Both the position numbers and the translations under genes were made by a program. A DNA stretch of 64,000 bases, from the sequence record NC_028881.1. One strand, given 5' to 3'. The notes under the pieces were generated by a model. That model did no database searches, had not been told where the DNA came from, and worked only from the letters and a program-made list of their open reading frames with translations. This document shows positions 1 to 64,000 of this stretch, one piece after another; positions within the stretch are counted from its first letter, which is position 1; every line of letters begins with the position of its first letter. This DNA is from Escherichia phage vb_EcoM-VR5.

Positions 1-1
1 G

Positions 2-2212
2 TTAAGCCGCTTCCACGGCTTTCATGAATTTAACGATTTGAGCTACAGAAGCCTCGGTAATGGATGTTCCACGACGATACATATAGTCTGAAACTAAATG
101 GTAATCAGATTCAAACTGTACAGTCATTTTATCATTGTTGTTTGAAGCATTATTGGATAACGTATTGAACGTTGTGTTACAGATTTTCTTGATAACAGAA
201 AGTTTGTCATCAGTGATATACCCATGGAAATTCATATAACGGAATATATCATAGAAATTACTCAGACGAGTATACGCTTCAGACACCGGCTTATCGCTGA
301 AATACTTAGTCATAAACCCAAGCTCAGGGAACTTAGCAATGATTTCAAGATAATACCGGGCACGGGTATTGCTACCGATATAATCATCAATATCTACAGC
401 ATCTAATGCTTCAGCATAAGCTTCTAATGTGGCTTCCATCAGGCATTCGCACTGGCCCAACTTTTTAATCTTTTTGGCAATCTGAGGACGAATGATATGG
501 AATTCGGTAATACCTAACAAATTAGCCATACGAGTCATTGTAGTGGTGTTGATATCAAAGATACCATAAGCTTCATCCATTCCTAGGATATCAGAACGAC
601 TACCGAACAGCACATAACCTGAAATCTCTTCAGCTTCAGCCGCAGTCAAATACATTGTCTCTGTTTGCCAGCGCCCGTCTTTAATGAACCAACGATAAGC
701 ACTTGGTGTTTTAGGACGAGGTTCGGATGAACGAACAGTAACCGGAATCCATGGCTTAGCAATTTTATTCAGTTCCGAGACTTTATAAAAATGAATTGTA
801 TCACCTTTAAAAAGGGCTTTAACTTTTTCAAGTTGCTGCATTTGCAGCATTGAATTCGGGTCAACAAAAATAAGGTCTGTCCCGTATTTAGGAATATTAT
901 GCTCTTTAACAATTTTCTTGGCCGAAGCGCTGTTGTCCATTGCTAGCGCCCATAGACCTCGAACCAGAGGCACACGACCCTTTTCGTCATCATAAACAAC
1001 ATGGATTTCTTTCTTATTAATGCCTAATAAGCCACTAAGTCCTGCCACAGAAGAAGTATTACCACTTGACTTAATTCGTTTTAAACGCGGGTCCATACAA
1101 ACTTCGTAAACAACACCCAAATTAATAAGGTCGTTTTGAAGCGTATAACGTTGGTACAATTTCTCGTATGTTAATTTTTCAGTTGTGAACTGTTTAGTAA
1201 CACCTCTTTTAGAAAGGTATTCACGAGCACTATAGCCTAGGTTTGAAAGGTCGCGATAAACATGACGCGGATTATCAGATTCGACCCATTCCTGTGTATC
1301 GTTTTTAAAGACCACTGCATCTAGGGCTTCAATACGGGTTGCAATATTTTCCATAGTACGCTTATCAAGCGACAACGCTTCACGAGATGGAGCAATATCT
1401 AATGAACCCATAGGGAACTTAATATAAACTACATCATGACGAGTACGCATCCATGTGCCTTTGTTATAGGCGGAATCTAATGGATAAACAATACCACCAT
1501 AAACAGCATAAAGTCCTGAACGTTCAAAATCACCGTAGCCTGTATCAGTTACTGAATGGTAGTCTTCGAACTCAGGAAAATAATTAACTTCGGCCCCATC
1601 GACATCACCCAGTCCAATGAAAGGACGCATGATATAACGAATTTCAGTTTCAAACTTACGGAAATCTTCTTCATCAACAGGAACAGTGATTTCAATACCT
1701 GTTTTATCACCTGGCTGCATCGGTTCAACGAATGTAGGTTTAATCTGGGGACCATCACCATCCATATAAGCTACATAACCACGGACTTCACCGTTATGCC
1801 ATGAAGTAATATTAAACGTTTCTGTATAACTGAATGGAGATTTCGAACCAAGACCAAAGCCACCAATGAAATCGTTAGAAGCTGTTTTGGATGAAGCGAA
1901 ATAAGAGTTATACAAACCGGTTTCGTTTTCATCACCGCGAATCTGGAAATCACTCATACCCGGACCGAAGTCACGGCATACGAAACGTGGGTCAAGCTTA
2001 CCAGGAACCTGTACTTTCCAACGTTCTTTATTACCATTCAGAATATGGGCATCAATCATGTTGGTGATTAGTTCACGAACTACAGCACGTACCTTATTAC
2101 TATAAAGGTCTGATGACAAAATTTTAAAGACCTTAGGAGACGCCTGGATAGTAAAGCCTGTGGACTTAGAGCCGTTACCGATGATTTGTTCTTTTTCAGT
2201 TTCAATAATCAT
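2..2212 (-). CDS. rIIA: rIIA protein (C-terminal end runs past window start)
   Basis: 736-aa ORF open to window edge; N-terminal GHKL-ATPase-like region; sits immediately downstream of the topo II gene as in T4. Confidence 0.85.
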   Translation of the reverse strand: MIIETEKEQIIGNGSKSTGFTIQASPKVFKILSSDLYSNKVRAVVRELITNMIDAHILNGNKERWKVQVPGKLDPRFVCRDFGPGMSDFQIRGDENETGLYNSYFASSKTASNDFIGGFGLGSKSPFSYTETFNITSWHNGEVRGYVAYMDGDGPQIKPTFVEPMQPGDKTGIEITVPVDEEDFRKFETEIRYIMRPFIGLGDVDGAEVNYFPEFEDYHSVTDTGYGDFERSGLYAVYGGIVYPLDSAYNKGTWMRTRHDVVYIKFPMGSLDIAPSREALSLDKRTMENIATRIEALDAVVFKNDTQEWVESDNPRHVYRDLSNLGYSAREYLSKRGVTKQFTTEKLTYEKLYQRYTLQNDLINLGVVYEVCMDPRLKRIKSSGNTSSVAGLSGLLGINKKEIHVVYDDEKGRVPLVRGLWALAMDNSASAKKIVKEHNIPKYGTDLIFVDPNSMLQMQQLEKVKALFKGDTIHFYKVSELNKIAKPWIPVTVRSSEPRPKTPSAYRWFIKDGRWQTETMYLTAAEAEEISGYVLFGSRSDILGMDEAYGIFDINTTTMTRMANLLGITEFHIIRPQIAKKIKKLGQCECLMEATLEAYAEALDAVDIDDYIGSNTRARYYLEIIAKFPELGFMTKYFSDKPVSEAYTRLSNFYDIFRYMNFHGYITDDKLSVIKKICNTTFNTLSNNASNNNDKMTVQFESDYHLVSDYMYRRGTSITEASVAQIVKFMKAVEAA

Positions 2213-2219
2213 ATTTTTC

Positions 2220-2423
2220 TCAATTCAGATTACGTTTAAAAATATCTGCTACTTCAAGGAGCTCGTCCTTAGTAGCGATGTCGTTGAGTATTTTATACCG
2301 TATTTCCTTAAAGCGTTCTTTAAAATCTTCAGCCGCATTGATATCAAAAAATCTCTGGATTAGCCGGAATTCTTTGTGGACTGCTTTATCAAACAAATCA
2401 ATATTGACTTTAAAGTTTGTCAT
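2220..2423 (-). CDS. hypothetical protein (67 aa)
   Basis: ORF in tight minus-strand operon between topo gene and rIIA. Confidence 0.45.
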   Translation of the reverse strand: MTNFKVNIDLFDKAVHKEFRLIQRFFDINAAEDFKERFKEIRYKILNDIATKDELLEVADIFKRNLN

Positions 2424-2733
2424 TTTTAACTACCTCATGTTGAACATATTCTCTGGTAGAACCTAGTTCAGCCAGAATTCTTCTCATAGAACCCATTGTG
2501 CTTTTGTGCTCTCTGTGGCGATACATTATCTCTAAAACCTTTTCCTGGACAACAGGAGAGAGCGCCTGGTTATCTTTAATCTTTAAGGCAATAGATTTTA
2601 CAGCCTTGAGATATTCGAGACCCTTGCCGCTTGTAATCACTATTCCTTCATCTCTACAATTGCGAATTGCAGTCTCCATAAAAGACAAGGCCAAGTTGTC
2701 GGTGTTCACTATACTATTATCTTGCATAATCAT
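2410..2733 (-). CDS. hypothetical protein (107 aa)
   Basis: ORF with RBS AAGAGGTGA upstream of ATG; preceded by promoter-like and terminator-like elements. Confidence 0.6.
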   Translation of the reverse strand: MIMQDNSIVNTDNLALSFMETAIRNCRDEGIVITSGKGLEYLKAVKSIALKIKDNQALSPVVQEKVLEIMYRHREHKSTMGSMRRILAELGSTREYVQHEVVKNDKL

Positions 2734-2751
2734 ATTATCACCTCTTAGAGA

Positions 2752-2781
2752 ATCATATCACACTTTTAATCGGTTGTAAAC
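2752..2781 (-). promoter_or_regulatory. early-type sigma70 promoter (-35 GTTTAC, -10 TATGAT)
   Basis: motif upstream of ORF 2410-2733. Confidence 0.4.
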
Positions 2782-2805
2782 CCCGAAAAGGGCCTTGCGG
2801 CCCTT
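2782..2805 (-). terminator. rho-independent terminator (GNRA-loop hairpin + U tract)
   Basis: aagggcc-gcaa-ggccctt followed by TTTT on minus strand. Confidence 0.5.
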
Positions 2806-3011
2806 AATTAGTTGCTTGAATCGACTCTATAAACTTGACCACTGGTTTGGTAAACTTCGCCGTCCCACGTTTCAACTGTGATAGTAACGTACTCTGCAAA
2901 AAGAGGACGTGTATCTGTCCAGAGATAACCATATTCACCTGTGACGAGCGTAACCCAGTACTTTCTCATAAAGTCTCCTTTTATACGGCACTCATGTACC
3001 GTACGTATTTA

Positions 3012-4829
3012 TTACGACATCCAAGCCTTACGAAGCTGTGGGTCGTTTCCAAGGAGCATTTCGAACTGGTCTTTCCAATCTTCAGGTAATTGGACTACAT
3101 CAAATTTAGGGTCTTGAATCATTCGGCGGTATTCAGCTTTCTCAAGAGAACCGAGACCTTTGATATAACGAATAGAATGTTTAGGCAACTTATCCTTAGC
3201 TTCATTATAAGACGGAACATCATAGAACCATTCCTGTTCTTTACCAACCTGCGCAATAATTACCGGAGTTTTACAGAAACGAATTCGTCCCTGTTCGAAC
3301 AATTCAGGCCATTGGCTAAAGAAGGCTAATAACGAAGGATAAATCGAACCAGTACCATCCACATCAGCGTCAGTCATGATAGCGATATTATGATAGTTGG
3401 TTTTATTTGCAGGTTCGCCAATAATTAATCCTGTGATTGCACAGATATCAAATAGTTCCTTGTTCTTCATGATATCAGCAGCAGTCATACCCCAGGTATT
3501 CATAACCTTACCGCGTAATGGATAACCACCTTGGAGGTCTTTATTACGAACTTCAATGAAAGGACCCATTGCAGAATCACCTTCGGTTAAGAACAGAGTC
3601 GTATCAGCATCTTTGCCGTACATATTGGCTTTAATATGCTTATGGACCTTGGCTTTAGAAGCTTTCTTAGCAGCTTTAGTTTCGGCTGCCTTTTCAGCTG
3701 CTAATTTACGTGCTAAAGCGGCTTCGATAATAGGCATAATCAACCCATCAACTTTAAGAATAGCTTGAGCAATTTTCTTAGCATCAATTTGGATATGATT
3801 ACGAATCTCGCCAAATGGAGAGGTCAAACGTTCTTTAGTCTGGGAATCAAAACGCATATTGCTCATATCACGAATGAACATAACCATAGTAAGGCATTCT
3901 TTAACACGGGCCTTGGTTACTTCGATTCCACGATATTTCTTTTTAATACCTGGCAGAAGGTGCTCACAAATATCATCGAATACACATTCAACATGGTGGC
4001 CGCCATTCTTAGTATGGATATTGTTTACATACGTCAGTTGACGGAACCCGTCCGGAGAAGGAGTAAATGCCATCGAAACGTTATCAGTTTCTTGGATTAC
4101 AAAGTCTTCACCAAATTGCTTAGCATACTTTTTAAAGTTACCATCTACTTTTTTACCGTTAAAAGTAAATTGGATATCCGGATAAATTACGGCCAGTGTT
4201 TGAAGTCGGTCTAATGTAATATCCAGATAAATTTGTGACAGACTATTTTCTTCAAAATGATTAAAGTCTGGGGTGAATACAACCGAAGTACCTTTACCTT
4301 TAGATTTCTTGGTAGACCAACCTTTGTTTTCCATTCCATTGGAACAGTTAACTGTAATCTCATTCTCGCCATCAGAGGTGATGCCTGTGAACAAAACAGA
4401 GAAGATATTAGTTAAACTACTACCGACACCATTCATGCCGCCTGTCTTACGCTCTGCGTCATCTCCAAAGTTACCACCAGCCTTTGGAATAGTCCACGCA
4501 GCTACAGGGCCCGGAATCTGTTCACCGTTTTGATCGGTAACCATTGCTTGAGGAATACCACGGCCATTATCAGAAACTGAAACCTGGTTATTCTTAATTT
4601 GGACATCAATTTTATTTGCGAATTTAAAGCTTGTACGAATAGCTTCATCCACAGAGTTATCGATGATTTCGTCAATCAGTTTTACCAGCCCAGGAACATA
4701 GTTGACCTGAGTAAAATTACCGAACAGAAAACGTCCGTGAGCTTCATTAGCACTTGAACCGATATACATCCCACTACGTTTTTTGATATGTTCAATGTCG
4801 GACAGTACTTTAATTTCATTCTTAATCAT
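3012..4829 (-). CDS. 39: DNA topoisomerase II large subunit (GyrB-like; fused gene 39+60 form)
   Basis: 605-aa ORF; GHKL ATPase and TOPRIM-type motifs; RBS GAGGAAA; length fits fused 39/60 as in phages lacking the gene 60 bypass. Confidence 0.9.
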   Translation of the reverse strand: MIKNEIKVLSDIEHIKKRSGMYIGSSANEAHGRFLFGNFTQVNYVPGLVKLIDEIIDNSVDEAIRTSFKFANKIDVQIKNNQVSVSDNGRGIPQAMVTDQNGEQIPGPVAAWTIPKAGGNFGDDAERKTGGMNGVGSSLTNIFSVLFTGITSDGENEITVNCSNGMENKGWSTKKSKGKGTSVVFTPDFNHFEENSLSQIYLDITLDRLQTLAVIYPDIQFTFNGKKVDGNFKKYAKQFGEDFVIQETDNVSMAFTPSPDGFRQLTYVNNIHTKNGGHHVECVFDDICEHLLPGIKKKYRGIEVTKARVKECLTMVMFIRDMSNMRFDSQTKERLTSPFGEIRNHIQIDAKKIAQAILKVDGLIMPIIEAALARKLAAEKAAETKAAKKASKAKVHKHIKANMYGKDADTTLFLTEGDSAMGPFIEVRNKDLQGGYPLRGKVMNTWGMTAADIMKNKELFDICAITGLIIGEPANKTNYHNIAIMTDADVDGTGSIYPSLLAFFSQWPELFEQGRIRFCKTPVIIAQVGKEQEWFYDVPSYNEAKDKLPKHSIRYIKGLGSLEKAEYRRMIQDPKFDVVQLPEDWKDQFEMLLGNDPQLRKAWMS

Positions 4830-4853
4830 GTTATTTCCTCATGTAGTGGAAGA

Positions 4854-4880
4854 ATTATATCCCAAGCTATTAAAAGCAAA
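4854..4880 (-). promoter_or_regulatory. MotA-box middle promoter upstream of gene 39
   Basis: TTTGCTTTTA box, 11-nt spacer, -10 TATAAT. Confidence 0.5.
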
Positions 4881-4896
4881 AAGGGCCGAAGCCCTT
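4872..4896 (-). terminator. rho-independent terminator (UUCG-loop hairpin + U tract)
   Basis: aagggc-ttcg-gccctt + TTTTTGCTTTT. Confidence 0.6.
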
Positions 4897-5164
4897 ATTC
4901 AAATCGAATGGTGGAGTTTTTGAACAGTAGCCCAGAGCACACGGTACCTTTAACAGTTTTACCTGTAGGACCGACAGCAATGAATCCTGTACGTTGGAAG
5001 TCATCTTCAGAACACCCAAACAAACTATAACCGGTGATTTGGATTTGCTCAAAACCATTGGCATTCAAAACCTTAGTAGCATTATCAGCGTCAGTACACC
5101 CGACCAGCGAAAAAGCAAGAACCAGTGCAGCAATAGTACGATTTACGTATTTCATATTTCTCAC
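4895..5164 (-). CDS. putative lipoprotein (89 aa)
   Basis: signal peptide with lipobox LVGC. Confidence 0.6.
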   Translation of the reverse strand: MRNMKYVNRTIAALVLAFSLVGCTDADNATKVLNANGFEQIQITGYSLFGCSEDDFQRTGFIAVGPTGKTVKGTVCSGLLFKNSTIRFE

Positions 5165-5334
5165 TTAAGCAGGTCGTAGAACCCGCCGTTAACATGTTTA
5201 GGAGCAGAGACTAGCCGAACAGCCAGCCGATGGCAATCAGGACAAACATCATTATCTCTTTCAGAGATTTTCTTGATTTTTTCGTATTCTTTCGCACAGT
5301 CTTCAGATTGGCATTTGTAATCATAAAGTGGCAT
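5161..5334 (-). CDS. FmdB-type zinc-ribbon protein (57 aa)
   Basis: hand-translated small ORF MPLYDYKCQSEDC...CPDCHRL with CxxC...CxxC; RBS AAGGAA; not in >=60 aa track. Confidence 0.5.
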   Translation of the reverse strand: MPLYDYKCQSEDCAKEYEKIKKISERDNDVCPDCHRLAVRLVSAPKHVNGGFYDLLK

Positions 5335-5335
5335 A

Positions 5336-5731
5336 TTATTCCTTAAAGTGTGCTTTCAACATCTGGAAAACTGACCAGGCTTCTTCATTATTACTAATGG
5401 TGATTTTAGTCAATGGGAATGCAGTGATTTCTGGAGCTTCAGTTTCTTCATCGTCAGGTACACCATCTTCAGCCCATTCTTCATCACAGTCAACTTCGAC
5501 CATTTCGGTAAAGAATTTACGCTCAGTGGGATATAAAATCATGTCTTTATTATCGCCATAAGCTAGGTCTACGTTAGTCACATTACCTGCTGTGATAGTC
5601 CTTGGACAAAAACCTTCAGCTTCAATAATAGCATCCGCTATACCGCTATTGTTGATAACTCTACGACGGAATTCCGCTTCAGACACCTCATCTTTAAAAT
5701 AATACCACTTACCAACTTCAAATTTAGACAT
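5336..5731 (-). CDS. hypothetical protein (131 aa; start trimmed to ATG with RBS GGAAGGAGA)
   Basis: ORF; track N-terminus overlaps upstream gene, internal ATG at 5731 has strong RBS. Confidence 0.6.
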   Translation of the reverse strand: MSKFEVGKWYYFKDEVSEAEFRRRVINNSGIADAIIEAEGFCPRTITAGNVTNVDLAYGDNKDMILYPTERKFFTEMVEVDCDEEWAEDGVPDDEETEAPEITAFPLTKITISNNEEAWSVFQMLKAHFKE

Positions 5732-5942
5732 TGTAAGTCTCCTTCCAGAAGTCTGGACCAATTGAACTGATTTCACGGAACACACCGTAAATAGGATTTT
5801 TATCATCTTGATTTTCGTACACATAAACTGAAGTCAAGTGAGAGCGAGCATCAGAGTGTTCTTTCTGTACTACAACCAAATCTGGATTGAACAGAACGTC
5901 TTCAAATTCTTCACGGGTCGAGTTCACGGTAACTTTAGCCAT
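5724..5942 (-). CDS. hypothetical protein (72 aa)
   Basis: ORF with RBS GAGGAAA; promoter motif upstream. Confidence 0.55.
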   Translation of the reverse strand: MAKVTVNSTREEFEDVLFNPDLVVVQKEHSDARSHLTSVYVYENQDDKNPIYGVFREISSIGPDFWKETYNV

Positions 5943-5967
5943 TTTATTTTCCTCATCTACACTTGTT

Positions 5968-6009
5968 TTTGATAGGGTAATCTTATCACTACCCTATCTT
6001 GTTGTACAC
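5968..6009 (-). promoter_or_regulatory. early-promoter family member (variant)
   Basis: GTGTAC ... TAAGAT with gatagggta/taccctatc inverted repeat. Confidence 0.4.
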
Positions 6010-6022
6010 TACTTTTTAAACT

Positions 6023-6589
6023 TTACGCACGATGAATATTAGCATACTCAACAATAAAGCTTTCAGGAACTACCTTAAAGGTTCCAGTGAATACGATGTT
6101 ATAAAGCTTAACACCTTCTTCAACCCACTGGTCGGTGATGTAGCCAGACATGCTAGTAGTTTCGTAAGTACCAAACGGTTCATCAGTGTATTCAAAAGGC
6201 TTAGGAGAAACGAAAAAGACACCAGCACCTAATTTCCATTTAAAATCAACACCAACATGAGACAGGTCAATGGTTTCAACTTCTTGAGCCACTACACCAC
6301 GAATATCATTGCTTTCGCACACATACCCATCGTGTGATTCAACTTCTTCAACCACAGGAGCGACACGTCCAGTAAATTCAGTTGATTCTAGGAATTTAGC
6401 ACGAACGTAAGCAAATTGTGTTTCTGTCTGACCATTTTTAGGAATAATACGTACTTTTACTTCAGCGTTTTCAAGTCTGACACCTTCTTTAAGTTGAATA
6501 CTAACAACTTCAACTAAACAGCCTGCGGCTTTTGAACGAGATTGTTTGGATACGCGAACGATACCGCCGATATCTGAAATAGTAATCAT
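6023..6589 (-). CDS. hypothetical protein (188 aa), C-terminal domain paralogous to next gene
   Basis: ORF; C-terminus ITDQWVEEGVKLYNIVFTGTFKVVPESF resembles C-terminus of ORF 6663-7412. Confidence 0.65.
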   Translation of the reverse strand: MITISDIGGIVRVSKQSRSKAAGCLVEVVSIQLKEGVRLENAEVKVRIIPKNGQTETQFAYVRAKFLESTEFTGRVAPVVEEVESHDGYVCESNDIRGVVAQEVETIDLSHVGVDFKWKLGAGVFFVSPKPFEYTDEPFGTYETTSMSGYITDQWVEEGVKLYNIVFTGTFKVVPESFIVEYANIHRA

Positions 6590-6620
6590 AATTTTTCTCT
6601 CTTGGTTAAAGGTTTATTCT

Positions 6621-6660
6621 CCATGAGAGCCATTATAACATGGCTCTCGATAAAGTAAAC
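6621..6660 (-). promoter_or_regulatory. early promoter (-35 GTTTAC, 17 nt, -10 TATAAT)
   Basis: consensus hexamers; gagagccat/atggctctc inverted repeat around -10. Confidence 0.55.
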
Positions 6661-6662
6661 TA

Positions 6663-7412
6663 TTAGTTCAAAACATTCACAACTGCACTACGAGGTACTA
6701 CACTAAAATCACCAGCATGGACAACATTCAGAAGCTCAACGCCATCTTCAATCCATTGGTCTGTTACCCACCCACAGATAGGATTATCAAAAGGACGACG
6801 GACGCTTACTGGCTTACACAACAAATCGGTAGGGTCTTGTTCGACTTCGACTTCACGGAAAAGGCCGAATTCAGCTTCGTAAACCAGGATTTTCTCTATT
6901 TTGTTATTGTCTAAACGACGGCCGTGGATGACGTAAGATTTAGTAAACCAGTTACTTTTTGTAAAGTCTTCAACAATAAATTCGCCTTCGCCAAAAACAT
7001 CAGTCAGAGTTTTATGACCGGAAATCAAGGCATTAGTTTTAATTTCAGGTTCAACCAGTTTGTAGGTTTTGCCGATTTCAATAGCGATAGTCATAGTTGT
7101 TTCCTTAATTTCCAGTGGTTTAACAGGGCATACATAAGTGCTTACAACATCAAAATCGATAAGCTGCTTTGGAGCTAAACGAATAAAGGCAGCCATTTCT
7201 CGTTGCGACAATCGAATAGTATGTATATCCGGAACACCACATTCTTGAACTGTTACAGATTTAATATTATCAAGCTCATCAGGTCCAATAGAAAGAATAC
7301 GGAACTCGTTGCCTTTAGTCATCTTTTTAAGGAGGTCATAAGCTTGGTTGTAGAGCTTAAGTTCAGAGTACGGGGTAACGATGTATTTGGCATTCAGATC
7401 GAAAGTATTCAT
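6663..7412 (-). CDS. hypothetical protein (249 aa), C-terminal domain paralogous to previous gene
   Basis: ORF; C-terminus VTDQWIEDGVELLNVVHAGDFSVVPRSA. Confidence 0.65.
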   Translation of the reverse strand: MNTFDLNAKYIVTPYSELKLYNQAYDLLKKMTKGNEFRILSIGPDELDNIKSVTVQECGVPDIHTIRLSQREMAAFIRLAPKQLIDFDVVSTYVCPVKPLEIKETTMTIAIEIGKTYKLVEPEIKTNALISGHKTLTDVFGEGEFIVEDFTKSNWFTKSYVIHGRRLDNNKIEKILVYEAEFGLFREVEVEQDPTDLLCKPVSVRRPFDNPICGWVTDQWIEDGVELLNVVHAGDFSVVPRSAVVNVLN

Positions 7413-7918
7413 AATTGTCTCATTTCAATAAAATCTACGAGTTCAGCATGGGATTTGCGGAACATTACTTGGTGGTCACCAATGACAACCTCATCTTCAG
7501 GTATTTCGTAAACGGCAAGATAGAATCCTTTAGAAGATAATTCTTCTCGCTCTTCACGACTGAACCAGCGCATCATATCATACTCGCTGGCAAAAGCAAA
7601 ATGATAGAGATGAACAAACCAACTAGGTATATAGTTATCTACACCATTATAATCAGGGCGACCCCACTTAGTATTAATTGCTCTATTAGAATTCGCAACC
7701 AACAATTTATCTTGGGATGGTACCGGGATATTTTTAGTATTGCTATGGTGGTGTCTAAAATCAGGTTTATTATAACCCGCTTCTAATAACCATCCTTCAC
7801 TCCACTCGTCGAATAATCCGCTATATGGTGTTAACTGACGACTCGCCTGTCGGGTGATTGTGATACCGTTTCTGTCATCTAAAACACTGAATGATGATTC
7901 AACTCTATAAATTTTCAT
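7409..7918 (-). CDS. hypothetical protein (169 aa)
   Basis: ORF with promoter motif and RBS GAGGAGAA upstream; ATGA overlap with downstream gene. Confidence 0.65.
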   Translation of the reverse strand: MKIYRVESSFSVLDDRNGITITRQASRQLTPYSGLFDEWSEGWLLEAGYNKPDFRHHHSNTKNIPVPSQDKLLVANSNRAINTKWGRPDYNGVDNYIPSWFVHLYHFAFASEYDMMRWFSREEREELSSKGFYLAVYEIPEDEVVIGDHQVMFRKSHAELVDFIEMRQL

Positions 7919-7931
7919 TTTGTTCTCCTCA

Positions 7932-7972
7932 TGTTGATAGGGCTATAGTATCATGTCATGAGGAGAAGTAAA
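7932..7972 (-). promoter_or_regulatory. early promoter family member with SD/anti-SD inverted repeat
   Basis: GTTTAC...TGATACTATAGCCCTATCAAC; ttctcctcatg / catgaggagaa. Confidence 0.55.
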
Positions 7973-7977
7973 CACTT

Positions 7978-8652
7978 TTATCGATTTTTTACACTCAAAG
8001 GGTCTGGATTCTCAGGGACATCTTCCAGGCTTAAAGCGTATCGTTGGGCGTATTTAAGCATCAAGATATCCTTGGCACAGTCATGGATAGAGTCGTGAGC
8101 TACGAATCCTTTCAATGTTCCATTAGGCAGAGGACACATGCTTAATCCACGAGTCAACGAGTACGCTTCAATAGCAGTACGGATATCACGTTGGTTCCAG
8201 AATTTAACAGGTTCTAACTTAGAGGTATCGATTTCATTCTCAGGAACACCTTCAGAACGGTACGCATCACGGATTAGGTCGACCAAGATTGGAAAATCAA
8301 AGGACATTCCACGACACCACATCTGGGATTTCCATTGGTCTACTTCGTTTTTGCGACAGTATTCTAAGAAGTTACCAAGCCCAATAGAAGTAGACACATC
8401 AATTTCAGACGGAGCCAGGTTTTTACGTGCTTCAGGCCCTTGCTCTTTCCACCATTGGAGGGTGCTTTTAGAGAACAGACGTTTATCGCGCTGAGAAGCA
8501 AGGTCAAATTTAATACGAAGGCCGCGTTGAGTAAGCTCTTCAAATGATTCTACTACTTCTGGATTAGGGTCATAAGCAATTACGGCAAGGTCAATAACAG
8601 CTGCATTCTGGGTAGTAGCAAAGGTTTCAAAGTCAATAATTATATCTTTCAT
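7978..8652 (-). CDS. dexA: exonuclease A (DEDDh 3'-5' exonuclease)
   Basis: 224-aa ORF; N-terminal IIDFET motif; size and position as T4 dexA. Confidence 0.8.
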   Translation of the reverse strand: MKDIIIDFETFATTQNAAVIDLAVIAYDPNPEVVESFEELTQRGLRIKFDLASQRDKRLFSKSTLQWWKEQGPEARKNLAPSEIDVSTSIGLGNFLEYCRKNEVDQWKSQMWCRGMSFDFPILVDLIRDAYRSEGVPENEIDTSKLEPVKFWNQRDIRTAIEAYSLTRGLSMCPLPNGTLKGFVAHDSIHDCAKDILMLKYAQRYALSLEDVPENPDPLSVKNR

Positions 8653-8888
8653 TTAATGTACCTCATAAGGTCCCTGATTTGGCCAATGGTGTAGTCTTCA
8701 ATATAAACCGAAGAGATATTGTCGTCCATCAGATTTTGCACTGCAATAAAATCACTTTCAATCTCTTTAAGTGAATGCAAGACCTTATGGGCCTTGCCAC
8801 AGATATTTGTATCGTCCTGGTTGACCTTAATAATATATTCTGTTTCAAATTTCAACTTATAAAACTGGTCTTTAGTTACTTTAATCAT
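8649..8888 (-). CDS. hypothetical protein (79 aa; start at ATG with RBS GAGGAAA)
   Basis: ORF; trimmed start avoids overlap with dda. Confidence 0.5.
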   Translation of the reverse strand: MIKVTKDQFYKLKFETEYIIKVNQDDTNICGKAHKVLHSLKEIESDFIAVQNLMDDNISSVYIEDYTIGQIRDLMRYIK

Positions 8889-8895
8889 ATTTTCC

Positions 8896-10227
8896 TCAAA
8901 CGTAATAGGCATCAGTACGAGCACGAGTAATACTAACATAAGCTAGCTGTGAAGCTAAATTAACATCAGCCATGTGCATACATGGGGTATAGATGAAACT
9001 ATTCTGGACTGTGAGCCCCTGTGATTTATGAACAGTGCTCACTGGAAGAGCTCGAACCTTAGTAAACATTCTCTTAGCTTTCCAGAAATCAGCCCACTTA
9101 GGTTTCTTACCAGTTCCACGCATAGCCTTATACTCAGTAGCAACCTTAGCCAAGAAATAATGGAACTTCTCAACTGAAGCCTCATCGATAACCTTGATAT
9201 GCTCTACGTAATACTCGTCGTCTTCATCAATAGATTCAACCTGGAGGTCCCAGTAATTAACCATTTGGCGAGTGCCTACGTCCTTAGCAGACAAGAACAG
9301 TGAGGTGTGGTTCACATCCAGAATACGAACCATTTGACCGTTATTAAAAATGGTTTCAGAGAATTTCTTACCATCGTATTCAAGTTCCTTCATAAAAGGC
9401 TCTTGCATCACAAGGATTTCACCCTTGATATAAGGTACATCAGTTTCGTAAAGCTTTTTACGGATAATGCTATTAAGCTTTTCAACCGATTTATTTGTAT
9501 AAGCAAACATCCTGTTCTCAAACAGTGCATCTGCATCTTTTACGATGGAAAAATAATTCATCATAAAATCTTTTAAAGCGGTTTGGGATTTAAAACCATG
9601 AACACCATGACCTTCGAATACACAATCTCTAAACCAGCCGCCATTACGGATTTCGGTAGCAACCTCAATGATAGGAGCATTACTACGCATCACTTCAGTC
9701 AGATGTAGCTGTTTAATTTTAGGATGTGTAAAGAATGGAGACAACTGAGGGCTTCCATCACTTCCGGGTTCTACAGGTTGTAACTGTGCTCGGTCACCAA
9801 TTCCTAGTACAGTGCACCATGGTGGAACCGAAGCTTCAATAATCTTAAACAACTTACCGTCAATCATTGAGCCTTCATCAACAACTAGAACATTACATTT
9901 GCTCAAGTCAGGAGCTTCGCGTTGTTCGAAGATATCCTGGTCTTCATATGTAGTCGGGTTAATCTTTAAGATTCGATGAATTGTCGATGCTTCTTGGCCT
10001 GCGAGTTTAGACAATACCTTTTTGGCTGCATGTGTAGGCGCAGTCAAAATAACTCCGAGTTCGCCATTCTTGACCAGGTGGTCAAGAATAAATTTAGTAA
10101 GGGTTGTTTTACCTGTACCGGCAGGACCATTCAATGTAATCCATTCACCCTTACGTCGTTTAATAGCTTCAATGATTTCTTTAAAGGCCGTCCTCTGGCC
10201 AATGTTCAAGTCTTCAAATGTAATCAT
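8896..10227 (-). CDS. dda: Dda DNA helicase (SF1B)
   Basis: 443-aa ORF; Walker A GPAGTGKTT; N-terminus matches my recollection of T4 Dda. Confidence 0.9.
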   Translation of the reverse strand: MITFEDLNIGQRTAFKEIIEAIKRRKGEWITLNGPAGTGKTTLTKFILDHLVKNGELGVILTAPTHAAKKVLSKLAGQEASTIHRILKINPTTYEDQDIFEQREAPDLSKCNVLVVDEGSMIDGKLFKIIEASVPPWCTVLGIGDRAQLQPVEPGSDGSPQLSPFFTHPKIKQLHLTEVMRSNAPIIEVATEIRNGGWFRDCVFEGHGVHGFKSQTALKDFMMNYFSIVKDADALFENRMFAYTNKSVEKLNSIIRKKLYETDVPYIKGEILVMQEPFMKELEYDGKKFSETIFNNGQMVRILDVNHTSLFLSAKDVGTRQMVNYWDLQVESIDEDDEYYVEHIKVIDEASVEKFHYFLAKVATEYKAMRGTGKKPKWADFWKAKRMFTKVRALPVSTVHKSQGLTVQNSFIYTPCMHMADVNLASQLAYVSITRARTDAYYV

Positions 10228-10523
10228 GCCAATTTTACTCGCTTAACATTAACAGTATCTAAAACCAATTTAAGTTCTCTTGCGCGGTCTTCTGTAGGGA
10301 ACACCGTTTTGGATTCACGCTTATCAAACCACCATTTTCTTGGAATGTACAAAGTTTCAATACGTCCCATACTTAAATATCTTTTTGTAGTGTATGAATA
10401 GTTGGCAAGTTCATAATCCGCGGCAGCCTTTGTGGTATACAAGGTAACCTTCCCATCATACTCCAATGGATGTTCAAATCCATCCTTATCTTTGTAAACC
10501 AATACATAAGCGTAGTACATCAC
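10224..10523 (-). CDS. hypothetical protein (99 aa)
   Basis: ORF, ATGA-coupled to dda. Confidence 0.6.
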   Translation of the reverse strand: MMYYAYVLVYKDKDGFEHPLEYDGKVTLYTTKAAADYELANYSYTTKRYLSMGRIETLYIPRKWWFDKRESKTVFPTEDRARELKLVLDTVNVKRVKLA

Positions 10524-10524
10524 A

Positions 10525-11268
10525 TTAACCTCTAATCAGTTTAAAAATTGACGCGTTCAGTGGAAGACCTTTTTTCAACTTCAATTTGTCAATAAAAGAA
10601 AGGTGTTCTAAACGCTCCAGACCTTGAATAATTTTATCATACATATCGTAACGCGTTTCTGCTTCAGACAATTTAAACTTGGCACGCCAATCAGGCCCAC
10701 CAATTAAAGATTTAAGACCTTTTTCCATTATACCGATCGAAGCGTTAGAACCATGGATACGAGCTTTAACTGCGATAACAGAAGGAGTTTTATCGGTAGC
10801 TCCTGATTTAATAAGTTCCTTAAGACGATTTTCACGTTTCTTAAGACCTTTTTGAGTATCTTTGATATTTTTAATGATTTTACGAATTTTATAATAATTA
10901 TCAGGAGTAACTTTAAAACTATTTGGCATTTTAGAACCGCCTGAAATACGAACTGCTAAACGGGTCTGAGCACGTTTCAATTCATCAAGAGATAAATCGG
11001 CCCGTAAGCCGTTATACTTAACTTTAACCGGGATTACATTACCCTCGACATACCCTAGGTCATTATTGAATCGTTCGAACGAGACTTTATCAAGAGTTGA
11101 GTTCTCATCAAAACGTTCCCCGGAATAAGCACAGAATTCCTGTCTCAAAAGATTAGCGATATACTTGCTAGTCAGATTGAAATCCTTACCTCGGCGCTTA
11201 GCAGAAGTTTTGGTGTGCTCGCGGCGTTTGTAAACTTTTAACGCAAACTCTTCTTTTGATAAGTTCAT
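10525..11268 (-). CDS. hypothetical protein (247 aa), in the position of T4 srd
   Basis: ORF; size and synteny (dda ... modA) match T4 srd; no motif check possible. Confidence 0.6.
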   Translation of the reverse strand: MNLSKEEFALKVYKRREHTKTSAKRRGKDFNLTSKYIANLLRQEFCAYSGERFDENSTLDKVSFERFNNDLGYVEGNVIPVKVKYNGLRADLSLDELKRAQTRLAVRISGGSKMPNSFKVTPDNYYKIRKIIKNIKDTQKGLKKRENRLKELIKSGATDKTPSVIAVKARIHGSNASIGIMEKGLKSLIGGPDWRAKFKLSEAETRYDMYDKIIQGLERLEHLSFIDKLKLKKGLPLNASIFKLIRG

Positions 11269-11300
11269 GATATTTTTCTCATCTTACGGACGATTAGCTG

Positions 11301-11337
11301 ACAGGTCTATAGTATCACGTTACTCTATAAAGTAAAT
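11301..11337 (-). promoter_or_regulatory. early promoter family member
   Basis: TGATACTATAGACCTGTCAGC core. Confidence 0.45.
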
Positions 11338-11406
11338 ACTTTTTTGCTTTAAATTTTCAATGGTATAATGAATCAAGGACTTTGCCTTTCAATTAAACCA
11401 GGTAGT

Positions 11407-12021
11407 TCAGTAAGAAAGAACGGAAAGATTCCATAATGTATAATCCTGCCATCCATAAACACTCTCAATAGAGTCTACGCGTAGCGTAGTTCCCGCAGGG
11501 AACATCATCTCATCTTCATCGTTTACTAATTGTAAGTTTGTAGCGCGTGTTATTTCAGGAAATAATCCGTTGAACTCTTCAGGTGGGGCAGCACAAATCA
11601 TTTTAAAGATTGCTTCCTGGTAATCGAATGCAAAAGGTGCATCATTAATACAGAAAATATTTTTAGTTCCGTAAAAATTATATGAAGCAAAGTTACGGGC
11701 CACCTTAAAATCCTTTGAAAAGCTCATTACTCGGTCGAATTCAATTGTAGCACCAACACATCCTACCGATTCAAGGTATTTCAGCGTTTTCTTTGAAATA
11801 CCGCGATACAACTTATCAGGCACTACAGAAGTCAGATTCTTACGAATAATTTTGTTCAAAGTTTCTTGAATAGAATCCGGTTTATTTTCCATGCACTGCC
11901 ACAGGACGCTTTGTTCTTCGTCAGTAAAACGCTCATTAATTTCACCCTGAGCATTATCACGAAAATCATCACATACAATATTATCGTAGAACTCGTTCAT
12001 TTTATAAGTGGTGTATAACAT
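11407..12021 (-). CDS. modA: ADP-ribosyltransferase, ModA-like
   Basis: 204-aa ORF; R-S-ExE motifs (LYRGI, SFS, EDE); tandem paralog of next gene; RBS GAGGAG. Confidence 0.7.
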   Translation of the reverse strand: MLYTTYKMNEFYDNIVCDDFRDNAQGEINERFTDEEQSVLWQCMENKPDSIQETLNKIIRKNLTSVVPDKLYRGISKKTLKYLESVGCVGATIEFDRVMSFSKDFKVARNFASYNFYGTKNIFCINDAPFAFDYQEAIFKMICAAPPEEFNGLFPEITRATNLQLVNDEDEMMFPAGTTLRVDSIESVYGWQDYTLWNLSVLSY

Positions 12022-12034
12022 ATTATTCTCCTCA

Positions 12035-12076
12035 GTTGATAGAAAGATAGTAACACGAGCCTCCTTTCTCGTAAAC
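12035..12076 (-). promoter_or_regulatory. early promoter family member upstream of modA
   Basis: GTTTAC...TTACTATCTTTCTATCAAC. Confidence 0.5.
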
Positions 12077-12645
12077 TAAAAATCCAACATTTTTAAATGA
12101 ATTGTTTTGTACTCGATTTCGTATGGGTCTCTTTTGATAGTTTCGATTTCTACAATCTCGAACCGTGATAGACTAGAGACCATGAATTCACATTCAGTTT
12201 CAACCATATCATAGAGGTCAATACGGGTTTCATCTATTTCAAGCCCATCCACGTTCCCTGCAAGAACAAGGTCAATAGCGTGATTATAGTAGTCAAAAAT
12301 GAAAGGTGCATTCCTGAGACTTAAGATGGTTTTGGTCCCGTACTCCCAAGCCCCTGCGAACTGACGAGCTTGGGAATATTGAGTACTAAAAGAAGTGACC
12401 CGACCTGGAGACCACTGACACCCAACAGAAAGAACTTCAAGTTGTTCAAGTTCTCTAGGGGTAATCCCACGATAAAGCTCTACCGGAACTGCTGAAGTAA
12501 CATGCTTACGAACTAGTTTGTCTAGGTCGTAATGGAAGTTAGGGTCTTTTTTGGCATCTAGACATTTTTCTAAGATGGCCTGTTCTGATTTTGAGAATTT
12601 GGAATTGATTCTGTCTTGATAAAGACATTTTTGCTCGATGTTCAT
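12076..12645 (-). CDS. modB: ADP-ribosyltransferase, ModB-like
   Basis: 189-aa ORF; LYRGI, SFS, ETECE motifs; RBS GGAGG. Confidence 0.7.
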   Translation of the reverse strand: MNIEQKCLYQDRINSKFSKSEQAILEKCLDAKKDPNFHYDLDKLVRKHVTSAVPVELYRGITPRELEQLEVLSVGCQWSPGRVTSFSTQYSQARQFAGAWEYGTKTILSLRNAPFIFDYYNHAIDLVLAGNVDGLEIDETRIDLYDMVETECEFMVSSLSRFEIVEIETIKRDPYEIEYKTIHLKMLDF

Positions 12646-12654
12646 ATGACCTCC

Positions 12655-12699
12655 GGTGATTTAGAGGTCATTATAACATGAAGAGAAGGGATGTAAAAC
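12655..12699 (-). promoter_or_regulatory. early promoter variant upstream of modB
   Basis: -10 TATAAT followed by GACCTCTAAATCAC. Confidence 0.45.
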
Positions 12700-12888
12700 T
12701 TATTTTACCCAAGGTGCCCAGGGTGGAGGGTCTTGATAGTAAGAAGCAAGGTCGCTCAGGACCTCTTTAGGCAACTTAAAACCGTGCTTCTGTATAATCA
12801 TATCAAGTTCATTAACAAGGTCAATAGGCGGCTCCTGAGTTGTTTCAGGCTCAGGGTCCGGGATGACAAACATATCAAATAAATCCAT
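12700..12888 (-). CDS. hypothetical protein (62 aa)
   Basis: ORF in operon. Confidence 0.5.
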   Translation of the reverse strand: MDLFDMFVIPDPEPETTQEPPIDLVNELDMIIQKHGFKLPKEVLSDLASYYQDPPPWAPWVK

Positions 12889-13379
12889 TAGTAACCACCG
12901 ATAGGACCATAACCGTACATACGACCTCGTAGCTTAGCATCGCGAATAGCTTCTTCAGTAGGTGTAAAGCGCAAACCTATATCAAAGTGTTTCCAAATCT
13001 GACATTCTACTTCCGTAAGGTCTTCGATGGTAGAAATCAAATACGTACGGCCTTTAAGTCGTTCATTAGACATTCTATCAGTATCTTTATAGAAAATATC
13101 CATTGTTCCTTCGGCAAACGCGTCTGCTGGATAACGATACCCTTTGATATGCAACGCTTGAGACACACTAAAAGGACAGCCCTCAGCTACAGCAACGTTT
13201 TTGTTATGATACGCCTTCATCATGATGTTTTCTGGTAGCTTAATAGCCTTTAACCTTTTTTCCAAATCAGCAATAGAATTCATACCGTTGTCAACAAAGA
13301 TAAGACACGCCGTAGCATCATAAGGTCGTGTTTGGCCTGATGAATCACGTACATGGAATTCGAGTTCATAGACTTTCAT
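12888..13379 (-). CDS. hypothetical protein (163 aa; T4 mrh region)
   Basis: ORF with RBS GAGGAAA. Confidence 0.6.
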
Positions 13380-13533
13380 TATGTTTTCCTCTTCTTAGTT
13401 TACCTACTAAAGGGCCATCCGGAATTTTATTTTCCTGGATGTATTTCTCGTTTTCTTCCATCATTTTACTGCCAATTTTAAGAAGCAAATCCAGCGCCTC
13501 TTTAGCATGTGCTTCAGCTTCTTCAGTAGTCAT
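13366..13533 (-). CDS. small hypothetical protein (55 aa)
   Basis: hand-translated [18 protein letters not shown]...; ATGA overlap with upstream ORF stop; SD GGGGA. Confidence 0.4.
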
Positions 13534-13733
13534 GATTTATCCCCATAGATATCACGCATCAACTTAAGGGTGGAACGTTCAATACGTTTTTCGCGTTCAG
13601 CTTGAATACCATTAGCAGCCCATTCTTCAGCTTCGTTCTGCATTTCTTTGTTTACTTGGTCAACCCAACCATCGTCGATATACATACCACTCGGACGGTC
13701 TAACCAATCTTTAAGCCATGATAAAGGTTTCAT
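13530..13733 (-). CDS. hypothetical protein (67 aa)
   Basis: ORF. Confidence 0.5.
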
Positions 13734-14074
13734 TAATCACACGAGCCTGACGAAGAGTCACAGCTTCCTGAATCGTAAGAGGAATAAGATGAATCACCGG
13801 TCCATGAACTAGCGACAATTGCCGTAGTCACGATGGTAGAAGTATCCAAATCACTTCGGTTTCGCCGTTCATCTAAACGCATCCGTTCTAGACGCTCTTT
13901 TAATTTTTCTGAATTCAATGGAAGAGCATCATGCCCACGAACCCAGTCAGTAGGGCGAATAACTTCTTCCATCATACCATCGCCCATATAGACGTATTCC
14001 TTTTTAGGCGTGTTGATAGGAACCATACCTTGACCTGGGCTGGAAGCAAATAACTCTTTGAGCCACTTAAACAT
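13733..14074 (-). CDS. hypothetical protein (113 aa)
   Basis: ORF. Confidence 0.55.
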   Translation of the reverse strand: MFKWLKELFASSPGQGMVPINTPKKEYVYMGDGMMEEVIRPTDWVRGHDALPLNSEKLKERLERMRLDERRNRSDLDTSTIVTTAIVASSWTGDSSYSSYDSGSCDSSSGSCD

Positions 14075-14292
14075 TATAAGAACCCTCTTACAAATGCAAC
14101 TTTAAGATGTGGTTCGTCTTCGAAATCACTACGGATTTCAGCATTAAACTCAACAGAACCGTCAGCGTGCATCATGAACGAATGCACAACAACTTCAGCA
14201 TACCATAGTTGAAGACCATATTTCTGTATAACCTGACGAGCAATAACTTCATCTAGACCTTTATTAGGTTTAATCCAACGATTTAACATCAT
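14074..14292 (-). CDS. hypothetical protein (72 aa; ATG start with RBS GAGGAG)
   Basis: ORF; track start is a GTG extension. Confidence 0.5.
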   Translation of the reverse strand: MMLNRWIKPNKGLDEVIARQVIQKYGLQLWYAEVVVHSFMMHADGSVEFNAEIRSDFEDEPHLKVAFVRGFL

Positions 14293-14300
14293 GTTCTCCT

Positions 14301-14345
14301 CTATAAGATAAGACCATCTTAACACAGTCTACTAAGAAAGTAAAC
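14301..14345 (-). promoter_or_regulatory. early promoter family member
   Basis: GTTTAC, 18 nt, TAAGAT. Confidence 0.45.
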
Positions 14346-14349
14346 CAGT

Positions 14350-14380
14350 AAAACGAAAAAAGGAATCCCGAAGGATTCCT
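14350..14380 (-). terminator. rho-independent terminator downstream of soc
   Basis: aggaatcc-ttcg-ggattcct + TTTTTTCGTTTT. Confidence 0.65.
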
Positions 14381-14385
14381 TATAA

Positions 14386-14619
14386 TTAAACAATATCAGT
14401 AGGCGTAAACATTGCCTCGTTTTTGGTCTTCCAGTCAGCAGCATCAGTCACTACAGTTGAGTAGGCCGCTACCGCCGAAGGGAAAGTCTGATAATGAGCA
14501 TTAGCAATACGATGTGCATTAGAATAGATTTCAAACGGAACAGAAACCTCGGTACCTTTAACTTCTTTACCTACACCAGCTGCATGCGTGAAGGTTTTAA
14601 TATTAACGAAACCACCCAT
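14386..14619 (-). CDS. soc: small outer capsid protein
   Basis: 77-aa ORF; GFVNIKTF...HYQTFPS..AAYSTV matches my recollection of T4 Soc; TATAAATA late promoter upstream; terminator downstream. Confidence 0.85.
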   Translation of the reverse strand: MGGFVNIKTFTHAAGVGKEVKGTEVSVPFEIYSNAHRIANAHYQTFPSAVAAYSTVVTDAADWKTKNEAMFTPTDIV

Positions 14620-14650
14620 AATAAACTCCTTTGTTGTTTAATTACAGGTG

Positions 14651-14658
14651 TATTTATA
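14651..14658 (-). promoter_or_regulatory. late promoter TATAAATA upstream of soc
   Basis: exact TATAAATA on minus strand about 30 nt before soc ATG. Confidence 0.5.
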
Positions 14659-14661
14659 TCA

Positions 14662-15183
14662 TTAATAACCTCGGTCCTGACGAGCAAAGTTCTCGGCATT
14701 TTTCAGGTAATACAGTTTAAAGATTTCTTCAGCAGTAAGTCCAAGACCCTGGAACATGTTCAGAACGAAATGGAGAATATCAATCATTTCAAATTTAATT
14801 TCGAGCTGGTCTTCAGGAGAGAGTTCGTCGATACGACGATTACGGAATTCAGCATGCTGAGCTTTCCAAGGCTTCCAGCAACTTGAAGCAGCTTTCTCAC
14901 CATTGCTCATACCACCAAGAGAAGTCAGAAGTTCACGGAATTCATCATCAATATAATCTTTCTGATTACGCAGCCAATCAACAACTTCACCTGCAGTAGC
15001 CAAATCATCAGGGTGACGGTTATATTCAGGTTTATCTTTAGCCAAACGGACCTGTAAAGATTTCTGCATATCAAGCATAACCTGCAGTGGGTCTTTATCT
15101 TCGTGAATCAAGGCATTAAAATAAGCTTCCTCAGCTTTATCAACGCCAGCAATCAAACCACTACACTCATTAAAATGTGCCAT
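14662..15183 (-). CDS. 56: dCTP pyrophosphatase (gp56, MazG-like)
   Basis: 173-aa ORF; size and position as T4 gene 56; RBS AGGAAA. Confidence 0.8.
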   Translation of the reverse strand: MAHFNECSGLIAGVDKAEEAYFNALIHEDKDPLQVMLDMQKSLQVRLAKDKPEYNRHPDDLATAGEVVDWLRNQKDYIDDEFRELLTSLGGMSNGEKAASSCWKPWKAQHAEFRNRRIDELSPEDQLEIKFEMIDILHFVLNMFQGLGLTAEEIFKLYYLKNAENFARQDRGY

Positions 15184-15187
15184 TATA

Positions 15188-15844
15188 TTATTTCCTATTA
15201 AAGTTTTCTATCATTCGTCGATAACAAATATCAGGATATCCATTATCGACAGCTATTTTATTAAATTTGGTGCGTTTAGGTTTATTATTATAAACCCATA
15301 ATTCATAAAGCGCATCATAACTATCCCATATTTCTCCTCGCCTAGGATTTGGTAAACCGTATCGAGGTGAATTTTTACCGCTAAATCTTCCTTTTCGAGC
15401 TTTACTCATATTAGCCTTGGCTTCATCGGATATAATTTTATCTTTATGAGCTAGACGCATTTTGGCTTTAGTTTCTTCTGGGGTCTTTTTGCCTTTAATC
15501 CATGACGGCTTGCCATATCTAGGATTATTTTCACCTGTAACTAATAGTGAATTATTTTCCCTTAATGATGCTATAGTTCTGCTAGTTAATTTAACTCCTT
15601 TATTATATCTCATTAAATTAACGGCATGATGCAGACCTTTTACTTCAGGATACATTTTTGTTAAAAGCCTATGGGCTATAAAGTGCTCTCTTGGTAATAA
15701 AGCCACCAAATTATTTTTATCATCGGAACCATTCATACATTTGGGTACAATATGGTGTTCTTCTGTATAATATGGTAAGGACCGCTTGGTACCTCTTAAT
15801 TTTCCATTAGATATTAATTCATTGTATATTTTTTCATAGTTCAT
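15188..15844 (-). CDS. HNH homing endonuclease (freestanding, Mob-like) with NUMOD-type C-terminal DNA-binding repeats
   Basis: 218-aa ORF; HNH motif EEHHIVPKCMNG...NLVALLPREHFIAH; AT-rich; no SD upstream. Confidence 0.8.
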   Translation of the reverse strand: MNYEKIYNELISNGKLRGTKRSLPYYTEEHHIVPKCMNGSDDKNNLVALLPREHFIAHRLLTKMYPEVKGLHHAVNLMRYNKGVKLTSRTIASLRENNSLLVTGENNPRYGKPSWIKGKKTPEETKAKMRLAHKDKIISDEAKANMSKARKGRFSGKNSPRYGLPNPRRGEIWDSYDALYELWVYNNKPKRTKFNKIAVDNGYPDICYRRMIENFNRK

Positions 15845-15904
15845 GGGATAATTATAAACTGTTTAGATTAAAGCGAATAAATATTAATTTAACAGGAGGA
15901 TAAC

Positions 15905-16105
15905 ATGGGCAGTATTTTTTATCAAATCTGGAAATTGGCCGAAAAGAAAGACAAGAAAATGATGTTAGGTTTTCTTGCGCTAGACGTATTCCTTTGGAAT
16001 CTTTTAGTAGTCCCTGTAGCCGCTAGCCAAGGTGTAGTTTTACCAGCGGTTACAATGGAGCACGTGTTAAGCATAATTGGATTCTTTAGCGGAATTCCTG
16101 CCTAA
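15905..16105 (+). CDS. small hydrophobic membrane protein (66 aa), only plus-strand gene with expression signals
   Basis: ORF with strong SD AGGAGG 5 nt before ATG; late-promoter-like GAATAAATA upstream; convergent with gene 61. Confidence 0.5.
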   Translation: MGSIFYQIWKLAEKKDKKMMLGFLALDVFLWNLLVVPVAASQGVVLPAVTMEHVLSIIGFFSGIPA

Positions 16106-17130
16106 ATCTTGGAATATTTTGAAAGTCGCATTTTTGCCATTAAACCTTGTGCGATATTCTCTTTCATATAAGAAAGGACATCGTTTATATTGGCTTTATC
16201 TTTCATAACCATATCATTTATATCTTTAGAAGGCCATGGAGCCTTGTCCCAGAATAGAACCCTTTCACCGGCATCAACTAGACGTTGCATACGCTTAATT
16301 GTGTCAGGATGACGGGGTTCATTGTCCATTACCCATGCTCTTGTTTCTTTACATGGAACTATTGATAAGTCTAACGACCCACCAGTAATTGCTATTGCAT
16401 TAGGTACAAATAATGAATCTATAGGACCTTCCATTACCCACACCAACTGGCGTTCATCTATCGTATCCATTCCATATATTTTTGTAGCTTGGTCGTGAGC
16501 TTTAATTGTAATATATTTTTGCGGGGCATCTTTACGTAAAGCTCGACCCTGAAAGCTTTCAATTTGTTTATCCTTATTAAAAATAGGAATAACCAAACGA
16601 GGCTCAGGTATTTCTTTAGAATAGGTTCCTGGATTCACTGAGTTAACCAGCGCCGGCCACTCTTTCGTAAACCATAGTCTATTCCATTTGTTTTCGGGGA
16701 TGCATCGCAGAGTTACATATTTGATAATAGGATGGTCTTTAGGCATTCTATCTAATCGTTCACAGAAATTAAGCTTTTCGATGACAGGCATCTTAGCTTT
16801 AATTTTTTCAGATATCTCCACCTTAGGTGTAGCTTGTCTCCCGAACGATTGCTCTTTATGTTTCTCAAGAATATATTCTCGATATAAATCTGGCTCATAT
16901 TCGTATAGATACTTCTTAATTCCTGCTGAATAGTCACAATTAAAACAATGCAACATAATAGAACCATCGTTAGCCGGGTAAGCCCAAAATCGAGCTTTGT
17001 TCTCATCTTTTTGTGAGTCACCACATACACGACAACGACAGTTTAATTTAAAATCACTACCGGTTACTTGTCTGAATTTAGGTTGGTAATTCAAGGCACG
17101 TACAGCAAATTCTTTATCGACATATGACAT
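16102..17130 (-). CDS. 61: DNA primase (gp61)
   Basis: 342-aa ORF; zinc-binding CxxC...CxxC and TOPRIM region; length as T4 gp61. Confidence 0.9.
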   Translation of the reverse strand: MSYVDKEFAVRALNYQPKFRQVTGSDFKLNCRCRVCGDSQKDENKARFWAYPANDGSIMLHCFNCDYSAGIKKYLYEYEPDLYREYILEKHKEQSFGRQATPKVEISEKIKAKMPVIEKLNFCERLDRMPKDHPIIKYVTLRCIPENKWNRLWFTKEWPALVNSVNPGTYSKEIPEPRLVIPIFNKDKQIESFQGRALRKDAPQKYITIKAHDQATKIYGMDTIDERQLVWVMEGPIDSLFVPNAIAITGGSLDLSIVPCKETRAWVMDNEPRHPDTIKRMQRLVDAGERVLFWDKAPWPSKDINDMVMKDKANINDVLSYMKENIAQGLMAKMRLSKYSKI

Positions 17131-17141
17131 TATTTTTCCTT

Positions 17142-17168
17142 GGGCTCTAAATTAATAGAGCCATTATA
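17142..17168 (-). promoter_or_regulatory. extended -10 promoter (TGATATAAT) with adjacent hairpin upstream of gene 61
   Basis: -10 plus ggctcta/tagagcc stem. Confidence 0.4.
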
Positions 17169-17330
17169 TCATTCGTTTTTGGATTTTTCTTTACGCTTTT
17201 TAGATGGGATTTGTTCAGGCCCTTTGTTGACGACTGCGCCTGAGGTAGTTCCGGAGGCAATATTAGATGGATTTCCACCCGCATCACCGGCGACCATATC
17301 TTCGTTCACGAACTCTTTATATGTTTTCAT
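17169..17330 (-). CDS. small late protein with internal-protein-like capsid targeting sequence (53 aa)
   Basis: hand-translated MKTYKEFVNEDMVAGDAGGNPSN...KKRKEKSKNE; N-terminus like ipII/ipIII MKTY(Q/K)EFI; perfect TATAAATA plus SD AGGAG upstream. Confidence 0.55.
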   Translation of the reverse strand: MKTYKEFVNEDMVAGDAGGNPSNIASGTTSGAVVNKGPEQIPSKKRKEKSKNE

Positions 17331-17343
17331 AGGCTCCTGGCCT

Positions 17344-17351
17344 TATTTATA
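17344..17351 (-). promoter_or_regulatory. late promoter TATAAATA upstream of CTS small ORF
   Basis: exact TATAAATA followed by SD AGGAG and ATG. Confidence 0.5.
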
Positions 17352-17538
17352 TTACAAAGATTGCTTTGTCACCATTTGCATCAGTGACTTCATAAGTATC
17401 TTCGTGGTACAGTGGGATAATCCAAGTTACACCGTCACAGGCTATAACATGGATAGCTTCTTGGTCTTTTGATACGATTTCATATTCTTCGAACAGTTCG
17501 AATACAGAAATCTTAGAGCCCGTACACATTGCAGTCAT
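17347..17538 (-). CDS. hypothetical protein (63 aa)
   Basis: ORF. Confidence 0.45.
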   Translation of the reverse strand: MTAMCTGSKISVFELFEEYEIVSKDQEAIHVIACDGVTWIIPLYHEDTYEVTDANGDKAIFVI

Positions 17539-17734
17539 ATTGTTCCCTTCTTTTAATCAGATGACGGTGGGCCTTTTTAAGCTTACGAATCTGTCTTTTA
17601 GTAGGACGCGCAACGTAAGCTTGTGTAGTTACTCGTCCGAAAACTCCATACTTGGGAGACGGAGTATCAATGAAGACTTCCCATTGACAAGAGTAACCGT
17701 ATATTGCTTTAGAGAATTGAGTTAAGACAAACAT
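17513..17734 (-). CDS. hypothetical protein (73 aa)
   Basis: ORF. Confidence 0.5.
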   Translation of the reverse strand: MFVLTQFSKAIYGYSCQWEVFIDTPSPKYGVFGRVTTQAYVARPTKRQIRKLKKAHRHLIKRREQYDCNVYGL

Positions 17735-17735
17735 A

Positions 17736-18182
17736 TCAACCTCGGTTCATAAAGGCATTAAAAATCTGGTCGTCAATTGAATAAACTGGAGCTTCAAGAA
17801 TTTTCAAAAGACTGTTTTTGATGTACTTGCTAGGGATACCCATATTAACGACATCATTATTCAATTTATTGTCTGGATTGATGTCTTTAAATTCAAACCC
17901 TTCAAACTCAACCTTGTCAGGAATACCATCAGCGAAAAAATAAACCAATTGATGCATTGTATTGCATGAAAATAATTTAGACCTCACTGCAATAAGTTCT
18001 TGCCAGTGGTTTAATTCTCTATTAAGAAGTTTATGAGCAAATACAATCCTATCATCGCTATCAACAATAAAATAGCCTAGGTATTGATGGTCGTCGCTCC
18101 AATACATCCTGTATGCCTGGGCATTTGGATTTTTACAACGAAGCTTTTTAATAATCAAAGTTCTGTTAATCATTTTATTCAC
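17736..18182 (-). CDS. hypothetical protein (148 aa)
   Basis: ORF. Confidence 0.6.
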   Translation of the reverse strand: MNKMINRTLIIKKLRCKNPNAQAYRMYWSDDHQYLGYFIVDSDDRIVFAHKLLNRELNHWQELIAVRSKLFSCNTMHQLVYFFADGIPDKVEFEGFEFKDINPDNKLNNDVVNMGIPSKYIKNSLLKILEAPVYSIDDQIFNAFMNRG

Positions 18183-18468
18183 CTGTCACCTCTTTAACAA
18201 TATTTTTGTTATCGAAATTGGCATCGCAGTACAGAACATAGTTATACTGCATAACACCACCGGATGCCAATTGGTCGGATACTTCTTTAACCATATCAGG
18301 ACGGTCGCGTTTAGTGATATTCATGATATCAGCGTAAATCTGATGTTCAACTGATTCTTGGTCTGCAGTCATTGACCATTCACAAAGGTCTTTATCCATT
18401 CCAGCCGTAACTGGAGCCGTACCACATGATGCTACTGTAAGGATTGCTGCGATTAATAACTTTTTCAT
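18175..18468 (-). CDS. sp: periplasmic protein, Spackle-like
   Basis: 97-aa ORF with signal peptide/lipobox ASCG; size and position between 61 and 41 as T4 sp. Confidence 0.5.
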   Translation of the reverse strand: MKKLLIAAILTVASCGTAPVTAGMDKDLCEWSMTADQESVEHQIYADIMNITKRDRPDMVKEVSDQLASGGVMQYNYVLYCDANFDNKNIVKEVTGE

Positions 18469-18484
18469 TTTTAACTCCTCATGT

Positions 18485-18526
18485 TTTGATAGGTCTATAG
18501 TATCTCAACCATAGACCGTTGTAAAC
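18485..18526 (-). promoter_or_regulatory. early promoter family member
   Basis: GTTTAC...GATACTATAGACCTATCAAAAC. Confidence 0.55.
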
Positions 18527-18527
18527 C

Positions 18528-18767
18528 TTATTTTAAAGAATCTTCCAAATAAATTTTACGGAATTTACGTTTTGTCTGACGAATCTGACGCTTAGTAGGC
18601 TTCACAGGAAATTCGAAGAACTCCACGTATTCTTGTTCATAATCACCATTGCTGACTGAAAGAACCAGTTCCCAGTTGTTTACGGTACGTTGGATAAATT
18701 CCTGGTGCTTACCGAAAGATTTATTCCAAAAAGAACTAGGAGTCGGTTTCATTAATACAATATTCAT
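18528..18767 (-). CDS. hypothetical protein (79 aa)
   Basis: ORF. Confidence 0.5.
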   Translation of the reverse strand: MNIVLMKPTPSSFWNKSFGKHQEFIQRTVNNWELVLSVSNGDYEQEYVEFFEFPVKPTKRQIRQTKRKFRKIYLEDSLK

Positions 18768-18768
18768 T

Positions 18769-18888
18769 TTATTCCTCGTCTTCGTATTCGCTGTCGCAGT
18801 CTAAACAGGTTGCGTTGTCCCAAGCATCAAATACTGCCTGTTCTTCACATACAGAACAACCACATACTACACATTCAAACTCTTCCAT
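18769..18888 (-). CDS. small Cys-rich protein (39 aa)
   Basis: hand-translated MEEFECVVCGCSVCEEQ...CLDCDSEYEDEE; RBS GAGGAAA. Confidence 0.4.
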   Translation of the reverse strand: MEEFECVVCGCSVCEEQAVFDAWDNATCLDCDSEYEDEE

Positions 18889-19092
18889 TTAGATTTCCTC
18901 AATGCGGGCATCATATTCAAAAACTTTATTGTCATTAACAAAGGCTTTCACCAGCGCATTATTCACTTCTGCATACTGCACTGTAACCCATTCAATCATA
19001 TTTTTGTCACTAACATCCAGCGCAGTTTCTTTGGTAAACATATTACCATTTTCAAACCAACCAATAAACACTACGTTCTCTAATTTATACAT
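18889..19092 (-). CDS. hypothetical protein (67 aa; in the position of T4 dmd/61.x)
   Basis: ORF immediately upstream-region of gene 41 cluster. Confidence 0.5.
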   Translation of the reverse strand: MYKLENVVFIGWFENGNMFTKETALDVSDKNMIEWVTVQYAEVNNALVKAFVNDNKVFEYDARIEEI

Positions 19093-19410
19093 TTAGATTT
19101 CCTCACAGAAGGCCCATTCAGCGTGGTAAACCGTAGCGCCTTTAGTATCATTTAAACAAACCACATCTACCGGAGCAATTACACGATAAAGACGAGGTTC
19201 TCCTCCCACTGAACGAGCAGCTCGTCCAGCATAAATCTTAGCCAAACCAATATCTTCAGTAAAGAACACACGATTCAGGTTTTTCTTACGACCAGTTTCA
19301 GACAGAACTCCTGTTTCCTCAGGAGGACAAAGCACATTACCAATATTAGCAACACTACAACTTCCGTGATAATACACTTTATATTCTGCTTTACAGTCGA
19401 TGGTTTTCAT
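19093..19410 (-). CDS. hypothetical protein (105 aa; ATG start)
   Basis: ORF; RBS GGAGAA; promoter motif upstream. Confidence 0.55.
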   Translation of the reverse strand: MKTIDCKAEYKVYYHGSCSVANIGNVLCPPEETGVLSETGRKKNLNRVFFTEDIGLAKIYAGRAARSVGGEPRLYRVIAPVDVVCLNDTKGATVYHAEWAFCEEI

Positions 19411-19422
19411 TTTGTTCTCCAA

Positions 19423-19463
19423 GTTGATAGGTCTATAGTATCATGCTTACAGGAGAAGTAAAC
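19423..19463 (-). promoter_or_regulatory. early promoter family member
   Basis: GTTTAC...TGATACTATAGACCTATCAAC. Confidence 0.55.
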
Positions 19464-19466
19464 CCT

Positions 19467-19494
19467 TAAAACAAAAAAGGAGCCGAAGCTCCTT
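19467..19494 (-). terminator. rho-independent terminator downstream of gene 41
   Basis: aaggagc-ttcg-gctcctt + TTTTTTGTTTT. Confidence 0.6.
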
Positions 19495-20923
19495 AAAATT
19501 TGATAGATGCTGCTAAATCGTCCAAATCACTTCTATTAACACGCGTCTGCCGATTGACCTCGGCTTGGCGATTCATTTCACCTGTAGCCTCACGAACGGT
19601 GTTCACTGGACCTGGATTGCTATCGTCTTCAACTTCATACCAACGTTGGTTACCTTTCTTAACACCAATCTTAAATTTGTTGTAGTAGCTCTTATCGCCA
19701 TAACGAGATTTAAGCTGTTTGACCATCTGCATACCCATCTGAGCAAACTCTTCTGTCTCGACTACGCCTAACATAAAGTCAGCAGTATGAGCAATACCAA
19801 AGGATTCAGCAATATCAGCCATATCAATTTCGGCTGCAACGTTAGCACCGCGAGTAGTCTGGGCTGCAGTCCACAACAATAATTTCTTCTCTACTGCAAG
19901 GCCACGTAGTTCTTCTGCAACCATCTTAATTAAACCATAACTGTTTTCAGAGAAAACTTTCGTACGGGATGAAGCACAGATAGCCAAGTAGTCAACGATA
20001 ACGACCTGCGGAACAAAGTTTTGTTTCAGTTTGTATTCGTTTAATAATGCACGGAATGTATCAGCATTCGCGCCGCCAGTAGGATACTGTTTAATCTTTA
20101 AACGACCTAAAGTAGCAGTTGAACGCCACTTATCCATCTTAGCTTTATATTCAGGCCATGAGACATGTCCATCATCAATATCATCCAGTGATACATCTAG
20201 AAGGTTGGCATCGATACGCTTAGCACATACTTCCTCAGCCATCTCCATGGAGATATAAAGAACATCGTAACCGGATTGAAGGTAATCAGCAGCCAATGAA
20301 CATAGCCCAAGAGACTTACCTACGTTTGTTCCTGCCAACAATACGTTTTCAGTACCAAACTCTGCTCCACCCTTAGTAATCTTATTCAGAATATTAAGTC
20401 GGAATGGAATTTTACGGGCTTTGTCTGAATAACTTTTAAAACGTTCTTCATAGTCATCCATCCAATCATGGCCCAACTCTGAATCGAAACAAATCGATAA
20501 TGCATCACGCATGATATCTGGGATAGCACCAATACCTGGGAGTTTTCTATTTTGTTGCTCAACCGGAAGGTCGGCATTAGTTTGGATTTCAATGATTTTT
20601 GAAGTAGCATTATACATCGCTGCCTTCTGAACATATTTCTCTGTCTCTTTAACCAACCATTCTTGGTCTTCAGGGCCAGCGTTCAGTGAACTTAAAAGCT
20701 CTTTAGCTCCTTGGTGTTCAACTTCAGAAATTGTACTGTTATCTAATGCAATACCTAAGGCATTCTTAGAAGGCACTGCATTATATTCGGTAACATGTTT
20801 TTTGATTTCTTTGAAAAGGGTCTTTGCAGGACCCTGGTCAAAATAAGAATCATTCATATAAGGCCAGACCTTAGTGAAATAATCACTATTGCCTAGCAGT
20901 TGAGCCAAAATAGTTTCTACCAC
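19493..20923 (-). CDS. 41: replicative DNA helicase (gp41, DnaB-like); GTG start
   Basis: DnaB-family Walker motifs; N-terminus MVETIL aligns with recalled T4 MVEIIL when third GTG is used; SD AAGAGG 8 nt upstream. Confidence 0.88.
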   Translation of the reverse strand: MVETILAQLLGNSDYFTKVWPYMNDSYFDQGPAKTLFKEIKKHVTEYNAVPSKNALGIALDNSTISEVEHQGAKELLSSLNAGPEDQEWLVKETEKYVQKAAMYNATSKIIEIQTNADLPVEQQNRKLPGIGAIPDIMRDALSICFDSELGHDWMDDYEERFKSYSDKARKIPFRLNILNKITKGGAEFGTENVLLAGTNVGKSLGLCSLAADYLQSGYDVLYISMEMAEEVCAKRIDANLLDVSLDDIDDGHVSWPEYKAKMDKWRSTATLGRLKIKQYPTGGANADTFRALLNEYKLKQNFVPQVVIVDYLAICASSRTKVFSENSYGLIKMVAEELRGLAVEKKLLLWTAAQTTRGANVAAEIDMADIAESFGIAHTADFMLGVVETEEFAQMGMQMVKQLKSRYGDKSYYNKFKIGVKKGNQRWYEVEDDSNPGPVNTVREATGEMNRQAEVNRQTRVNRSDLDDLAASIKF

Positions 20924-21246
20924 TTCCACCACCTCTTAGATTTAATTTTATCCAGTTCTTCTTGTATTTGCATTGTAACACATTTTTCTACATGAAGCGC
21001 TAGCTCTTCTTTTCGGTCTTCGGAAGGTGTTCCGAAATCAACCGACACTTTTCCATCTTTCTCAATAACAATATTCATCACATAAACGATGTGAGCAGTG
21101 CCATCGGGTAAAGTAAGCATAATTTCCTGCTTAACAGAACCCATTGACTTACGGATTATATCTAATGATTTCTCATAATACAGAGGGTCATAGTGACCCT
21201 CTTCAGTATCTTTAACAAAATTATCTAAATCAGATAAATCAGTCAT
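20917..21246 (-). CDS. hypothetical protein in the position of T4 gene 40
   Basis: 109-aa ORF between uvsX and 41. Confidence 0.55.
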   Translation of the reverse strand: MTDLSDLDNFVKDTEEGHYDPLYYEKSLDIIRKSMGSVKQEIMLTLPDGTAHIVYVMNIVIEKDGKVSVDFGTPSEDRKEELALHVEKCVTMQIQEELDKIKSKRWWKW

Positions 21247-22411
21247 TTAAATCCATCTCTTCTAAATCGTTTTCGATATCAGCAGCGCTTTGAGCGTCCC
21301 CACTCAATTTAACTGCAACGTTCTTAGAGACTCGAGAGTTAATAAGGTCGTTCACCGCATCGTCAACTTCTTTAATAGAATTAATTGCACCAAGCTTATA
21401 CTTATTCTCGATTGCTGCACGGAACGGAGCATGTTTAAACAGTGGTCCCCAGAACTCGACACAATCAGTAGCTTTAGCGCGCCATGATTTTTCTTCTTGA
21501 ACCATTTCACCTGTGGTTTCGTCAAGAAATGCACGATTATACCAGCCAGCTTTAGGTTTGACGACAAAACCAATTTCAGTGGCCATTTCAAGCAGACCAC
21601 TAAACGGATCGATACCACCTTCAAAGTTCACGGTAATTGGGAACGTTGATTTCTCTTTAACCGTACGAGATTTCTCTGCTTTCAAGGTGAAGTCATAACC
21701 GGTGAGCTCAGTACCATCTTTAACCTGGCGTTTAGAAATAAAGAACACGGTAGAAGCAGAATACAGAATACCAGTACCACCACCCATAATCTCTTTAGGA
21801 TACATTCCACCAATTTCCATAGCCGTGTGGTTAATTGCTACGCAAGGGATATCCTTGATGGTCAGATATGGGGTAACGATACGGAACAAAGATTTCAGAG
21901 ACTTAGCACGAGTCATATCACCTACAACTTTCTCGTTCAAAGCATCTTCGGTTTCTTTCTTAGAAGCTGTGTTACCAATGGAGTCGATAAATATAATAAC
22001 CTTTTCGCCACGGGTAATTTCTTCTAATTGGTTAGTCATGTCAACCTTCAGTTGTTCGACTGACTGGATTGGTGTGTGGACCACACGTTCCAGGTCAACA
22101 CCCATTGAACGGAAATAAGATTCTGAAGCACCAAACTCAGAGTCATAGAACAAACAAATTGCGTCTGGATATTTCTTCATATACGCCGCGACCATAGTTA
22201 ATCCAAACAGAGTTTTAAAGTGTTTAGATGGAGCAGCAAAGATTGTCAAACCTGATTGCAAGCCTGCATTCAACGCACCGCCTAATGCAATATTAAGCAT
22301 AGGAATACGAGTAGGAACTTCATCACGCCCATTAAACAATTTGGATTTGGTCAGGTCGGCGGTCATTTTAGAAGTAGAAGCTTTAATCAAACGGGATTTT
22401 AAATCAGACAT
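21239..22411 (-). CDS. uvsX: UvsX recombinase (RecA-like)
   Basis: 390-aa ORF; RecA fold; T4 UvsX is 391 aa. Confidence 0.9.
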   Translation of the reverse strand: MSDLKSRLIKASTSKMTADLTKSKLFNGRDEVPTRIPMLNIALGGALNAGLQSGLTIFAAPSKHFKTLFGLTMVAAYMKKYPDAICLFYDSEFGASESYFRSMGVDLERVVHTPIQSVEQLKVDMTNQLEEITRGEKVIIFIDSIGNTASKKETEDALNEKVVGDMTRAKSLKSLFRIVTPYLTIKDIPCVAINHTAMEIGGMYPKEIMGGGTGILYSASTVFFISKRQVKDGTELTGYDFTLKAEKSRTVKEKSTFPITVNFEGGIDPFSGLLEMATEIGFVVKPKAGWYNRAFLDETTGEMVQEEKSWRAKATDCVEFWGPLFKHAPFRAAIENKYKLGAINSIKEVDDAVNDLINSRVSKNVAVKLSGDAQSAADIENDLEEMDLND

Positions 22412-22454
22412 TATATTTTTCCATAGGCATCATTATATTTTACTCACGTTTTAA

Positions 22455-22480
22455 GATAGGGTAATTATATCACTTCACAA
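22455..22480 (-). promoter_or_regulatory. extended -10 promoter upstream of uvsX
   Basis: TGATATAAT followed by TACCCTATC. Confidence 0.4.
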
Positions 22481-22488
22481 TTACAGCA

Positions 22489-23382
22489 TTAAAGGACCAC
22501 GTCCTCATAACGTGGCATTTCGTACTCGGAATGAATATGGGCACCAAAATAAATGAATTCAGCCAAACCAGGATGGAATACTAAACCCGGGTTCTCATGA
22601 TAAATGATATGTGGTCTTGATTTCAGAATCTGGTAATATTCAACCTTACTCGGTTTGAATTTAATAATCTCTACATCAGGACGATAGTCTCCACGTTTAA
22701 ATGAATCGTTGGGGTCGGTGATATAGAGTCGAGCACCTTCAGCCGCAGCTCGGTCTACAACTCGTTCGAATTGATAGCATTTATCAGAGATACGAAATGG
22801 GTGAAAAATACCATCAATTTTAATAGGCGCTAGACCATCAGAGTAACGCTCAATTACTGCCGGATTAATTACCTTTTGGTCTACAAAAATCTTATCAGAG
22901 GATGCACCTCGTGACACCAGGACGTCTTTCTGGCATTGATTCAGGACTGTAGTATAAATCGAACGTTCGACTGAAGAAACATCAATATCAATAAACTCGT
23001 CGATATAATAACGAGGAACTTCAGGGTCCATTGTGATATTAAAGTTGAATTGTACAGTCTGGGCACCATCATAACCTGTGATATCAGTTACCAACCCTGA
23101 GCAGTCGTAGTATTCGATTAATGAATCGACTACGAACTCGTTTTCAGACCAGAAATGTTTACGGGTTTCATAAGCATTTTCTTTATACCAAAGTGGCACA
23201 AAATTCAGTTCAGGGAATAACTCGATGCACTGATTGATATCGCTCGAATTTCTAGGATAAGCCAGATAATCACCTGGCCGAGCACGGTTTAAATGGAGTT
23301 GAAAATTGCCGTCCTTAAGGACAGCATATTCACCCGTTTCGTAACTACGCATACTGAAAATAGGAACGATAAACAGACTCAT
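22489..23382 (-). CDS. unknown protein occupying the T4 beta-glucosyltransferase slot; candidate DNA-sugar transferase
   Basis: 297-aa ORF; no resemblance to recalled T4 beta-gt; ATGA-coupled to hydroxymethylase gene. Confidence 0.7.
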   Translation of the reverse strand: MSLFIVPIFSMRSYETGEYAVLKDGNFQLHLNRARPGDYLAYPRNSSDINQCIELFPELNFVPLWYKENAYETRKHFWSENEFVVDSLIEYYDCSGLVTDITGYDGAQTVQFNFNITMDPEVPRYYIDEFIDIDVSSVERSIYTTVLNQCQKDVLVSRGASSDKIFVDQKVINPAVIERYSDGLAPIKIDGIFHPFRISDKCYQFERVVDRAAAEGARLYITDPNDSFKRGDYRPDVEIIKFKPSKVEYYQILKSRPHIIYHENPGLVFHPGLAEFIYFGAHIHSEYEMPRYEDVVL

Positions 23383-24077
23383 TTCAGAAAACCTCGGACG
23401 TAGTCAAAATCACGTTCAAATACGTGTGCACTAACCATGGTGTGAGAATACGTACCCAAACCAACACCACACTGCTCTGCAATAAAGGCCATCAGTTTAC
23501 CCTGCAGATAGAAATCAAGCTGCATAACAACGGCACAGTTCTGTGAACGCATATGGGTATGTGCATACAAACGACCGTCACGAATGTAATACGTCACCGA
23601 ATCAGTACAAGGATATTCTAGGGATTCGTCAGAATCAAGGAGAGCTTGGTCTTGTTCTTGGAGAATCTGGAACACAACTCTTCGCGAGTTAGGCTTTTCT
23701 TTAAGCTCTTTAAGTAGGGCTGGGAGCTGGGCCACAATTCGAGGTCCATAGAAAGTGTTGAAGTTTGCAGGCAATACGTCACTTTTCGGCTTATCAATGA
23801 ACTTAGCAACATTAGGGTATTCCTTAAATGCTTCGGAGGCATCAGTACCACCGGAAATCATAAACTTCCAAAAGGATTCAGCGTATTCATAACTAATACG
23901 ATTGATGCGTGGGTCGGTGAACTTGAACGTGCTAGCATCAAGAACTTCTACTGAAGCCGAACCGACTTCATAACAACGGCCGATACGAGAATCTACTGCA
24001 AACTGCGGAGCTTCAAGGATTTCTTCGTTCATTTGTTTAAATGCATTTTCAAAACTAACAGCGGTAATGTGTTTCAT
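23379..24077 (-). CDS. 42: deoxycytidylate hydroxymethylase-like enzyme (thymidylate synthase fold)
   Basis: 232-aa ORF; PNSRR, PCTD nucleophile and Asp 31 residues after Cys align with T4 gp42 NPDSRR, MCTNT, D179; overall divergent. Confidence 0.7.
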   Translation of the reverse strand: MKHITAVSFENAFKQMNEEILEAPQFAVDSRIGRCYEVGSASVEVLDASTFKFTDPRINRISYEYAESFWKFMISGGTDASEAFKEYPNVAKFIDKPKSDVLPANFNTFYGPRIVAQLPALLKELKEKPNSRRVVFQILQEQDQALLDSDESLEYPCTDSVTYYIRDGRLYAHTHMRSQNCAVVMQLDFYLQGKLMAFIAEQCGVGLGTYSHTMVSAHVFERDFDYVRGFLK

Positions 24078-24610
24078 TTATTCACCTTATTTTCAATATA
24101 TTCATTCAGACGTTTTAATTCTACCATATCAACATTAAGCAAATTATTATGGCCGTCATGATTTAAGATTTTAAACACGTTTTCAAAACATGTTTCGTAT
24201 TGTCTGACAGTTAGGTTGAACTCATCTTTAGTTAATTTAATAAGGTCGTCTTCGAAGTCTTCGTCTAACGGATTACGAGTTAAAATAACCTCGATAATGT
24301 TAAATTCAGATTTGAACCCTTTCCAATCTTCCAGTTCTACATAAGGGTCCATTTCACCACGAAGGAATCCCGAGTAAACAATATTACTAGGATACCCACG
24401 GTCTAAGATATAGACAAAATTTGGGTCTAAAAACTTATACAGAGTTTCAACTAGAGCCTTATCATTATCAGTTCCTAATGAAATACATTTGCCATTAATC
24501 TTTTTAGGAAAATCAATAAGGCGGTATTTCTTATCGGATAACAGATTTTTAATTAAAGTAGACTTCCCGGAATTATCCGGGCCGTCTATAACAATGATTT
24601 TTGGATTCAT
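24074..24610 (-). CDS. P-loop nucleotide kinase, thymidylate-kinase-like
   Basis: 178-aa ORF; Walker A IVIDGPDNSGKST; DRGY-type motif YILDRGYPSNIVYSG. Confidence 0.7.
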   Translation of the reverse strand: MNPKIIVIDGPDNSGKSTLIKNLLSDKKYRLIDFPKKINGKCISLGTDNDKALVETLYKFLDPNFVYILDRGYPSNIVYSGFLRGEMDPYVELEDWKGFKSEFNIIEVILTRNPLDEDFEDDLIKLTKDEFNLTVRQYETCFENVFKILNHDGHNNLLNVDMVELKRLNEYIENKVNK

Positions 24611-24990
24611 GGATGATAGGCCTTATAACTATCAAGAGTTCCTTCACGAACCATTTCTTTAAAGTGGTCGGGCCGGATTGCTCGGTCATCGATGATAAAA
24701 GTATAACTCGGCTTGTGTGTAAGCAAATTGTGATATTTCAATCCAATTTTTTCAAGGTTCTTAACCAATGCCGGAACTACTTCAACCAATATTCGGCCAG
24801 GGCCACATGAAGTCATACCACGGGCGGTGAACAATGTAATCTCACACCCTTCATCATAAAGCTTGTTAATCATGGACACCATTTCAGTGTCCGGTTTAAA
24901 GTTTTCATAATCACGGTCATGATTCCAAATCGTGATTGTGTTATCGATATCAAAACATAAATGCGGCTTATTTTCTACTCGATGCGACAT
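24607..24990 (-). CDS. HAD-superfamily phosphatase
   Basis: motif I CFDIDNTIT, motif II TLFTAR, motif IV FIIDDRA; start set at ATG overlapping upstream stop (TAATG). Confidence 0.65.
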   Translation of the reverse strand: MSHRVENKPHLCFDIDNTITIWNHDRDYENFKPDTEMVSMINKLYDEGCEITLFTARGMTSCGPGRILVEVVPALVKNLEKIGLKYHNLLTHKPSYTFIIDDRAIRPDHFKEMVREGTLDSYKAYHP

Positions 24991-26663
24991 TAAATTTTCT
25001 TCCATTGTTTGTGGAGTTCAGTAGAACCTGTAGGTTTATATTTTACACCAGTTTCCTGGTCAAGCAAAACCCACTTATCAGGACAACGAGTAATAATTTG
25101 TGCCGTAATAGGGTCACGAACTTCATCAACGAATTCACCTGTAATAAGCTTACGCTTACGAGGGTGCCGCTTCAGCAGCACACTCAGTTGGTACAAACCG
25201 TTGTAATATGCGCCAAGAGCTTTCAGAGGATTATTCTTAAAGTAACCTGCTAGCGCCATCCAAATAACAGCAATCCAGAGCTTGTGCTTAAATGTACACA
25301 TCGGAATATCGTCTAAAGGCATGACCTTTTCAATATCAACGAATACACGAGTTCCATTACGGGTTAAGCCACCCCATAGAGGGTCTGAGTTAAATTTATC
25401 ATAGCCATCGATAGAATAAAGCACCTTAGCTTCGTCATAAATCGCGGGGCCTTTAGAACTATTACCGAAATAACCACGTGGGTCGATGATTTTAATATCA
25501 CCTTCGTCCGACAGCATAATATTACTGTAGTGCGGGTCGCCATGAATAAGTTGATACGGTTCTTTATGTTCAGACAGAATTTCTAGTGCATGACGAAGAA
25601 GTTTTTCAGGGTCTCCTACCTTGAAGTCGTTAACATGGGTGATGCCCTGTGGAGAAAAGCCTTCAATCAATCCAGCAATAGAAGCATTACGAATCAGGAC
25701 CTTGTCCAATACTTCTTTCTTAACATCAGAATACCATTGCTCATCAGATGGGTTATCGATAGTTCCACCAAATGAACGTAATGCACTAATGACCTTATAA
25801 ACCATGAGCACTTTAGTTTCTTTAGACATAAACCGGTAGGCATCTGCCATGGTGCGACCAAAGATACGTTCCATTTTAATGAATTCACCTGGCGCAAAGT
25901 CTACAATGCTCGGAACGAATTCAGAATCAATAGAATTATACCAATTGATTTCTTTAGATTGAATTTCTTTACCTAATTCGTTGGTTGGTACTTTAATAGC
26001 CAGATTCTCAGTGAATTCTAATTTATTAAATTCACGATTAATTTCAGAATCTTCATGGGCCTTGGCCAGCTTCAGTTTATCACCAACATCAACTACAAAG
26101 TCCAGCTTACGTTCAGACAAATAAACCATTGAATCCAGGTTATCCGCAAGGTCTTCACCATAATTAGAACGGTCGAATCCTGTCCAATTCGCCACCTGAT
26201 ACAAACCAACTACACCGCCACCTGTACCAATTTCACGTAAGTACGGTTCTTCAAATGTAAACCGACAATCGGTCCCATAGGTATAACAGTAGTCGTTATC
26301 CCACTCAACTTTATGGCCTTCAGGAATTATGTCACACCAGTTAAATAGAACGTTATGCCCAATAATATCTTCAGCAATGCAATCGATAGCATGGGCCGAA
26401 CCGTTAGCAACATCCACATTACGAATAGTGAACTTGGGCTTATCGCCTGTAATCATATTAATCGATTTAATATAGCCTTTAACGAGGTCGTTAAATTTAC
26501 TGTGAATAACCAGAATAATTTCATCTGATTGGTTACTATACAAATCATACAAATGCTTTAATACCGTATGTTGTTTATAGTTAACCAATACCTTAGGGAT
26601 TTCATTAGTAATTGGATACAACCGTGAGCCAAGACCTGCGCCTAAAATAACAACCTTTTTCAT
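24990..26663 (-). CDS. bifunctional sugar-phosphate nucleotidyltransferase / APH-ChoK-like kinase
   Basis: N-terminal GAGLGSRLYPIT (NTP-transferase signature); C-terminal HGDPHYSNIML and IIDPRG (Brenner-type kinase motifs); RBS GAGGAA before ATG 26663. Confidence 0.75.
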   Translation of the reverse strand: MKKVVILGAGLGSRLYPITNEIPKVLVNYKQHTVLKHLYDLYSNQSDEIILVIHSKFNDLVKGYIKSINMITGDKPKFTIRNVDVANGSAHAIDCIAEDIIGHNVLFNWCDIIPEGHKVEWDNDYCYTYGTDCRFTFEEPYLREIGTGGGVVGLYQVANWTGFDRSNYGEDLADNLDSMVYLSERKLDFVVDVGDKLKLAKAHEDSEINREFNKLEFTENLAIKVPTNELGKEIQSKEINWYNSIDSEFVPSIVDFAPGEFIKMERIFGRTMADAYRFMSKETKVLMVYKVISALRSFGGTIDNPSDEQWYSDVKKEVLDKVLIRNASIAGLIEGFSPQGITHVNDFKVGDPEKLLRHALEILSEHKEPYQLIHGDPHYSNIMLSDEGDIKIIDPRGYFGNSSKGPAIYDEAKVLYSIDGYDKFNSDPLWGGLTRNGTRVFVDIEKVMPLDDIPMCTFKHKLWIAVIWMALAGYFKNNPLKALGAYYNGLYQLSVLLKRHPRKRKLITGEFVDEVRDPITAQIITRCPDKWVLLDQETGVKYKPTGSTELHKQWKKI

Positions 26664-26723
26664 TATCTGTTCCTCAAGTGAATGTAGGTACATTATACAC
26701 TATTTTTAATAAATTTCTATTGC

Positions 26724-27224
26724 TTAAATCTTATCTTTACCGTATTCCATGCATTGTTCTACTGCAGCGGGCACTTTGGTCTTAAGCTTATTGATTTGTT
26801 TCTTATAATCACGGGCCTTATCAAAGCTTTCGGTTTCTAGCATTTCGTAATAACGAGCTTCATGGATAGAAACCTGCAGATTGATATGGTTTACACACAT
26901 AGCATACAGTTTCTGCTTTTTGTACAAATCATCTTGTCGCTTCATTTCTGCCTGGTGTTTGGCTAGTACCGCTTCTCGCTTAGACTCTTGTTCACGTTGG
27001 AATTCTATTTCACGAGCCGCATATTTACCGCAGTTATTTCCGCATTGGTTGTTAGCACGAGTATAAGTAATGCCTGAACCTGCACGGAACTTAACTTCAC
27101 CATCATACTGCTTCTGTTCAGCAGCAATACGAGCTTTACCTACTTCATCAGCCGTAACAACTTCACCGTATTGGACCGCACAACCAGAGAGTAATAATGA
27201 CGCTGCGATAATTAGCTTTTTCAT
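26724..27224 (-). CDS. putative lipoprotein (166 aa)
   Basis: signal peptide with lipobox LLSGC. Confidence 0.6.
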   Translation of the reverse strand: MKKLIIAASLLLSGCAVQYGEVVTADEVGKARIAAEQKQYDGEVKFRAGSGITYTRANNQCGNNCGKYAAREIEFQREQESKREAVLAKHQAEMKRQDDLYKKQKLYAMCVNHINLQVSIHEARYYEMLETESFDKARDYKKQINKLKTKVPAAVEQCMEYGKDKI

Positions 27225-27370
27225 GATGGTTCCTTAATTAAAACATTCAAATTTGATTTGTAAGATTAACATTACCCAAGCCAAGATAAGAGTTGGAATC
27301 ATTGGTGGGACTGTCACTGCAAAATAAACAGTCATTAACACAAATATGAGTAAGAGTAAACCGGTTATAA

Positions 27371-27607
27371 TCATTGTTTAACCACGATAATCTGTGCGTT
27401 TGTTTTACGTTCGGCTGCGATAGACCAAATCAGTGCAACCACCCACCCAATCATCGTCCAACCTAACAGAAGGTTAAGCACAAAAATTCCACCATTGCTT
27501 CGAGTACCACGTAGTAATGCGATAATCCATGGTAAGAAATAACCGATGAACATAACAGCAAGAGAACCAATACCAAACACACCAGCACCGACGATTAAAG
27601 CTTCCAT
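27371..27607 (-). CDS. two-TM membrane protein, Imm-like
   Basis: 78-aa hydrophobic ORF adjacent to gene 43 as T4 imm. Confidence 0.5.
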   Translation of the reverse strand: MEALIVGAGVFGIGSLAVMFIGYFLPWIIALLRGTRSNGGIFVLNLLLGWTMIGWVVALIWSIAAERKTNAQIIVVKQ

Positions 27608-27671
27608 TGTAATTTCCTCTTAAGTAGTTGATAGGAAGGATAATACCACGTTCCATGTGGTATGTAAACAA

Positions 27672-30383
27672 TTAAAAGTCGAACATGTCAAATAACGTTG
27701 CTTTTTTCTCGTAGTCGATTTTAGCAGACTCAGTAAAACCGGTCAGAGGTTTGATAAAGGTCTTTTGGAACAATACGTTGTAGTCCATCCAACGGAGAAC
27801 TTGGTCGCGAATCTGAACTGGAAGCTCAATACCTGACGGCCAGGCCATACAAGCTTCACCAAACGGGTTACCTTCTTTAAGTGGCAGTACATATACCTTT
27901 TCACCATCAACGATACGAGGCATAGTCAAATCACCTGCAGATGCACGCATGTAAGCTAAGCAACCTTTGATGTGGTATGGACATTTAGAACCAGGGAACC
28001 CGCCTTCATTATATTTCTCAATGTTGTTAGCACTTGATACTGCAGCAATGCTTACATAGTCCAGTTCGTTGAATTCTTTATTAAACTGTTTGAAATATTC
28101 TTGCAAAGAAGCCTCGCCTTCTTGAAGCATACGACGGATACATTCTTTCAGAGCTTTCTGAACAGCTTTAGGTGTACTTGATTTCTGGGTTTCGAGACCC
28201 ATGATTTTCAAGTGAGGTTCGGCATAACGGGTGCCTTCCATGTCCCAAACGTTCAGTGCATAACGTTTCTTACCAGTCCAGAATCCACCAAGACCTTTAG
28301 AACCGAGTGGTGGGCCTGCGATAGCTTCTCGGTCCATGAACATCAAGTGTTCTTTATTATTAAGGTATTCAGCTAATTCGCGGAAGGCCTTATCTATAGC
28401 AGGTTCCATACGTTCAGATGCAAACTTACTTAAGAAGTCGACCCAATGGTTGGTATCACGGAATTTATCTTCACCTACTTTATCGATGATTGCATCAGCT
28501 TTAACATAGATGGAGTCCGTATCTCCATAGAGCACGAATTTCTGGTTTTCAGTCTTACACACTCTATTCAGATATTCGTTAACCTTACGTTCAATCCATT
28601 GGAGGGCCATTTGACCAAACAATGTGATTGCTGTAGCGTTACGCAAGTCATAGTAACGGAACCATACGTTACCAAGTGCACCATAAAGGGAGTTGATAAG
28701 CAACTTACGGTTAATCTGAGCGGTGTTACCTGCTACTTCAGTACGTTCGGCTTTGAACAACATTTCTCTTAAAGAAGGCGCTGACAACGATTTAATCTGA
28801 GATTTGATTTCTTCAGAGAAGTCAAATCGATAGTCGATATCCAGTGGACTATCAACAGACAGATTAGGATTTTCTAATGCTTCTTTAATTAACTCACCGT
28901 TACGTTGGGCTGCAAGCATATAACCTTTATGTTCTTTACGTTGTAAGAACACCTTCGTGATTTCTGTAGGAATCACACCATCGCGGTCTTTAAAATACAT
29001 CATGCCGTTAGGAGAGCAACTGTAGGTATCGCTAGGACGCGGAGCAGTTCCGGCAATATATTCATGTATCGGCGCATTAGCGAATGTCCCTGCGATGGTC
29101 TCTGGGCTAATATTCACTTGTCGAATGATACTCGGGTATAGAGATGTAAGGTCGAAACTCATTACATATTTGTAGGCATTAGGAATCGGTTCCTTAACGA
29201 AAGCACCAGGATAAGGTTGAACCATATGCGACCTAGCCTGAGGAATTACCTTACCCTGTTCTTTAAGACTGTTAAAAATGATAGCGTCCCAAGTCTTAAT
29301 AGGGCTGAACACCGACTGAATCTGCATCTTGGCATAGTAACCCATGTCTAGACTCAGAAGAATGAACTGGCGCTTCATATCAATCTGCACAACACGATAT
29401 ACGTCGATAATGTTATAGGAAATATATCGTTGGTGGTTAGTCTCACGTAATTTAGAGATCGGACCATCGTATTTCAACTTACCTACTTTCAATTCATATT
29501 CAGAAACATAATCCAGAGAATAAGATGGTTGGTTGGTAAAGCTGAATTTTTTATAAAGGTCGATATAGTCCAGAACCGAGATACCGAACAGTGTAATGAT
29601 TTCACGAGCACCATACATGTTCTCGATAACTTTAACACGAGTCTTACGATGTGGGCTTAATCGCTTAGCGGTGTTCTCACCAAACAGATTTTTCAGACGG
29701 TTATAAACGTACGGCACGTCAAATGATTCAACGTTCCAACCAGTCAAAATCACAGGAGTTTTCTGTTGCCAGAAGTTTAGGTATTCAAGCATCATTTCTT
29801 CTTCAGAATTAAACGGAAGATAAACGATTTTGTCAATGATTTCCTGTGGAACTTCGTCGCCGCCTTCGTCTTGGAGTTTCTCAGCGATTTTAATCGACCA
29901 CTCTTCGACCGTACCATAAGGTGAAACTAAAAGGTCAAATACATAGAATTTATCGTCAATCGAGTCGTAGTGAGTAATGGCATCGATAGGATGTTTAGCC
30001 TGGGCTGGTTCAGGGAATCCGTCAGGAGATGTTACCTCGATGTCGAAGTTAGCAATACGAATCTTAGAAGAATCATACTTGATTTCTTTACGATAGGTAT
30101 CAGACAAATATGCTAATTTATAGTCGTCCATACCAAGGGCTTCAAGTCCCATATCGTCCATGCGCTTCATCCACTGGGATGCATCCCGCATAGAATTAAA
30201 TTCTTTCTTAATACAACCTTTACCGTAGATGTCAATATATTTTACGGCTTGTTCTGGGTTGGCATGCATAAACATCGTAGGCTTGTAAGGAACTTCACGA
30301 CTACGTTCTTTGCCATTTTTATCGATGTATCGTTCGAGAATATTATCACCGATTTGTTCGACTGTCAAATAGAATTCTTGCAT
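27672..30383 (-). CDS. 43: DNA polymerase (family B, gp43)
   Basis: start at MQEFYLTVEQIG (track ORF has N-terminal extension); exo motif FDIEV, pol motif YGDTDS; strongly resembles RB69 gp43 from memory. Confidence 0.92.
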   Translation of the reverse strand: MQEFYLTVEQIGDNILERYIDKNGKERSREVPYKPTMFMHANPEQAVKYIDIYGKGCIKKEFNSMRDASQWMKRMDDMGLEALGMDDYKLAYLSDTYRKEIKYDSSKIRIANFDIEVTSPDGFPEPAQAKHPIDAITHYDSIDDKFYVFDLLVSPYGTVEEWSIKIAEKLQDEGGDEVPQEIIDKIVYLPFNSEEEMMLEYLNFWQQKTPVILTGWNVESFDVPYVYNRLKNLFGENTAKRLSPHRKTRVKVIENMYGAREIITLFGISVLDYIDLYKKFSFTNQPSYSLDYVSEYELKVGKLKYDGPISKLRETNHQRYISYNIIDVYRVVQIDMKRQFILLSLDMGYYAKMQIQSVFSPIKTWDAIIFNSLKEQGKVIPQARSHMVQPYPGAFVKEPIPNAYKYVMSFDLTSLYPSIIRQVNISPETIAGTFANAPIHEYIAGTAPRPSDTYSCSPNGMMYFKDRDGVIPTEITKVFLQRKEHKGYMLAAQRNGELIKEALENPNLSVDSPLDIDYRFDFSEEIKSQIKSLSAPSLREMLFKAERTEVAGNTAQINRKLLINSLYGALGNVWFRYYDLRNATAITLFGQMALQWIERKVNEYLNRVCKTENQKFVLYGDTDSIYVKADAIIDKVGEDKFRDTNHWVDFLSKFASERMEPAIDKAFRELAEYLNNKEHLMFMDREAIAGPPLGSKGLGGFWTGKKRYALNVWDMEGTRYAEPHLKIMGLETQKSSTPKAVQKALKECIRRMLQEGEASLQEYFKQFNKEFNELDYVSIAAVSSANNIEKYNEGGFPGSKCPYHIKGCLAYMRASAGDLTMPRIVDGEKVYVLPLKEGNPFGEACMAWPSGIELPVQIRDQVLRWMDYNVLFQKTFIKPLTGFTESAKIDYEKKATLFDMFDF

Positions 30384-30440
30384 TTCATTTCCTTTATAGA
30401 CGAGTGATTGTCTTTTGTTTGTTGGTGAATCATTATACTC

Positions 30441-30461
30441 CAAAAAGGGACCGAAGTCCCT
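30441..30461 (-). terminator. terminator-like hairpin between regA and gene 43
   Basis: gggac-ttcg-gtccc + TTTTT, followed by TATAAT. Confidence 0.45.
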
Positions 30462-30471
30462 TTGCTTTATC

Positions 30472-30834
30472 TCAATTACCAATCGTATATTTGGACAACA
30501 ATTCCCAGTCATTTTTCTGTTTAAAGGAAATGACACGGAAGTTATTAGTGATTTCAAACAATTCAGAATCGTCTACAATATCAATAAGTCCCCAATCCTT
30601 AAGAAGCTGGGCGATAGAATCGCGACGTTGGTAGTCTTCACCATCTATATCTACCTGGCGACCATCCATACGCAACATCTCTTTAAAGTGGACAATATAA
30701 TACCGTCCTTGCTTTTGCAAAATGTGACAGGATTGATATAGTTTCTTTTCTTTATTATTAGCGATACCCATACGAGTTAGGGTCTCTTTCACTTTCAAGA
30801 AGTCTTCAGGTTGCTTCAGAGTAATTTCAATCAT
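30472..30834 (-). CDS. regA: translational repressor RegA
   Basis: 120-aa ORF; near-identical to my recollection of T4 RegA (MIEITLK...NNFRVISFKQK). Confidence 0.9.
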   Translation of the reverse strand: MIEITLKQPEDFLKVKETLTRMGIANNKEKKLYQSCHILQKQGRYYIVHFKEMLRMDGRQVDIDGEDYQRRDSIAQLLKDWGLIDIVDDSELFEITNNFRVISFKQKNDWELLSKYTIGN

Positions 30835-30840
30835 TTTAAT

Positions 30841-31413
30841 TTACCATTCCAATGCTTTCTTTTTCAAGTCTTTTTGTTCTTTCACATTTTTGGTTACGGA
30901 TTTCAGGAACTCATCTGTAACCAACCCTTTCATCTTCTTAAGCATTGCCGGAAGATGGCCTTTAATTTTATAGGTCTCGAGATAACGATAAGCGTCATCA
31001 TTATTAATTGAATGGTATTTCATCAATAAACGAGTAATAAAAACTACGCTAACTTCATCATCATGGGCCTTAGCCCATTTACCAAATCTCTTACCCTTAG
31101 GAACCGCATGTAAAAGATAATTGAAGTGACTTTGGTCATCAAGTTTAAGACAGTTAACCATTGCGGCTTGCATAATACAATCTACATGTTGACTCAAACT
31201 ATTATTGAGCCAAAATTGATTATAGTTTTCTGATTGAGCCAAGTTACGTTGTTTCTTACCATACGTGATATCGTTCATAATGGCAAACAATTCGTTTTCA
31301 GCCTTTTCTTTAAATGAATCGGCTAAGGCTTGAATAGCAGCGTCGTTACGTTGTTTCCAAGCAACTTCATGTTCATTCAGTTCAACGTCATCATCAAAAA
31401 GACTTATAGCCAT
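30841..31413 (-). CDS. 62: clamp loader small subunit (gp62)
   Basis: 190-aa ORF between regA and 44. Confidence 0.8.
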   Translation of the reverse strand: MAISLFDDDVELNEHEVAWKQRNDAAIQALADSFKEKAENELFAIMNDITYGKKQRNLAQSENYNQFWLNNSLSQHVDCIMQAAMVNCLKLDDQSHFNYLLHAVPKGKRFGKWAKAHDDEVSVVFITRLLMKYHSINNDDAYRYLETYKIKGHLPAMLKKMKGLVTDEFLKSVTKNVKEQKDLKKKALEW

Positions 31414-32363
31414 TGGAGCTCCAGAGCAAGTTGGATGAACAGATAAGTCATGTGAATTTCCGGGTTAGCCGCAATACCGTGGTATTGGTTATTTTCACCG
31501 ACTATTTCATACATTCTAACAATGCTTGGCCCAGGCAATTTACCATAGAGTTCGTTAGCCAATGACATGATAAAGTTGGCGTAATCATTGACATGACGCG
31601 GAGCTAATGCACGGAGTTCTTTAAAGTTTTTATCTTTCAGTGCCGCCACTACTTCATCGATAGGCGAATTAGTATTCATTACAATACTCAAAATGCCTGT
31701 ATCGATTTTACCACTTGATGAATAACGGTCTAGTTGGTTAACTGTTTTACGGAAGTCAGGGAAGTTTTGTTTAACTAAAGCAGCAATAACTTTAAGGTCT
31801 TCGACTTCGATATTTTCATTTTTACAAATTGCTACGGCACGATGAATCATTTCTTTCATCATGGTCGTTTGGTCAGCTGGAGTGGCTTCACCAAATTTAA
31901 TTACACGACAACGGGATTGAAGTGGGCCGATGATACCATCAATATTGTTTGCTGTAATAATTACAGAACAGTTTGAGGAATAGGCCTCTAAGAACGAACG
32001 AAGGTGGCGTTGAGCTTCGGCAACACCTGCACGGTCAAATTCATCAATAACAATTACTTTACGCTTACCTTCGATAGATTTGGAAGATGCAAAACGAGTA
32101 AGTTCATTACGAACGAAATCAATACGGCAGTCAGAACCATTAACAAACAGCATGTCTGAATTTGTATCAGCACACAGTGCTTTAGCTACGGTAGTTTTAC
32201 CTGTACCCGGTGAAGCAGAGACTAGGATAATGTTAGGGATTAGGCCCTTATTAACAATAGCTTGGAGAGTTTCTTTATCATGGGCGGGTAGAATACATTC
32301 AGATAAAGTACCTGGACGATATTTCTGTTCCCACATGAATTCATTATTATTTACTGTAAGCAT
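31404..32363 (-). CDS. 44: clamp loader large subunit (gp44, AAA+)
   Basis: 319-aa ORF; Walker A SPGTGKTT; RBS GAGGAAA. Confidence 0.9.
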   Translation of the reverse strand: MLTVNNNEFMWEQKYRPGTLSECILPAHDKETLQAIVNKGLIPNIILVSASPGTGKTTVAKALCADTNSDMLFVNGSDCRIDFVRNELTRFASSKSIEGKRKVIVIDEFDRAGVAEAQRHLRSFLEAYSSNCSVIITANNIDGIIGPLQSRCRVIKFGEATPADQTTMMKEMIHRAVAICKNENIEVEDLKVIAALVKQNFPDFRKTVNQLDRYSSSGKIDTGILSIVMNTNSPIDEVVAALKDKNFKELRALAPRHVNDYANFIMSLANELYGKLPGPSIVRMYEIVGENNQYHGIAANPEIHMTYLFIQLALELQWL

Positions 32364-32389
32364 ATTAATTTCCTCAGGTTTGTTTTTAC

Positions 32390-32418
32390 ATTATACTCCA
32401 AGGGAGGAATTTCCTCCC
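32390..32418 (-). promoter_or_regulatory. hairpin plus -10 TATAAT upstream of gene 44
   Basis: gggagga/tcctccc stem then GGAGTATAAT. Confidence 0.35.
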
Positions 32419-32424
32419 TATGCT

Positions 32425-33123
32425 TTAGAACGAGTGGCTTGAGCCTGCTTCCATGGCTAATACATAAGAAGCCTGTGCGCCTTCAAATTTAGCGGCGAAT
32501 CGAGCATCTTGGCCTTCACCGCGCGCCCATAACAACACATGATAATCAGCTGGCATCATTTTCATATTAGTTTTGTTAATGATGAACTTAAAGTCAGGAC
32601 CGTCATGATCGGCTACTACCAAAGAATACAGTGGACGAGTTAATTCTTTATCGTCGACTTGTTTATAACCGTTGATAACAATTTTACCGTCGTCTACGGT
32701 GATTGCAAATGTATCAATACTCAATCCGGAAGATACTCGCATCAGTTGCTGATAATCTTCAGCTTTCAGATCGAAAATAACTTCAGCTACAGGGAACGGG
32801 ATAGCTTTGCTTGGGAATGCGATTGTGCTTGGGTCGGCAATAGGCCACTTAATTGTTGAACGTTGGTCTTTAATAATTAAGGTGGTTTGGTCTTCACTTA
32901 CCGAAACTTCAGCACTTTCTGACACCAAAGACAGAATACTTAAGAAGCCATTCAGGTCATAGATTGCAGCTTCGATATCAAAGGTATCACTTACAGTAGC
33001 TTCACCATAACTTGCACCGGTAACAGATCGAGTCAGAATGGTGTTGCCAGGTTTAAGCATAATGCCAGGGTTAATACCGGAGAAGTTTTTAAGAATGTTA
33101 AGAGTATCTTTAGAGAATTTCAT
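32425..33123 (-). CDS. 45: sliding clamp (gp45)
   Basis: 232-aa ORF; N-terminus similar to recalled T4 gp45. Confidence 0.88.
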   Translation of the reverse strand: MKFSKDTLNILKNFSGINPGIMLKPGNTILTRSVTGASYGEATVSDTFDIEAAIYDLNGFLSILSLVSESAEVSVSEDQTTLIIKDQRSTIKWPIADPSTIAFPSKAIPFPVAEVIFDLKAEDYQQLMRVSSGLSIDTFAITVDDGKIVINGYKQVDDKELTRPLYSLVVADHDGPDFKFIINKTNMKMMPADYHVLLWARGEGQDARFAAKFEGAQASYVLAMEAGSSHSF

Positions 33124-33146
33124 AATGTTTCCTTTTCAAGTCAAAA

Positions 33147-33560
33147 TTAAGCAATAACGATCATTTGTTTGCGAATGGATTCAGGCAGAGATTCAATATA
33201 CTCTGGAATTTGTGAAGCAACAATACCACCGGCTTCAAGCAGTTGTTCGTCAAAATCTACACAATAATCATCTTCGAGACGTTCAGAACCATCACGGTCG
33301 ATAACCAGTTTAGCACCTGCAGCCAGTGAGTCATTATAATGGCGGCGCATAATTTCTACCCACTTATCGGATACGTCGTTATCAATGATGCCGTAGAGCA
33401 TGAACTTAGTTTCTTGTGGAAGAGACTGCAGACGACGTGCAGAGTCGGTATCAATGTTCAGTACCCATGATTTGCGGATACGGTTTTGGTTATGCGGATT
33501 GGAATCGGTACGGATGGTTTTAACTTGGATATCTTTAACAGTAATAGTGTTAGCAAACAT
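33147..33560 (-). CDS. rpbA: RNA polymerase-binding protein RpbA-like (start uncertain)
   Basis: ORF in rpbA position; MotA-box middle promoter upstream; candidate starts at 33560 or 33575. Confidence 0.5.
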   Translation of the reverse strand: MFANTITVKDIQVKTIRTDSNPHNQNRIRKSWVLNIDTDSARRLQSLPQETKFMLYGIIDNDVSDKWVEIMRRHYNDSLAAGAKLVIDRDGSERLEDDYCVDFDEQLLEAGGIVASQIPEYIESLPESIRKQMIVIA

Positions 33561-33590
33561 AATATTTTCTCTCATTTGGTTGGTAGATGT

Positions 33591-33614
33591 ATTATAAATC
33601 AATATTTTAAAGCA
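33591..33614 (-). promoter_or_regulatory. MotA-box middle promoter upstream of rpbA
   Basis: TGCTTTA box, 11-nt spacer, TGATTTATAAT. Confidence 0.45.
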
Positions 33615-33622
33615 CTTAACGA

Positions 33623-33814
33623 TTAATCAAAGTATTCATAAACGAACCATGCCGGATTTCTATTTGACATGATTTTATCATATTCTGACTTAAAAGCATT
33701 TCGGAGATAATCTTCAGTAACAAGATGTTCGTCTCCAGAGAAGTTGTTAACTAAAACGTATCTCTTTATTTCTGGGACGGCCAACAAATGCTGGCCTGTT
33801 ATAAAATCACTCAT
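33623..33814 (-). CDS. hypothetical protein (63 aa)
   Basis: ORF, ATGA-coupled to gene 46. Confidence 0.5.
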   Translation of the reverse strand: MSDFITGQHLLAVPEIKRYVLVNNFSGDEHLVTEDYLRNAFKSEYDKIMSNRNPAWFVYEYFD

Positions 33815-35493
33815 TCCATCACCGTGAATCGTCCAACTTTCTTCATCTGAAGATGTTGGCCGTAAGCTTGTGGGTCATGGTCTCGGTGAGAGATAATGAA
33901 CACGTTCGTATCTTCAAGGCTATTCAAGATGGTTGCAATGCTCTTAACGCCTTCAGAGTCAGTTGCACTATCAAACACCTCATCAAGAATTAGTGTAGAT
34001 ATATTAACACCGGATACCTTAGAAGCAATATCACGCCATGTAAAAAGAAGTGCGATATCAATACGTGCTTTCTCACCCTGTGAAAATGAAGCGTAACTAA
34101 AGTCTTCACGTCCACGTGATTTAATCGTCTCATTGAACTCTTCGTCAAGTGTAAAGACGTAGTCGGCTTCCATAATCTTCAAATAAGAATTTATCTGCTT
34201 ATTAAAGATTGGAATGTATTTCTTAATAATGGAACCTTTAATACCGGTATCCTTCAACATTTCTGTTAGAATTCCACGATGATATTTTTCCATTACTAAG
34301 GATGATTTGGTAGAGACGATTTTATCAAGCTCTGCTTGAAGCGTAGCAATCTCTTCGGTATTACTTACGAACTCAGCTGCCGCTTGGTCAATTAATAGCT
34401 TAACCTTTTTAGCTTTCTCTACAGCAGTAACAGCTTGTTGTTTATGGGTAGCTATCTGGGATTTAATAGCCAACGCTTTATTGCGTTGTTCGGTTACTTG
34501 GTCTTTAATGAGCTTGAGTTCTTGGTATTGCTCATTAATCTTATCTAAAGATTTTTGAAGCTCAAAGTTTTTATCCTTAATTTTAGTAAGGATGTTTCCG
34601 TGCTCTTCTAACCCTTGCATACACGTAGGGCAGTGACCACCTGTTTCATAAAGCTTAACCACCTTTGTAAAGGTAGCCATATCATTTTTGATTGCAAATC
34701 CTTTATTACTCAGGTCACTCATGGAGTCGCTAGGGTCATCATCCACGATGACATTGAGTAATTCATCAGTTAGTTTTTCTATGTTGCTCTTGGCAGTCCT
34801 GGCTTCTTTAACTAGCTCGTCATACATTAACTGTAGCCGTGCTGCATTTTCGCCTGACAATTTACGTTGACGTTCTTCGTTGTCATTATAAATTTTAATT
34901 TGTTGGGTAATAGAATCTTGTTTAACGTCTATTACTTGGATTTGGCTATTGGTCTCGCGAATCAAAGATTTGTTCAACTTATCCATATCCGCTAATACGG
35001 AAACCTCTAAGAGATCTTCGACGAGTTTTCTTCTTGCAGGAGTGGATAGGCCCATAAAAGGGGTATATCCAGCTGTGCCGAGTACGACAATCTGTTTGAA
35101 GCTTGCATAGGACATTCCGATAAGCTGTTCAAATTCTGCTTGGAAGTCTTTACTGCTGGCAGATTCATTAAGACGTTCACCGCCACAAGAGATTTCAAAA
35201 ACATTGGGTTTTTGCCCACGTTTGATATAGTATTCTTTGCCATCGTATTCCATCCACAATTCGACCAAAAGGTCTTTTTTATTACTCGAGTTAATCAACT
35301 GGCCTTTCTTAACGTCACGAAAAGGCTTACCAAACAAAGCAAATGTAACGGCTTCAAGGAATGTTGATTTCCCTGCACCATTTTTACCAGTGACTAAGGT
35401 CTTTTGGACCTTGTCAAGTTCTACAGTAATAGCCTGCTGCCCTACCGACATAATATTTTTATACGTTACTTTCTTTAACTTAAAAGTCTTCAT
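33811..35493 (-). CDS. 46: recombination endonuclease subunit gp46 (Rad50/SbcC-like)
   Basis: 560 aa from MKTFKL; Walker A GKNGAGKST, Walker B LILDEVFD; near-identical to recalled T4 gp46. Confidence 0.9.
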   Translation of the reverse strand: MKTFKLKKVTYKNIMSVGQQAITVELDKVQKTLVTGKNGAGKSTFLEAVTFALFGKPFRDVKKGQLINSSNKKDLLVELWMEYDGKEYYIKRGQKPNVFEISCGGERLNESASSKDFQAEFEQLIGMSYASFKQIVVLGTAGYTPFMGLSTPARRKLVEDLLEVSVLADMDKLNKSLIRETNSQIQVIDVKQDSITQQIKIYNDNEERQRKLSGENAARLQLMYDELVKEARTAKSNIEKLTDELLNVIVDDDPSDSMSDLSNKGFAIKNDMATFTKVVKLYETGGHCPTCMQGLEEHGNILTKIKDKNFELQKSLDKINEQYQELKLIKDQVTEQRNKALAIKSQIATHKQQAVTAVEKAKKVKLLIDQAAAEFVSNTEEIATLQAELDKIVSTKSSLVMEKYHRGILTEMLKDTGIKGSIIKKYIPIFNKQINSYLKIMEADYVFTLDEEFNETIKSRGREDFSYASFSQGEKARIDIALLFTWRDIASKVSGVNISTLILDEVFDSATDSEGVKSIATILNSLEDTNVFIISHRDHDPQAYGQHLQMKKVGRFTVME

Positions 35494-35743
35494 CGTTATA
35501 AGCATCCTTGATGCATGATTCGGCCATGTGGATTAATGTTTCTGGAGTATCATCTTCCATTACATTAAAACTAAATTCTACAGCCCAATCGGTAGCAACA
35601 TAAACTTTAATAAGCTCGTTGGTATCACGAGTGCTCACAGCTTCAAACCAGAACTTAATAATGTTCGTTTGGTTATCGTCATCGACAACCAGGCAGTCAT
35701 GTTCAAGCTCAAGGCCTGATTTTTTGAATTCATCTAAAGTCAT
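35480..35743 (-). CDS. hypothetical protein (87 aa)
   Basis: ORF between 47 and 46. Confidence 0.5.
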   Translation of the reverse strand: MTLDEFKKSGLELEHDCLVVDDDNQTNIIKFWFEAVSTRDTNELIKVYVATDWAVEFSFNVMEDDTPETLIHMAESCIKDAYNDEDF

Positions 35744-36762
35744 CGTGTAACCTCATTATAAAGTTGGGCAGCCATAGTCTTAAGGGCTTTAAGGTCATCT
35801 TCAGTATGGCCATCAGGAAGAGCATCGATATAATCATACATCATATCCAAGAGCGACTTAACTTCGTCTTCCTCTTCAGAATCATCAATATCAACGCTGT
35901 TATCTACCTTAGACACAATACGTAAAGAGTGGACCACCTTTTCAAGTTCAGATTCAAACTTAGTAAGCCCGTCATCGATTTTATCGACTATAACACGAAC
36001 TGCAATATTTGTAAAATCTTTGTAATCGATGGTTGCATTAGGATAATGAATCTTACGATGCCAACAGGTTTCATTGATAACAAAATCCATTTTATGGGTT
36101 TCAGTATCGAAAATCCAGAAACCGCGAGGGTCGTTCTCATCGCCTGCAGTAAGGGTCCATGGAGTACCGATGTACTTAACGTTTGCGGCATCAGAAATAG
36201 TATGGAAGTGGCCAGACCAAACTTGCTTATACTTTTTAAGGAAATCAGGTTCTAAACCGTGAGATTTCATTCCTTTATAGAAATAGAACCCATTTAATTC
36301 CCAGTGACCAATACAGAAATCTGCTGTAGTATTTTTGATATGTTCCATGATATCAGTCGTGTTTTCTTCACACATCCACGGAATCAAATCAATTTCGGTG
36401 CCATCAAAGTTTACTGTTGTAGGTTTCTCGATAACCTTGATATGGTCATATTTACCGAGAACTTCAGAAGCGGCATTCGGCGTTAAGGTATTTTTGTAGT
36501 GCATATCATGATTACCAACAACGGTATACATGGTAATGCCATTAGCTTTAAGCAAATCAGAGATTTCGCGAGCGAATTCCATACACTTATGGGTAATTGC
36601 TTTACGAACGTCAAAGATATCACCGTATTGAATCCATACAGTAATGCCATTTGCTTTAGAATAATCAATAGCGTCTTGGATACCTTGGCGTTGGATATTT
36701 TGTACCCACACATCATCGGCTTTCACTCCAAGGTGCCAGTCACCTGTGTTTAATATTTTCAT
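35740..36762 (-). CDS. 47: recombination endonuclease subunit gp47 (Mre11/SbcD-like)
   Basis: start at MKILNTGDWHLG (phosphoesterase motif); track ORF has 66-aa upstream extension. Confidence 0.85.
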   Translation of the reverse strand: MKILNTGDWHLGVKADDVWVQNIQRQGIQDAIDYSKANGITVWIQYGDIFDVRKAITHKCMEFAREISDLLKANGITMYTVVGNHDMHYKNTLTPNAASEVLGKYDHIKVIEKPTTVNFDGTEIDLIPWMCEENTTDIMEHIKNTTADFCIGHWELNGFYFYKGMKSHGLEPDFLKKYKQVWSGHFHTISDAANVKYIGTPWTLTAGDENDPRGFWIFDTETHKMDFVINETCWHRKIHYPNATIDYKDFTNIAVRVIVDKIDDGLTKFESELEKVVHSLRIVSKVDNSVDIDDSEEEDEVKSLLDMMYDYIDALPDGHTEDDLKALKTMAAQLYNEVTR

Positions 36763-36902
36763 AAGCCAAGCACCGTTATCGCAATGCAAAATAAAATTAT
36801 TGAAATGAACCCGTCTGGAGTGGAAAAGAATCCTATCCAACAAGCTCGTGTGAATGTGTAGAATGCCATGAATAACACGACATATCCTAAAAATAATTCC
36901 AT
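36759..36902 (-). CDS. small hydrophobic peptide (47 aa), translationally coupled to gene 47
   Basis: hand-translated MELFLGYVVLFMAFYTF...; RBS GAGGAGAA; stop overlaps gene 47 ATG (ATGA). Confidence 0.45.
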   Translation of the reverse strand: MELFLGYVVLFMAFYTFTRACWIGFFSTPDGFISIILFCIAITVLGL

Positions 36903-36922
36903 ATGTTCTCCTCAGTTGGTTC

Positions 36923-36949
36923 ATTTTATCATCCCGAATATAAAGCAAA
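36923..36949 (-). promoter_or_regulatory. MotA-box middle promoter upstream of 47.1-like ORF / gene 47
   Basis: TTTGCTTTA box, 12 nt, -10 TAAAAT. Confidence 0.45.
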
Positions 36950-36970
36950 AAAGGAAGCACTAGGCTTCCT
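36941..36970 (-). terminator. rho-independent terminator upstream of gene 47 region
   Basis: aggaagc-ctag-tgcttcct + TTTTTTGCTTT. Confidence 0.55.
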
Positions 36971-37133
36971 TTCCAATTAATACACCGTACAGAGGTTCAC
37001 GATTAGACGTGAACTTGATGGGTTTATAGGTAATAGTACCTTCATTTTCTGCTTTAATACGAGCGGCTTCAAATTGAAGCATCATCTCATTTTTGTCAGA
37101 TTTAATCTTATCAAAATCCGTCGAACTCGTCAT
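36960..37133 (-). CDS. small hypothetical protein (57 aa)
   Basis: hand-translated MTSSTDFDKIKSDKNEMML...; SD AAGGGG; stop overlaps terminator hairpin. Confidence 0.35.
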   Translation of the reverse strand: MTSSTDFDKIKSDKNEMMLQFEAARIKAENEGTITYKPIKFTSNREPLYGVLIGKEA

Positions 37134-37375
37134 TCATATGACCCCTTAAAAATCTGGATGTTCGTCATTCATTAGCCAGCCGTCCATGTTATCATCGCTG
37201 CCACCACTTCTTAAGTTGATGAGAATCCACCCAAACCTTGGCTACAGGCTCAATCTGAAAAATTCCATCAGATAACCTGCCTACCATTTTGTATTCGGTT
37301 TCAGACTGCTTAATACAGATATTACCGTACGAACGAAGTCTGAAAGCGGCTCCAATAAGAAGCCGTTTAAAGGGT

Positions 37376-37687
37376 TTATTTACTAGCGCCATTGATAATT
37401 TCCCAAATCTGTTTACGTGTAGTTTCCCACATAACTCTAACGATTTCATCGGTAGTCGGTTGTCGGTAAATACCACGCAATTTAATTATAGCATATTTGT
37501 AAGCTTCGAAATTGTTTTCGAGAACAGCACCCTGTGCATGTTTATTAAGACGTGTAATTTCACGAGCATTCTTTTTAAGGATTTTAGCAGCCTGTGAATC
37601 GGCTTCTTTAGCATTGTTCTCTTCTAAACGCTTCTGAGCTTCTTCAATCTGCTTATCAGTCAATTGAGAAATGTCGGTGCTTTGCAT
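37376..37687 (-). CDS. hypothetical protein (103 aa)
   Basis: ORF with RBS AAGGA. Confidence 0.55.
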   Translation of the reverse strand: MQSTDISQLTDKQIEEAQKRLEENNAKEADSQAAKILKKNAREITRLNKHAQGAVLENNFEAYKYAIIKLRGIYRQPTTDEIVRVMWETTRKQIWEIINGASK

Positions 37688-37688
37688 A

Positions 37689-37952
37689 TTAATCCTTGTA
37701 ATTCAATTTTATATAAAAATCTTCGTCAGTAACGTGATAGTTATAAGTTAATGTTCCTTTTTCAGTTTTAATTTCTACCGAATCGGGGTGTTTTGGGTCT
37801 ATTACAATAGGAAGTTTGGCAATATCCTTAAGATACATTTTAAGAACATAAGGAATTGCCGAATACTCTCCATCTACTTCTTCTAAAAGGCCTACCAGGT
37901 TAATCTTGAGTTCCATATAAAAAATCCAGCTCACCAACTTTAGATTCAGCAC
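37689..37952 (-). CDS. hypothetical protein (87 aa)
   Basis: ORF. Confidence 0.5.
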
Positions 37953-38457
37953 TCTTATCAGACCCTGGCGCTTTAACTAAAGAGGTTTCATACTGAGTCA
38001 TTTTGTCGTAAATATCCTGGATAAAAGTTTCATCTGCGATACCTACCATGTCGTCGTCATTAGCGTCATAAACGTTATGGACGAAGTAGCTATATTTCTT
38101 TGCCATTTCTTTACGTTCTTTCTTGATACGCTGAACAAAGGCATTAAAACAAGCCATAGTGATATATGCATGTGGGTTGTCGTATTTTGTTTCGTCGAAG
38201 TTGTGAAGACCTTTAATAGAAGCTTCGATTCCATCAGCAATCATTTCTTGCTTCCAGGATTGGGTATATCCGGAGAAGTTAAAACGTTTACTTAGGCCTT
38301 CAGCAATGAGCATAATAGCCAAGCCGATAACGTCGTTCTGACGAACTATTTTATTAGGGTCGGTATTTTCTCGGAGCTCTGTTTTCCACTGGGTAATGGC
38401 TTTCAGAAGCTCCTTATTATTTACATAGTTATTTTTAGTCAGTTTAATTTCGGTCAT
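37900..38457 (-). CDS. 55: late sigma factor gp55
   Basis: 185-aa ORF; long stretches match my recollection of T4 gp55 ([44 protein letters not shown]). Confidence 0.9.
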
Positions 38458-38480
38458 TGTTACCTCAGATAACTCAAATC

Positions 38481-38520
38481 ATAGGTCTATTATATCATAG
38501 TATTTGGAGACCCGTTTAAA
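38481..38520 (-). promoter_or_regulatory. extended -10 promoter upstream of gene 55
   Basis: TGATATAAT followed by AGACCTATG. Confidence 0.4.
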
Positions 38521-38523
38521 GCA

Positions 38524-38787
38524 TCAACGGAGTAAGCAATAAGCCTGAAATACTGTTTCAAGGATTTGTGTGAACTCAGAATAAGAAATTGTATCAGTGC
38601 ATCCGTGTTCAGACATGTATCCGCAAAATTCTTTAAAAAGACCCGGATATTCACGATGGTTGTATTTGGAGATGTGAGACTTCCATACTAAAGAAGTCTC
38701 GCCACAAACAAACTCTACATCCATACAGTTATCTATTAAGAAAAATCCGAGACCTTCGTAAGCGAGGGTGCTAGATATAGGTTTCAT
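38524..38787 (-). CDS. hypothetical protein (87 aa)
   Basis: ORF. Confidence 0.55.
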   Translation of the reverse strand: MKPISSTLAYEGLGFFLIDNCMDVEFVCGETSLVWKSHISKYNHREYPGLFKEFCGYMSEHGCTDTISYSEFTQILETVFQAYCLLR

Positions 38788-39056
38788 TGTAGGAATCGGG
38801 CTCCTTCTAGTGCATCATCAAGGTTATCAAACTCATCAACGTAATCAATACCACCAACTTCATCCTTTGCATACAGCCAGTACTGTTTAAATTCATATTC
38901 GATAATAAAGTGGTCGCCTTCGATTTGAAGTACGCCAGCATCATTTTCACATACGGTATAACCAACCAGTCGAATGTCGTTCAAGAGTTCGTTTTTCATA
39001 GTAATTGTTTCCAGGTTCTTCTCGTAATTAGAGAGTTTAATTTTAGGTAAAGTCAT
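38784..39056 (-). CDS. hypothetical protein (90 aa)
   Basis: ORF, ATGA-coupled. Confidence 0.55.
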   Translation of the reverse strand: MTLPKIKLSNYEKNLETITMKNELLNDIRLVGYTVCENDAGVLQIEGDHFIIEYEFKQYWLYAKDEVGGIDYVDEFDNLDDALEGARFLQ

Positions 39057-39382
39057 TTCGCAGCCTTAACAATTTTCAGGTCAACGAATTTTTTCTTACG
39101 TTGGTTTTTCATACGTCGAATAGTTTTATCTGTGATTTCACCCGGGTGCCAAGCTTTAGATTCAACACCAAAGGCAGCAACATCAAACTCGTCAAGGATA
39201 TATTGAACCAGGATTTCACGAATACCGTTATGACCGATTTTTTGGTCTTTAGAGCGCATGATTGGTAACAGTTCAGCAACCCATTGGTCAAGAATCTGAG
39301 GAGTTACAAAGCCAGTTTTCATCAGTTCGTTAACTTTATCGAAAGCGAAAGAGTTCAGTACGTTTTTGATTGCTTGTGACAT
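39053..39382 (-). CDS. hypothetical protein (109 aa)
   Basis: ORF, RBS GAGGAAA. Confidence 0.55.
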   Translation of the reverse strand: MSQAIKNVLNSFAFDKVNELMKTGFVTPQILDQWVAELLPIMRSKDQKIGHNGIREILVQYILDEFDVAAFGVESKAWHPGEITDKTIRRMKNQRKKKFVDLKIVKAAK

Positions 39383-39453
39383 AATAATTTCCTCAGTTTA
39401 TTAAAATTTATAATCCGTAGGACCATTATACTCTGGTCCCAAGAGTTTGTAAA

Positions 39454-39654
39454 CTATTTTTGTGCTAATGCACCTTTCCAGCCTTCATACATCATTCCGG
39501 CTGAAAGTAACAAAGCGCCTGAACAGCTTGAGTGTTTGTGATTCCAAAACCAATTCAGAAAAACTTCGTCATCAATACCTTGAGCTATCATATTTTCAAA
39601 GAACTGACGACGAGCTTCGGCAATACGTTGTGACAGTAAAGATTGTGGATTCAT
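39454..39654 (-). CDS. hypothetical protein (66 aa; start at ATG with RBS GAGGAAA)
   Basis: ORF. Confidence 0.5.
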   Translation of the reverse strand: MNPQSLLSQRIAEARRQFFENMIAQGIDDEVFLNWFWNHKHSSCSGALLLSAGMMYEGWKGALAQK

Positions 39655-39661
39655 ATTTTCC

Positions 39662-39955
39662 TCAGCTATAACGATAACATTCGTTTGATTTACGTTTTGC
39701 AACTCGATGAGAAGTATTGTAATCAGGTTCATCGTCGTTGTAAACATCTTTTTTCAGCTTTCTCACTTCTTTACGAAGCTGACGATTCATTTCATTCTTA
39801 ACTTCGGAATCAACACCACCCATACGTTTCCACTTATCAGAACGGAAGATATTCTCTTCAACTTGTTCCTGACTTACACCGTCCGGTGCTTTACGACGTC
39901 CTGAATAACAAAAATCTTTTACAGACAATTCTTTACGACGAATAGTTTTACCCAT
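39662..39955 (-). CDS. hypothetical basic protein (97 aa)
   Basis: ORF. Confidence 0.5.
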   Translation of the reverse strand: MGKTIRRKELSVKDFCYSGRRKAPDGVSQEQVEENIFRSDKWKRMGGVDSEVKNEMNRQLRKEVRKLKKDVYNDDEPDYNTSHRVAKRKSNECYRYS

Positions 39956-39957
39956 AG

Positions 39958-40212
39958 TTACCTCAGCAGTTTGTATCCAATAAGATTTTTGATATACTGA
40001 ATATCTTTGATATCCAAATCCAACTTAAGGTCTTTCAGACGTTCAGCCAGAGTAAGAAATGTTACTCGCTTCCAATTTTTAACAGGGCAGCAATAAGTCT
40101 TAGGCCCATTTGCAATTTCAATATTTTTATCTGTGATGGTGAGAAAAATCAGGCGCTCATCATCAAGGTTCAGGGTGATGACATTTTTCATTGCATGTAA
40201 TTTCAGGCTCAT
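39958..40212 (-). CDS. hypothetical protein (84 aa)
   Basis: ORF. Confidence 0.5.
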   Translation of the reverse strand: MSLKLHAMKNVITLNLDDERLIFLTITDKNIEIANGPKTYCCPVKNWKRVTFLTLAERLKDLKLDLDIKDIQYIKNLIGYKLLR

Positions 40213-40391
40213 GATTTAATTTCCTTTGCTACTGAACAAAACACAGAGCGGTCACACACCATCAACGGGGCATCAGGCCAATTCAAAGGTTGATACCAGA
40301 CATCCAGACTTGATACTTTAGTTACTTGAACAGGATAGCCGTTTACTGAAAAATACTGGTCAACTTTAATTTCTTTATCTTGAATAGTCAT
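40209..40391 (-). CDS. hypothetical protein (60 aa)
   Basis: ORF with promoter motif upstream. Confidence 0.5.
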   Translation of the reverse strand: MTIQDKEIKVDQYFSVNGYPVQVTKVSSLDVWYQPLNWPDAPLMVCDRSVFCSVAKEIKS

Positions 40392-40407
40392 AATGTTCTC
40401 CTCATGT

Positions 40408-40449
40408 GTTGATAGGATAGACTATAACACACAAGGAGAGGAAGTAAAC
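40408..40449 (-). promoter_or_regulatory. early promoter family member
   Basis: GTTTAC ... TATAGTCTATCCTATCAAC. Confidence 0.5.
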
Positions 40450-40450
40450 A

Positions 40451-40768
40451 CTAATCTTCAATTAAATCTCGGTCATAACCAAGTTCAATCAAAAGTGTCT
40501 TAAAAGAAGGAATATTTTCTATTTTCTTATTATCAACAAAGATAACAGGATAACGTATAGCTAAGCTCTTGAAGCCGGCACGTTTGGCCAATGATACTAT
40601 AAGAGGCTTGTCATATACTGCACCTGACGGCGTCTGGTTAATCACAGGATAGAAAGTATATTGAATGGAAAGGGAATTTAGGAGCGATAGAACTGCAATG
40701 CACCCTGGACAGCGCATGACTGTCTCAGGGATACCGTAGATTTCGATTTTAGTTGACTTTTGGTCCAC
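40451..40768 (-). CDS. glutaredoxin-like redoxin (CPGC active site); GTG start
   Basis: IEIYG...CPGC...YPVIFVD glutaredoxin-fold motifs; SD AAGGAG 9 nt before GTG; track ORF N-terminus is an extension. Confidence 0.5.
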   Translation of the reverse strand: MDQKSTKIEIYGIPETVMRCPGCIAVLSLLNSLSIQYTFYPVINQTPSGAVYDKPLIVSLAKRAGFKSLAIRYPVIFVDNKKIENIPSFKTLLIELGYDRDLIED

Positions 40769-41048
40769 AGGAAATAACTCCTTGGTAGTCCCAAGTTTTG
40801 ATAACTTCTTCATCATCAATGGTTTTATACGGGACATAAACCTGAATAAGGAAACCGGTGTCATCGAAAGAGAAATAAACCGTTGGTTTGATTCCATGAA
40901 TCTCAGATAGAGCATAGATATCTTTAAGGTCTTCTTCTTTATCAGCAAAGAATTCCGGGTTAAGGTCGCAGTCATGGAAGTACCAGTCATCACCGAACTT
41001 GTCCCATTCGGTCCAATTGGTAGCTACATATTCTTCGAAACGTTTCAT
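40749..41048 (-). CDS. hypothetical acidic protein (99 aa)
   Basis: ORF, ATGA-coupled to upstream gene. Confidence 0.55.
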   Translation of the reverse strand: MKRFEEYVATNWTEWDKFGDDWYFHDCDLNPEFFADKEEDLKDIYALSEIHGIKPTVYFSFDDTGFLIQVYVPYKTIDDEEVIKTWDYQGVISCGPKVN

Positions 41049-41260
41049 TCTTTCACCTTCAGCATTTTTGCGATAACACTATGAATAGCCTGGATACGTT
41101 TGTTGAACTCAGACTCTTCAAGACCCTTTTCAGTACTCAGCCATCCGATGATAACAAACAGCAATCCGAACGGAATAGCCAGGATTAAAAGGCACACGAT
41201 AAACAAGACCAGTGTAATGTTAGCCAGAATATCAGAAGCAGCATTACGAAAATTATTCAT
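41045..41260 (-). CDS. small membrane protein (71 aa)
   Basis: hydrophobic ORF. Confidence 0.55.
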   Translation of the reverse strand: MNNFRNAASDILANITLVLFIVCLLILAIPFGLLFVIIGWLSTEKGLEESEFNKRIQAIHSVIAKMLKVKE

Positions 41261-41385
41261 AGGATAACCCAGGTATTATTGACAACAAATAACCATAGAG
41301 CTGGATACTCTACACCCATACGACGGATAATATCATTCATAGCTTCAGTTAGAGCATAGAACGTGTAACCATAAAAATTAATCAT
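41257..41385 (-). CDS. small hypothetical protein (42 aa)
   Basis: hand-translated MINFYGYTFYALTEAMNDIIRRMGVEYP...; ATGA overlaps with gene 49 stop and next ORF start. Confidence 0.35.
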   Translation of the reverse strand: MINFYGYTFYALTEAMNDIIRRMGVEYPALWLFVVNNTWVIL

Positions 41386-41855
41386 TTAAGCGATTTCCTC
41401 AGTTGTTTTTTAAATGAATCAACCATTTGTTTCTTAGTGTCGGATTCATTATAAGTCATTCCATGTGAAAGCATTTCAGCAATCATTTCTTCCTTACCTA
41501 ATCTACTGAACTCTTTGGTTTTATCAGGAACGAAATTCGGGTGGATATTATTTTCAGTGTAATCGGTTTTCAGATAGACTAGCAAATTCTCTAACCATTC
41601 GAGGTAGTCAACGTTTTGACCTTTCAAACCAGAACGGTTGAACTTATGCTTCATTTGTCCCTCTGCAGCATTGCACAGGTTACATAGTAAACCACGAACC
41701 TTACCAGCTTTTGGCCCGTTCAATTCATGGTCGTGGTCAAGGTGGTTACTTTGAACATCAGGGTTTAATTCACGTTTACAAATCAAACACTTACCATCCT
41801 GTGCATCATAAAGTTTTTGTTTTTCTTCTTTGTATAATTTGCCAGTCAACAACAT
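41382..41855 (-). CDS. 49: endonuclease VII (Holliday junction resolvase, gp49)
   Basis: 157-aa ORF near-identical to recalled T4 endo VII (MLLTGKLYKEEKQK...CLIC...HLDHDH). Confidence 0.92.
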   Translation of the reverse strand: MLLTGKLYKEEKQKLYDAQDGKCLICKRELNPDVQSNHLDHDHELNGPKAGKVRGLLCNLCNAAEGQMKHKFNRSGLKGQNVDYLEWLENLLVYLKTDYTENNIHPNFVPDKTKEFSRLGKEEMIAEMLSHGMTYNESDTKKQMVDSFKKQLRKSLK

Positions 41856-41860
41856 AATAA

Positions 41861-41885
41861 ACCCTTACCTGTATTAGATAAGGGT
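41861..41885 (-). promoter_or_regulatory. hairpin overlapping translation initiation region of gene 49
   Basis: accctta-(11 nt)-taagggt stem next to AATAAATA element. Confidence 0.4.
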
Positions 41886-42066
41886 ATTTATTAAATATTA
41901 TAAAACGAGCGATGCAACCGTTTAAATTGTCGAATCATCTTTTTAGTAGGATGAGTATATAATCCTACGCAGGTGACCATAAACCGGTCAGTAGGACTTC
42001 CTTTGATAAGAAGTTTCCAGACCTTACCACCATTTAACTTTTCGGTATAGACTAATACAGTTTTCA

Positions 42067-42240
42067 TTAGAACGCCTTATCAGAAAAGCGAAGTTGAGCT
42101 TCAAGCCAATGGATATAATCAGCCGCGGCAAAAATTAAATCAGATTCTTCATCAGATAACTTACGGGAATCCGACAGCTCGTAAAGAGAATGTTCAATCA
42201 GACGACCTTTATGTCGGCCAACTTCAATTTTGGTACTCAT
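42067..42240 (-). CDS. small hypothetical protein (57 aa)
   Basis: hand-translated ORF with SD ACGGAG; low certainty. Confidence 0.3.
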   Translation of the reverse strand: MSTKIEVGRHKGRLIEHSLYELSDSRKLSDEESDLIFAAADYIHWLEAQLRFSDKAF

Positions 42241-42356
42241 ACCCAAACTCCGTATCGATTAATTCATTGTTTGAAGGTTCATTATACTCTATTTCGGAAT
42301 CGTTGTAAACCGGTTCCTCTGGCTCGGTAGTTTCCCACCGAGCGACATACCATGGC

Positions 42357-42665
42357 TTAACGGTCACACCACCAACTACTTACTTCAAAATCGGGTTCAC
42401 CGTCTTCCCAGAACCAGGGGCCAACCGGATGCCAATCGCCATGCTTATCTTCTTCATATTCTTCAGATTCAAGTCCAACGTATTGCCATTGGACTTCATA
42501 AGCAATGTCGCCGATTACAACAGTGTTCTCGCCATACGGGTTAGCCACAACAAAGTCAATACCTTCTGCTTTAGCCAACCAAACCATGTATTCATATAGC
42601 TTATATTCTAGGTCATCTTCGGTACCGTCACCTAGAAAAATGGTCTGTTCGTTTAATTCAATCAT
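42357..42665 (-). CDS. hypothetical acidic protein (102 aa)
   Basis: ORF. Confidence 0.55.
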   Translation of the reverse strand: MIELNEQTIFLGDGTEDDLEYKLYEYMVWLAKAEGIDFVVANPYGENTVVIGDIAYEVQWQYVGLESEEYEEDKHGDWHPVGPWFWEDGEPDFEVSSWWCDR

Positions 42666-42850
42666 AATTCCACCATAAATTCAAATAGCTGGTCACGTAC
42701 ACAAGTATCAGTCCAACCCCATTCGTTGGCTTCTTCTTTTAACCAATCCGGGAGATTTGCCAATACGATTTCTTTACTAGGCGCAGGAGTATCAAACTCT
42801 CTTGCAAACTCTCTTGCGCAGGTTTCATAAGCTGTATCAAATTCGGTCAT
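42662..42850 (-). CDS. hypothetical protein (62 aa)
   Basis: ORF, ATGA-coupled. Confidence 0.5.
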   Translation of the reverse strand: MTEFDTAYETCAREFAREFDTPAPSKEIVLANLPDWLKEEANEWGWTDTCVRDQLFEFMVEL

Positions 42851-43014
42851 TTAAAGTTCCAGAATGAAGCACCAACCAGAAATAAAGGCCAACAAATCAT
42901 AGACGTCAGCCACCAACAAAAATCACCTACACCGAAATCATCTAATTTAGCTAGGGTCTTAGCATAACCAATACCGATGATAATATACAAAACACCCAAC
43001 ATTAATTCAATCAT
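42847..43014 (-). CDS. small membrane peptide (55 aa)
   Basis: hand-translated MIELMLGVLYIIIGIGYAK...; ATG overlaps nrdC stop, stop overlaps next ATG. Confidence 0.4.
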   Translation of the reverse strand: MIELMLGVLYIIIGIGYAKTLAKLDDFGVGDFCWWLTSMICWPLFLVGASFWNFK

Positions 43015-43274
43015 TTGAAATATTCTCGCAGTTCAGTGAATCCACCAATATGACTTCCGTCAGGAGCAAACACTTGTGGCATAGTCAAGCCAATTTGGGA
43101 TTCGCGACCAAGTTTAGCCAGGAGTTGAGCAATCTTCTCATCATCAAACACGCCTTTTTCTGGCATAACGTTCACGAACTCGTAAGGTTGTTTCTTAACA
43201 TCCAAAAAACGTTTAGCATTATCACAGAAAACACAACGATGAATATTTGAATCATAACCATAAATTTTAAACAT
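43011..43274 (-). CDS. nrdC: thioredoxin (NrdC)
   Basis: 87-aa ORF; CVFC active site; near-identical to recalled T4 NrdC. Confidence 0.88.
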   Translation of the reverse strand: MFKIYGYDSNIHRCVFCDNAKRFLDVKKQPYEFVNVMPEKGVFDDEKIAQLLAKLGRESQIGLTMPQVFAPDGSHIGGFTELREYFK

Positions 43275-43275
43275 T

Positions 43276-43512
43276 TTAAATTCCTAATACTTGTTTGAAG
43301 GTCTCAGTATAATCAGGGTATTGACCGGTTTGTTCTTTATGTTTGTCCATAATATCATAAACTTCTGAACGCACATTATTATACGAGCGAGTTAAAGCGG
43401 ATTTCAATACTGAATAACTATCCGGAAATTTACCGTGTTCTTTATAATAGGCCAGAGTTAATTCACGGACCGCCTTATCAGCAGTCTCAAGATATTCTTT
43501 ACGCTTTGCCAT
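43276..43512 (-). CDS. hypothetical protein (78 aa; trimmed start)
   Basis: ORF. Confidence 0.45.
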
Positions 43513-43810
43513 TTTCGTCTCGCTCAAATTTGTGTTTACAATGACGGCATTTATAACGAAGATTGCTAGTCTGCCAATGCACCAGTTGGACCTGTTCAGT
43601 TCCGCATTCCGGACAGTTAGGAACATTCTTGGAAGCTTGTTCACGACGACTAACCATAGCCATCACAGCATCCCAATTAACAGGGCTATAATCATCGCAC
43701 CCATGAATTTTTCCAATCAATTCAACTTCATCGTCCTCGGCTTCTTTAATAAATTTCAATAAACCTGTATTAGAGGCTGCAGCAATATCTTCTCTTAAAC
43801 GATTTTTCAT
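43499..43810 (-). CDS. zinc-ribbon protein (103 aa)
   Basis: CPECG...CRHCKH. Confidence 0.55.
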
Positions 43811-44814
43811 TTCAGCAGCTCCAGAGCGTGTTCAAGACGGTCTAAACGATTAGTGGACTCTTCCCAAAGTTTCTTAGCAGCAGTATATTGTCCAGTCAGT
43901 TTTTTGTTAATAGCAAGGGCGTCTTTATATGCTTTTTCCAGAGCAATTATTTCCGGCAACTTGGATTTAGTAATTGGTGTAGGGGCCATGATAGGGCTAT
44001 TCAAGTCATTAATCAAGTCTTCTAATGTAGCAGGCTCTTTATCAGTGTTCACAATTTCCTCACATTTTTCTTGGTAAATTTCGGCGTCAGTTTTTGGAAC
44101 AGCACATTTGATTTCGCGAACTTTTACTAGGACTTCATATCCTTTCCAGCCTAAGGTGCGTTTGATTTCTTGAGTCTCATATTTCTCTACCGTATCCATC
44201 AGGGCTAAAGCCTGTTCGACGGTATTCAGAGTTTCATAAGAAATATCTTGGTACTTTACAACTTCCGCTTCATCTTTAGGTTTCCGGTTTGGTGACCAGA
44301 TAATAGAAATAAGCACCCTTCCTTTATAAGCATTTGTTTTAATCATGCAATTCGCCAATGGGTGGATAGTACGACCGTCACCGGCAACTACAGTTTTAGT
44401 GGCTGCTTTGAGAATTAATGCAGAGTTAGCCTTAAATTCGGCGGCCCAACGTTGTGGAAATAGGGTACTAAGGTCCATACCTTTAATTTTGATATACCCT
44501 TTTAAAACATCACCAAACCATTTGTAGTTAACATGAGCCGGACTACGATATTTCTCTTTGCCAAAGTCGGAAAGGAGGTCCTTATTGACCAAGCGTGAAA
44601 GCAGTCGAGACCCTTTAAAAGTTTCAGTGATATCAGAAATAAACAAACGGCCCGCAATCTTTTCGATTTCAGATTTAAAACACCGTGACAAATCTTCATC
44701 AATTTGGTCAACCCATTTACTGATATTAGAAACTATTACCTCATACGGCGTTAATGGAGGCGTAGTGGTAGTAATATACGCAGTGAAGGCTTTGATATAT
44801 TCGTTACGTGACAT
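43807..44814 (-). CDS. hypothetical protein (335 aa)
   Basis: ORF from ATG with RBS GAGGAGAA; promoter motif upstream. Confidence 0.65.
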   Translation of the reverse strand: MSRNEYIKAFTAYITTTTPPLTPYEVIVSNISKWVDQIDEDLSRCFKSEIEKIAGRLFISDITETFKGSRLLSRLVNKDLLSDFGKEKYRSPAHVNYKWFGDVLKGYIKIKGMDLSTLFPQRWAAEFKANSALILKAATKTVVAGDGRTIHPLANCMIKTNAYKGRVLISIIWSPNRKPKDEAEVVKYQDISYETLNTVEQALALMDTVEKYETQEIKRTLGWKGYEVLVKVREIKCAVPKTDAEIYQEKCEEIVNTDKEPATLEDLINDLNSPIMAPTPITKSKLPEIIALEKAYKDALAINKKLTGQYTAAKKLWEESTNRLDRLEHALELLK

Positions 44815-44834
44815 GATATTCTCCTCAGTAGATT

Positions 44835-44871
44835 TAGAAAGATTATACTCCATCCGTCCTTGGATGTAAAC
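44835..44871 (-). promoter_or_regulatory. early promoter (-35 GTTTAC, -10 TATAAT)
   Basis: consensus hexamers 18 nt apart. Confidence 0.5.
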
Positions 44872-44872
44872 A

Positions 44873-45742
44873 CTATTTTAGAGCTTTTACTGCAGCGCGA
44901 AGCTTGTCACGCTGGATTTCCATATTCTTGATGCGAATCAATACGTCTTGAATACTCTTTTTCTCATCTTCGATCTGACCGTTTAAACGGTGGATTGATT
45001 CCTGGATGTAGTCCTCATGATACTTCTCGATAGGTTTCATCGTAGGGTTAGTAACAACCATAGAATTATCAGGTGTAATTTTCCAATGATACGGTTTGGA
45101 ATTGAATGGACTAGGCACCGCGGTGGTTTTGAATTTGTCATAGGCTGCATACTGGCCTACACTGTCACATGATACTGCAGAGATACGACGTTCCATTTGT
45201 GGTTCCTTTTGTTGGGATTGATAAGGGGCATAAGACAAAAGATATTGTCGAGTTAGTTTAACTCTGATATACACGGCATCGGCTCGCCCGGAACAATCAG
45301 CATATTCATCGGTTGTAACTTTATATGATTCTACTGCCTTAATACGAGTCATTGCCTCTCTGAATAAGGTTTCGAATGCTTCACGAAGGGCCTTATTACC
45401 TTTTGAGGTAGGACGGAAACGAACTTGGATACCGTCAGCCAGAATATTAATGACTAAGTTACGAGGGGTAAAATTAATATTCTTGATATTAACAGGAACC
45501 GTAACAATGCGCCCTGCTGTAGACAAAAGGTCTTTGATATTAGCTCGTAATGTTGCAGCAAATAAATGAGCAGGGCTACGGCAGTAATCATTCAAAGAAG
45601 AGATATAAGTTCCTTTACGACCTACGCCATAAGTATAACTACCATTACAAATATAGCCAAAGTCAGCTAGCCGGTCAATAGCGATACGACGAGTCGTGTC
45701 ATGGTCATATATAGAGTATTCTTTACGTGTTTTAATGTTCAT
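44873..45742 (-). CDS. hypothetical protein (289 aa) with C-terminal coiled coil
   Basis: ORF; start set at ATG adjacent to upstream stop. Confidence 0.6.
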   Translation of the reverse strand: MNIKTRKEYSIYDHDTTRRIAIDRLADFGYICNGSYTYGVGRKGTYISSLNDYCRSPAHLFAATLRANIKDLLSTAGRIVTVPVNIKNINFTPRNLVINILADGIQVRFRPTSKGNKALREAFETLFREAMTRIKAVESYKVTTDEYADCSGRADAVYIRVKLTRQYLLSYAPYQSQQKEPQMERRISAVSCDSVGQYAAYDKFKTTAVPSPFNSKPYHWKITPDNSMVVTNPTMKPIEKYHEDYIQESIHRLNGQIEDEKKSIQDVLIRIKNMEIQRDKLRAAVKALK

Positions 45743-45743
45743 A

Positions 45744-45959
45744 TTAAAGTCCAAATAATTTTTCATAGAGTTTAGCGAATGGCCACAGCACGACCATAAC
45801 TGCACAAACAAACCAAAGCAAAGGCCATACTAGTGTAATGAATACTGCATCATAACTTGACTCAATTTCGACCGGATTCCAATCACCGGATTTATGAATA
45901 AAGACGGCCGTTATGAATCCTAATACAAAATAAAGGAAAATAAAACCTAAGATTTCCAT
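45744..45959 (-). CDS. small membrane protein (71 aa)
   Basis: hydrophobic ORF. Confidence 0.55.
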   Translation of the reverse strand: MEILGFIFLYFVLGFITAVFIHKSGDWNPVEIESSYDAVFITLVWPLLWFVCAVMVVLWPFAKLYEKLFGL

Positions 45960-45961
45960 AA

Positions 45962-46807
45962 TTAATCCTTAAGAAGATTTAGAATATCAAGATATTTTTG
46001 ACGTTCGGCCTTGGCTTTAGCATTCAGACCGGAAAGTCGGAAAATCTCATCGTCTTGGCGCTGGATTTCAACATTCAAGCAAGTAATCAAATTAGTAAAA
46101 TACTCAAGCTGGGTTTGGTGTTTCTCATTGCTACGCACTGGTACAGGTTCCGCTTTAGGAGCTTGTTCTGAATGATTCTTAACTTCATTGCCTGGCCTAA
46201 TAAGTTTAATACGCCAACCTGTATTGGTATGAACATTATCGAAGGTAAGAATACCACTACGTTCAAGTTCGGTCAACGCCAATCGGAGATGGAATTTCCA
46301 GTTGTCGTATTGACATCCACTAAAAGTGGAAGTAAGATACTCGTTTTCATTACCTGGTTGGTTAACAATATTAAAGATAATCCAATCACCAGAGCCATTG
46401 GTCTTAAATGGCATTTGCTTATCTTGGCCTGAAGCCATACGAGCACCAAGTGCTAGTAAACGACGTTGGTTGGTACGAAGGTCTTTAACAACTTCATCAA
46501 ATGTCATCGCCGGGATTAAACGACCATAGAGGTCATAGCCTTTGTTATAATTTTTAAGAATAATTTTGGCGTTAGCACGAGACAACATACCTGCCCTGTG
46601 AAGAGATTTCATGACTCGGTCTTCTAACGTAAACAAACCTTTAGTCTTGTCAAAGATTTTAGTGAATTCATCTACAGCAATACAAACTTCAAACTTTTCC
46701 CACATCATGGCCAAAACCTTTTCAACCACTTCTTTATTCAGTGGAATACGACCAAATTTAATAACTTTTTTAACTTCAGAACGAATTTGATTAATTGCCT
46801 GTGACAT
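45962..46807 (-). CDS. hypothetical protein (281 aa)
   Basis: ORF with RBS GAGGAAA. Confidence 0.65.
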   Translation of the reverse strand: MSQAINQIRSEVKKVIKFGRIPLNKEVVEKVLAMMWEKFEVCIAVDEFTKIFDKTKGLFTLEDRVMKSLHRAGMLSRANAKIILKNYNKGYDLYGRLIPAMTFDEVVKDLRTNQRRLLALGARMASGQDKQMPFKTNGSGDWIIFNIVNQPGNENEYLTSTFSGCQYDNWKFHLRLALTELERSGILTFDNVHTNTGWRIKLIRPGNEVKNHSEQAPKAEPVPVRSNEKHQTQLEYFTNLITCLNVEIQRQDDEIFRLSGLNAKAKAERQKYLDILNLLKD

Positions 46808-46870
46808 AATAATTTCCTCAGTAAGTAATTAAGAACCTAGAACCATTATACCATCCTTGGTATAAAGCGT

Positions 46871-47395
46871 TTATGCGAGAACCGTCTTTAAACGCTCTTC
46901 AAATTTCTGAAGCAGAGCTTGGCGTTCAGCTCGTTGTGATTTGTACTGCTCGATACGTCCTGAAGTGAGGGCGTACTGTTCGTTTACTGATTCCCGCATA
47001 AATTCAGGAATTTCTTTACAAGCTTTGATTTCGTCAAACTTATCAATAACCGCTTGTTCCTCGGCAATCAGATTATCGAAATAAGCGATATCTGATTTAA
47101 CGTTTGCCAGGTCAGATTCGGTAGGCATTAAACGTTTGTTACGTTCAGATTGATAAGCTTGGTTGGTTTCACGACTCCAGTGAAGAGTACGTTTTTTGTT
47201 AGTATTTTTATAGAGCTCTACAATACCTACTGAATCGATGATAGCAATCCAGTTCCAACGGCTTTTGTAAATCTCTCCTCCAGATACGGTAATCTCATTT
47301 CCACAAGCAACATCGTTAAAGAACTTGCTTTGTTTTTCAGATTTAAAATTACCGTTATTAAAATTAATCAGTGAAAAAATATCTTTAGCGTTCAT
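46871..47395 (-). CDS. hypothetical protein (174 aa)
   Basis: ORF; promoter motif and RBS GGAGG upstream. Confidence 0.6.
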   Translation of the reverse strand: MNAKDIFSLINFNNGNFKSEKQSKFFNDVACGNEITVSGGEIYKSRWNWIAIIDSVGIVELYKNTNKKRTLHWSRETNQAYQSERNKRLMPTESDLANVKSDIAYFDNLIAEEQAVIDKFDEIKACKEIPEFMRESVNEQYALTSGRIEQYKSQRAERQALLQKFEERLKTVLA

Positions 47396-47409
47396 GTTAA
47401 CCTCCAGTA

Positions 47410-47450
47410 GTTGATAGGTCTATAGTATCATTCCTACTGGAGATGTAAAC
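47410..47450 (-). promoter_or_regulatory. early promoter family member with SD/anti-SD inverted repeat
   Basis: cctccagtag / ctactggag flanking TGATACTATAGACCTATCAAC. Confidence 0.55.
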
Positions 47451-47452
47451 AA

Positions 47453-47794
47453 CTAATAGAAACTTTTTTCGCCGGCTTGTCCACTAAACCAGGCTGATTG
47501 GGTATTAGGTTTCCGTTGTTGCTCAATACGGGTACGATATTCTTTTCTTATGGCACAGAGGTCATCCTGGAAGTCGGCTGCCAACTTTACCTGCTTGCGG
47601 TCTAGATTTATTAAGGCCTGAGTCTTAGCTGCCAAGGCCAGTCTCTTGTAGTCTCCTTCTTCACAATCGGTTTTATAAACTCTACTAGCGTATCCATCGA
47701 TAAATTCTTTATCATAGTCTTTGATAGACTGTTCCATGGCATTAGAGTACTTCAACTCTGCTTTTATAAGGTCATAACTAAATTGTTCAAACAT
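47453..47794 (-). CDS. hypothetical protein (113 aa)
   Basis: ORF. Confidence 0.55.
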   Translation of the reverse strand: MFEQFSYDLIKAELKYSNAMEQSIKDYDKEFIDGYASRVYKTDCEEGDYKRLALAAKTQALINLDRKQVKLAADFQDDLCAIRKEYRTRIEQQRKPNTQSAWFSGQAGEKSFY

Positions 47795-47803
47795 AATTTA
47801 CCT

Positions 47804-48784
47804 TTATTTCAGAAGTGTAACTTCGGCAATTTCAGACCAATCATTAGAATCAGTAGCAATGAAATCAGCCAAATAGAGGGCGGTACGCAATGAAACATTA
47901 CGCAAACGTAATACATTAGCCTTCATCCATGAGAGTGCCTGGTAAGTCTGAGCGTCAGTCAGACCACGTTTCTGCATCATATCTGTAGACAGAATAACAT
48001 CTTCAACACGAACCATAATCTCTTCGTTAGAGTGAACACCGAGGTCTAAGTAAACTGAACGTGATACTAAAGCCTGAAGGTGTGGAGCAAGTTTAGTACC
48101 ACGTTCCAATTCACGGTCAATATCAACGTTAGTGATGAATACGATGGTGCCTTCAAACTCGAATTCTTTATCGATATTTTTATCATCGAGATAAGAACTT
48201 GAAGTGCTCCAACATACCTTACGTTTCTCACCGGTGTCCAATGCCGCTTTCAGAAGATTCAGAATATCCATATCAGAGAATACATCAACATCATCGATAA
48301 GAAGAACACTATTAGGGCCGCGGTTATTCCAAAGCTGCTCGTAAAGACCGATTCCACTAATCTTTCCGTTGATTGATTTATATTCGATAGTTTCATTTTC
48401 GTGGGCATTCTGTAATGCTTTATCCAATGAATATGTTTTACCAATACCTGCGGCACCAGAGATGATAAGGGAACGAATTTTACCATCGATGATTCCATTA
48501 GTCATCATGTTCATTACTTTAAAACGTTTGTTGATGCGGTGTTTCATTTCGTCCTGGGATTCAGTTACGACTGCAGGGGTTTCAACACCTTCAGTTTCGA
48601 TATCAGATTTGAACACCCATACACCACGCTCTACACCATCAATCTGAACAAAGACCTTACCATCGCCGAGGTGGGCTTCTGATTCATGAATTTTATTAGG
48701 GAACCAGGTTTTACCTGAACTCATGAACGTACCGGAGATTTCGTTACCGCGGTAGATGCCTTTGTTGATTTTGATAGTTAACAT
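47804..48784 (-). CDS. P-loop ATPase (AAA-like)
   Basis: Walker A ISGAAGIGKTY, Walker B VLLIDDVDVF; ATG start with RBS AAGGA. Confidence 0.7.
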   Translation of the reverse strand: MLTIKINKGIYRGNEISGTFMSSGKTWFPNKIHESEAHLGDGKVFVQIDGVERGVWVFKSDIETEGVETPAVVTESQDEMKHRINKRFKVMNMMTNGIIDGKIRSLIISGAAGIGKTYSLDKALQNAHENETIEYKSINGKISGIGLYEQLWNNRGPNSVLLIDDVDVFSDMDILNLLKAALDTGEKRKVCWSTSSSYLDDKNIDKEFEFEGTIVFITNVDIDRELERGTKLAPHLQALVSRSVYLDLGVHSNEEIMVRVEDVILSTDMMQKRGLTDAQTYQALSWMKANVLRLRNVSLRTALYLADFIATDSNDWSEIAEVTLLK

Positions 48785-48806
48785 TTTATTATCCTTCACT
48801 CATTTG

Positions 48807-48848
48807 TTTTGATAGGTCTATCTTAACACGATTAATCAGGTTGTAAAC
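48807..48848 (-). promoter_or_regulatory. early promoter family member
   Basis: GTTTAC, 17 nt, TAAGAT, AGACCTATCAAAAC. Confidence 0.5.
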
Positions 48849-48865
48849 ATTTTTTTGCACTAAAC

Positions 48866-48891
48866 CCAAAAAAGGAACCCGAAGGTTCCTT
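48866..48891 (-). terminator. rho-independent terminator
   Basis: aaggaacc-ttcg-ggttcctt + TTTTTT. Confidence 0.6.
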
Positions 48892-48895
48892 AATA

Positions 48896-49906
48896 TTATC
48901 GATAATAGGCGTTGTGGTTTTCTAGATAAACCTCTTCAACAAATTTGTCCCAGAACTTCATATCTACCTTATCAGGCATACCGTTCTTGGCCGCCCAGAC
49001 GGCATTGGTTTCGACTTCATCGACGATTGCTTCAAGTTCAGCTTGTACATCTTTAAAAGCGTGTAGGCCTTGTTTGATTTCAAGGATAAATGGAGCCGTA
49101 CGTAAAGGATATTGGAGATCGCCTGTTTGATAGATTTCCTTTAACTGATATCCAGCGCGATAAGCATGACTCAGCGCTTTCCAATCAATACCTTCGTTAG
49201 CTTCAGCCTTACGAGCACGTTCGCCGTATTCAGCATCCAGTTTGTTCAGAGATTGCTTAAGCTCGATTAATGACAAAGTAGTTTGGTATTTACGTCCTAA
49301 GACAGTATAGAACGTTTGTGGGCCGGTTTTCTCATGGTTATGAAATACCCATTCACAGAATTCGTTCTCTGGAAGTCGATGCTTAATATCTTCAACTTTA
49401 GTACGACGATGTTTAGTCGAACCATCTTCTTGGTAGTCAACCCACTGTTCAGGAATCTGGTTAACAATTGACAGTACACCACGTAATGCAGCTAAACGAG
49501 AACCCTTAACACCATACTTAGAAGCTTGCTTACGGACGTACCCTAAATAGGCTTTCATGTTAGTCGTATAGAACCGAGAACGGTTGTCTTGGATAAATTT
49601 CCATACATCAGGTAAATCAGATTTGACCACTAGTTCAGGCGGGGTGTGGATCATATCCAGAGCTACAGTTTCACCTTCAGCAGCCAGTTTAAAGAAATAT
49701 TTCAGGCTGTAAAGCTCATGGTCAACATCGTCTTTAGTGTTTTTAGAAGCTGTGTTATTCGTGTTCAAGTTGGTATGGTTCATTGCCGTACCTAACAGAA
49801 TGTCACGCGCTGCAGGAACAAAGATTTCCTTAAAATCGACATCAGATTCCGGAGTACTTGTTCCATAAAGATGGCTACCGAAGTAGCCCTTCATAACTGT
49901 TCTCAT
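48896..49906 (-). CDS. nucleotidyltransferase-fold protein
   Basis: GS-x10-DxD signature (GSHLYGTSTPESDVD) typical of Pol-beta-type NTases. Confidence 0.6.
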   Translation of the reverse strand: MRTVMKGYFGSHLYGTSTPESDVDFKEIFVPAARDILLGTAMNHTNLNTNNTASKNTKDDVDHELYSLKYFFKLAAEGETVALDMIHTPPELVVKSDLPDVWKFIQDNRSRFYTTNMKAYLGYVRKQASKYGVKGSRLAALRGVLSIVNQIPEQWVDYQEDGSTKHRRTKVEDIKHRLPENEFCEWVFHNHEKTGPQTFYTVLGRKYQTTLSLIELKQSLNKLDAEYGERARKAEANEGIDWKALSHAYRAGYQLKEIYQTGDLQYPLRTAPFILEIKQGLHAFKDVQAELEAIVDEVETNAVWAAKNGMPDKVDMKFWDKFVEEVYLENHNAYYR

Positions 49907-50355
49907 TTCTTCGCCTCAAAATGGATTACCGGACACATCTTAGATTTACGAGCTTTGATATATTGAATGAAAACGTTTTCTTTAGTTTCTAGGCCTTCAC
50001 GCTCAGCTTTAATTCGTTCCCATTCCTTTTCTTCTTTATGTGTATCGTACCAGGACCATAAATTCATTAGACCATACATTAAACCAAATGCTACCGCCAG
50101 AATAAGAGATAATGTAGCTAGTCCTAAAATAAACCCTAACCCTAAACCAACAGGAATACTTAATACAAAGAACTGGTCCAATACACCAGCACCTGCAACA
50201 GTTAAGGCGAAGATTGTACTACCAATAAAAACTGCACAAACAAAACAAGCCCATACAATTTTCCAGAAGTAAGCACACAAAGAGTGTGGTCGAGAATGAC
50301 GGTCATAAAAACGGTCGTGGAAACGAGCGTGCCAAGAGTTCGTATTGATAATCAT
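49903..50355 (-). CDS. membrane protein (150 aa)
   Basis: multiple hydrophobic segments. Confidence 0.6.
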   Translation of the reverse strand: MIINTNSWHARFHDRFYDRHSRPHSLCAYFWKIVWACFVCAVFIGSTIFALTVAGAGVLDQFFVLSIPVGLGLGFILGLATLSLILAVAFGLMYGLMNLWSWYDTHKEEKEWERIKAEREGLETKENVFIQYIKARKSKMCPVIHFEAKK

Positions 50356-50365
50356 AATATTTTCC

Positions 50366-50920
50366 TTAAGGGTTCATAGTTGGGATAATAGTGTTCAGGT
50401 ATTTTACCAGAACTTTTAATTCGTCTTTAGTGAATACTACTTCAGCTTCACCATCGTGGGTCTGGATGATAGATAACATATCACGACCCTCGTGTTGATG
50501 GACACTGAATTCAGTATTATAATCGCCTTCTTCATCACCTTCAAAGGTTTCGCTTGAATGTATAATAGCATCACAACCAGGAATTTTCCACTCGAGCTCA
50601 GGTACACACTCTTCTTGGAACAGTTTAAAAATTTTCTCTAAAAATTCTGAACGGTTTTTAATGGATAAACAAGCCCATTCGGTTTCCAGATTAAAGCCAC
50701 TTTCACCTCGATACAACCAAGCCATAACTTCATCGTTAATTTTAAAGACACGATTATGAGTTTGAATATACTGCTCTGCATCAATAACAGACAACTCATA
50801 CAGGTTCTGAATATCTTGAATGGTCAAAACTACTGTATCATCTTCTTGTTTAAGCACGATTGCATTATCAATTACATCGGCAGTCAGGTCACCAAACAAT
50901 TCAGCTGTTTCAATAATCAT
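50366..50920 (-). CDS. hypothetical acidic protein (184 aa)
   Basis: ORF. Confidence 0.6.
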   Translation of the reverse strand: MIIETAELFGDLTADVIDNAIVLKQEDDTVVLTIQDIQNLYELSVIDAEQYIQTHNRVFKINDEVMAWLYRGESGFNLETEWACLSIKNRSEFLEKIFKLFQEECVPELEWKIPGCDAIIHSSETFEGDEEGDYNTEFSVHQHEGRDMLSIIQTHDGEAEVVFTKDELKVLVKYLNTIIPTMNP

Positions 50921-50930
50921 TTTCTGTTCC

Positions 50931-51113
50931 TCATTTCACATTTTGTTTAATAAATTTTAATAATTCTTTAAGAGCTTTATCTTCTTCTTTGGAAAGCCTA
51001 GTACAATCATCAACCGAGTAATGGCGGCAAAATGCTGTTTCGAATCTAGCAACTGTATCTGCATAGGCCTCGATAAGCTCTTCAAGCTTTAAGTGCTTTT
51101 CTTTAGTTTTCAT
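50931..51113 (-). CDS. hypothetical protein (60 aa)
   Basis: ORF. Confidence 0.45.
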   Translation of the reverse strand: MKTKEKHLKLEELIEAYADTVARFETAFCRHYSVDDCTRLSKEEDKALKELLKFIKQNVK

Positions 51114-51116
51114 AAA

Positions 51117-51326
51117 TCACCGGTTATGTTTTAAAATACTATAAAGCTCTTCAACTTGGCTCGCATCCAGATAAATGACCTCGTCATCTTGTTCCAGGAC
51201 AATCCCACCCTTAACAATATTCCACTCTACTACTTCAACAGTCATATCATCACCGGAACCTGCTAATGTTTCAGGCTCTAAAGCAATAACGCCATTTTCA
51301 GAATTACCACTTGGATCGTATAACAT
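51117..51326 (-). CDS. hypothetical protein (69 aa; trimmed start)
   Basis: ATG with RBS GAGGAAA. Confidence 0.5.
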   Translation of the reverse strand: MLYDPSGNSENGVIALEPETLAGSGDDMTVEVVEWNIVKGGIVLEQDDEVIYLDASQVEELYSILKHNR

Positions 51327-51417
51327 TACAGTTTCCTCGCTAACCATGAAAAGAATAAACCAATTAAAACAGGCCCTACAACCATTGTTAACCAAGCCCA
51401 AGGTTCAAGATAGTAAA

Positions 51418-51675
51418 TCATCTCATGCTCCTATGCCAACAGTTACGTGGCTCACGTTTAAAAATTTCATCATGCATCGCTTGACAACCAACACAATATA
51501 TCACACCCTTTATAGCTTGGCGTCGTGCTTCAGGAATTTTTTCATCGCAGTCAAAACAATATTCAGCGGATTCACGTTCAACAGCTACTTGCTTACGAGC
51601 GTGTACTATAGCGGCCTGGACGACCGCTTCCATTTCGAGCTGTTCGGCTCCGTCCTTAGCAAATCCAACAGCCAT
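51418..51675 (-). CDS. TraR/DksA-type C4 zinc-finger protein
   Basis: CFDC-x17-CVGC. Confidence 0.6.
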   Translation of the reverse strand: MAVGFAKDGAEQLEMEAVVQAAIVHARKQVAVERESAEYCFDCDEKIPEARRQAIKGVIYCVGCQAMHDEIFKREPRNCWHRSMR

Positions 51676-51857
51676 TATGCTTTCAACTCATTAAGATACT
51701 CAACCAAGGCTGCTTTAGAGTTAGCCAAATCTCGTTTACACTGTTCTATCCCAGAATATGAATAGCCTTCGCAATGTTCTACTGCAATATCATAAGAATC
51801 GCGTTCAATAGCAGTAGCGAGTTTAATAATTTTTTCAATCTGTTCAGCGGTTAACAT
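51675..51857 (-). CDS. hypothetical protein (60 aa)
   Basis: ORF. Confidence 0.45.
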   Translation of the reverse strand: MLTAEQIEKIIKLATAIERDSYDIAVEHCEGYSYSGIEQCKRDLANSKAALVEYLNELKA

Positions 51858-51861
51858 AATA

Positions 51862-52098
51862 TCACCAGTATTTGTTGATGGTAGAAATTAATTCTTGGGC
51901 CTGAGTAGTCTTCAGCTTGCACCCACATCCATTTAATGTATCTTTAAGGAGCCATGGCTCCTTGAGCTCGTCCTTTTCTAGGCGAATTCTGTATCCTCGG
52001 TAATCAGCAAAGATACTTCGGTCATCAAATATCTTAATCTCAAGGAGACGGTTATTGATTTCGTATTCCAACGAAACCGTAGTACTTGTAAGTTTCAT
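51862..52098 (-). CDS. hypothetical protein (78 aa)
   Basis: ORF with promoter motif and RBS upstream. Confidence 0.55.
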   Translation of the reverse strand: MKLTSTTVSLEYEINNRLLEIKIFDDRSIFADYRGYRIRLEKDELKEPWLLKDTLNGCGCKLKTTQAQELISTINKYW

Positions 52099-52115
52099 AA
52101 TGTTCTCCTCATTAG

Positions 52116-52155
52116 TTGATAAGTCTATAGTATCATGTTCCTAGAGGATGTAAAC
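52116..52155 (-). promoter_or_regulatory. early promoter family member
   Basis: GTTTAC...TGATACTATAGACTTATCAAC. Confidence 0.55.
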
Positions 52156-52162
52156 ACCTAAA

Positions 52163-52191
52163 CGAAAAAAGGTCCCACCGAAGTGAGACCT
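52163..52191 (-). terminator. rho-independent terminator
   Basis: ggtctcac-ttcg-gtgggacc (one mismatch) + TTTTTT. Confidence 0.5.
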
Positions 52192-52195
52192 TTGA

Positions 52196-52582
52196 TTATT
52201 CTAACGTTAACAAATACTTAGTTTGGTAAAAGACACCAGTGATGTCGTCCAAAGTCGATTGGATGGCCTTAGGAAGATTTTTGTAGATTTTATCAGATGC
52301 TTTAATAAGTTCATCAAGAAAATCTATAGGGTCTTTAGGCAGTTCTGAAGCAGACGGCAGTGATGCTTTATATTCTTTACCACTAAATCCTAGATACTGC
52401 TCACTGAACTGGTCTAGTGGTCCTTGAACTTCCGTATAATAGAAGTCGTATGCTTTGTGTCTTGCATAGCTTTTGGTTTCCAAATGGGCTGACTTAAAAT
52501 AGGCTAAAGAAACCAACAGCCAGCCAATATAAGAATCTACTTCAGTCCCTCGACTAAGTACGAAATCATTGAATTTCATCAT
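52196..52582 (-). CDS. hypothetical protein (128 aa)
   Basis: ORF followed by terminator. Confidence 0.55.
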   Translation of the reverse strand: MMKFNDFVLSRGTEVDSYIGWLLVSLAYFKSAHLETKSYARHKAYDFYYTEVQGPLDQFSEQYLGFSGKEYKASLPSASELPKDPIDFLDELIKASDKIYKNLPKAIQSTLDDITGVFYQTKYLLTLE

Positions 52583-52859
52583 CTACCTTCATTAGTTTAG
52601 CGTATCGTTCTCCGACCGCCCGACCTTCAATCGAGCAAGACTCTATTGTATTGCAATTTGAAAGTTTCCAAGAAGCAGTTACATAAGCCCAGTAGTCTTC
52701 AGAGGCCTTTACGCTAGGTTTACTCATTTGCGCATAAACTGGCATCGCACTACTAGCAAAGGCATCCATCAATTTAGGATCAGATTTGTTTGCTAGTGAA
52801 ACTGATGGGCTTAAACATCCGATCATAAGGATACAAGCCACTGTACGGAAAATACCCAT
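52566..52859 (-). CDS. secreted protein (97 aa)
   Basis: signal peptide. Confidence 0.5.
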   Translation of the reverse strand: MGIFRTVACILMIGCLSPSVSLANKSDPKLMDAFASSAMPVYAQMSKPSVKASEDYWAYVTASWKLSNCNTIESCSIEGRAVGERYAKLMKVDDEIQ

Positions 52860-52951
52860 ACAAAAGTCCTTTGTTATTTTATACGAATTTGCCTTTCGGC
52901 CTTAACCGATAGCGTTTCCAAAAGCAAAAGCTCTATGGTTAGTAATTGTAT

Positions 52952-53230
52952 TTATAGCTTTTTAAGCTTACTACAATAAGCATAAAATACATCGTTAAAA
53001 TTTTCAGAAACCCATCCACGCTGTATAGGCGAAGTAATTGAAAGCAGATAATGTGCTTTAATTAGCTCCATCCCATTTTTATTAGGGCATTCTTTATTAT
53101 TAGCATTATACGTCGCTGCTACAACCTCTATCTCTCTTTTGTAAGCCGTATCATCCATGATAGGCAAAAGAACAATATAAGAAATAGCCACAGCTACCGC
53201 TAGAATTAAAATCTTTGAATTTAGGCCCAT
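52952..53230 (-). CDS. membrane-anchored protein in the position of T4 rI
   Basis: 92-aa ORF with N-terminal hydrophobic anchor, adjacent to tk. Confidence 0.45.
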   Translation of the reverse strand: MGLNSKILILAVAVAISYIVLLPIMDDTAYKREIEVVAATYNANNKECPNKNGMELIKAHYLLSITSPIQRGWVSENFNDVFYAYCSKLKKL

Positions 53231-53237
53231 AGTACCC

Positions 53238-53810
53238 TCAACTCGTTATTTCTATCCAATGCTTCCTGCATAATGACACGTAAGAATCGTTGCCACCTAT
53301 AGAAACTTGGTCGCCATCCTTAATTGCGATACCATTTTGGATACGAGCTGTCATAGTAGCCTTACGTCCACAATGGCACACACCTTTGTACTCAACGAGT
53401 TTATCTGCTGTAGCTAATAATTCAGCAGAGCCAGGAAACAGTTTACCCTGAAAATCAGTTCTTAGACCGTAACACATGACCGGTATATTATAATTATCTA
53501 CTATCTTTGCCAATTGTTTTATTTGCAAAGGTTCTAAGAACTGTGCTTCATCCACAAATACGCAGTGGATATCTTTTTGAGATTCAGCCCAACGATAGAA
53601 CTCGTATAGGTCCATGTCTGGAGTCACTGCATTAGCCTCTTGGCTAATCCCTATACGAGACGAAATTCTATGGCTTGATTCTCTATTATCTATCGCAGGC
53701 TTTAAAAGGAGTACACCCATACCACGTTCTTTATAGTTATGGGCAGCCGTTAGCAATGAAGAGGTCTTCCCAGAATTCATCGCCGCATAGTGAAACATCA
53801 AACTTGCCAT
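53238..53810 (-). CDS. tk: thymidine kinase
   Basis: 190-aa ORF; P-loop AAMNSGKTS; C-terminal Cys cluster. Confidence 0.88.
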   Translation of the reverse strand: MASLMFHYAAMNSGKTSSLLTAAHNYKERGMGVLLLKPAIDNRESSHRISSRIGISQEANAVTPDMDLYEFYRWAESQKDIHCVFVDEAQFLEPLQIKQLAKIVDNYNIPVMCYGLRTDFQGKLFPGSAELLATADKLVEYKGVCHCGRKATMTARIQNGIAIKDGDQVSIGGNDSYVSLCRKHWIEITS

Positions 53811-54535
53811 TTAGATACAATTCCTCTATAAGAACAATCGGGATAACCTTTACTCAAGGCTATCTTTTTAAACATATACGCCGAGGGTTTATTAGATTCT
53901 TCCCATAGTATTTTCAATTCATCATAATATTTCCAAGTCTCATTTCTAATAGGAGAAGGTTTTCCTTTCATTGCGCCCTGTTTACCAAACATAGGATTCT
54001 TTTCACCCTTTTTAGAATCGCTCATGTTTTTAATAGTAGCACATGAATGCTTAAAGCCTTTTAATTTTTTAGAAGCGAGACCTATTTTAGCCTTATGTTC
54101 ATCCGTAAATCCTATTCTATTCGAATAGTGGTTTGCGCCTTTATTAGAAGTGGTATATTTAGAAGCTTCTATTCTCGCAGCACTCCATTTAACTCCTTTT
54201 TTGGACCTGGACATTTTACATTTAGTTAGCAATGATAACTTAGTTCCTTTCTTTTTGCCGCGTCCGCCATCGGCAAAATTTAAAGAATGCTTTCCATATT
54301 TTAATTTAGCTTTTTCTACTAAAGGAACTTCAGCATCGTAAGCTTCATCTTCAGTTTCAAAGAATTTTAATATACGGGTTTTATAAGGGTGCTTTTTGCA
54401 AATATTTTTAACAACAGTGCCACTTCCAAAATACCCATCAGAAAGATTATCAGTAGAATGTTTTCCTACGTAATAATATTTTGCCTTGAGGGTTTTTATT
54501 ACAGTTAAATAATTATAATGGAATTCCTTTACCAT
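53798..54535 (-). CDS. GIY-YIG homing endonuclease (Seg-like) with NUMOD-type C-terminal domain
   Basis: YYYVGKHS...GYFGSG N-terminal motif; C-terminus similar to HNH endonuclease at 15188-15844; RBS AAGAAGG. Confidence 0.75.
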   Translation of the reverse strand: MVKEFHYNYLTVIKTLKAKYYYVGKHSTDNLSDGYFGSGTVVKNICKKHPYKTRILKFFETEDEAYDAEVPLVEKAKLKYGKHSLNFADGGRGKKKGTKLSLLTKCKMSRSKKGVKWSAARIEASKYTTSNKGANHYSNRIGFTDEHKAKIGLASKKLKGFKHSCATIKNMSDSKKGEKNPMFGKQGAMKGKPSPIRNETWKYYDELKILWEESNKPSAYMFKKIALSKGYPDCSYRGIVSKWQV

Positions 54536-54544
54536 ATTACCTTC

Positions 54545-54727
54545 TTAAAGCGTATTCACGTAAGCAATTAATTCGTTTTCTTTCTCATCAAACTGTTCGG
54601 CGATTTTTTCGTAATCTTCAGCACTCACAGGACCCCATTCATCGTATGATTGCATTCCAGAATTCTCTTCTAGAAGCTCATGGATAAGCTCAAACAATTT
54701 ATCTTTTTGTTCTTTACTTAGGCTCAT
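54545..54727 (-). CDS. hypothetical acidic protein (60 aa)
   Basis: ORF. Confidence 0.45.
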   Translation of the reverse strand: MSLSKEQKDKLFELIHELLEENSGMQSYDEWGPVSAEDYEKIAEQFDEKENELIAYVNTL

Positions 54728-55169
54728 AATCTACCACCACTAAATTAATATCAGGAGTAAACAAATTAATCAATTGATAAACCTTGTCCCAATCACCGCC
54801 AGCAATACCACAGCCAATGCGAGGAATATAAATTCTCGGTTTAAACAAAAGACCCTTTGCAGTACGGTTTAATTCTATCATACAGTTTACTAAAGCACCA
54901 TAATCAAGATTAGGACCTGGTTCATATTGGGTATAAAGATTATAGCAAATTTGCCCATTATTGCCTGTGGCTTGAGTAAATGTTCCAAGTTTTGCAGAAT
55001 CACCCAAATAAGTGGCTTCTCTATCAATGGCAAGAATAGGTGAATAAGCCTTAGCCAATTGACCTGCTACGCCCGAACCCATAGTATGAAAACAGTTACA
55101 CCCATGAGCAACGTTATTACCTTGAAGAAACAGGGCGACGATATCGCCCTTAATATAATCAATAATCAT
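54714..55169 (-). CDS. macro-domain-like protein (putative ADP-ribose binding/hydrolase)
   Basis: GDI...GCNCFHTMGSGVAGQLA resembles macrodomain NAAN/GGGV region; tentative. Confidence 0.5.
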   Translation of the reverse strand: MIIDYIKGDIVALFLQGNNVAHGCNCFHTMGSGVAGQLAKAYSPILAIDREATYLGDSAKLGTFTQATGNNGQICYNLYTQYEPGPNLDYGALVNCMIELNRTAKGLLFKPRIYIPRIGCGIAGGDWDKVYQLINLFTPDINLVVVDYEPK

Positions 55170-55522
55170 TTAGAGTTTAGTCCTCGGTTGTAAGAGTCAA
55201 CGAGTCTGTCTACCATAGACGCGCACATTTCTTTATACTTTTTATCAGATGGAACACATTCAGTAACGTTTAGACGTTGCTCGTATCTTTTAGAAAGAGT
55301 TTTCTCTTTCATTCGACGATGCTCGACGTCATTCTGCCCATCTTTAAAAGCAGCTGTTATTTTTGAACTGAATTCAATAACACATTCAGTATTACTTGGA
55401 TGACAATAATCTTTTGCTGTACGGGTAGCATACTCGACAATTGAATTATTGGTATCATCAACCTGTGACGCTAATACTCCCGGAGCAATCAACATAAGCG
55501 CTATAGTCATCTGTTTAATCAT
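55166..55522 (-). CDS. secreted Cys-containing protein (118 aa)
   Basis: signal peptide. Confidence 0.55.
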   Translation of the reverse strand: MIKQMTIALMLIAPGVLASQVDDTNNSIVEYATRTAKDYCHPSNTECVIEFSSKITAAFKDGQNDVEHRRMKEKTLSKRYEQRLNVTECVPSDKKYKEMCASMVDRLVDSYNRGLNSK

Positions 55523-56062
55523 TTAATATACCGCCTCAAACATCTTTTTAGATTTTAGGTAATTGGCCTTTTCTAGAACTTCCGAAGCATATTTACTACC
55601 TGCTTTGGCATTCCAGCCCGCATTATAAGAAGCAATCGCTTTTCTCAGGTCACCTTTGTGAACATTAATCCAATACGACAGTTCAATGTAGGCCCAAGAG
55701 GCACTGTTCTGTCGGTTTTGGACCATACGAATTATTTCTTTATCCGACATCTTCCAACCTACCTGTTTAACACGACTTCTTAACGTAGGCAAGTAATTTT
55801 GGAACATGCCATAAGCATGGTGCTTATCTTTATTTAAACCTTGATTAATCCCAGCAGATGATTCCTGCCATAATAATCCGGCCATTATATATCCTAATCC
55901 TTTTTGATTAGGGGTTTCTTTGAACTTTCCCGACTTTTGGTATTGTTCACCGAAAGCATACGCGTAATGTAAATTATCGAGTTGTTCATTACTGAAAGTA
56001 GGCTCTACGCTATAGGCAGACATACTAACTGTCAATAGTAAAGTGGCTAATACTTTTTTCAT
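55523..56062 (-). CDS. periplasmic lytic transglycosylase (SLT domain)
   Basis: signal peptide; LWQESS, GMFQ, YNAG motifs. Confidence 0.65.
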   Translation of the reverse strand: MKKVLATLLLTVSMSAYSVEPTFSNEQLDNLHYAYAFGEQYQKSGKFKETPNQKGLGYIMAGLLWQESSAGINQGLNKDKHHAYGMFQNYLPTLRSRVKQVGWKMSDKEIIRMVQNRQNSASWAYIELSYWINVHKGDLRKAIASYNAGWNAKAGSKYASEVLEKANYLKSKKMFEAVY

Positions 56063-56074
56063 GAGACCTCATTA

Positions 56075-56533
56075 TTAAAGATAGATTACTTTCGTGCTAG
56101 TTTTACCTTCTAAACGTTTAGAGTTAACAAATGCCATACGACATTTTAATGAATATCCTTTATCAGGATGTTTACGATCTACAGTCATACCTAACCATAA
56201 GGTTTTATCGGTAATCTCGAGACGCAGTGGACGATACACTTTACCTGGGACAATTTCAGATTCTACATCAGGCAGAGGTTCCTGGATTAAAAATTCATGG
56301 ATTTCTTTAACATGGTTATGGAGTTGCTTGAATAAAGCAAAAACGTATTTTTCGTCAATTTCACGTTGGATAGCACGGTCCAATAGGTGATTAGAGTACT
56401 TAATAAAGAAAGCTGGGACTCCACTCTTAATGGCGGCTTTTTTGATGGATGTATTCAGTTCACGAAATTCGGTTTCGAACTGACGACGTAATTTGTTGCG
56501 GCGGATGAATACTTCTGAATTAATTTCTGACAT
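56075..56533 (-). CDS. regB: endoribonuclease RegB-like
   Basis: 152-aa ORF; N-terminus EVFIRRNKLRR resembles recalled T4 RegB; position relative to denV. Confidence 0.6.
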   Translation of the reverse strand: MSEINSEVFIRRNKLRRQFETEFRELNTSIKKAAIKSGVPAFFIKYSNHLLDRAIQREIDEKYVFALFKQLHNHVKEIHEFLIQEPLPDVESEIVPGKVYRPLRLEITDKTLWLGMTVDRKHPDKGYSLKCRMAFVNSKRLEGKTSTKVIYL

Positions 56534-56548
56534 TTTGTTTCTCCTGTA

Positions 56549-56589
56549 GTTGATAGGTTTATAGTATCATGCCTACAGGAGATGTAAAC
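56549..56589 (-). promoter_or_regulatory. early promoter family member with SD/anti-SD inverted repeat (upstream of regB)
   Basis: tctcctgtag / ctacaggaga flanking TGATACTATAAACCTATCAAC. Confidence 0.55.
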
Positions 56590-56593
56590 TGCT

Positions 56594-56803
56594 TTATTCT
56601 TGGAATGGTGTGAGTTTTCCAGCTATCGAACAAATTTCTACCATTGCAGGATAAAACTCTTTCACTTGTTCAAGGCGCTGGACAGCGTACCGCATTTCGC
56701 CTTCTTCAAGACAAGCCACTTGGTCATCGAGCAAATATTTGTGGTAACCAGTACAGGCTTCACTAATGATACGTTGGAATTCTTGCAAACTTTCAATTTT
56801 CAC
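56594..56803 (-). CDS. hypothetical protein (69 aa)
   Basis: ORF. Confidence 0.5.
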   Translation of the reverse strand: MKIESLQEFQRIISEACTGYHKYLLDDQVACLEEGEMRYAVQRLEQVKEFYPAMVEICSIAGKLTPFQE

Positions 56804-57066
56804 TAGTATTTTTCCTCAGGTCGAAATACTGCACGACATGCCCACATGCTGGCTTCTTTTAGATGTTGCTTAGCATACTTAAGAGCCTGCACTGCATCCA
56901 TATCTTCTTTGGTTTGTTGCTCGGTTTCATTTTCTTTAAAGATATATGCTTCTTCAATCAGAGCATCAAACATCAATCCAAGACGGACTTCTGCATCTTT
57001 AATAGCGTTCACTTTACCGATTTTATCGTCGGTATGTGGCTTGTAACCTTTGATATCTTCAATCAT
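56803..57066 (-). CDS. hypothetical protein (87 aa)
   Basis: ORF. Confidence 0.5.
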   Translation of the reverse strand: MIEDIKGYKPHTDDKIGKVNAIKDAEVRLGLMFDALIEEAYIFKENETEQQTKEDMDAVQALKYAKQHLKEASMWACRAVFRPEEKY

Positions 57067-57320
57067 TTCACTTCCTCACCTGTTGCAATATCATATTCAA
57101 CTAAACGAAGACCATCTGTCCACCCTTGAACAGAGATATAGGTGGTCGGGTAAACCAGTTCTTTACCATTCCACTGACCGCCGTCCCAAACTTCTAGAAA
57201 GCTTTGTTCGCCTGGTCCATTAAACCATTCAACGAATCTTTTCAAGGCTGCATCAGAGCCTTCGATCGTCAGTTTAGACATATTTTTTCCAGTCATTAAC
57301 CATACGAACCTCTTGGTCAT
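57063..57320 (-). CDS. hypothetical protein (85 aa)
   Basis: ORF. Confidence 0.5.
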   Translation of the reverse strand: MTKRFVWLMTGKNMSKLTIEGSDAALKRFVEWFNGPGEQSFLEVWDGGQWNGKELVYPTTYISVQGWTDGLRLVEYDIATGEEVK

Positions 57321-57570
57321 ATGTCAGGAGGCTACGAGTTATAATACCCTTACACGGTCCTGAGATGAACTCGAGAGTGAAGTAAGGAACCTGTTTCATT
57401 AATCGGATACTTGGAGCATGGCATCTAAAACGAGAGCCCGTAAAGGGCCCTGACATGAACACGTATTCTAATGGGTAGAAATAAGCATATTCAAAATTTA
57501 TAGTAAGGTCTTCTCTTCGAACCTTACGTGAGAAATAGCAGAACTCAAAAAGCTCTTCATCAGTCATCAT
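57274..57570 (-). CDS. hypothetical protein (98 aa)
   Basis: ORF. Confidence 0.5.
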   Translation of the reverse strand: MMTDEELFEFCYFSRKVRREDLTINFEYAYFYPLEYVFMSGPFTGSRFRCHAPSIRLMKQVPYFTLEFISGPCKGIITRSLLTYDQEVRMVNDWKKYV

Positions 57571-58094
57571 TGCATTCCTATCACAAAGAACAAGGGCAGA
57601 GGTTTATTACCTTGGCACATAAATTTATTCATCATTACCTGGTAAGCTTCATAGAACTTATCCATCGCTGGAAGTCGCATAGGCTCTTCGATAATAATCA
57701 ATAATCGAGTAACAGATAATCCACGATACTTATGGAAGTTATCTTCGTCTAAAAATGAACGAACGGTATCATAGGCGATAAATCCAGGGCGTTCTACTTG
57801 AAGATGTGGTTGTGCCTTAGAAACCTGTTTTATTACATTACAGATTTCTCGTGAGCGATGTGAAGAACTTGACATAACAATAACATCATTACCCTTAGAG
57901 ACCCAATCAGCTGCGAACTGGGCAAGGGCACTTGTTTTACCTGTTTGACGACCGCCATCAAGCCTAAGAGTACCAAACTCTTGCATTCTTGAAGTGGGTT
58001 CATACCAGGTGTATTGGTCTGAGTCTAAACGTTCAATGGCGCGTTCAGCGAAGGCGTGCATTAAGGTTAGATAAATTGGAGTTAAAAATTTCAT
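57567..58094 (-). CDS. P-loop NTPase (175 aa)
   Basis: Walker A GGRQTGKTS. Confidence 0.6.
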   Translation of the reverse strand: MKFLTPIYLTLMHAFAERAIERLDSDQYTWYEPTSRMQEFGTLRLDGGRQTGKTSALAQFAADWVSKGNDVIVMSSSSHRSREICNVIKQVSKAQPHLQVERPGFIAYDTVRSFLDEDNFHKYRGLSVTRLLIIIEEPMRLPAMDKFYEAYQVMMNKFMCQGNKPLPLFFVIGMQ

Positions 58095-58226
58095 AGTTGT
58101 CTCTTAGTAGGGGCCATTCCTTGGCACATAATTCATCCCTTTCTGCATTTACCCATTACCGCACTTGGGCTCGACCTTATTACAGGTTGGTGGGAGTCCC
58201 TCAGTATTGAGGTCCAGGTTGCTCCC

Positions 58227-58643
58227 TTATGCATAAATCGCCTTACTGTAATATTTATACCAGGTAGGGCGTTGTGCAATTTTTTCGTCTAAACGGGCCT
58301 GTGATATAACGATAGAAGCTTCATGGGGGATATAATCACCACGGAATTCCTGAGGAATATCACTAATATCCTGGACTGTAGTATCCTTGATATTAAACCC
58401 ACGTTTTAGACATTCGTCTATAAGCTCAATTTGACGTTTACGTAAGAACTCGAGCTTATCGTAAAAGAATGTAACATGACCTGTGCCAAGGATAAAAGTA
58501 GGACTGATTTTAAAATCACGAACCCGTTTACCATTAGCAACATGCTTACGAACTGCACCAAAAACACGTGGTAATTCACGATATTCGGCCATTAAGTGTT
58601 GGTCAGCCAATTCAGATACTAAAGTAAGGTTGATACGAGTCAT
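58227..58643 (-). CDS. denV: endonuclease V (pyrimidine dimer DNA glycosylase)
   Basis: 138-aa ORF, same length as T4 DenV; N-terminus MTRINLTLV. Confidence 0.88.
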
Positions 58644-58658
58644 TTTAATCTCCTGTAG

Positions 58659-58698
58659 TTGATAGGTCTATAGTATCATACCTACAGGAGATGTAAAC
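58659..58698 (-). promoter_or_regulatory. early promoter family member with SD/anti-SD inverted repeat (upstream of denV)
   Basis: atctcctgtag / ctacaggagat flanking TGATACTATAGACCTATCAAC. Confidence 0.55.
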
Positions 58699-58707
58699 TA
58701 CTATGAA

Positions 58708-59007
58708 CTAGAAAGAACCAGAGCCTTTAATTGTGTTCTGGCGTCCTTTATTTTCTACTTCAGAGTGGTCGATTTCGTAAGCTTGTGCTACACCAAAGGA
58801 TTTTTTAATTTTGGCCAACGACCCTTTAGAAATAACAATGTTAAAGGTATTGCCTTTAGAAAAATCTACCAAATCTACAGTAACGCCGTTATTGGTTAAA
58901 CTATTAACAATAGCATCAACATATTGTTGGTCTAAAGTTCCCTGAACGCCGATTTGAAAAGCTTTAGGTGCTTTAGCTTCAGTGATAAATTCTTGATATG
59001 TTTTCAT
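58708..59007 (-). CDS. ipII: internal protein II
   Basis: 99-aa ORF with N-terminal capsid targeting sequence MKTYQEFITEA. Confidence 0.7.
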   Translation of the reverse strand: MKTYQEFITEAKAPKAFQIGVQGTLDQQYVDAIVNSLTNNGVTVDLVDFSKGNTFNIVISKGSLAKIKKSFGVAQAYEIDHSEVENKGRQNTIKGSGSF

Positions 59008-59140
59008 TTCAAATCCTAGCTGGTTTTAATTAAAAGCCATTCCGTGGCTCATTAGTTAAGGTTAATCCCTTCCTGCAGTACCTGTTCGAGTGCTCGGGCC
59101 CTCCTCATAGAGGTTAGACCCTGTTAGACTTTATTAGGAA

Positions 59141-59710
59141 TTAACGGGCTGCATTAGCAACAGCGTAAGCGTACTGAATATTAGCGTCTTTAAACTTACC
59201 TTTAGAGGTATCTATTTCTGCCTTAAAGCCGCCTTTAGTCATAACATCGGCAAATTCTTTACGGAAAGCCATTGCATCAAGACCTTTCCATGATGATTTA
59301 TGCTTGGCAAATTCAAGACCTGCGAAGTTGACAGCTTTAGCCAATTTATTATCAATAGCCCATTTACCGGCTTTAGGCACAAACTTCGGGCCCTTCTGTT
59401 TAGAGAACAGTTTTAAATTCCAGCGGCGAAGGTCCGAATCAGCTTTAACAAATTCGGAGTCTAAATTACTAGCAACAACATCGTCAATATGAGCGAATTT
59501 AAGTCCGTCAACTTCAATATTTAGGTCGTTACGCCAGCGAAGTCCTTCCCAGGCGAAAGCTTTAAAGTCAGAAGCTTTTGTAGCTAAGTACCGTTCAATA
59601 GGAGCTGTTTTAGCGTCAAAACCGTTTCCTCGGTAGGTCCACTCATCTTTGTTAATGCCTTGGGCTTTTCCTACAGAAGCTTCGGCGATAAATTCTTTAT
59701 ATGTTTTCAT
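59141..59710 (-). CDS. ipIII: internal protein III
   Basis: 189-aa ORF with MKTYKEFIAEA capsid targeting sequence. Confidence 0.7.
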   Translation of the reverse strand: MKTYKEFIAEASVGKAQGINKDEWTYRGNGFDAKTAPIERYLATKASDFKAFAWEGLRWRNDLNIEVDGLKFAHIDDVVASNLDSEFVKADSDLRRWNLKLFSKQKGPKFVPKAGKWAIDNKLAKAVNFAGLEFAKHKSSWKGLDAMAFRKEFADVMTKGGFKAEIDTSKGKFKDANIQYAYAVANAAR

Positions 59711-59754
59711 GTGTTTCCTTTAAATATTTTAATTAGCGATTTGACTGTTTAAGT

Positions 59755-59794
59755 AACTGTGAATATAGTATCATGACCACAGATCAAAGTAAAC
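59755..59794 (-). promoter_or_regulatory. early promoter family member upstream of ipIII
   Basis: GTTTAC ... TGATACTATATTCAC. Confidence 0.5.
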
Positions 59795-59798
59795 AAAT

Positions 59799-60293
59799 TT
59801 ATAGATTTTTATACGCGTCCCAAGTGCCAGTTCTAAACGTTGCAATGACTCGCTTAGCTCGGTTGGGGGTCTGTTTGTACCAACGAGATTGCGCTAGGTT
59901 AACTGCGGCCTCATCCCAACGTTTTTGTTGGAGCATACGAAGAGAGTTAGTAAATCCTGCTACACCAGCTTCACCCATTTGGAAGACCATATTAATTAGT
60001 GCGCAACGACGAACTTCGTCAAGCACATCATAAACAGGTTTCAATTTAGGATTACGCAAAATAGCCCTACGAGCATTTTCCACTGAACGATTAAAGAGTT
60101 GTTCTGCTTCAGTCATTGTAATACGACCATTACAAACTCGACCCATAAGTTTATCAAGTTCAGCACGAGCAACATCTTTAGAAGGATTCTTGGTTATCAA
60201 TTGGCCGATGCCAATAGTCCAATAACCTTCGGTGTCTTTATAAAGATTTAAATCAAGACCTTCGTCTTGACGTAACATATCAAAAATATCCAT
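59799..60293 (-). CDS. e: lysozyme (endolysin, T4 e)
   Basis: 164-aa ORF; catalytic-region motifs of T4 lysozyme ([11 protein letters not shown], ...[10 protein letters not shown]...[10 protein letters not shown]). Confidence 0.92.
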
Positions 60294-60319
60294 AATACCT
60301 CCTGAGTATAGGAGGTATT
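60294..60319 (-). promoter_or_regulatory. SD-sequestering hairpin upstream of lysozyme gene e
   Basis: aatacctcc-(8 nt)-ggaggtatt perfect 9-bp stem containing GGAGG immediately before ATG; AATAAATA late-promoter-like element abuts it. Confidence 0.55.
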
Positions 60320-60327
60320 TATTATTC

Positions 60328-60777
60328 TTAGAACATTGAGCTCAGAACCTTATACATCGACTGGCCCATGACATATTCCCATTGTGGACGTTTAATCAAG
60401 GCGAAAGCATCGAACTCAGGAATACTACGACCGTCAGGGAACGTATGATAAGCCGTACATTTGCAATTCTTGAACTGCTCGTGTTCCACAGGCACAGTAT
60501 ATAAGAACAGGTGTAGATTCTTATTGCTGGAATATTTGAACTCACCTAGGTCTTTCAGGAACGCAGGGTCATATGCAGTGAATCCAATCTCTTCTTCGGT
60601 TTCACGCATAGCAGCTTGGATAGGCTCTTCACCTGATTCAACATGACCTTTAGGAATGTCCCATTTATGACGCATATTCTCTGGATTACGAGAACCTGTT
60701 ACACGACCCATGACTAGTTCTTTATCAACGGTCATGAACAAAATACCAGCGGATAATTCTTTAACTTTCTTACTCAT
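60328..60777 (-). CDS. nudE: Nudix hydrolase (NudE-like); start uncertain
   Basis: Nudix box [23 protein letters not shown]; start set at MSKKVKE. Confidence 0.65.
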
Positions 60778-61006
60778 AATCACGTTCCCAAGATTTTTTA
60801 AAGATTTCGGCCATAATAATTTCAATGCGTGTTTCTGTTGAAGGAGATTCACTATCAGAAGTTTGAACTCTGTATTCAGAAATCGGGCGTAACAAGTCCA
60901 GGTCAATTTCTAAATCATCTTTGATTTCAACTTCAGGCGTACCTTTATCATAGGAATACAGGTAAGAATCACATGACTCTGATTTAATATAAATTGCAAT
61001 ACTCAT
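60770..61006 (-). CDS. hypothetical protein (78 aa)
   Basis: ORF. Confidence 0.45.
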   Translation of the reverse strand: MSIAIYIKSESCDSYLYSYDKGTPEVEIKDDLEIDLDLLRPISEYRVQTSDSESPSTETRIEIIMAEIFKKSWERDYE

Positions 61007-61596
61007 TTACGACATTCCTCAATAAAATCATTTAAGTTCTTTTTAGTTTTACCTTCGTCATAAAGACGTTGTTGACGACGTAAACGCCATGGCATTTCAA
61101 TAGCCAGACACCAGATACTTAAGGCAACGCCTGCGGTAAAAAGGTTCATTAACCCGGCGCCAATAATGGTTCGTTCTAACGCATCATTCCAGTTTACATC
61201 AATTAAAAACGAGCTCAGCACTAGCATCGGAAGTAAAGTAATAAGATATGCCACTACATATCGTCCAAACGTAAGCCATTCGGTATCAATGAGCTTTGCC
61301 TTTCCATCTTGGAAGCAAATATACTTATCGTCAGTGCGAGTAATTTTCTTTGCAGGTTGCCAGCCATTTACAATATAACCCATTTTATATTCCTCAATTA
61401 AAAGCTCTTTCATATGACGGTTACAATGCGACCAATCTACTGTACTAGCTGCAATTCCTTCATCACCATCATCAAGATTTCGCCAGGACTTTTTAATAAC
61501 CATATTTTCACCGCTTGGTACAATGATTCCGGCGTTTTCAGAACGACGGACGAAGTTCACATCTAGGCCCATACATCCGGGTTCATAAAGAGCCAT
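61003..61596 (-). CDS. hypothetical membrane-associated protein (197 aa)
   Basis: ORF with hydrophobic segments. Confidence 0.55.
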   Translation of the reverse strand: MALYEPGCMGLDVNFVRRSENAGIIVPSGENMVIKKSWRNLDDGDEGIAASTVDWSHCNRHMKELLIEEYKMGYIVNGWQPAKKITRTDDKYICFQDGKAKLIDTEWLTFGRYVVAYLITLLPMLVLSSFLIDVNWNDALERTIIGAGLMNLFTAGVALSIWCLAIEMPWRLRRQQRLYDEGKTKKNLNDFIEECRK

Positions 61597-62282
61597 TACC
61601 AGCCCTCCATAGGGAATTCAAGATAAACTTGAGCATTGACACGGATTTCATTGGTAATATTTTTAACACGGTCAGTGTTACGAGATACACGTCCAAACCA
61701 GCGCCATCCATTACTTACCGTACGAGAACCGGTATGCCAGGTTTGCCAATCAAACTGCAAGAGTGTACGGTCTGGAGCTTCCCACTGTTCCAATTCACCT
61801 GATTCAATTTTAGCCAAGACTTCTTTGTGCCATTGGCGATAAATCAATTCACCTTCCGGGATTTCACTAAAGGTAGCTTCACCGGTAGCAAAATGGGTAG
61901 GACACACATCAGCGTTAACAAGACCAAGAATGTGTTCAGACAAATAGCGAGGATTGTCATAATCAGGTTGTCCTGCAGTAATAAAATGTTGGCCTGTTGG
62001 AATAGGTGGACGAGGAACATCGTCATGGTGATAACCTGGGATAGCCGGATACCAGCCTGGCATCAACATATGCACACGCGAATCAAACACTACTTGGTCA
62101 TTGTTCCAATCATCAGGCAAGTTCATAATAAAAGAGCGTGTAATACGGTCACCGTTATTATAAGCAAATTCTAAACTACAGTTGAAGAACATCGGTTCGT
62201 TCTTGATTTTATCATTAGAAATACCGCCAGCAAAACCACCTACTGCACGAGCTTGACTATTAAAAGTTTTAGGACCGTTCAT
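61596..62282 (-). CDS. hypothetical protein (228 aa; ATG with RBS GAGGAAA)
   Basis: ORF. Confidence 0.55.
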   Translation of the reverse strand: MNGPKTFNSQARAVGGFAGGISNDKIKNEPMFFNCSLEFAYNNGDRITRSFIMNLPDDWNNDQVVFDSRVHMLMPGWYPAIPGYHHDDVPRPPIPTGQHFITAGQPDYDNPRYLSEHILGLVNADVCPTHFATGEATFSEIPEGELIYRQWHKEVLAKIESGELEQWEAPDRTLLQFDWQTWHTGSRTVSNGWRWFGRVSRNTDRVKNITNEIRVNAQVYLEFPMEGW

Positions 62283-62295
62283 AATATTTTCCTCA

Positions 62296-62520
62296 TTACT
62301 TTTTATTGAAAAAGTACATTTTACCTTTAGGAGATAAAGATACACGAAGCGCGTTACCGATACCAACTGAACATTTAACCAGGTCAGCAGATTTCAATTC
62401 ACCAAACGCTTGACGAAGGTCACCATCACGAGTGTTAACCATCAGGCATTTAGCACCAGCTGCACGAACTTCGTTTAACATGTTGATTGCGTTAGTAGAA
62501 AGTTTCATTTTATTCTCCAT
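62296..62520 (-). CDS. hypothetical protein (74 aa)
   Basis: ORF downstream of promoter motif. Confidence 0.45.
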   Translation of the reverse strand: MENKMKLSTNAINMLNEVRAAGAKCLMVNTRDGDLRQAFGELKSADLVKCSVGIGNALRVSLSPKGKMYFFNKK

Positions 62521-62534
62521 TTCACTCTGTTGTT

Positions 62535-62574
62535 TTGATAGGTCTATAGTATCACACCTATAGACCTTGTACAC
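62535..62574 (-). promoter_or_regulatory. early promoter family member (variant -35 GTGTAC)
   Basis: ggtctatag / ctatagacc inverted repeat around TGATACTATAGACCTATCAAAAC. Confidence 0.5.
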
Positions 62575-62586
62575 TGTTTTATGCAA

Positions 62587-63546
62587 TTATTTTTCGAAAG
62601 GTCGAATTAAATGATGATTGTCTTGGAATCGCTTGATGTAATCATTTTCACCTAAAGCCTTATACATATTCACTACAGCTTGATAGTTTTCCCACGCGTA
62701 TTCGCGGAACCACCCGGAAGTGATAGAGGTGCACACTTTCTCAAGAGCCATATAGAAACTTGTGGCCGCTGGGATATTGAAGTCATTAGGAACCTGTGAA
62801 CGTTCTAGGGCCAGGACACAAGTTTCTTCGTATACGCCGGCCAGTTTAATAGCTTCAGGCAAAGCTTCAAACTTCTCACGAGAGGTCATGACTTCAGACC
62901 CATCTTTCATATAAAAGGTATACGCTGGACGTCCGGCCAGGGCCACAGCTTCATGGATAGAGTCGTGGTCTAATGTATAAATGATATCATTAAAGAATGA
63001 AGATTTGTTAACGTCTAGTTTAGGGTGAGAATAGCTCAACGTTTCTTTCTGACGTTGCAGCATGATTTCTCGGAGCTCTTCGTTCAGGGTTACACCCTTA
63101 TTACGAAGGTATTTGATATGGGACATCGTCTTCAAAAAGAACGGGTTGTTCTTCAAATAACGGTGGCTCATTTTGATAGCTAGACAGATATCAGGTGTAG
63201 CCCAATAGAAACCTGTCATACGATCTTTCTTAATATGATTTTCAGCATATTTCAGAAGACGATAGCTTGAGGTGAAGTCTTCATCTTGAAGCTCATCAGT
63301 GATTTCTCGTACGTTAGTCAAAGCGCGAACGATATAAGCTTCAAAATAGGTTTCTTTACCGTTGTGCATACATTTGAAAGCCTGAACATCAGGGTTATCT
63401 ACGTGTACATGGGCACCGAACATCTGCGCTTTAAAGTTATTCCATGAACCCTGGTCGGCAATGAAATCCCAATCAGAATTTTCGATATATTTACTTTCAA
63501 TTAATCCGGCATGGTGCAGGGCCCGAGAGCCAATAACTAACATCAT
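62587..63546 (-). CDS. hypothetical protein (319 aa; ATG with RBS GAGGAAA)
   Basis: ORF. Confidence 0.6.
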   Translation of the reverse strand: MMLVIGSRALHHAGLIESKYIENSDWDFIADQGSWNNFKAQMFGAHVHVDNPDVQAFKCMHNGKETYFEAYIVRALTNVREITDELQDEDFTSSYRLLKYAENHIKKDRMTGFYWATPDICLAIKMSHRYLKNNPFFLKTMSHIKYLRNKGVTLNEELREIMLQRQKETLSYSHPKLDVNKSSFFNDIIYTLDHDSIHEAVALAGRPAYTFYMKDGSEVMTSREKFEALPEAIKLAGVYEETCVLALERSQVPNDFNIPAATSFYMALEKVCTSITSGWFREYAWENYQAVVNMYKALGENDYIKRFQDNHHLIRPFEK

Positions 63547-63565
63547 AATATTTTCCTCAGTAAAC

Positions 63566-63805
63566 TTAAATTTCTGCAACGTAATCGTTATGCAATTCCC
63601 ACATATCGTCAGAATTACTCTTCACGATAGGAATTATCTCATTAGAGATTTCTTCTGCATAAGGGTCATTGATACAATGAGCCTCTTCAAAACGAACACC
63701 GTAATCAGACTTCTTATAGGCAAACCCATAAATCTTTTTAAACTTGGTCCGACTAATGCGCGCCGGCTCATCAGATTTATCAGACAACGGAGAGTAATAC
63801 CACAT
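63566..63805 (-). CDS. hypothetical protein (79 aa)
   Basis: ORF with promoter-like motif upstream. Confidence 0.5.
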   Translation of the reverse strand: MWYYSPLSDKSDEPARISRTKFKKIYGFAYKKSDYGVRFEEAHCINDPYAEEISNEIIPIVKSNSDDMWELHNDYVAEI

Positions 63806-63822
63806 AATGTTCTCCTCATGTT

Positions 63823-63862
63823 TGTGTATGGTAATAGTACCACAGTTTTCTAGAGTTGTACA
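63823..63862 (-). promoter_or_regulatory. early-type promoter (TGTACA, 17 nt, TGGTACTAT)
   Basis: hexamers at canonical spacing upstream of ORF 63566-63805. Confidence 0.4.
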
Positions 63863-64000
63863 TCACTTCTGCAATATTCTAAAAATAATTTATTGTTGTC
63901 AACTGTATCCCAACGTCGCCAAGATGGATTCCAGACCAAAGCGTTGTCACCACAATCATTGAGCTTAAAATGGTCATAGTACATAGCTATATGTCTAGTC

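What the first reader, a model, noticed from the sequence alone, without database searches (positions are those of the whole stretch)
5161..5334. Translationally coupled small genes missing from the 60-aa ORF track
Hand translation found several sub-60-aa ORFs with SD sequences and ATGA or TAATG overlaps with neighbours: a 57-aa FmdB-type zinc ribbon (5161-5334), a 39-aa Cys-rich peptide (18769-18888), a 47-aa membrane peptide coupled to gene 47 (36759-36902), a 42-aa ORF coupled to gene 49 (41257-41385) and a 55-aa membrane peptide coupled to nrdC (42847-43014). Small membrane and zinc-binding peptides in phage early regions are frequent host-takeover or anti-defence factors.
Basis: seen in the sequence. 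Interest (0 to 1): 0.4.

Follow-up and report, generated by a model that had tools for sequence, protein, structure and literature searches.

The report
Known small early genes of T4-like phage
The five short reading frames are real, conserved small genes of a T4-like phage that a 60-codon cut-off hid. All five belong to small-protein families already catalogued from related phages, and the flagged zinc-ribbon gene is the counterpart of T4 gene 39.2, a published modulator of the host GroEL chaperone, so the finding is correct but ordinary.

Summary
All five sub-60-aa ORFs exist at the stated coordinates, all on the minus strand, in a T4-like (Dhakavirus/JS98-like) phage. ORF length alone is not significant. 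The decisive evidence is from relatives: only the named frame stays open in all of them, indels are multiples of three, variation is concentrated at third codon positions, and dN/dS is 0.02-0.5.

- 5161-5334 is the orthologue of T4 gene 39.2 (NwgI). It is about 89% identical to the frame-restored 58-aa T4 protein, sits in the same goF-39.2-39.1-39 order, and scores above the curated cut-offs for the FmdB zinc-ribbon family. Published genetics describe T4 Gp39.2 as shifting host GroEL towards its open, GroES-accepting state.
- 36759-36902 is T4 gp47.1, a predicted membrane peptide.
- 18769-18888 is a very acidic Cys-rich peptide directly after dmd. It is restricted to Dhakavirus-like phages.
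- 41257-41385 is "VR7 gp080-like" and 42847-43014 is "VR7 gp088-like".

All five match existing PHROG families and are annotated in at least some GenBank relatives.

Stop/start overlaps or abutments are present and conserved, but they are the norm in these genomes, and coupling itself is untested.

Verdict: a threshold artefact, already known, low interest.

The parts
5161..5334 (-). 57-aa FmdB-family zinc-ribbon protein, orthologue of T4 gene 39.2 (NwgI). Cysteines at C8, C13, C31 and C34.
   Evidence: ORF. (PF09723 and TIGR02605 above cut-off). (894 phage records). (VR25 note 'similar to T4 gp39.2', 100% aa identity). (T4 locus; about 89% identity to the frame-restored 58-aa T4 protein). (dN/dS 0.02-0.04). 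(C8, C31, C34 invariant and C13 at least 90% conserved in 32 viral homologues).
5340..5344 (-). Shine-Dalgarno AAGGA, 5 nt before the 39.2 ATG. The goF stop TAA lies at 5336-5338.
   Evidence: sequence.
5336..5731 (-). goF homologue, immediately upstream of 39.2. It overlaps cef (5724-5942) by 8 nt, as in VR25.
4895..5155 (-). 39.1 homologue, immediately downstream of 39.2, with an N-terminal lipoprotein-type signal ending in LVGC.
6632..6659 (-). Sigma-70-like promoter match (TTTACT-16-TATAAT with TG) upstream of motB. Candidate start of the motB-cef-goF-39.2-39.1 early unit.
   Evidence: This is a consensus match only; the total number of matches in the region is no higher than in shuffles.
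4881..4896 (-). Terminator-like GC hairpin plus T run just after the 39.1 stop.
18769..18888 (-). 39-aa Cys-rich, highly acidic peptide (net charge -14, no Lys or Arg). It abuts the dmd stop (TAAATG) and is followed by 61.4 and sp.
   Evidence: (phrog_13952, E=9e-23). (46 records). (always dmd, this ORF, then a 61.4-like/unnamed small ORF and sp in six relatives). (46-aa form elsewhere; dN/dS 0.03-0.4). (one true representative cluster).
36759..36902 (-). 47-aa two-segment hydrophobic peptide, orthologue of T4 gp47.1. Its stop overlaps the gene 47 ATG (ATGA). The SD is GAGGAG.
   Evidence: (phrog_6693, E=3.5e-31). (annotated 47.1 in JS98 and T4). (600 records). (dN/dS 0-0.2). (hydropathy).
41257..41385 (-). 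42-aa ORF between gene 49 and 55.8, with ATGA overlaps on both sides ('VR7 gp080-like').
   Evidence: (phrog_3350, E=4e-22). (58 records). (annotated in ESCO10, FB, VR26, VR7). (37-42 aa variants; dN/dS 0.08-0.19).
42847..43014 (-). 55-aa two-segment hydrophobic peptide directly after nrdC, with ATGA overlaps on both sides ('VR7 gp088-like').
   Evidence: (phrog_6756, E=4.5e-30). (71 records; 'putative transmembrane protein' in phage 55). (annotated in ESCO10, VR25, FB, VR26)..

Best explanation
The five ORFs are ordinary, bona fide small protein-coding genes in the early, variable gene clusters of a T4-like (Dhakavirus-type) phage. A 60-aa ORF threshold hid them, and for 47.1 so did an artefactual upstream extension of gene 47.

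The flagged one (5161-5334, minus strand) is the orthologue of T4 gene 39.2 (NwgI), a 57/58-aa four-cysteine FmdB-family zinc ribbon.

Shown here: its orthology, its family membership, purifying selection, and its position in a candidate motB-cef-goF-39.2-39.1 transcription unit with its own SD, 2 nt after the goF stop.

Inferred from published T4 work: early in infection the peptide acts on the host GroEL/GroES chaperonin. It shifts GroEL towards the open conformation that accepts its co-chaperonin (host GroES or phage gp31). This lets the phage grow on hosts whose GroEL would otherwise not support it.

The other four:
- gp47.1 is a small inner-membrane hairpin peptide. Its stop overlaps the gene 47 start.
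- The 55-aa peptide after nrdC is a second two-segment membrane peptide. With no real SD, it is probably translated by re-initiation at the nrdC ATGA junction.
- The 42-aa gene 49/55.8 peptide and the 39-aa acidic Cys peptide after dmd are lineage-restricted accessory genes of unknown target.

The tight stop/start junctions are the normal packing of these polycistronic early transcripts. They probably permit termination-reinitiation.
For: - Existence and junctions.
- Phage identity: 90-93.5% nt identity to Dhakavirus ESCO10 and JS98 over 20 kb.
- Coding status: only the named frame is open in all relatives; in-frame indels only; third-position excess and dN/dS 0.02-0.5.
- Known families: all five hit PHROG families at E from 1e-11 to 1e-31.
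- GenBank annotations: VR25 'similar to T4 gp39.2'; JS98 and T4 '47.1 predicted membrane protein'; VR7 gp080 and gp088 homologues.
- 39.2 family membership: PF09723 at 44 bits (cut-off 34.4) and TIGR02605 at 45.5 bits (cut-off 31.3). The four Cys are conserved in 32 viral homologues.
- 39.2 orthology: about 89% identical to frame-restored T4 Gp39.2, in the same goF/39.2/39.1/39 order.
- 39.2 function: PMC5153855 and PMC4396842 summarise Ang & Georgopoulos 2012 (PMID 22234860). Gp39.2 is a 58-aa peptide that shifts GroEL to the open, GroES-binding state, and a T4 39.2 deletion is blocked on specific groEL mutants.
- Expression: T4 39.2 and 47.1 transcripts are classed as early (PMC9697503 Table S2).
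- Hydropathy of the two membrane peptides.
- Promoter-like and terminator-like sites bracketing the unit.
Against: - Nothing was measured for this phage. The GroEL role is transferred from T4 by orthology (6 of 57 residues differ), and the primary paper could not be read here.
- T4 Gp39.2 and Gp47.1 proteins were not detected by mass spectrometry in PMC9697503 (Class_P = NA). Small and hydrophobic proteins are often missed, and the T4 reference 39.2 sequence is truncated.
- Zinc binding and the ribbon fold were not confirmed. The AlphaFold2 model was unusable (pLDDT 46), and no solved structure matches the family specifically.
- The first cysteine pair is CX4C here rather than the family's usual CxxC.
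- Translational coupling is inferred only from geometry.
- The functions of the other four peptides are guesses from composition and position.
Confidence: 0.85

Rival explanations
1. The 57-aa zinc ribbon is what RefSeq calls it, an 'FmdB-like transcriptional regulator'. On this reading it binds nucleic acid or RNA polymerase and tunes early or middle transcription, alongside its neighbours motB, goF and cef.
For: - The RefSeq and PHROG labels.
- Membership of the FmdB family.
- Zinc ribbons often contact nucleic acids or polymerases; the profile gives weak matches to RpoP, Rpa12, TFIIS-type and ribosomal zinc ribbons (E of 0.05 or higher).
- Neighbouring genes act on transcription or RNA.
Against: - The label is a propagated family name. 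As far as I know there is no direct evidence of regulation for phage members.
- The only experimental work on the T4 orthologue points to GroEL.
- The PDB matches are not significant, and the top ones are C2H2-finger motif artefacts.
- There is no DNA-binding domain in 57 residues.
Confidence: 0.08
2. Some or all of the small ORFs are anti-defence factors. The best candidate is the 39-aa hyper-acidic Cys peptide that abuts the antitoxin gene dmd, which could be a DNA or protein mimic or a partner of Dmd. The two membrane peptides could be superinfection-exclusion or abortive-infection blockers.
For: - cys39 always lies directly after dmd and upstream of sp (spackle), with a 61.4-like or unnamed small ORF between them, in six relatives.
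- It has net charge -14 and no basic residues.
- It is lineage-restricted, with one true representative cluster among 1.84 billion proteins, as expected for arms-race genes.
- Other T4 ORFans in these variable regions modify host proteins (PMC4396842).
Against: - No homology to any characterised anti-defence protein.
- No Pfam or NCBIfam hit.
- Position next to dmd may simply reflect dense packing.
- For 39.2 a different host target is already documented.
- Nothing here tests defence systems.
Confidence: 0.12
3. The ORFs are chance open frames or non-coding spacers, and the apparent conservation merely reflects closely related genomes.
For: ORFs of 39-57 codons are common by chance in this sequence: P = 0.02-0.06 each, and 417 runs of at least 39 codons on the plus strand. 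No protein evidence was found for T4 39.2 or 47.1.
Against: - Synonymous divergence is large (dS 0.5 to more than 2) while dN stays at 0.3 or below. Variation is concentrated at third positions, and all indels are in frame.
- The sense frames other than the named one carry stops in all or nearly all relatives.
- Profile matches reach E from 1e-11 to 1e-31.
- Published genetics exist for T4 39.2.
Confidence: 0.02

Closest known systems
Bacteriophage T4 Gp39.2 (NwgI), GroEL/GroES modulator (Ang & Georgopoulos 2012, PMID 22234860)
   Same: About 89% identical over 57 residues to the frame-restored 58-aa T4 protein. It has the same four cysteines and the same C-terminal SAPKH..GFYDLLK tail. It sits in the same position between goF and 39.1/39 and on the same strand, and the T4 counterpart is transcribed early.
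   Different: Six substitutions and one residue shorter. No functional test was done in this phage. The T4 RefSeq entry shows only 45 aa because of a one-base frame shift in the reference sequence.
FmdB-family zinc ribbon (Pfam PF09723 Zn_ribbon_8; NCBIfam TIGR02605 CxxC_CxxC_SSSS)
   Same: Scores above both curated cut-offs. It has the N-terminal MPxYxYxC motif, a second CPxC knuckle, and an 'SAP' segment followed by a Gly-aromatic tail.
   Different: The first knuckle is CX4C (C-QSED-C) rather than CxxC in the T-even clade. The family's 'regulatory protein' name has, to my knowledge, no experimental basis for phage members. The one tested phage member acts on a chaperonin.
[quoted passage not shown]
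   Same: 82% identical to T4 gp47.1 and 96-100% identical to the Dhakavirus homologues. It has the same ATGA overlap with the gene 47 start and two hydrophobic segments.
   Different: 47 aa against 46 aa. The upstream neighbour is a-gt.2 rather than a-gt. The function is unknown in every phage.
VR7 gp080-like and VR7 gp088-like hypothetical proteins (phrog_3350, phrog_6756) and phrog_13952
   Same: The window's 42-, 55- and 39-aa ORFs match these profiles over essentially full length. They occupy the same slots: 49/55.8, after nrdC, and after dmd.
   Different: In-frame length variants occur (37-42, 53-55 and 39-46 aa). Several RefSeq records (JS98, IME08) do not annotate them. No function is known.

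Membership tests
T4 Gp39.2 / NwgI orthologues | Full-length sequence similarity to T4 Gp39.2 | tested here: met
   tblastn gives 91% identity over residues 1-44 of the T4 RefSeq entry and 84-100% over 1-57 in other Tevenvirinae. After restoring the T4 frame, 51 of 57 residues are identical.
T4 Gp39.2 / NwgI orthologues | Conserved genomic position: goF, 39.2, 39.1, 39 on the early strand | tested here: met
   The window order matches VR25, T4, JS98 and IME08 annotations.
T4 Gp39.2 / NwgI orthologues | Modulates GroEL/GroES: suppression of groEL/groES alleles, and the deletion mutant blocked on specific groEL mutants | not testable with these tools
   Known only for T4, via PMC5153855 and PMC4396842. 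From my recollection of the abstract of PMID 22234860, the same was reported for RB69, RB43 and RB49.
FmdB-family zinc ribbon (PF09723 / TIGR02605) | Profile score above the curated threshold | tested here: met
   PF09723: 44.0 bits against 34.4. TIGR02605: 45.5 bits against 31.3.
FmdB-family zinc ribbon (PF09723 / TIGR02605) | Two cysteine pairs (CxxC...CxxC) able to bind one zinc ion | tested here: inconclusive
   Four Cys are present and conserved (C8, C31, C34 invariant; C13 at least 90%), but the first pair is CX4C here. Metal binding cannot be tested. The AlphaFold2 model was unusable (pLDDT 46), and no specific PDB relative was found.
T4 gp47.1 | Sequence similarity plus a stop codon overlapping the gene 47 start | tested here: met
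   82% identity to T4 and 96-100% to the Dhakavirus homologues. The ATGA junction is conserved in six relatives.
T4 gp47.1 | Membrane insertion | not testable with these tools
   Only hydropathy is available: two segments with mean Kyte-Doolittle values of 2.1 and 2.9.
Translationally coupled gene pairs | Upstream stop overlapping or within a few bases of the downstream start | tested here: met
   ATGA at 47.1/47, 49/orf42, orf42/55.8, nrdC/tm55 and tm55/next gene. TAAATG at dmd/cys39. TAA+1 nt at goF/39.2. These junctions are conserved in relatives.
Translationally coupled gene pairs | Downstream translation depends on translation of the upstream gene | not testable with these tools
   Needs nonsense mutants or reporter fusions. 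Four of the five ORFs have their own SD, so dependence is not required. Only the 55-aa ORF lacks one.
Anti-defence / host-takeover small proteins | Similarity to a characterised anti-defence protein, or a demonstrated effect on a defence system | tested here: not met
   No Pfam or NCBIfam family for four of the five. Their PHROG families have unknown function. 39.2 targets a chaperonin according to the literature. A functional effect cannot be tested here.

The most novel reading that the evidence does not exclude
The 39-aa hyper-acidic, Cys-rich peptide (18769-18888), which abuts the stop codon of the antitoxin gene dmd in every relative examined and is confined to Dhakavirus-like phages, is a new zinc-binding anti-defence or mimic protein. 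It would work with or alongside Dmd against host toxin or nuclease systems. Along the same lines, the two membrane peptides could be new superinfection or abortive-infection modulators.
Probability: 0.1. Interest if true: 0.5.

Novelty: already known. Interest (0 to 1): 0.15.

Why it matters
Mainly as quality control.

- A 60-aa ORF cut-off hides at least eleven conserved genes in this 64-kb window: the five reported plus six more.
- Several reference annotations are incomplete or wrong at these loci. JS98 and IME08 omit three of the five. T4 RefSeq truncates 39.2. ESCO10 product names are out of register with their CDSs.
- The flagged zinc ribbon carries the database label 'transcriptional regulator', although the only experimental work on its T4 orthologue describes it as a GroEL chaperonin modulator. 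Correcting that label is useful.

No new biology is revealed. The remaining four peptides are still uncharacterised phage ORFans of modest interest.

Tried and rejected
- AlphaFold2 on the 57-aa protein with the only admissible alignment (6 close sequences) gave pLDDT 46 and pTM 0.24. The model is unusable, so no fold search was run.
- A PDB sequence search with the single protein found nothing. A 32-sequence profile gave only C2H2-finger motif artefacts and non-significant zinc-ribbon hits.
- The primary paper (PMC3296260) and the T4 genome review (PMC150520) are not held. I relied on secondary accounts.
I used GenBank relatives instead.
- The distant viral homologues of 39.2 all share MPLYDYKC partly because that peptide was a search seed, so conservation of that motif is not independent evidence.
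- I considered that the C-terminal GGFYDLL might mimic the GroES mobile loop (GGIVLTG). I set this aside because the alignment shows the tail corresponds to a Gly-aromatic motif also present in the more distant viral FmdB-family homologues.
- An exhaustive search with the 39-aa peptide found one true cluster plus low-complexity acidic repeats.
- ORF length as evidence was rejected, because such lengths are common by chance.

Full report
**What the window is.** The region carries topoisomerase gene 39, goF, cef, motB, dmd, sp, genes 46/47, 55, 49 and nrdC, almost all on the minus strand. A 20-kb stretch is 90-93.5% identical to Dhakavirus phages (ESCO10, JS98 and others). It is therefore the early half of a T4-like (Straboviridae, JS98-type) genome.

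**Checking the observation.** All five ORFs are at the stated coordinates, on the minus strand.

| ORF | Upstream junction | SD | Downstream junction |
|---|---|---|---|
| 57 aa (5161-5334) | goF TAA, one base, ATG | AAGGA, 5 nt upstream | TGA, 5 nt, 39.1 ATG |
| 39 aa (18769-18888) | dmd TAAATG | GAGGA | TAA, one base, 61.4 ATG |
| 47 aa (36759-36902) | 57-nt gap | GAGGAG | ATGA overlap with gene 47 |
| 42 aa (41257-41385) | ATGA overlap with gene 49 | GAGGA | ATGA overlap with 55.8 |
| 55 aa (42847-43014) | ATGA overlap with nrdC | none convincing | ATGA overlap with next gene |

The description is accurate apart from three points:
- The strand was not stated.
- Two of the five abut their neighbours rather than overlap them.
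- One has no SD.

**Is it more than chance?** Length alone is not persuasive. With this composition an open run of 39-57 codons has probability 0.02-0.06, and the mostly non-coding plus strand holds 417 such runs. Comparative evidence decides the matter:
- tblastn finds the five peptides in 894, 46, 600, 58 and 71 phage records.
- In relatives fetched for codon analysis, every length difference is a multiple of three: 57/58/59, 39/46, 46/47, 37/41/42 and 53/55 aa.
- Only the named frame is free of stops in all sequences, apart from one antisense frame of the 39-aa ORF.
- Variable sites pile up at third positions: 13/11/43, 5/7/25, 20/7/34, 18/11/25 and 7/4/14.
- dN/dS is 0.02-0.5, with dS often above 0.5.

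The stop/start junctions are conserved too. These are real protein-coding genes.

**The flagged ORF (5161-5334).**
- It passes the curated thresholds of Pfam Zn_ribbon_8 (44 bits against 34.4) and NCBIfam TIGR02605, the FmdB family zinc ribbon (45.5 against 31.3).
- VR25 encodes an identical protein annotated 'similar to bacteriophage T4 gp39.2'. IME08, JS98 and T4 name the gene 39.2, in the same goF-39.2-39.1-39 order.
- T4 RefSeq lists only 45 aa. An extra T (GCT TCC TAA, where relatives read GCT CCT AAG) shifts the frame. Removing it restores a 58-aa protein that is 51/57 identical to the window's.
[quoted passage not shown] - PMC4396842 gives the same account. Both cite Ang & Georgopoulos, Genetics 2012 (PMID 22234860), which I could not open.
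- C8, C31 and C34 are invariant and C13 is nearly so across 32 viral homologues. In the T-even clade the first pair is CX4C.
- A promoter-like site (6659-6632) and a terminator-like hairpin (4896-4881) bracket motB-cef-goF-39.2-39.1.
- In T4 the 39.2 transcript is early, and the protein was not detected by mass spectrometry (PMC9697503 Table S2).

The 'FmdB-like transcriptional regulator' label in RefSeq and PHROGs is a propagated family name. The only experimental evidence concerns GroEL.

**The other four.**
- 36759-36902 is T4 gp47.1. It is 82% identical to T4 and is annotated 'hypothetical predicted membrane protein' in T4 and JS98. It has two hydrophobic segments. The ORF track hid it partly because gene 47's frame stays open upstream to a GTG at 36960, giving a spurious 406-aa ORF. 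The true gene 47 starts at the ATG at 36762.
- 42847-43014 is a second two-segment hydrophobic peptide ('VR7 gp088-like'; 'putative transmembrane protein' in phage 55). It is annotated in VR7, VR20, VR25, VR26, ESCO10 and FB. In JS98 and IME08 the downstream gene is over-extended across it instead.
- 41257-41385 ('VR7 gp080-like') fills the gene 49/55.8 slot, where VR25 (and, per the T4 gene coordinates in PMC9697503 Table S2, T4) carries nrdD-nrdG. It is annotated in VR7, VR26, ESCO10 and FB but not in JS98 or IME08.
- 18769-18888 lies directly after dmd and upstream of sp, with a 61.4-like or unnamed small ORF between them, in all six relatives fetched. Dmd's identity is confirmed by phrog_2102.
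  - It has six Cys, five of them conserved, a net charge of -14 and no basic residue.
  - An exhaustive search of 1.84 billion representatives found a single genuine cluster, so it is a Dhakavirus-restricted ORFan.

All four match PHROG families of unknown function. None hits Pfam or NCBIfam.

**Coupling.** Four-base overlaps are routine in these genomes: 11 of the 46 junctions in the JS98 stretch are ATGA-type. The geometry is therefore real but unremarkable. Dependence of downstream translation on upstream translation is untested. It is most plausible for the 55-aa ORF, which lacks an SD.

A gap scan plus PHROG search shows at least six further conserved sub-60-aa genes in the window:

| Coordinates | Identity |
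|---|---|
| 2808-2969 | PHROG family of unknown function |
| 27234-27374 | hydrophobic (predicted membrane) peptide; PHROG family of unknown function |
| 36960-37133 | a-gt.2 |
| 41891-42067 | PHROG family of unknown function |
| 42067-42240 | PinA-like Lon inhibitor |
| 42224-42367 | 49.1 |

**What failed.**
- The AlphaFold2 model of the zinc ribbon was unusable (pLDDT 46).
- PDB searches gave nothing specific.
- Two papers were not held.

**Verdict.** The genes are real, small, early and tightly packed. But they are already catalogued, and the flagged one has a published function as a GroEL modulator, which is neither anti-defence nor transcriptional regulation. Novelty: already known. Interest is low (0.15). 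The least excluded novel reading is an anti-defence role for the dmd-adjacent acidic Cys peptide (probability about 0.1).

Noticed in passing
L003:1203-1340 (T4 NC_000866 5702-5839): T4 RefSeq annotates 39.2 as 45 aa. One extra T relative to all relatives shifts the frame, and removing it restores a 58-aa protein. That length matches the one given by Georgopoulos. The extra base is either a reference-sequence error or a strain mutation.
   Followed up: partly
window 4895-5155 (-): The 39.1 homologue begins MKYVNRTIAALVLAFSLVGC, a lipoprotein-type signal peptide with a lipobox cysteine. This suggests a phage-encoded lipoprotein right after the GroEL modulator gene.
   Followed up: no
They include a-gt.2, 49.1 and a 57-aa PinA-like Lon protease inhibitor.
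   Followed up: partly
window 5000-5480: Local mosaicism. This stretch (39.2 and most of 39.1) is 93-98% identical to Gaprivervirus VR25 but 67-95% identical to Dhakavirus JS98. The flanks show the opposite pattern.
   Followed up: partly
window 35740-36960 (-): An ORF-track artefact. The listed 406-aa GTG ORF is gene 47 (true ATG at 36762, 340 aa) extended upstream in frame. This extension masks 47.1.
   Followed up: yes
L002 (JS98 NC_010105) 13518-13864; L088 (IME08) 790-1130: JS98 and IME08 RefSeq do not annotate the 53/55-aa peptide after nrdC. Instead they extend the downstream gene (orf81/orf77) across it in another frame. They also lack the 39-aa and 42-aa homologues.
   Followed up: yes
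L074, L083 (ESCO10 OM386655): Product names in this GenBank record are out of register with the CDSs. For example, the 42-aa ORF is labelled 'single-stranded DNA-binding protein' and gene 47 is labelled 'anti-restriction nuclease'.
   Followed up: no
window 41257-41385 compared with L075 (VR25) 3692-6088: The 42-aa ORF occupies the gene 49/55.8 junction, where VR25 (and, per the T4 gene coordinates in PMC9697503 Table S2, T4) carries nrdG-nrdD. VR25 lacks the small ORF, so the two look like alternative occupants of one variable slot.
   Followed up: partly
window 18769-18888 compared with L079-L083: The Cys-rich peptide is 39 aa here and in Yersinia phage P8, but 46 aa (with an extra ...FAHKHEGEE tail) in other Dhakaviruses. 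The fourth cysteine (C14) is replaced by Ser or Tyr in two relatives.
   Followed up: partly
window 4881-4896 (-) and 6632-6659 (-): A GC hairpin with a T run lies right after 39.1, and a 10/12 sigma-70-like promoter with an extended -10 TG lies upstream of motB. Together they bracket a five-gene early unit.
   Followed up: no

What the first reader, a model, noticed from the sequence alone, without database searches (positions are those of the whole stretch)
6023..7412. Tandem genes sharing a paralogous C-terminal domain
The 188-aa and 249-aa proteins end with clearly related segments of about 40 residues (ITDQWVEEGVKLYNIVFTGTFKVVPESF versus VTDQWIEDGVELLNVVHAGDFSVVPRSA) while their N-terminal parts differ, suggesting duplication followed by N-terminal divergence.
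Basis: seen in the sequence. Interest (0 to 1): 0.4.

Follow-up and report, generated by a model that had tools for sequence, protein, structure and literature searches.

The report
T4 motB and motB.1 paralogues

Summary
ORF 6023-6589 (-, 188 aa) and ORF 6663-7412 (-, 249 aa) share a roughly 40-residue C-terminal segment: BLASTP 19/38 identical, E=2e-11; Smith-Waterman z=16.7 against shuffles; HHalign 98%, E=1e-13. Their N-termini show no detectable similarity.

The window is a T4-like Dhakavirus coliphage, and the genes are motB (Pfam PF17613, 54% identical to T4 MotB) and motB.1 (PHROG 2333). Son et al. 2021 (PMC7827196) already reported that MotB and MotB.1 share a C-terminal domain (CTD), have different N-terminal domains (NTDs), and probably arose by duplication.

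This work adds several points:
- The shared part forms the last four strands of a small, acidic five-strand beta domain with no conserved basic residue.
- MotB has a basic KOW-like NTD. MotB.1 has an LSm-like, GoF-related domain plus a rare 82-aa N-terminal extension.
- Klebsiella T4-like phages carry a single gene with a KOW NTD and a MotB.1-type CTD. This points to duplication followed by replacement of the N-terminal module, not sequence divergence.
- The 119-aa MotB.1 in the T4 reference genome results from one extra G that other T4 sequences lack.

The function of the shared module remains inferred. Verdict: already known, low interest.

The parts
6023..6589 (-). motB gene (188 aa plus stop), homologue of T4 MotB
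   Evidence: Pfam PF17613 motB, E=1.3e-59, 201 bits against a cutoff of 25. PHROG 1671, E=4e-70. 54% identical to T4 MotB over the full length, E=2e-65. Synteny matches IME08 and T4.
6380..6589 (-). MotB N-terminal domain (residues 1-70): basic, five-strand, KOW-like small barrel
6254..6379 (-). MotB linker (residues 71-112), predicted disordered and 24 aa longer than in T4
   Evidence: pLDDT is below 50 for residues 71-112. There is a 24-residue gap against T4 MotB. An 18-nt direct repeat lies inside it with 63-nt spacing (D3).
6026..6253 (-). MotB C-terminal domain (residues 113-188), five beta strands
   Evidence: AF2 places strands at 123-136, 140-157, 160-167, 170-175 and 179-182, with pLDDT 77-91. 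It matches Pfam motB profile positions 87-159.
6038..6157 (-). Shared module in MotB (residues 145-184)
   Evidence: HHalign columns 145-184, E=1e-13. BLASTP covers 147-184.
6663..7412 (-). motB.1 gene (249 aa plus stop); its start overlaps the motB.2 stop (ATGA)
   Evidence: PHROG 2333, E=8e-80. 86% identical to IME08 'MotB.1' over residues 83-249. 58% identical to T4 MotB.1 over 52 aa. Sequence read.
7167..7412 (-). MotB.1 N-terminal extension (residues 1-82), an orphan domain found in few phages
   Evidence: Present in 12 protein clusters and 8 phage records. No Pfam, PHROG or HHalign match. AF2 gives a low-confidence helix-strand-strand-strand-helix pattern. Against NC-G, 9 codons differ synonymously and 4 non-synonymously.
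7092..7166 (-). Conserved linker (residues 83-107, QLIDFDVVSTYVCPVKPLEIKE..M), ending in invariant Met107 preceded by AAGGA
   Evidence: About 95% identical to the 180-aa class of MotB.1. M107 is invariant in 53 sequences. A similar motif lies between the KOW domain and the CTD in P0224, P0225 and P0231. DNA read.
6834..7091 (-). MotB.1 LSm-like small barrel (residues 108-193), related to GoF
   Evidence: AF2 pLDDT is about 78-87. PHROG 622 (the GoF family) matches at E=2.4e-7 and 8e-6. HHalign against the GoF alignment gives E=0.017 in full register. The LSm-like fold was published for T4 MotB.1 (PMC12152347).
6666..6833 (-). MotB.1 C-terminal domain (residues 194-249)
   Evidence: AF2 places strands at 201-204, 212-222, 225-232, 235-240 and 244-247, with pLDDT 69-85.
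6666..6785 (-). Shared module in MotB.1 (residues 210-249)
   Evidence: HHalign columns 210-249. Pfam motB matches residues 210-244, E=3e-8.
6632..6659 (-). Sigma-70 / T4-early-type promoter-like site between motB.1 and motB (TTTACT, 16 nt, TG-TATAAT)
   Evidence: Consensus scan, 10 of 12 matches with an extended -10. It overlaps a stable hairpin at 6625-6648, dG -21.5 kcal/mol, z=-6.7. This is a consensus match only.
5336..5731 (-). goF (context): LSm-like relative of the MotB.1 middle domain, two genes downstream
   Evidence: PHROG 622, E=2.8e-26, with the match starting at residue 32 of the longest ORF. IME08 annotation.

Best explanation
The two ORFs are motB and motB.1. They are adjacent early genes in the non-essential dda-to-gene-39 block of a T4-like (Dhakavirus) coliphage.

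What is shown: they are homologous only in their last ~40 codons. These encode the last four strands of a small five-strand beta domain. The strands are joined by 2-3-residue turns, that is, a meander. The remaining parts are different modules.
- MotB: basic KOW-like barrel, disordered linker, then the CTD.
- MotB.1 of this phage: an orphan 82-aa extension, a conserved linker, an LSm-like barrel related to GoF, then the CTD.

Most likely history (inferred): an ancestral single gene with the layout KOW-linker-CTD was duplicated in tandem. This layout survives as the only family member in Klebsiella T4-like phages. One copy kept the KOW domain and became motB. The other kept the ancestral-looking CTD and linker but acquired LSm-like and other N-terminal modules, and became motB.1.

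Function: T4 MotB is published as an abundant, sequence-non-specific DNA-binding protein. It alters H-NS-DNA complexes and raises burst size about two-fold. From charge and conservation I infer that DNA binding lies in the basic KOW-like NTD. I also infer that the shared acidic module, which has no conserved Lys or Arg, is a protein-protein module used by both paralogues, for self- or hetero-association or for docking on a common partner. I give this last step about 35% probability. The function of MotB.1 itself is unknown, and deleting it in T4 gives no phenotype.
For: Identity: Pfam, PHROG and BLASTP matches to T4 and IME08, synteny, and best DNA matches to Dhakavirus phages at about 92%.

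Homology of the module.

Charge: the MotB NTD averages +4.9. The MotB CTD averages -2.3, the MotB.1 CTD -3.2 and the MotB.1 LSm-like domain -4.9. The invariant module columns are D, W, E, G, L, N, V, V, with no K or R.

History:
- A profile search of 1.84 billion representative proteins finds about 26 single-stretch clusters, with the module always at the C-terminus.
- P0220, P0224 and P0225 combine a KOW NTD with a MotB.1-type CTD: 104, 91 and 81 bits against 58, 59 and 53 for the MotB-type profile.
- They are the only motB-family gene between dexA/motB.2 and cef.
- P0232 and P0248 pass Pfam KOW.
- The LSm-like domain matches the GoF family.
- The UPEC01/VR25 class duplicates the LSm-like domain.
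- Nucleotide identity of 58%, with 14/38 at third positions, shows the duplication is old.

Published function: PMC6070864, PMC7827196, PMC12152347.
Against: - No experiment was done here, and the role of the module is inferred from charge and conservation only.
- AF2 confidence is moderate: mean pLDDT 65 and 72.
- A few MotB-type modules are neutral or slightly positive, up to +3.
- Genes with KOW plus a MotB.1-type CTD could be recombinants rather than ancestral.
- Son et al. could not detect a DNA-independent MotB/H-NS interaction.
Confidence: 0.8

Rival explanations
1. The shared C-terminal region is an OB-fold nucleic-acid-binding domain, as proposed by Son et al. 2021. On this view both paralogues bind DNA or RNA through it, and the N-termini modulate specificity.
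Confidence: 0.2
2. A whole-gene tandem duplication was followed by ordinary sequence divergence of the N-terminal halves. On this view both N-termini descend from the same ancestral domain.
For: Both N-terminal domains are small five-strand beta barrels of the SH3-like superfold, so very remote common ancestry cannot be excluded. The genes are in tandem.
Against: HHalign finds no signal between the KOW-type and LSm-type NTD profiles, E=0.44-0.91. The LSm-like domain instead matches the GoF family profile. Architectures in the family mix modules freely: KOW plus MotB.1-type CTD, LSm plus LSm, linker before or after the LSm-like domain.
Confidence: 0.1
3. The similarity reflects recent recombination or gene conversion between the 3' ends of neighbouring genes rather than an old duplication.
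For: The genes are adjacent, and short DNA repeats link the two modules (D1 and D2).
Against: The module is only 58% identical at the DNA level, with 14/38 identical third positions. MotB-type and MotB.1-type signatures (K/Y/F/E against E/L/H/R) are fixed across about 70 distinct sequences.
Confidence: 0.03

Closest known systems
Bacteriophage T4 MotB (Pfam PF17613; Patterson-West et al. 2018, PMC6070864; Son et al. 2021, PMC7827196)
   Same: The 188-aa protein is 54% identical over its full length. It has the same two-domain layout and the same position between motB.1 and cef.
   Different: It has a 24-residue longer, predicted-disordered linker. No functional data exist for this phage.
Bacteriophage T4 MotB.1 (PHROG 2333; Son et al. 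2021; Kim et al. 2025, PMC12152347)
   Same: Same gene position, an LSm-like domain followed by the MotB-type C-terminal module, and 58% identity over the conserved 52 aa.
   Different: This protein is 249 aa, against 143 aa for re-sequenced T4 and 119 aa for the T4 reference. It carries an extra 82-aa orphan N-terminal extension and a 25-aa conserved linker. The extension occurs in only 8 phage records.
GoF / Frd.2 family of Tevenvirinae LSm-like fold proteins (Kim et al. 2025)
   Same: The middle domain of MotB.1 (residues 108-193) matches the GoF family profile, PHROG 622. goF lies two genes downstream.
   Different: GoF has no MotB-type C-terminal module. The local 'EEWAEDGV' resemblance is not conserved in the GoF family.
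KOW / SH3-like small beta barrels (NusG, Spt5, eS4, Tudor, chromo, EF-P domain I)
   Different: The window's own MotB does not reach the Pfam KOW threshold. This is fold-level resemblance only, with 10-23% identity.
Phage antagonists of H-NS (T7 gp5.5, T4 Arn)
   Same: They share a functional theme: phage early proteins that alter H-NS silencing. The module's acidic character is reminiscent of Arn.
   Different: There is no sequence or demonstrated structural relationship. The MotB-H-NS association has been seen only in the presence of DNA.

Membership tests
MotB (Pfam PF17613 / PHROG 1671) | Full-length match to the family profile above the curated threshold | tested here: met
   201 bits against a cutoff of 25, E=1.3e-59. 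PHROG 1671, E=3.8e-70. 54% identical to T4 MotB.
MotB (Pfam PF17613 / PHROG 1671) | Genomic position in the T4-type early block, between motB.1 and cef, downstream of dexA and dda | tested here: met
   The gene order gp39, 39.1, 39.2, goF, cef, motB, motB.1, motB.2, dexA, dexA.1, dda matches IME08 and T4.
MotB (Pfam PF17613 / PHROG 1671) | N-terminal KOW-like barrel | tested here: inconclusive
MotB (Pfam PF17613 / PHROG 1671) | Non-specific DNA binding, H-NS/StpA co-purification, toxicity in E. coli | not testable with these tools
   Published for T4 only.
MotB.1 (PHROG 2333) | Match to the family profile and to annotated MotB.1 proteins | tested here: met
   PHROG 2333, E=8.2e-80. 86% identical to IME08 MotB.1. 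E=3e-22 to T4 MotB.1.
MotB.1 (PHROG 2333) | C-terminal module shared with MotB | tested here: met
MotB.1 (PHROG 2333) | LSm-like beta barrel preceding the CTD | tested here: met
OB-fold nucleic-acid-binding domain (proposed for the CTD by Son et al. 2021) | Five-strand Greek-key barrel, usually with a helix between strands 3 and 4, and a basic or aromatic ligand-binding face | tested here: not met
   AF2 gives consecutive hairpins with 2-3-residue turns and no helix. The module is acidic with no conserved K or R. Caveat: model coordinates could not be inspected and no experimental structure exists.
Sm/LSm (Hfq-like) proteins | Sm1/Sm2 sequence motifs and ring oligomerisation | not tested
   Only fold-level resemblance is available. 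Kim et al. 2025 obtained no confident multimer models.

The most novel reading that the evidence does not exclude
The shared acidic C-terminal module is a dedicated association module. Through it the DNA-binding KOW protein MotB and the LSm-like (possibly RNA-binding) MotB.1 would form homo- or hetero-oligomers, or dock on one common host target. The tandem pair would then act as one system acting on nucleoid-associated proteins, and the variable N-terminal modules of MotB.1 (orphan extension, single or double LSm-like domain) would tune its cargo.
Probability: 0.15. Interest if true: 0.45.

Novelty: already known. Interest (0 to 1): 0.2.

Why it matters
The finding itself repeats a published result. 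Son et al. 2021 showed that MotB and MotB.1 share a CTD, have different NTDs and probably arose by duplication.

The additions made here are modest:
- They delimit the shared module to about 40 residues and show that it is acidic, lacks conserved basic residues and is always C-terminal. This argues that MotB binds DNA through its KOW-like NTD, and so questions the published OB-fold DNA-binding reading of the CTD.
- They suggest an order of events: a single KOW-CTD gene, then duplication, then N-terminal module replacement.
- The T4 reference motB.1 appears to carry a 1-nt error that removes the module. The 2025 work on MotB.1 cites NC_000866.4 coordinates and a 13.8-kDa size, which fits the 119-aa form. 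This matters for anyone doing experiments on that protein.

Tried and rejected
1. GoF as a third carrier of the module. BLASTP of GoF against MotB.1 gave a weak alignment over 'EEWAEDGV...FPLTKIT' (E=0.07), and a 19-nt repeat links goF, motB and motB.1 (D2). In a 40-sequence GoF alignment the motif lies in a variable acidic linker and is not conserved. HHalign of GoF against the CTD gives E=0.26-0.54. Rejected as chance.

2. The 82-aa N-terminal extension of MotB.1 as a second LSm-like or degenerate KOW domain. AF2 gives a similar helix-strand-strand-strand-helix order, but at pLDDT of about 50. HHalign against the LSm-like profile gives E=0.16-0.38, against the narrow KOW profile E=0.009, and against the broad KOW profile E=0.73. 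BLASTP of the two halves finds nothing, and there is no Pfam or PHROG hit. Left as an orphan domain.

3. Sequence matches of either protein or of the module profile to PDB chains gave only noise.

4. Multi-stretch hits of the module profile to long repeat proteins (P0235, P0237-P0241 and others). P0237, the one read in full, carries repeated 'CGY[IV]TD..T..PI' motifs and was judged unrelated. P0241 is low-complexity sequence.

5. Additional copies of the module elsewhere in the window: none found.

6. Recent gene conversion between the two genes: rejected on nucleotide identity.

Full report
**Where we are.** All genes around the finding lie on the minus strand. Reading the plus strand from left to right, profile and annotation matches give this order:
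- gp39 topoisomerase (3012-4829), 39.1 and 39.2
- goF (5336-5731)
- cef (5724-5942)
- a 188-aa ORF (6023-6589)
- a 249-aa ORF (6663-7412)
- motB.2 (7409-7918)
- dexA (7978-8652), dexA.1 and dda (8896-10227)

The DNA is about 92% identical to the Dhakavirus phages NC-G and vB_EcoM_ESCO10, and about 85% identical to IME08 and its relatives. The window is therefore a T4-like coliphage (Straboviridae, Tevenvirinae, Dhakavirus).

- BLASTP of the two proteins gives a single ungapped alignment, 19/38 identical, E=2e-11.
- The Smith-Waterman score is 113, against 31.9 +/- 4.9 for 2000 shuffles (z=16.7).
- HHalign of a 60-sequence alignment of the first family against a 53-sequence alignment of the second gives 98% probability and E=1e-13 over exactly 40 columns: residues 145-184 of the 188-aa protein against 210-249 of the 249-aa protein.
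- An HMM of the module finds only these two ORFs in the six-frame translation of the window.
- The N-terminal parts give no profile-profile signal.

**What the genes are.**
- The 188-aa protein is MotB: Pfam PF17613 at 201 bits, and 54% identity to T4 MotB with one 24-residue insertion.
- The 249-aa protein is MotB.1: PHROG 2333 at E=8e-80, 86% identity to the IME08 protein annotated 'similar to T4 MotB.1', and E=3e-22 to T4 MotB.1.

**It is already published.** Son et al. [quoted passage not shown] Kim et al. 2025 (PMC12152347) describe the MotB.1 NTD as an LSm-like barrel shared with GoF and Frd.2. T4 MotB is a toxic, abundant, non-specific DNA-binding early protein. [quoted passage not shown] Deleting T4 motB.1 has no measured phenotype.

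**Anatomy of MotB from structure prediction.** The AF2 model has mean pLDDT 72. It shows three parts:
- A five-strand N-terminal barrel (residues 1-70).
- A disordered linker (71-112).
- A confident C-terminal domain (113-188, pLDDT 77-91), with strands at 123-136, 140-157, 160-167, 170-175 and 179-182.

**Anatomy of MotB.1 from structure prediction.** The AF2 model has mean pLDDT 65. It shows three folded parts:
- A low-confidence N-terminal extension (1-82).
- A confident LSm-like domain (about 111-190).
- A C-terminal domain with strands at 201-204, 212-222, 225-232, 235-240 and 244-247.

**The shared module in structural terms.**
- The last four strands of the two C-terminal domains coincide at a constant offset of 65 residues, which is exactly the sequence alignment. 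The shared 40 residues are therefore strands 2-5 of a five-strand domain, joined by 2-3-residue turns.
- In the hairpin formed by strands 3 and 4, the facing positions carry K161/E176 in the MotB type and E226/R241 in the MotB.1 type (alignment A5). This is a charge-swapped pair consistent with the model.
- The tool does not report which query residues matched, so I cannot assign these hits to a particular domain.
- The strand order and the absence of a helix argue against the OB-fold predicted by HHpred in the 2021 paper. Only an experimental structure can settle this.

**Charge and conservation.**
- Across the families, the MotB NTD is basic: mean +4.9, pI 9.9.
- The MotB CTD averages -2.3, the MotB.1 CTD -3.2, and the MotB.1 LSm-like domain -4.9.
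- The invariant columns of the module in 27 diverse sequences are D, W, E, G, L, N, V, V, with no Lys or Arg.
- I infer that the DNA binding of MotB resides in the KOW-like NTD, and that the shared module is more likely a protein-contact module than a nucleic-acid-binding surface. This is inference, not demonstration.

**Distribution and architectures.** A profile of the module was searched against 1.84 billion representative proteins. It found 39 hits at E<=0.001. About 26 of these are single-stretch hits in proteins of 43-251 aa, and the module always lies at, or within 14 residues of, the C-terminus. The remaining hits are multi-stretch matches to long repeat proteins, judged unrelated. The module occurs in these contexts:
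- KOW plus a MotB-type CTD (classical MotB).
- LSm-like domain plus a MotB.1-type CTD (T4, 143 aa).
- Leader, linker, LSm-like domain, then CTD (about 180 aa; the common class, including IME08).
- 82-aa extension, linker, LSm-like domain, then CTD (this window).
- Linker, two LSm-like domains, then CTD (UPEC01 and VR25). The second LSm-like domain is a diverged duplicate: HHalign 96%, E=3e-9.
- LSm-like domain, linker, then CTD (P0223).
- KOW, with or without the linker, plus a MotB.1-type CTD (P0220, P0224, P0225 and others).

Remote members P0232 and P0248 pass Pfam's own KOW threshold.

**Single-copy relatives.** The KOW plus MotB.1-type genes are the only family member between dexA/motB.2 and cef in two settings: Klebsiella phage R3_1 and the contigs that carry the same 126-aa protein (P0220), and a metagenomic T4-like contig. 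A simple deletion between tandem motB.1 and motB would give an LSm-like domain plus a MotB-type CTD, not this combination. The most economical history is therefore:
1. An ancestral KOW-linker-CTD gene.
2. A tandem duplication.
3. Retention of KOW in motB.
4. Replacement or accretion of N-terminal modules in motB.1, with the LSm-like domain drawn from the GoF/Frd.2 family.

The duplication is old: 58% nucleotide identity in the module and 14/38 identical third positions.

**What is particular to this window.**
- Its MotB.1 carries an 82-residue N-terminal extension, found in only 12 protein clusters and 8 phage records: NC-G, ESCO10, MX01, IME341, IME540 and ABTNLsp5.
- The extension has no detectable relatives.
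- It behaves as coding sequence: 9 synonymous against 4 non-synonymous codon differences from NC-G.
- Its MotB linker is 24 residues longer than in T4.

**Side finding on T4 itself.** The T4 reference (NC_000866.4 / AF158101.6) annotates a 119-aa MotB.1 ending '...GWVTDQWIGRWR'.
- The reference carries one extra G relative to this window and to IME08.
- The next reading frame continues 'LEDGVELLNVVHAGEYSVVPRSAVVAILN*', which is the missing module.
- Thirteen other records match the 551-nt reference segment over 550 nt: independently sequenced T4 genomes (KJ477684-6, MT984581, OL964735, OZ209023, HM137666 and others) plus RB55 and RB59.
- MT984581 encodes a 143-aa MotB.1 with the complete module.
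- The reference form is therefore most likely a sequencing error or a stock-specific frameshift.
- Kim et al. 2025 cite NC_000866.4 coordinates and a 13.8-kDa MotB.1, which fits the 119-aa form. They do not mention the frameshift.

**Verdict.** The finding is already in the literature. The mechanism of the shared module remains open. My preferred reading, a common protein-association module, has about one chance in three. The published alternative, an OB-fold DNA-binding domain, has about one in five.

Noticed in passing
L003:4190-4335 (T4 NC_000866.4, about 7190-7335); compare window 6655-6800: The T4 reference motB.1 (119 aa) has one extra G compared with this window, IME08 and 13 other records (independently sequenced T4 genomes plus RB55 and RB59). 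Without it, T4 MotB.1 is 143 aa and regains the full C-terminal module. Kim et al. 2025 cite NC_000866.4 coordinates and a 13.8-kDa size, which fits the truncated form.
   Followed up: yes
window 7167-7412 (-): The 82-aa N-terminal extension of MotB.1 is an orphan domain. It is present in only 8 of 50,697 phage records and 12 protein clusters, always at this locus. It appears to be under purifying selection. AF2 confidence for it is low.
   Followed up: partly
P0095-P0104 (e.g. Escherichia phages UPEC01, VR25), about 251 aa: A class of MotB.1 proteins carries two tandem LSm-like domains. The second is a diverged duplicate of the first (HHalign 96%, E=3e-9, about 30% identity).
   Followed up: yes
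L008:2501-2881 (Klebsiella phage R3_1), L006:4001-4381, L005:730-1203: Some T4-like phages have a single motB-family gene that combines a MotB-type KOW N-terminus with a MotB.1-type C-terminal domain. It lies between dexA/motB.2 and cef and is a candidate for the unduplicated ancestral state.
   Followed up: yes
window 7092-7110 (-): Met107 of MotB.1 is invariant in 53 homologues. It is preceded by AAGGA with a 7-nt spacer, inside the conserved 'EIKE' codons. It corresponds to the start of T4 MotB.1 and of the 141-aa annotations (e.g. PP01). This may be an internal translation start giving a short LSm-like-plus-CTD isoform.
   Followed up: partly
window 6625-6648 (-): A 9-bp perfect stem (GAGAGCCAT/ATGGCTCTC) lies within a longer hairpin (dG -21.5 kcal/mol, z=-6.7). 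It sits just after the motB.1 stop and encloses the -10 element of the early-promoter-like site upstream of motB.
   Followed up: partly
P0236 (43 aa, metagenomic): This peptide reads 'MKIYRVESSFSILDY' (the start of MotB.2) fused directly to 'EDGVELLNVVHAGDFSVVPRSAVVAILN' (the end of MotB.1). It looks like a natural deletion that removed most of motB.2 and motB.1.
   Followed up: no
window 5336-5824 (-): The longest goF ORF (162 aa) overlaps cef by about 100 nt. The PHROG 622 match begins at residue 32, so the real start is probably the ATG at 5731 (131 aa), immediately after the cef stop. IME08 annotates an equally long, overlapping goF.
   Followed up: partly
window 6275-6355 (-), MotB linker: An 18-nt direct repeat with 63-nt spacing encodes 'VVEEVE' and 'VAQEVE'. 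This suggests that the longer MotB linker of this phage grew by an internal 21-codon duplication.
   Followed up: no

Follow-up and report, generated by a model that had tools for sequence, protein, structure and literature searches.

Two adjacent ModA/ModB-family ADP-ribosyltransferase genes in the T4-like early region of a Dhakavirus genome

The closest described systems for the genes analysed here are the two Mod proteins of phage T4. T4 ModA (NP_049635, 200 aa) ADP-ribosylates Arg265 in both alpha subunits of RNA polymerase (PMC2988021). T4 ModB (NP_049636, 207 aa) ADP-ribosylates EF-Tu, trigger factor and the ribosomal protein S1, and it also RNAylates S1 and L2 (PMC10468400). Substitutions at catalytic positions are informative in both: R73A/G74A in ModB abolished ADP-ribosylation as well as RNAylation (PMC10468400), and E165A in ModA abolished ADP-ribosylation (PMC11404850).

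We analysed a 64,000-nucleotide stretch of DNA (hereafter, the window), which comes from a VR5-like Dhakavirus genome, JS98-like and T4-related, of a phage of E. coli; its first 25 kb are 88-90% identical to Dhakavirus genomes. It encodes a pair of Mod-family ADP-ribosyltransferases that we call A and B, and we describe how the pair compares with that of T4 in genetic organisation, in catalytic residues and predicted fold, and in the relationships between the individual proteins.

Organisation of the locus and its predicted expression signals

The two genes lie next to each other on the minus strand. Gene A (11407..12021, 204 aa) occupies the modA slot, which is proximal to srd, and gene B (12076..12645, 189 aa) the modB slot, which is distal to srd and proximal to the promoter. 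Both were taken from the list of open reading frames. The first-pass annotation had placed two adjacent paralogues at 11407-12645, without stating the strand; these coordinates are exact, and the two products are 37% identical over 167 residues (BLASTP, E 1e-30). The sequences had also been described as otherwise diverged outside their shared motifs, which is a fair description but, given this level of identity and significance, an overstated one. A spacer of 54 bp separates the genes. Each start codon is preceded by a Shine-Dalgarno sequence on the minus strand: GAGGAG for A (12028-12033), 6 nt ahead of its ATG, and GGAGG for B (12650-12654), 4 nt ahead of its ATG.

The neighbourhood, also on the minus strand, is that of the T4 early region. 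Downstream of A lies srd (10525..11268), which matches PHROG 1400, 'Srd anti-sigma factor' (6.3e-91), and is found at the same place in T4 and JS98. Upstream of B lies modA.2 (12700..12888; PHROG 1647, 2.2e-30), which carries this name in both JS98 and T4. Further out are dda (8896..10227) and dda.1 (Pfam Phage_Y01A, 3.5e-26) on one side and modA.3, which is MRH-like (PF24070, 2e-44), on the other. The order dda, dda.1, srd, A, B, modA.2, modA.3 is identical in T4 and in Dhakavirus JS98. The Mod pair is thus placed between srd and modA.2, in a T4-like early region and behind a predicted early-type promoter.

This promoter, of the sigma-70 early type, is predicted ahead of B at 12670..12697 (minus strand), with the elements (G)TTTACA and TGtTATAAT separated by 16 nt. 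The promoter scan gave it 11/12 matches plus the TG extension. The combination of GTTTAC and TGnTAT(A/G)AT is kept upstream of the B slot in JS98, dhabil, Mosigvirus OLB35, Yersinia phage P8 and T4 (four genera), and in T4 it is modB that has the equivalent promoter site upstream. A second early-type candidate lies in the spacer between B and A (12047..12075, minus strand), where it shares bases with the B stop codon; it consists of TTTACG, 17 nt and TGtTACTAT. With 8/12 matches it falls below the threshold of the scanner and was found by eye. The pattern GTTTAC...TGnTACTAT is nevertheless kept in the spacers of JS98 and dhabil, and nearly so in that of Mosigvirus OLB35. If functional, this second promoter would drive gene A. 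The sequence patterns thus suggest early-type promoters for both B and A. A similar promoter-like element also precedes srd.

We looked for other signals in the region. Inside the pair, a single terminator-like site was seen (12416..12394). It lies within the coding sequence of B, and we dismissed it, as the number of such sites is within the expectation from shuffled sequences. The Rfam scan of the whole window, intergenic regions included, gave zero matches.

Both genes have been evolving under constraint. Comparison with JS98 and dhabil gives a dN/dS of 0.11 for A and of 0.02-0.06 for B, and values of a similar size for srd (0.17-0.19) and modA.3 (0.08-0.09). Amino-acid identities to these relatives are 80-89% for A and 94-98% for B, and at non-synonymous sites the rate of change of A is about 2 to 5 times that of B. 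Both A and B are thus under purifying selection. The dN/dS values, well below 1, and the PHROG 832 matches (see below) go far beyond what chance would give, and on the dN/dS and the invariance of the catalytic residues we rejected the reading of either gene as a chance open reading frame.

Family membership, catalytic residues and predicted fold

Both proteins match PHROG 832, 'RNA polymerase ADP-ribosylase' (A 1.9e-43, B 1e-36). The T4 proteins are clear homologues in BLASTP searches: A is 33% identical to ModA over the full length (79.7 bits, 2e-23) and 39% identical to ModB (92.4 bits, 4e-28), and B is 34% identical to ModB (86.3 bits, 6e-26) and 24% identical to ModA (25.8 bits). The Pfam and NCBIfam scans of A and B returned no model at threshold. 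The model PF03496 (ADPrib_exo_Tox) scores only 12.7 bits on A (E 0.082), against a gathering threshold of 23.4 bits, and does not match B at all. T4 ModA and ModB likewise match nothing in the same libraries, PF03496 included, so these empty scans reflect a gap in the libraries and are no argument against membership. The tie to PF03496 is thus one of fold and clade, outside membership of the Pfam model itself. All members of the family carry the tag PF26816 in the protein database, a tag that is absent from the output of our Pfam scan. Sequence searches of the PDB with A and B found no solved relative. The sole match, of A to an archaeal TrmB (E 0.004), was judged spurious, since that protein belongs to another fold family and shows no correspondence of motifs.

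The Mod family comprises 1077 phage records, nearly all of them from phages that infect Enterobacteriaceae or related hosts. A profile search against 1.8 billion representative proteins gave only 146 clusters at E values up to 0.001. Some of these clusters are domains of giant proteins.

The residues expected of an R-S-E ADP-ribosyltransferase can be traced in both proteins. The motif LYRGI stands at residues 71-75 of A and 57-61 of B, SFS at 100-102 and 85-87, and the last element reads EDE in A (169-171) and ETECE in B (149-153; the alignment places ExE at E151-C152-E153). In A, this gives R73 (codon 11803-11805), S100 (11722-11724), E169 (11515-11517) and E171 (11509-11511), and in B it gives R59 (12469-12471), S85 (12391-12393), E151 (12193-12195) and E153 (12187-12189), all on the minus strand. 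The assignments come from the alignments, and the codons, those of the glutamates among them, were also read in the DNA. These sets align with R72/S96/E163/E165 of T4 ModA and with R73/S99/E171/E173 of T4 ModB. The three shared motifs listed in the first-pass annotation are thus all present. It had also named the loss of the catalytic glutamate pair on careful alignment as the observation that would speak against its reading; the Arg-Gly (R73/G74 in A, R59/G60 in B), the Ser and the Glu-x-Glu instead do not vary in any of our three alignments, which have 6, 27 and 42 members, and both glutamates are kept in 42/42 sequences of the largest one. In R-S-E ADP-ribosyltransferases, an ExE motif, as opposed to QxE, goes with protein arginine as the acceptor.

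The 27-sequence alignment served as input for AlphaFold2 models, which have high confidence for both proteins (pLDDT 89.7 for A and 88.0 for B; pTM 0.83). In these models, the Arg lies in a beta-strand, the Ser opens a strand with a helix after it, and the second Glu opens a strand that comes after a long helix; the modelled placement of the three residues is that expected of R-S-E ADP-ribosyltransferases. When the models were compared with the PDB using Foldseek, all 50 listed matches of each were R-S-E ADP-ribosyltransferases (E 1e-7 to 1e-5, TM 0.5-0.57), and those listed include Certhrax, C3bot, Plx2a, ExoS/ExoT, VIP2, CDTa, Iota Ia and HopU1. Among the viral models of BFVD, A superposes on a Serratia phage 'modB' with TM 0.89 and on Tequatrovirus 'modA' with TM 0.86-0.88. 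Both proteins are thus predicted to share the ADP-ribosyltransferase fold of the C3/VIP2 type.

Homology to T4, synteny, the invariant R-S-ExE residues and the predicted fold together place the pair in the T4 ModA/ModB-type family of ADP-ribosyltransferases, within the R-S-E clade, and we regard this membership as secure. The earlier suggestion of a pair of the T4 modA/modB type therefore holds at the level of the family. It is not new. In the Dhakavirus genomes JS98 and JS10, the two genes already bear the names modA and modB, and a protein 100% identical to A is public as the 'ADP-ribosylase' of Escherichia phage vB_EcoM-VR5. Because close relatives carry the annotation and databases hold the identical protein, the pair is already known; it is real, was read correctly at the family level, and is ordinary. 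The UniRef name for the protein in the modA slot is 'modB'.

Proposed functions of the pair and relation to ModA and ModB of T4

The genes in the modB and modA positions very probably encode one mono-ADP-ribosyltransferase each, a small enzyme made of a single domain and specific for arginine, which belongs to the R-S-E (cholera-toxin/C3-like) clade. By analogy with T4, from which we derive both the enzymatic activity and the early timing, the host RNA polymerase would transcribe B and A right after infection from their T4-early-type promoters. Each enzyme would then bind NAD+, with the LYRG arginine and the SFS serine holding it in place; of the two glutamates of ExE, the second would activate C1' of the ribose, and the first would provide the specificity for arginine. 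The transfer of ADP-ribose onto arginines of host proteins may in this way reprogramme host transcription and translation to the benefit of the phage.

It is much harder to say which of the two corresponds to which T4 protein. The best match of A in T4 is ModB (92.4 bits, against 79.7 for ModA), and the best match of T4 ModB in the window is in turn A (92 bits) and not B (86 bits). T4 ModA has its best match in A (80 bits, against 26 for B), and B has its own in ModB (86 bits, against 26 for ModA). To place these proteins among their relatives, we computed neighbour-joining trees from BLOSUM62 distances, one with 16 sequences and 300 bootstraps and the other with 42 sequences and 100 bootstraps. 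The srd-proximal proteins of Dhakavirus, Mosigvirus and Yersinia phage P8 form an A-type clade with 100% support, and the distal ones of Dhakavirus and Mosigvirus form a B-type clade, also with 100%. Neither clade joins T4 ModA or ModB with support: the deep nodes have bootstraps of 3-50%, and the placement of T4 ModB has 4-9%. Charge and isoelectric point are of no help in telling ModA-like from ModB-like proteins, as all of them are acidic. Since the mutual best matches are inconsistent and the deep nodes weak, the assignment of targets, with A equated to ModA (alpha Arg265 of RNA polymerase) and B to ModB (S1, EF-Tu, trigger factor and RNAylation), follows gene position only, which favours both pairings; this analogy is tentative, and we lean slightly against it. 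The first-pass annotation had proposed that different targets account for the divergence of A and B, and they may do so.

An alternative accepts that both are active Mod enzymes and denies that the Dhakavirus pair is one-to-one orthologous with that of T4: the slots would hold different Mod lineages in each genus, following independent duplication or the exchange of cassettes, and the targets would differ at least partly from those of T4. We think this a serious contender, though one that probably does not hold. The crossed best matches and the two fully supported clades without a supported link to the T4 proteins speak for it, and so does the observation that A and B are 41-44% identical to the Mod that Gelderlandvirus and Winklervirus carry as a single copy, more than to either T4 protein. 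The distal slot of Yersinia phage P8 is occupied by a further lineage, only 27% identical to B. Moreover, the number of genes varies: Tequatrovirus, Mosigvirus, Dhakavirus and Yersinia phage P8 have two mod genes, and six genera (Gelderlandvirus, Winklervirus, Karamvirus, Jiaodavirus, Roskildevirus and Krischvirus) have a single one beside srd. Against this, gene order and promoter position are the same as in T4, A shares a C-terminal ExE-M-x-PAG motif with T4 ModA, and its model superposes closely on that of a Tequatrovirus ModA (the TM values given above). T4 ModA also sits on a long branch, so its lack of clustering could be artefactual and stem from neighbour-joining on about 190 columns. 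A stronger version, which we consider rather unlikely, is that the two slots beside srd are an exchangeable 'Mod cassette' region, in which the A and B types of Dhakavirus and Mosigvirus are distinct from T4 ModA and ModB and have partly different targets. If so, alpha Arg265 might, for example, be a target of neither enzyme, or the two might resemble ModB and be able to RNAylate proteins.

The remaining alternatives concern the activity itself. The main reaction could be something other than simple mono-ADP-ribosylation of proteins, for example RNAylation (NAD-capped RNA chains attached to proteins) by one or both copies, modification of nucleic acids or a role against host defences. T4 ModB RNAylates S1 and L2 efficiently with NAD-capped RNA, an activity hardly seen in T4 ModA and Alt (PMC10468400), and A and B resemble ModB at least as much as ModA. 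However, charge and isoelectric point do not discriminate here either, no sequence determinant of RNAylation is known (PMC10468400), and the presence of ExE in place of QxE favours an arginine of a protein as the acceptor. We therefore find such a main reaction improbable. Even less credible is the idea that one copy has lost catalysis and works, as a pseudoenzyme, solely through the binding of a host protein. This is a common fate of duplicated enzymes and A does evolve faster than B at non-synonymous sites, but nothing specific speaks for it. The Arg, the Ser and both Glu are invariant in the two copies and in all 42 relatives, both copies are under purifying selection, and both models show a complete, high-confidence ADP-ribosyltransferase fold. 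Given the invariant catalytic residues and the dN/dS, we rejected this reading.

In T4-like phages outside Tequatrovirus, the labels modA and modB are positional and do not amount to demonstrated orthology, so the targets known from T4 should not be transferred automatically. Since they are only 31-39% identical to ModA and ModB of T4, enzymes of the A and B types could be used as natural variants to study the determinants of target choice and RNAylation capacity.

Comparison with known systems

The most distant of the systems we compared are the bacterial R-S-E toxins (C3-like, VIP2, Iota, ExoS and Certhrax). They share with A and B the predicted fold and the arrangement of R, S-x-S and E-x-E, yet their sequences are only 9-19% identical. 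The Mod proteins differ from them by an N-terminal helical region of their own, and they are intracellular early proteins of phages, whereas the toxins are secreted.

The T4 proteins are much closer, even if their identity to A and B is low (the range given above). T4 ModB resembles both A and B in family, size, single-domain architecture and aligned R-S-ExE residues, and B in particular in the gene slot and in the position behind the early promoter. B is nonetheless 18 residues shorter than ModB and does not have the insertion that ModB carries before the ExE helix. T4 ModA resembles A in family, in the srd-proximal slot and in the C-terminal E-x-E-x-M-x-P-A-G, but the consensus N-terminal helix EQSxLWQCM, which A has kept, is lost in T4 ModA. 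The organisation of the genes differs too: modB overlaps modA in T4, with no spacer between them, whereas here the spacer of 54 bp contains a promoter candidate of its own.

The closest systems are the modA and modB genes of the Dhakavirus genomes JS98, JS10, dhabil and vB_EcoM-VR5. JS98 and dhabil have an extra open reading frame of roughly 235 bp upstream of modB that is absent from the window. Identity to A is 100% for the VR5 protein, 89% for that of dhabil and 80% for that of JS98, and B is 98% identical to its counterpart in dhabil, 95% to those of E33 and KIT01, and 93.7% (amino acids) to modB of JS98. Within Dhakavirus, these genes are direct orthologues of B and A, from which they show only allelic differences.

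Ancestry of the modA/modB pair and of the adjacent gap

The closest DNA relatives are not the same for the two genes. For gene A, in the srd-proximal modA slot, they are dhaeg, dhabil and CLB_P2 (89% over 11269..12075), and for gene B, in the distal modB slot, they are JS10 and CUA3 (91.8% over 12022..12700). This difference indicates recombination mosaicism within the pair. The two slots also differ in Yersinia phage vB_YenM_P8, in which the proximal mod gene is 70% identical to A and the distal one (positions 2396-2956 of the compared locus) is only 27% identical to B, the distal copy grouping with another Mod lineage (database proteins P0042, P0045 and P0050). Exchange between lineages seems to have taken place at the distal mod slot.

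The region between modB and modA.2 varies in length. The gap spans 54 bp in the window (12646..12699), relative to which JS98 and dhabil have about 235 bp extra (positions 4153-4437 and 4205-4438 of their respective loci, L002 and L003). This extra stretch, upstream of modB, is annotated in dhabil as a hypothetical ORF of 77 aa. The length difference amounts to an indel polymorphism among Dhakavirus genomes.

Mod-like domains in larger proteins and a possible nuclease-derived domain in Srd

Mod-like ADP-ribosyltransferase domains are also found inside proteins of 1000-7000 aa (representatives include P0052, P0062, P0063, P0065 and P0144), and the PHROG 832 profile itself extends over 1480 positions, of which the Mod match occupies 1252-1440. 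This is consistent with the existence of polyvalent or virion-injected effector proteins that would carry the same domain as Mod. The neighbouring srd (10525..11268, minus strand) matches PHROG 1400 (6.3e-91), and the N-terminal ~100 residues of its product have further PHROG matches to HNH endonuclease, endonuclease and endonuclease VII families (E 2e-16 to 4e-5). Because of these N-terminal matches, we suggest that Srd, the "anti-sigma decoy", may contain a nuclease-derived domain.

Gene names in the databases

The names of the modA-slot protein are inconsistent across databases: UniRef calls P0001, identical to the product of gene A, "NAD--protein ADP-ribosyltransferase modB", and its relatives in GenBank records are named ModA or plain ADP-ribosylase. 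In several deposited genomes, the small genes modA.2, modA.3 and modA.4 are labelled [quoted passage not shown]; carriers of this label matching 12700..13500 of the window include dhabil_83, ORF189-191 of Yersinia phage P8, CLB_P2 and ESCO10. The label is evidently a propagated annotation error that originated in a name clash with bacterial ModA.

The modA.3-position gene and mrh

The modA.3-position gene of the window (12888..13379, minus strand) belongs to the T4 MRH-like family (PF24070, 2e-44; PHROG 1234, "Mrh transcription modulator under heat shock"). In the gene listing of JS98-type genomes, a separate mrh gene is absent between srh and mrh.1, whereas T4 has both modA.3 and mrh.
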